A stretch of 64,000 bases of DNA, taken from an uncultured Clostridia bacterium. GTDB taxonomy: Bacteria; Bacillota; Clostridia; TANB77; CAG-508. Each line of letters begins with the position of its first letter. Position 1 is the stretch's first letter. Position numbers and translations under genes: made by a program. Positions 1-64,000 of this stretch are shown here, in pieces. The stretch is taken from contig CAQIBN010000008.1 of NCBI GenBank assembly GCA_948805675.1, positions 7,115 through 71,114 on the forward strand, written 5' to 3'. The notes beneath the pieces are model-generated. The model did not search any database. It worked only from the letters and a program-made list of their open reading frames with translations, and had not been told where the DNA came from.

Positions 1-29453: not shown

Positions 29454-31508
29454 ATGGAACGGAATGAAATACAAGCCTTAGAGGCAAATTTTAGAGCAAG
29501 TAATTTTTTATCTGTTGCACAACTTTTTTTAAATTCTAATGTCGATATAAATAAATTAAAGCAAGAGGATTTAAAAGAAAAAGTTTTTGGACATTGGGGA
29601 TGTTGCCCTGGAATTAACTATTGTTATGCACATCTCAATAGGTTAATTAGAAAAACGAAAATAGTGCCTAATATTATTATAGGTACAGGACACAGTTCGC
29701 CTGCATTAATATCAAACCTTTATATAAATGGAAGTTTAGGAAAAATGTATCCTAGATATAAGTATGGTTTGGAAGGAATGAACAATCTTATTAGTGATTT
29801 TGGTAAGAATATGATTTTGCAAACTGAAATTTCTCCTCTATTGCCAGAGGTAATATTAGCTGGCGGAGAATTAGGAAATGCAATATCTGTTAGTATGGGA
29901 ACAGTTATCAATAATCCAAAACAAACAACTTTAACAATTGTCGGAGATGGAGAATTTGAAGCTGGAACTACACTTTCTTCTTTATTATGTAATCAGTTGA
30001 TAAATCCTAAAAATGATGGCTTCTTAGTAATTATGATAAATTTAAATGGGTATAAAATGACAAGTAGATCTTTAATAAGTCTAAATGAAGATTTTGCAGG
30101 ACTACTTGAAAGTTTTGGATATGAAGTATTTAATACCTCTATAAATAATCATGAAGAAACTGGGAGAATCTTTGACGAGATTGCAAACCGTCAAAAAGAA
30201 TGGTATGAAGGAGAAAAAACAAAGATTCCTATTGTGATACTGAAATCGCCAAAAGGATTTTCAGCTCCAGAAACGATAGACGGATTAGCGTTTGTAAATA
30301 GCCATCTGAGTCATAAAGTTTCTACACTCAAAATACCAAAAGATATTAAAAATTCTGTAGAAATTATTCAAAAATGGTTGATGAGCTATAAACCTGAATC
30401 ATTATTTGTTAATGGAGTACCGAGCAATATGGTTTTAGAAAATATTCCTAAAATCAAAAAAAATAATGTAGAAAAGAATATTAGAAATGCAAAAAGAATT
30501 AACATTAATAGTTTTCCATCAAACGAAATGAAAGCATTATCAAAATATTTTATAGAATCTACTGATGAAGATTTTTTGATTTTCAGCCCTGATGAATCTA
30601 TTTCAAATGGACTAAATGATTTTGTAAACCAATATGGGATACGATATAATGCAGAAATTAATAGTTCTATAAGGGTAAAAGAAAAAGGAAGAATTGTCGA
30701 AATTCTAAATGAAGTGATATGTATAACTATGTTATACGGATACTTGAATAGTGGAGGAGATGGAGTATTTATTACTTATGAAGCTTTTTCTCCATTAGTT
30801 TCTAGTTTCTTATCACAATGTTATAAATTTTATAAGCAACAAAAAGAAGGAAATGTAAAAGAAATACACAATTCTTTAAAAATTATTATCACTAGTTTAG
30901 GATGGAGAAATACTTACACACACCAAAATCCAGATTTATTGAATACTCTATTAAGTAAAGAATCTGAATATGTTAAAATTTATTTTCCATCAGAAGCAAA
31001 ACAAGCAATTCTTTGTTTTGAAGAGATGAAACGAGCTAAAAATTCTATACAAGTGTTATATCTTACTAAAACAGAGGTAAATACCTATAGAACAATGGAA
31101 CAAGCTAAAACAGATGTCAAAAGAGGATATTGGATTAAGAAGTTTAAGAATACAAATAGTTCTAATAAAATCTTATTAATAGCAATAGGAGATATTATAA
31201 CTAATGAATGTTTAAAAGCTTCAGAATTAATATCTGATAGAGATATTGATGTCTTAAGTATAATAAAATCAGATTGTTTACAAGAACTAAATATAGATAT
31301 AAAAAAATATCATAAAGTTCTAGTGTATTGTACTGGATATTGTGATATAATCCGAGGTGAATTATCTAAAATGTTTGATACAACAAAATGGCTATTTAAA
31401 GGTTATAACGATTCTACATATGGTACATATAAAAATGTACTTGAAAGTAATGGAATCGATATGCAAAGTATAACAAGAGATATTAAGGAGGATTATTATG
31501 AACTTTAG
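29454..31508 (+). CDS. Short, divergent phosphoketolase (XFP)-family thiamine-diphosphate enzyme
   Basis: Motifs in phosphoketolase order are FRASNFLSVAQLFL, GHWGCCPG, GTGHSSPA, GGELGNA, IVGDGEFEAGT, LNGYKM, TYEAFSPL and WRNTYTHQNPD. It is 684 aa, versus roughly 790-820 aa for canonical XFP. Confidence 0.75.
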   Translation: MERNEIQALEANFRASNFLSVAQLFLNSNVDINKLKQEDLKEKVFGHWGCCPGINYCYAHLNRLIRKTKIVPNIIIGTGHSSPALISNLYINGSLGKMYPRYKYGLEGMNNLISDFGKNMILQTEISPLLPEVILAGGELGNAISVSMGTVINNPKQTTLTIVGDGEFEAGTTLSSLLCNQLINPKNDGFLVIMINLNGYKMTSRSLISLNEDFAGLLESFGYEVFNTSINNHEETGRIFDEIANRQKEWYEGEKTKIPIVILKSPKGFSAPETIDGLAFVNSHLSHKVSTLKIPKDIKNSVEIIQKWLMSYKPESLFVNGVPSNMVLENIPKIKKNNVEKNIRNAKRININSFPSNEMKALSKYFIESTDEDFLIFSPDESISNGLNDFVNQYGIRYNAEINSSIRVKEKGRIVEILNEVICITMLYGYLNSGGDGVFITYEAFSPLVSSFLSQCYKFYKQQKEGNVKEIHNSLKIIITSLGWRNTYTHQNPDLLNTLLSKESEYVKIYFPSEAKQAILCFEEMKRAKNSIQVLYLTKTEVNTYRTMEQAKTDVKRGYWIKKFKNTNSSNKILLIAIGDIITNECLKASELISDRDIDVLSIIKSDCLQELNIDIKKYHKVLVYCTGYCDIIRGELSKMFDTTKWLFKGYNDSTYGTYKNVLESNGIDMQSITRDIKEDYYEL

Positions 31509-32367
31509 AGGAGAAAAACTATTTGATGCATCTTTTGACAAATTCGCAAAGACCTATGATGATGTTAGACCAAGGTATCCTATCCAATTGTACAAAGATA
31601 TTCAGAGATTTTGTGATATTTCATCTCAGACTAATCTACTTGAGATAGGAACAGGAAGTGGAATTGCAACAGAAGAAATTGCAAAACTAAACCCAGAAAT
31701 TATCACAGTAGAACCAGGAGAAAACTTGGTAGAAGTTGCAAAGCAGAATTTGTCAAAATATCGCAATATTCAATTTATTTGTGATACATTTGAAAATTGT
31801 GATTTTAAGGAAAGTCAATTTGATATCATTTTATCAGCGACTACTTTTCATTGGTTAGAGAAGGAGAGCAAATACTATGATTGCTATAAATATTTAAAAG
31901 ATAATGGCTTTTTGGTATTATTCTGGAATAGCTTTTGCCGTGAAAACTCGCAGATTATGAAAGAAATTGATGAAGTTTATGCTAGAAATTTATCTGAGAC
32001 ATATGAAAAAAAATCTGATGTTAACAGAGGTGTTTTAGATAAGGTAATAAAAAGAGAACAAGAATTAATTCAAAGTGAATATTTCTACATTTCAGCATTA
32101 AAGAGATACAAGACTGAATATCAATATAATGCTGATAGTTACGTAGCTTTGTTAAATACCTATCCTAAAATTATAAAGTTGGAATCAGAAGTGAGAGATA
32201 AGTTTTTAGCAGAAATAAAGGAAGTAATCGTAAAAAATGGAAACAGGATAACAATACCTATTTTAACAAGTTTATATATTTGCAGGAAAAGGGAGGAATT
32301 TACTAATGATTTAGGTTGCCAAAAAGCAAATTTATATTCTTCAGAAAAAATAGACATGAGCTTATAA
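31498..32367 (+). CDS. Class I SAM-dependent methyltransferase
   Basis: Motif I is LLEIGTGSGIAT and a post-I acidic residue is present. It overlaps the upstream gene by 11 nt. Confidence 0.85.
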   Translation: MNFRGEKLFDASFDKFAKTYDDVRPRYPIQLYKDIQRFCDISSQTNLLEIGTGSGIATEEIAKLNPEIITVEPGENLVEVAKQNLSKYRNIQFICDTFENCDFKESQFDIILSATTFHWLEKESKYYDCYKYLKDNGFLVLFWNSFCRENSQIMKEIDEVYARNLSETYEKKSDVNRGVLDKVIKREQELIQSEYFYISALKRYKTEYQYNADSYVALLNTYPKIIKLESEVRDKFLAEIKEVIVKNGNRITIPILTSLYICRKREEFTNDLGCQKANLYSSEKIDMSL

Positions 32368-32380
32368 GGAGGAATTTATT

Positions 32381-33481
32381 ATGATTAAAAACTTTGAAGA
32401 ATTGATAACTTTGTCGAAAAAATATGGAGTACCAAAAGAAGATATCTTATTTATGGATATGAATTTAAGTGGTCTCAATGCAACAGATGATTTAGATCGG
32501 GTTAGATTTGCTTTAAAATTAGATATCAATAATGAATTATTTGATTTAGCAAGTAAAAAATCAATTGAGAATTATTACTTTGCTTTACCAGTTAAATCAG
32601 AGTCTAATTATCAGGTTAATGATAATAGGTTGATGTTTAAAGATGAAATGATTGTAGGTGAAGTTGGAACATTAACAGAAGATTTCTGTGATTCTTCTTA
32701 TTCAAGAAGAGGAGGAACAGTATTAAATGTTAATCCAAATGCGCGTACTTCTTGTAGAGGGTGTAAGTTCTGTTATACAGCGTATCAAACAGCAAGGGAC
32801 AAGAAAAAGTTGACTGATAGAAAATCACTTGAAGAATTTTTTGATAAATGGTTACTCAGTCATGAACTTTCTGATTTAAGTCATATATTACAAATTGCTA
32901 TTGTAACAGGCTGTTTTGATTCAGAACAAGATGTAGTGAATTTTTTATTATTATTAAATGATGTACTTAAAAAGTATTCATTTAGAGGAGAAATATTCTA
33001 TCTTGGTTCACAAATAACTACAAGAGAATCATTAGAAAAACTTTTGCCTATAAAAAAATTTGGATATTGTATTTCTTTGGAATGCTTTGAAAATCGAGAA
33101 TATTTTTTAAGAGATAAAAAAAGAAAATTTACATTAGAAAATATAATTGATACATTAGGCACTGCTAAAGAATTGGGATTCCGAACTAATTTTACTTATA
33201 TCGTAGGATTGGAAGATTTGGAAACCATAAAGAGAAATTTTGAAAAAATGATTCATTATATTAATAGTTTCCCAATTATCAATATTTTTCAAGAGCATAA
33301 ATATCATAAAAGAATTAGGCATGAAACCGCAAATAATATGGAATATTATCTGCAAGCTAGGAAAATTATGGAGGAAATATTCTTACCGACTGAAATGAGA
33401 CCTAGACCTTGGGAAGATTATCGTTCTTTATGGTATCTAAAATTTGCAAATGAAGAATTGGATGATATTCGTACACCATAA
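32381..33481 (+). CDS. Radical-SAM-like Fe-S protein with unusual CX2CX2C spacing
   Basis: Its only Cys cluster is NARTSCRGCKFCYTAY. An AGGAGG SD is present and it starts 13 nt after the methyltransferase stop. Confidence 0.5.
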   Translation: MIKNFEELITLSKKYGVPKEDILFMDMNLSGLNATDDLDRVRFALKLDINNELFDLASKKSIENYYFALPVKSESNYQVNDNRLMFKDEMIVGEVGTLTEDFCDSSYSRRGGTVLNVNPNARTSCRGCKFCYTAYQTARDKKKLTDRKSLEEFFDKWLLSHELSDLSHILQIAIVTGCFDSEQDVVNFLLLLNDVLKKYSFRGEIFYLGSQITTRESLEKLLPIKKFGYCISLECFENREYFLRDKKRKFTLENIIDTLGTAKELGFRTNFTYIVGLEDLETIKRNFEKMIHYINSFPIINIFQEHKYHKRIRHETANNMEYYLQARKIMEEIFLPTEMRPRPWEDYRSLWYLKFANEELDDIRTP

Positions 33482-33495
33482 TAATAGTTAAAACG

Positions 33496-33540
33496 AAACA
33501 AACCTAGTATCTTAAATAAGAACTAGGTTTGTTTTGTTAT
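33496..33540 (+). terminator. Terminator of the cargo operon
   Basis: AAACAAACCTAGT...ACTAGGTTTGTTT followed by a T-rich tail. Confidence 0.8.
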
Positions 33541-33557
33541 CTATAAAAATTATAGTT

Positions 33558-33899
33558 TTACAAGTACATTTCATCTGATTTATTTTCTAATTCATATTCA
33601 ATTTGCTTTTCTGGATTAATAAAAGTATTAGTTTCTTTTTGAAAATCTCTAATAAGGTTATCTTCTTCACTAATGGCAAACTTTTTACAAACCCAATTTA
33701 TAAATTTTTCAAGAGTTTCCATAAATTTATTTATAATTTTGTTTAAATAGATATTTTCTTTTAGTAAATTATCATATTTCTTGTTAAAATTTTGTTCTAA
33801 TTCTTTAACTTTAATATTATAATCATTTTCAAGTTGCTGTGCTTGTTTATTATAATTTTTTTCTAATTTAATGTATTTGTCAAGTGAAATTTGGACCAA
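33558..33899 (-). CDS. Coiled-coil hypothetical protein, probably 5'-truncated by the IS21 end
   Basis: The frame opens with a TTG exactly at the IS21-type end repeats (GGACCA...GGACCA at 33895-33925). Confidence 0.35.
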   Translation of the reverse strand: MVQISLDKYIKLEKNYNKQAQQLENDYNIKVKELEQNFNKKYDNLLKENIYLNKIINKFMETLEKFINWVCKKFAISEEDNLIRDFQKETNTFINPEKQIEYELENKSDEMYL

Positions 33900-33945
33900 G
33901 TTATATTTGAAAAACGGACCACTTTTTCAAAATATAAAAAATTAG

Positions 33946-34689
33946 TTATTTATTCTCTTTCCAAAATAGAGTTTCCTCATATCGATGGCTAACATCTCTT
34001 GATATATCTAATATATGAGCCTTGTATGCTAATCTGTCAACCATAGCCCCTGTAAGCATTGCATCTTTAAATATCTCCTCCCATCTATCAAATGTTAAAT
34101 TTGTTGTTATTATTATTGAGCCTTTATCATTTCTATTTGATAATAAATTGAATAATATTTCACAACCTTCTTTATCGAATGAAACATACCCTAATTCATC
34201 TAATATTACTAAATCATATTTTTCGAATTTTCTTTTATATGCATTTAAGGCACTCCTACTTAAGGCTTCTCGTAGTTCTATTATTAAATTTGGAACAGAT
34301 ACAAATAGCACACTTTTTCCTTCTATACATGCTTTCATTCCTAATCCTATTGCATAATGTGTTTTTCCTGCTCCTGGTGTTCCAATTAGAATTATATTTT
34401 CTTTTTTGTCTATAAACTCTAATGTTTCAAGTTCATCAAATTCTTTAATAAATTCTGCCTTATACTTTTTTCTGTCAAAATCTTCTAAATATTTTTTGAT
34501 AGGGAATTTGGCATATGTTATTCGTTTTTTTACTCCATTTTCTTTCCTTTGGTTTATTTCTTTTTCTAGTAGTTCATCTAAAAATATTCCCACATCTTTT
34601 TTCGTTTGTCTTGCTTCTTTTATCTCTTCTTCGTAATTTTTAAATATATATGATAATTTTAATATTTTACTATTTTCTTTTATATTCAT
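33946..34689 (-). CDS. istB: IS21-family helper ATPase IstB
   Basis: It has Walker A GTPGAGKTH and Walker B LVILDELGY, and an ATGA overlap with the upstream istA remnant. Confidence 0.9.
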   Translation of the reverse strand: MNIKENSKILKLSYIFKNYEEEIKEARQTKKDVGIFLDELLEKEINQRKENGVKKRITYAKFPIKKYLEDFDRKKYKAEFIKEFDELETLEFIDKKENIILIGTPGAGKTHYAIGLGMKACIEGKSVLFVSVPNLIIELREALSRSALNAYKRKFEKYDLVILDELGYVSFDKEGCEILFNLLSNRNDKGSIIITTNLTFDRWEEIFKDAMLTGAMVDRLAYKAHILDISRDVSHRYEETLFWKENK

Positions 34690-35040
34690 TTATTTACCAC
34701 TCCTATCATTATTTGGTTATACATAGATGTTTGTACTCTTGTTAAATTATTTATATCTTTACTATATTTGGCAATATTAGCTAAATTTTCCGAATCACTT
34801 ATTAGTATTTTTTGAATTTCTTCAGATGATTTTTCTTTATTTTTTTCTATTATATCTATGAATTTCTTTGGATTATTGCTATAATATCTATCGTAGATGG
34901 ATTTTAGTTTTGGATTACTTTTTAAAACATATGAGTTTTTCAAAGCTCCTGGTTTGAAGGTAAGTGTTTTTAAATAATGTCTAATATCGGCACTTATCTT
35001 CTTAGTTCCATCTACTTTTTTATGCTCACATACAAATTCA
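34686..35040 (-). pseudogene. istA: IS21-family transposase IstA, C-terminal fragment only
   Basis: The fragment reads ...EFVCEHKKVDGTKKISADIRHYLKTLTFKPGALKNSYVLKSNPKLKSIYDRYY.... No catalytic DDE part lies upstream. Confidence 0.65.
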
Positions 35041-35404
35041 TTATTTGAGTAAATTAAAATCTTGTTGTAATATATTCTTTAAAAATTTCTTTTCTTTCTC
35101 AATAAAATTAGCTAATTTTATATCATTTCCTATTTTTACATTTGTTCCTTTTGCTGTTTCATTCTCTTCATTTCTTCTTTGTGCTACTTCTGCACAATAC
35201 TTCCATATTGGTAAGTATGAAGTTTCTAATTCTATTAGTCCTAATTTTATTTCTCTACTTATTGTTGTTCTATGCTTTCCTAATATTTCACCTATTTGCG
35301 TATAATTTAAATGTTGATCATTATACAATGTTTCAATTTTTATTTTCTTTATACGTTAGTTGTTTAAATTCTCTTTTATTTGTGATATACTTTTCTTGAC
35401 ACAT
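35041..35404 (-). pseudogene. IS30-family transposase, N-terminal HTH fragment with a frameshift
   Basis: GGAGG is followed by MCQEKYITNKREFKQLTYKENKN*. The +1 frame then gives IETLYNDQHLNYTQIGEILGKHRTTISREIKLG...AEVAQRRNEE. The shift lies in an A5 run and the gene is truncated at about 35041. Confidence 0.6.
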
Positions 35405-35611
35405 AATTAAAAACCTCCAATGTTTAGTCTCGCAACTAACATTTTATTTGATTTTTAATTATGTGTCTATATTTTTATGTCTACAACGTGCATTTAATTA
35501 TACAATATTTAGTATTCATAGTAAAATATAAGGAAAGACAAAGAAAAATGATTGACATTTTACATAATATATTATATAATGTTTTTACAAAAAAATTTGG
35601 AAGTGTTCTTT

Positions 35612-35914
35612 ATGGATCAAACAACATGGGTAATTCAGGTATTAGATGATTCAAATAACAGGAGCATTGAATACCAGAATCGGTCCTGGCTTCGTCAGAA
35701 TGTAGAAAAGTTACACATTCGTGTTTGCGTAGAAGACTGTGTAGCAAATACTTTTGACATCGCAGAGGAATGGGCAAAAGAAGGCTCAATTCTTATTCAG
35801 GAAGGCAAGAGAATTCAGTTCAAAGCTGATTTCCATCCTGGAAAAGAGGCTTTACTGCTCATTAATCTCAAAGAAGACGGATATTTGGTATTTCTATACT
35901 CCCCAAAGGAATGA
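35612..35914 (+). CDS. Hypothetical 100-aa protein in a visibly G+C-richer patch
   Basis: The sequence starts MDQTTWVIQVLDDSNNRSIEYQNRSWLRQNVEKLHIRVCVEDCVANTFDIAEEWAKEG. A GGAAGTG SD is present. Its composition departs from the surrounding DNA. Confidence 0.5.
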   Translation: MDQTTWVIQVLDDSNNRSIEYQNRSWLRQNVEKLHIRVCVEDCVANTFDIAEEWAKEGSILIQEGKRIQFKADFHPGKEALLLINLKEDGYLVFLYSPKE

Positions 35915-35925
35915 AAAGCGGAGGG

Positions 35926-36021
35926 GCTATGCCCACTGCCAACAACTTAAGAAAAAATAGTGTAATTACTAAAGAAAATAATTACACTATTTTTTCTTAA
36001 GTTGTTGGCAGTGAGCATAGC
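35926..36021. repeat. Very long palindrome (35-bp perfect arms, 43 bp with one mismatch) at the island edge
   Basis: CACTGCCAACAACTTAAGAAAAAATAGTGTAATTA (35934-35968), a 10-nt loop, then the exact reverse complement (35979-36013). Confidence 0.85.
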
Positions 36022-36111
36022 TGTGGGTTTATCATTAAAGTTAAAAAAAGGACATAGAACCTTTTCTATATCCTTTTATATGAATTCATATATCTATATA
36101 AATTTCACAAA

Positions 36112-36393
36112 TTATTTTTTCTTATTAACTAAATCTTTTAATGCTTTACCAGCTTTGAATACTGGAGCTTTTGATGCAGGTATTTTTATTTCTTCTTTAG
36201 TTTGTGGGTTTCTTCCTTTTCTAGCTGCTCTTTTTCTTACTTCAAAAGAACCAAATCCAACTAGTTGAACTTTTTCTCCCTTTGCTAAAGATTCTGTAAC
36301 AACCTCGATAAAAGCATTTAATGTTGCTTCAGCATCTTTTTTTGTTTCGTTTGTCTTAGCAGCTATTGCCGCGATTAAATCAGATTTGTTCAT
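36112..36393 (-). CDS. hup: DNA-binding protein HU
   Basis: The sequence is [65 protein letters not shown]. Confidence 0.93.
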
Positions 36394-36547
36394 TATACAT
36401 TCCTCCTATAGTTTTTCATCTATGTAGATTACTTAATTATCTACTATTATCAATATTCGCCAAAGTTATATAAAATCCTTCTTTTTTTTCCTTATTTTTC
36501 TTCTCAAAGCTTTATCTCTGTAAGTTTTGTTTGTTTTTTATGATTAA

Positions 36548-38242
36548 TTACTGATTTTTAGGTACTTTTTGTAACTTATATAATCCTATTTTTTCCAAAA
36601 TAAAATATATCTTTGCCCCAAATGGTATCATACTTATTTCTTCTTTATTAAATATTTTTAGAGATATTATAGCTAAGAAGTATATAACTATAGCTACTAC
36701 AAGTGATATTATTATAGACAATTTTTCTATAATTATTCCAGATAAATAATTATAGACCCAAAAAGAACAAATTCCCATCATTAATGTTGCTATAATTGGC
36801 TTAATTACAAATTTTTTAAAATTCAAATTTAATTTTATATTTTTTCTTAAAATTTTAAATCCTATAAAAAAGGCTATAATATGACAAATTGTTGTTGCAA
36901 AAGCAGCTCCTACAGCTCCACCTATTATACATACCTCTTGTGGTATAGATACTAAAACCAAGTTTAAAATAATTTTTATAACGACTCCAAAAGATAGTGC
37001 AAAAGCTGGTACAAAAGCCTTTCCTATTCCTTGTAAAGCTCCATTTACAGTTTGCTCAAGTGCTGTAAATATTATTGAAATTGCTGCTATTTGGAATATT
37101 GTTTCTCCTGAACTAGCATTTGGAAATAAAAGAGAAAGAATTGGTTTTGCAAAAATTATCATTCCTATTGTACATGGAAGCCCAATTAATATTGTTACTA
37201 ATAAAGAAAAAGATATTCTCTTTTTTCCAGTTTCAATATCATTTCTAGCAATAGAACTTGATAATGCTGGAACTAAAGCTGTAGCAAATGCTATATTAAA
37301 TGATAATGGCAATGTTATTAGAGTATCTACTTTACCACTTAATATTCCATATTGTATTTTTGCATCTTGTTCTGATAAATAACGTTTTAATCCCCTTACA
37401 ACAGTCATAGAATCCACATTTTTATTAACAGATGTTAATATTGAACTTAAAGACATAGGAATTGATACTAATAATATATTCTTTAAAATATATCTTACAC
37501 GATTACATTTATAATTAACAGATGTTTTTACTTCATATGCTATTTCTCTTTTTCTAATTTTATAATACCTATACAAATAAACAAAACTTGCAATTGTTGC
37601 TAAAGTTGTTGCAAAATTTGCTCCTGCTGCCATTAGTGTAGTATTTATTCCAGAAGTAATTCCAATAGCTTCTACTAAAATCACACTAAAAACTGTTTTA
37701 AACAATTGCTCTATAGTTTGTGAATTTGCTGTTGCCTTCATTGTTTGCTTTCCATTAAAATATCCTCTTATTACTGAAATTATTGAAACAAAAAAGATTG
37801 ATGGAGAAAGCGAAATTAAACTAAGCTCTGCTTCTGGAATTTGCAAAAGCACATTTGCAATATACTTAGCACCAAAAAATAAAATTAAAGTACCTAAAAA
37901 ACCAATAAATCCAAATGTTATAAATGATATTTTAAAAATTTTATGAGCTCCTCTATTATCACCTATTGAAGTCCTTTCAGATACTAATTTTGCAACTGCA
38001 TTTGGTACTCCAATTGATGATAAAGTTAAAAGTAATGCATAAATTTGAAAACCTGAACTATATATTGCATTTCCTTCATCTCCAAAGCCTTGCTTATTTG
38101 TTAAATATAATTTATATATTAAACCTAATAATTTTATTAACACCTGCGAAAAAATAAGTGCGATAATCCCCTGCATAAACCCCTCTTTTTTCATTTTTAT
38201 CTTTTTGTTTTGCATAAATTCCTCCATTCTCATAATTTTCAT
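36548..38242 (-). CDS. SpoVB/MurJ-like MOP-superfamily flippase
   Basis: It is a protein of about 550 aa with about 14 TM helices. The gene-order context (hup ... S1 protein) resembles the yabM/spoVB neighbourhood. The start is uncertain, with several in-frame Met codons. Confidence 0.7.
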   Translation of the reverse strand: MKIMRMEEFMQNKKIKMKKEGFMQGIIALIFSQVLIKLLGLIYKLYLTNKQGFGDEGNAIYSSGFQIYALLLTLSSIGVPNAVAKLVSERTSIGDNRGAHKIFKISFITFGFIGFLGTLILFFGAKYIANVLLQIPEAELSLISLSPSIFFVSIISVIRGYFNGKQTMKATANSQTIEQLFKTVFSVILVEAIGITSGINTTLMAAGANFATTLATIASFVYLYRYYKIRKREIAYEVKTSVNYKCNRVRYILKNILLVSIPMSLSSILTSVNKNVDSMTVVRGLKRYLSEQDAKIQYGILSGKVDTLITLPLSFNIAFATALVPALSSSIARNDIETGKKRISFSLLVTILIGLPCTIGMIIFAKPILSLLFPNASSGETIFQIAAISIIFTALEQTVNGALQGIGKAFVPAFALSFGVVIKIILNLVLVSIPQEVCIIGGAVGAAFATTICHIIAFFIGFKILRKNIKLNLNFKKFVIKPIIATLMMGICSFWVYNYLSGIIIEKLSIIISLVVAIVIYFLAIISLKIFNKEEISMIPFGAKIYFILEKIGLYKLQKVPKNQ

Positions 38243-38426
38243 ACTCTAATAGAGAGTTGTTTAAACCTAATATTTTTCCATTTCTATATTTTATTTGCAG
38301 TTTATAACTATTATTATATTTTTACTAAAAAAACATCTAAAATCATTAAAATATTATATATCTTTTTTTGCTAAACTACTTGTTTTTTTGCTAATTTTAT
38401 AGGATAATATAAATGTATGATTTTAA

Positions 38427-64000: not shown

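Follow-up and report, generated by a model that had tools for sequence, protein, structure and literature searches.

An operon for a phosphoketolase-like enzyme, a methyltransferase and a radical-SAM-fold protein is the probable core of a mobile small-molecule biosynthetic cluster

In the fosfomycin (Fom1-3), polyoxin/nikkomycin (PolA-PolH-PolJ-PolK) and quinocarcin (TPP-dependent C2 transfer to ACP) pathways, a TPP enzyme or transferase supplies a precursor that passes through a radical-SAM step and then to a phosphatase, dioxygenase or methyltransferase. The radical-SAM step often acts on a nucleotide-activated or phosphorylated intermediate. Here we describe an operon encoding a phosphoketolase-subfamily TPP enzyme (X), a class I SAM methyltransferase (M) and a radical-SAM-fold protein (R), whose logic appears to parallel these pathways by analogy only: it has no sequence orthology to them and lacks a PEP mutase, an enolpyruvyl transferase and a B12 domain. 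In agreement with the original prediction, our literature searches found no described pathway joining an XFP-type enzyme, a methyltransferase and a radical-SAM enzyme. We consider it probable that the trio, carried here on a decayed tRNA-Leu element, is the minimal core of an uncharacterised small-molecule biosynthetic cluster that is widespread and has moved by horizontal transfer.

The window, a 64,000-nucleotide stretch from an uncultured Clostridia bacterium, encodes X (684 aa, 29454..31508), M (289 aa, 31498..32367) and R (366 aa, 32381..33481) on the plus strand. X and M overlap by 11 nt and M and R are separated by 13 nt, exactly the tight coupling that had been predicted, and a GGAGG-type ribosome-binding site lies 5' of each gene. 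Comparison of fold energy with shuffled sequences revealed a bidirectional intrinsic terminator hairpin that a simple scan had overlooked, between R and a convergent 113-aa ORF (33492..33538; -25.5 kcal/mol, z = -7.78, with none of 200 shuffles equally stable) and with a U-rich tail on its 3' side, bearing out the strong terminator expected after the operon. X, M and R form one intact, translationally coupled, terminated operon. The extended -10 promoter proposed upstream is present as TTGAAA-17-TGgTAAAAT (29308..29336, plus strand; 10 of 12 sigma-70 consensus matches plus the TG extension), but such sites are no commoner than chance in this AT-rich stretch (37 observed versus 35.5 expected), so we treat it as a candidate only.

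The operon is mobile-element cargo, as originally predicted, and the element is a decayed integrative one at tRNA-Leu. A tRNA-Leu(UAA) gene (25345..25432, plus strand; ARAGORN, Rfam tRNA 59 bits) marks the probable integration site. It is followed on the minus strand by a tyrosine integrase pseudogene (25592..26823), broken by a single frameshift near 26270 and a single in-frame stop near 25940. Its N-terminal 183 aa hit Phage_int_SAM_5 and Phage_int_SAM_3, and the catalytic part (RRSE, HDLRHS and IYTH motifs) lies in another reading frame. Also on the minus strand are an excisionase-like HTH_17 protein (26862..27068; 7e-9), the anticipated divergent 82-aa XRE-family regulator upstream of the operon (28957..29205; HTH_3, 3.7e-10) and, in the right-hand part of the island, an IS21-family remnant with an intact IstB and a fragmented IstA (33946..35328; IstB_IS21 1.1e-60, HTH_38 fragment). 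An attR repeat for the tRNA-Leu island was looked for and not found. At three sister loci (L001, L002 and L021) tRNA genes likewise lie directly 5' of the trio, and L021 retains a fragment of the same XRE protein upstream.

HMM searches, proposed as a check on all three proteins, placed X in the XFP family (Pfam XFP_N 4.8e-74, XFP 2.6e-35). X has the fold and XFP_N-XFP domain order of the B. longum and B. breve phosphoketolases (PDB 3AI7/3AHC), including the shared TPP/Mg motif GDGE...NGYK, and all six motifs originally noted are present: GHWG (46-49), GGELG (137-141), GDGE (164-167), NGYK (198-201), YEAF (442-445) and HQNPD (490-494). It is about 100-140 aa shorter than canonical XFP (770-825 aa), with a shortened linker and a shorter, divergent C-terminal domain whose match to XFP_C is confined to model positions 1-59 of 202. 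Its score against NCBIfam phosphoketolase models (417 bits; cutoff 777) likewise fits the marked divergence first described. Mapping onto the B. longum enzyme showed that X retains the catalytic residues H64, H97, H320, E479, Y501, N549, H553 and K605 together with D182, N215, E437 and S440, including those for making acetyl-TPP and acetyl-phosphate. Three features of the pocket differ from XFP: H142E, Q321K and deletion of Q546-D547-H548, all invariant across the X subfamily. In addition, H152 is replaced by L, Y or N, E153 by A and, in most members, R442 by G. The distal phosphate-binding residues of XFP are missing. An engineered H132S substitution at the H142-equivalent position shifts the preference of a phosphoketolase to a small substrate that carries no phosphate (PMC11326285). 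Purifying selection acts on each gene of the trio, with dN/dS ratios of about 0.19 (X) and 0.07-0.09 (M and R). We rejected the idea that X is a truncated relic of ordinary xfp, since its TPP and catalytic residues are all intact and its dN/dS is low.

M is a class I methyltransferase as predicted (Pfam Methyltransf_11 and Methyltransf_25), of HvrF/Tam/CmoM-like type. Its best relatives of solved structure are HvrF from the pantaphos phosphonate cluster (9e72; profile E = 1.1e-19, full length), trans-aconitate methyltransferase (Tmt1), CmoM (3.9e-12) and BioC, and its profile neighbors also include JHAMT. Several of these are known carboxyl O-methyltransferases, a likeness that holds at the family level only. 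HvrF itself is a predicted carboxyl O-methyltransferase needed for toxin production (bioRxiv 10.1101/2022.11.22.517531). M, a type 1 protein, shares 42% identity with the methyltransferase found in CPR type-2 operons and only about 24% with the type-2 methyltransferase from the Nealsonbacteria, Actinomycetota and L056/L058 clusters; that of the C. perfringens cluster matches it weakly (29% over 124 aa).

The radical-SAM-like character assigned to R was upheld by structure prediction and Foldseek, although R falls below the Pfam Radical_SAM cutoff (24.9 versus 29.5 bits) and its profile had zero matches to PDB sequences. The AF2 model (pLDDT 90.6) predicts a genuine radical-SAM fold, with SAM cleavage putative; its best matches are LipA, BioB, HydE and SuiB. 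R shares with LipA, BioB and HydE a partial TIM-barrel core (Foldseek probability 1.0; LipA E = 3.7e-8), and a cluster loop after beta-1 in which an aromatic residue precedes the final Cys, and its YIVGLE motif resembles the GxIxGxxE of radical-SAM enzymes. TM-scores to these enzymes are only about 0.45. Unlike them R has no conserved auxiliary-cluster cysteine triad, an N-terminal domain of about 100 aa (pI about 5) unique to R, and by alignment a CX2CX2C cluster motif (C125, C128, C131) instead of CX3CX2C, the form found in distant R relatives. C103/D104 is invariant, C103 within the core family only; not all members share C178 and C230. The family is rare, comprising 332 clusters in an exhaustive search of 1.84 billion representatives.

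Other Clostridia MAGs carry the trio, identically ordered and spaced, in at least four different chromosomal contexts, so the association does not stand alone. A neighborhood census, originally suggested across Firmicutes, found these Clostridia loci but placed the family's center of gravity in CPR, DPANN and Actinomycetota; X, R and a methyltransferase are also associated in CPR, Rickettsiales-like MAGs, Actinomycetota plasmids and C. perfringens plasmids. R was present at every locus bearing the X-subfamily signature, whereas none of 80 canonical XFP loci had R within 8 kb, and X-R adjacency persists even where identity drops to about 25-30%, in several phyla and in two domains of life. The module occurs in 36 of 185,579 species representatives, with a patchy distribution driven by horizontal transfer and an enrichment in symbionts with reduced genomes (CPR, DPANN, Rickettsiales-like MAGs and low-GC gut Clostridia).

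Among 35 species-level loci, R and a methyltransferase lie beside X in 6; in about 24, all CPR or DPANN, the place of X alongside the same M and R is taken by a split alpha/beta TPP enzyme resembling phosphonopyruvate and sulfopyruvate decarboxylases. The TPP enzyme is interchangeable, and at one locus its beta subunit is fused to M. The split enzyme, absent from the window, belongs to the Ppd/ComDE family but scores below cutoff (114 versus 148, 139 versus 221 and 152 versus 312), and no PEP mutase or CoM genes were present in the annotated flanks of these loci. Larger orthologous clusters, found on pCPF5603-type enterotoxin (cpe/cpb2) plasmids of C. perfringens and on plasmids of Nocardia, Streptomyces and Mycobacterium, add ABC or MFS exporters, ACP, A-domain, BtrH-N, HAD and PHP genes as well as enolase-like, Sua5-like, GGDEF and NUDIX genes.

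We propose that X would bind TPP and Mg2+ and retain all the machinery with which phosphoketolases carry out ylide formation, dehydration and phosphorolysis. [quoted passage not shown] At most CPR and DPANN loci the split enzyme would play the corresponding part, starting from a 2-oxo acid. R, with its shortened CX2CX2C loop, may carry out a radical step on the product of X or couple it to a second substrate, and M would methylate the product, probably to a methyl ester. We infer the sequence of steps, the class of substrate and the formation of a methyl ester. Phosphatases, an enolase-superfamily enzyme, NTP-using domains, carriers and exporters in the larger clusters point to an exported metabolite, and pathway intermediates are possibly phosphorylated or nucleotide-activated. 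Of the roles first offered for the operon, small-molecule biosynthesis is favored by the exporters, carrier proteins and adenylating enzymes of the larger versions; a nucleotide or sugar-phosphate link is hinted at by accessory genes only. Neither an exporter nor a carrier protein nor a phosphatase accompanies the window trio, which may therefore make a simpler or different product than the large clusters.

An XRE-controlled module on a defense-island-like element, acting against phages or mobile elements through a modified nucleotide or an antiviral small molecule like those of prokaryotic viperins, is an unlikely reading, despite several suggestive contexts. The module is integrative-element cargo both here and at L056/57, where it is flanked by integrases and PrimPol; it adjoins a type I-U CRISPR-Cas system in S. 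avidinii, and on pNF1 a giant helicase-related protein and an AAA ATPase are encoded nearby; nucleotide-handling accessory genes recur (GGDEF, DAC-like domain, NUDIX, Sua5, pyrF, nucleoside hydrolase); and its spread is patchy and transfer-driven. Yet the phage-defense role first raised gained no positive support: PADLOC was blank for X, R and the extended-cluster proteins barring generic methyltransferase and radical-SAM N-terminal similarity, a search of IMG/VR viral contigs yielded no homologue of R, CPR operons sit mostly among housekeeping genes, and the exporters, ACP, A-domain and BtrH-like genes are hallmarks of secondary metabolism. The exporters and carrier proteins are also at odds with Elp3/Trm9-like macromolecule modification, in which R would carboxymethylate a nucleobase or protein residue using acetyl from the TPP enzyme (acetyl-TPP or acetyl-phosphate replacing acetyl-CoA) and M would form the methyl ester. 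We give this little credence, even though X retains the residues to make both acetyl donors, M resembles CmoM, a tRNA cmo5U34 carboxyl methyltransferase, the hosts include CPR and DPANN organisms, which generally have poor CoA metabolism, some CPR operons lie among translation genes, and L009 has as neighbors a MazG-like gene and an apparent fusion of HhH-GPD with a P-loop kinase. With pI values of about 5-6.8, R and M are acidic and differ from typical nucleic-acid enzymes, and R has no recognizable RNA- or DNA-binding domain. Unlike core modification, the module is rare, mobile and sometimes disrupted; R is broken in several sister loci (L046, L022 and L002), and the trait is therefore dispensable.

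Enrichment in reduced-genome symbionts, the missing distal phosphate-binding residues and the retained acetyl-phosphate-forming residues of X would also suit salvage or catabolism in host-dependent organisms. X would then cleave a host metabolite or a keto-sugar that is unphosphorylated or unusual, such as one arising from 5'-deoxyadenosine or methylthioadenosine, both by-products of SAM, to yield acetyl-phosphate for ATP. This seems improbable: a catabolic route would bear the cost of a SAM-consuming methyltransferase and of a radical-SAM enzyme, both of them unusual in such a setting, the loci examined held no acetate kinase, phosphotransacetylase or sugar-handling genes, and the large clusters look biosynthetic. 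Least credible, and already contradicted, is incidental adjacency, with X an ordinary, though short, phosphoketolase of central metabolism or a decaying relic and M and R unrelated neighbors. X is clearly a phosphoketolase homologue and the island around it is decaying, as the integrase pseudogene and fragmented IS21 attest, but the deeply conserved X-R pairing, its absence from canonical xfp loci, the subfamily-specific pocket, purifying selection on all three genes and their overlapping or 13-nt spacing all count against this reading.

The three open reading frames of the original prediction were borne out, all on the + strand: X, a 684-aa phosphoketolase-family TPP enzyme (29454-31508), M, a 289-aa class I methyltransferase (31498-32367), and R, a 366-aa protein with a predicted radical-SAM fold (32381-33481). 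X and M overlap by 11 nt, M and R are spaced 13 nt apart, and a GGAGG-type ribosome-binding site lies 5' of each gene. Compared with orthologues that are 77-88% identical, all three show purifying selection (dN/dS: X, 0.19; M, 0.07; R, 0.07-0.09). An XRE gene (28957-29205) diverges from the trio, and a pattern match to an extended -10 promoter lies at 29308-29336; because promoter-like matches are no commoner in this stretch of the window than in shuffled sequence, that promoter stays a mere candidate. We found no riboswitch in the trio leader, either in the window or in nine related loci. Downstream, a hairpin at 33492-33538 (-25.5 kcal/mol, z = -7.8) followed by a U-rich tail is a convincing terminator, common to R and to a 113-aa, coiled-coil-like ORF that converges on it (33558-33899, - strand). 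The sole match of this ORF, to Dam, is weak and sub-threshold (E = 0.004), and we treated it as non-significant.

We observed the same X-M-R arrangement in other Clostridia MAGs with differing neighbourhoods, in one case between recA and prs/ftsY and in another adjoining Sua5 and beta-CASP genes, with a serine recombinase, an XRE fragment and an integrase fragment among the further neighbours. These loci usually lie directly downstream of tRNA genes. Nealsonbacteria-type CPR bacteria and one Rickettsiales-like MAG have R first and X second, and after them a methyltransferase gene in convergent orientation and a gene for a 150-aa protein. When 185,579 genomes were scanned at species level, 36 loci emerged, all but one with a recognisable R (35/36). 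X lies beside R in 6 of these 35, and in 24 a split TPP enzyme from the phosphonopyruvate/sulfopyruvate decarboxylase family (scores below family cutoffs) takes its place, followed by a methyltransferase orthologous to M of the window (42% identity) and then by R; the other R loci of the scan are short contigs or solo R. The distant R relatives L059 and L060 lie on contigs too short for informative context. As a control, we used a metagenome scan with the X alignment, whose pattern is common to all XFPs; it returned canonical xfp and no members of the X subfamily, and R lay within 8 kb in none of these 80 canonical loci.

The co-occurrence loci, together with the canonical-xfp control, show that what is conserved is a set of R, a methyltransferase and some TPP enzyme, the last of which undergoes non-orthologous replacement. 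This exchange suggests that one and the same TPP-derived unit (C2, acyl or aldehyde) comes from the XFP-type enzyme in some loci and from the 3-substituted-pyruvate decarboxylase-type enzyme in others. Two unrelated TPP enzymes appear to serve one pathway. The conserved gene set gives a first way into an accessory pathway of a kind that few share, one common to CPR bacteria and DPANN archaea.

Several other features were seen in these loci. A protein of about 150 aa with a conserved DGA...GSGYNSA-like motif accompanies R in Nealsonbacteria-type CPR and DPANN genomes (locus L004, 9079-9537; L031, 262-708; L047, 7496-7948); in Pfam the L004 and L031 copies have no match, and the archaeal copy in L047 shows a weak, sub-cutoff similarity to the DAC (DisA_N) diadenylate-cyclase fold (E = 8.8e-5). 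Neighbours of the CPR R-X pair include a 437-aa protein with weak HhH-GPD and P-loop (thymidylate-kinase-like) matches beside a MazG-like gene (L009, 2990-4303) and a 418-aa protein with a weak, non-significant Mom-family match (L004, 11882-13138), which may hint at DNA-base chemistry. At locus L038 (6565-7989) one 474-aa ORF joins the TPP beta subunit to the methyltransferase, two genes that overlap by 4 nt elsewhere; the fusion may be real or may stem from a sequencing error.

X belongs to the phosphoketolase family, with 249.8 bits to XFP_N (cutoff 23.7; 4.8e-74) and 122.2 bits to the Pfam XFP domain (cutoff 22; 2.6e-35). Only positions 1-59 of the 202 in the XFP_C profile align (21.7 bits, cutoff 23.4), and X falls below all NCBIfam phosphoketolase cutoffs, scoring 416.7 bits at best (against 777) and 269 with the equivalog model (against 1518). 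We placed its residues on Bifidobacterium longum phosphoketolase numbering and compared 40 sequences, the window protein and 39 relatives, using a published list of catalytic and pocket residues (PMC10547157). The TPP/Mg2+ binding motif and H64, H97, H320, E479, Y501, N549, H553 and K605 are kept in X and in all 39 relatives. The listed catalytic set, to which S440 also belongs, is largely retained in X; E437 is kept too, as are the TPP/Mg ligands D182, N215 and G155. Intact catalytic residues and a dN/dS of 0.19 rule out that X is a truncated xfp relic.

The pocket of X is altered: H142 is Glu, Q321 is Lys, Q546-D547-H548 are deleted and R442 is usually Gly. H142E, Q321K and the QDH deletion are invariant in a subfamily that comprises the window clade, a CPR clade (about 42% identity), Rickettsiales-like MAGs, and actinomycete and Clostridium perfringens proteins; canonical XFPs retain H, Q and QDH. 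The closest solved structure is 9CD3, an engineered enzyme in which H132S, at the H142 position, was selected for glycolaldehyde activity (PMC11326285), and this selection fits a role for H142 in recognising the substrate tail, not in the chemistry. From these sequence features we infer that X probably carries out phosphoketolase-type chemistry on a different substrate. If true, an entire subfamily annotated as "phosphoketolase" would be a biosynthetic enzyme with another substrate.

R scores 24.9 bits against Pfam PF04055, below the gathering score of 29.5, and a profile search of PDB sequences found nothing. Its AlphaFold (AF2) model is confident (pLDDT 90.6), and Foldseek returned 39 PDB matches at E <= 1e-3, essentially all radical-SAM enzymes, led by LipA, BioB, HydE, SuiB and MiaB; R is thus predicted to have a partial TIM-barrel radical-SAM fold. 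In the family alignment the motif C125-X2-C128-X2-C131, not CX3CX2C, is invariant and sits in the usual loop after beta-1. Distant relatives have either CX3CX2C or CX2CX2C, so the short form of the loop is one version of the standard site. C103 and D104 are also invariant in this alignment, and the N-terminal domain of about 100 aa is unique. We considered an auxiliary Fe-S cluster of the kind found in LipA/BioB-type sulfur insertases and found no support for it, as C103, C178 and C230 are not kept in distant members, the Nocardia, L019 and L047 sequences among them. The family is rare, with 332 clusters (50% identity) among 1.84 billion representatives, and some members are fused to a GrpB nucleotidyltransferase-fold domain. 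R would establish a radical-SAM family whose cluster motif departs from the canonical one and none of whose relatives is solved or characterised. Separately, R is split or truncated in sister Clostridia MAGs in which X and M are intact (L046, 1500-2415; L022, 3257-3952; L002, 6093-7058), a sign that the trait is being lost or else an artefact of assembly.

M is a class I methyltransferase (Methyltransf_11, 58.1 bits; Methyltransf_25, 55.1 bits) with a Rossmann methyltransferase domain and an invariant GxGxG-type SAM-binding motif, EIGTGSG. A PDB search with an 18-orthologue profile gave the O-methyltransferase HvrF as its best solved relative, over the full length (1.1e-19), and also matched CmoM, trans-aconitate methyltransferase, BioC and juvenile-hormone acid methyltransferase. 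HvrF comes from the pantaphos phosphonate cluster, is needed for pantaphos production and is a predicted carboxyl O-methyltransferase (bioRxiv 10.1101/2022.11.22.517531). The presence of known carboxyl O-methyltransferases among these matches is a hint that M may form a methyl ester.

Searching plasmids with R by tblastn returned 39 records, 30 of them C. perfringens tcp-conjugative plasmids of 70-75 kb with an R homologue; the examined plasmid, of 75.3 kb, carries cpe and cpb2. Its cluster of about 20 kb (NZ_CP075954.1, the pCPF5603-type plasmid pCP721-84_1, L141/L144, at about 43-64 kb) has a core of R, X with the same QDH deletion and a methyltransferase, together with PHP phosphoesterases, two ACPs, ABC-2 transporters (an exporter), a BtrH-N acyltransferase-like protein, adenylate-forming enzymes and a HAD protein. 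Plasmids of Nocardia farcinica (pNF1), Streptomyces and Mycobacterium intracellulare share R, an enolase-superfamily protein, HAD, X and methyltransferase, with variable extras including GGDEF, PhyH, creatininase-family, Sua5/YciO and NUDIX proteins, an MFS exporter, two more radical-SAM proteins, pyrF and a nucleoside hydrolase. The metagenomic loci L056/57 and L058 hold the same gene set, and integrases and a PrimPol flank L056/57. One accessory radical-SAM protein is 41% identical between pNF1 and a Nealsonbacteria locus, which shows transfer of the extended cluster itself across phyla. On the Streptomyces avidinii plasmid (L143, 178-5069) the cluster adjoins a type I-U CRISPR-Cas system and on pNF1 (L142, 21985-25062) a giant helicase-related protein; an HTH and DUF397 regulator pair lies upstream of each.

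We favour the reading that the trio is the minimal core of a small-molecule biosynthetic pathway, because the larger clusters hold exporters, carrier proteins and adenylating enzymes, because R and M are acidic, and because matches to defence models are lacking and R does not occur in viral contigs. An anti-phage defence module is unlikely: with the PADLOC 2.0 defence-system models X and R had no match and M matched only the generic methyltransferase part of mad2, the proteins of the extended clusters gave only a generic pVip N-terminal match (by an accessory radical-SAM protein), and no homologue of R was found in IMG/VR. We also give little weight to an Elp3/Trm9-like modification of macromolecules, and consider it improbable that the trio is a salvage route. 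Chance adjacency and a relic are both as good as ruled out.

Within the favoured biosynthetic reading, several unrelated domains that use NTPs or handle phosphoesters turn up repeatedly (GGDEF, DAC-like, GrpB, Sua5, NUDIX, PHP and HAD), from which we infer that pathway intermediates may be phosphorylated or nucleotide-activated. We entertain, tentatively, a more specific proposal, in which X would hand an acyl-TPP or acyl-phosphate to the CX2CX2C radical-SAM family to give a nucleotide-linked or phosphorus-containing exported metabolite, with exchange of the pathway across domains; the X-R pair would then represent a new enzymology. The metabolite of this proposal might act as an antimetabolite, as a toxin or as a signal, and the partners in the exchange would be CPR bacteria, DPANN archaea and gut Clostridia together with actinomycete plasmids and the enterotoxin plasmids of C. 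perfringens. If true, a major pathogen would carry on those enterotoxin plasmids a chemical trait that has escaped notice. An extreme variant, a radical route to a C-P compound independent of PEP mutase, is barely credible. No PEP mutase (PepM), the mark of phosphonate biosynthetic clusters, was found among the called or annotated neighbours in loci L001-L019, L056-L058 and L141-L146 (L020-L055 were only clustered).

We rate the trio as a probable biosynthetic operon in which a radical-SAM enzyme is combined with a methyltransferase and a TPP enzyme. The component superfamilies are already known; the signature of the XFP subfamily and the R family with its CX2CX2C motif appear new, as do the non-orthologous TPP replacement and a cross-domain distribution that includes the toxin plasmids of a pathogen. 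The original prediction knew of no described pathway linking such enzymes, and this held: a full-text literature search, covering CPR, biosynthetic clusters and pCPF5603, found no description of an association between phosphoketolase and radical-SAM proteins. Hosts of the pCPF5603-type cpe/cpb2 plasmids of C. perfringens and of N. farcinica pNF1 are both culturable, so the product, with its possible bearing on competition in the gut or on virulence, is open to direct experimental search.

In the window, whose GC content is about 26% and whose closest genome matches are uncultured gut Clostridia MAGs, the trio probably travelled as cargo on an integrative element that has since decayed. Beside tRNA-Leu (25345-25432) lies a recent tyrosine integrase pseudogene (25592-26823, - strand), interrupted by a frameshift near 26270 and an in-frame stop near 25940, with the catalytic motifs RRSE, HDLRHS and IYTH still legible. 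The island also holds an excisionase-like gene, XRE fragments and an IS21-family remnant (33946-35328, - strand) with an intact IstB (247 aa) and, upstream, IstA in small ORFs including an HTH_38 fragment. Searching the window for a repeat of the tRNA-Leu 3' end revealed no attR. Between the IS21 remnant and an HU gene, a hairpin of about 90 nt (35929-36018) may be the right end of the island or a terminator; its below-threshold matches to several plant and animal miRNA-precursor models arise purely by shape. Just past HU and a MurJ/Polysacc_synt flippase, a gene for a 793-aa protein with TraG-D_C and TrwB type IV coupling-protein domains (38427-40808, + strand) suggests a second mobile or conjugative remnant close by.
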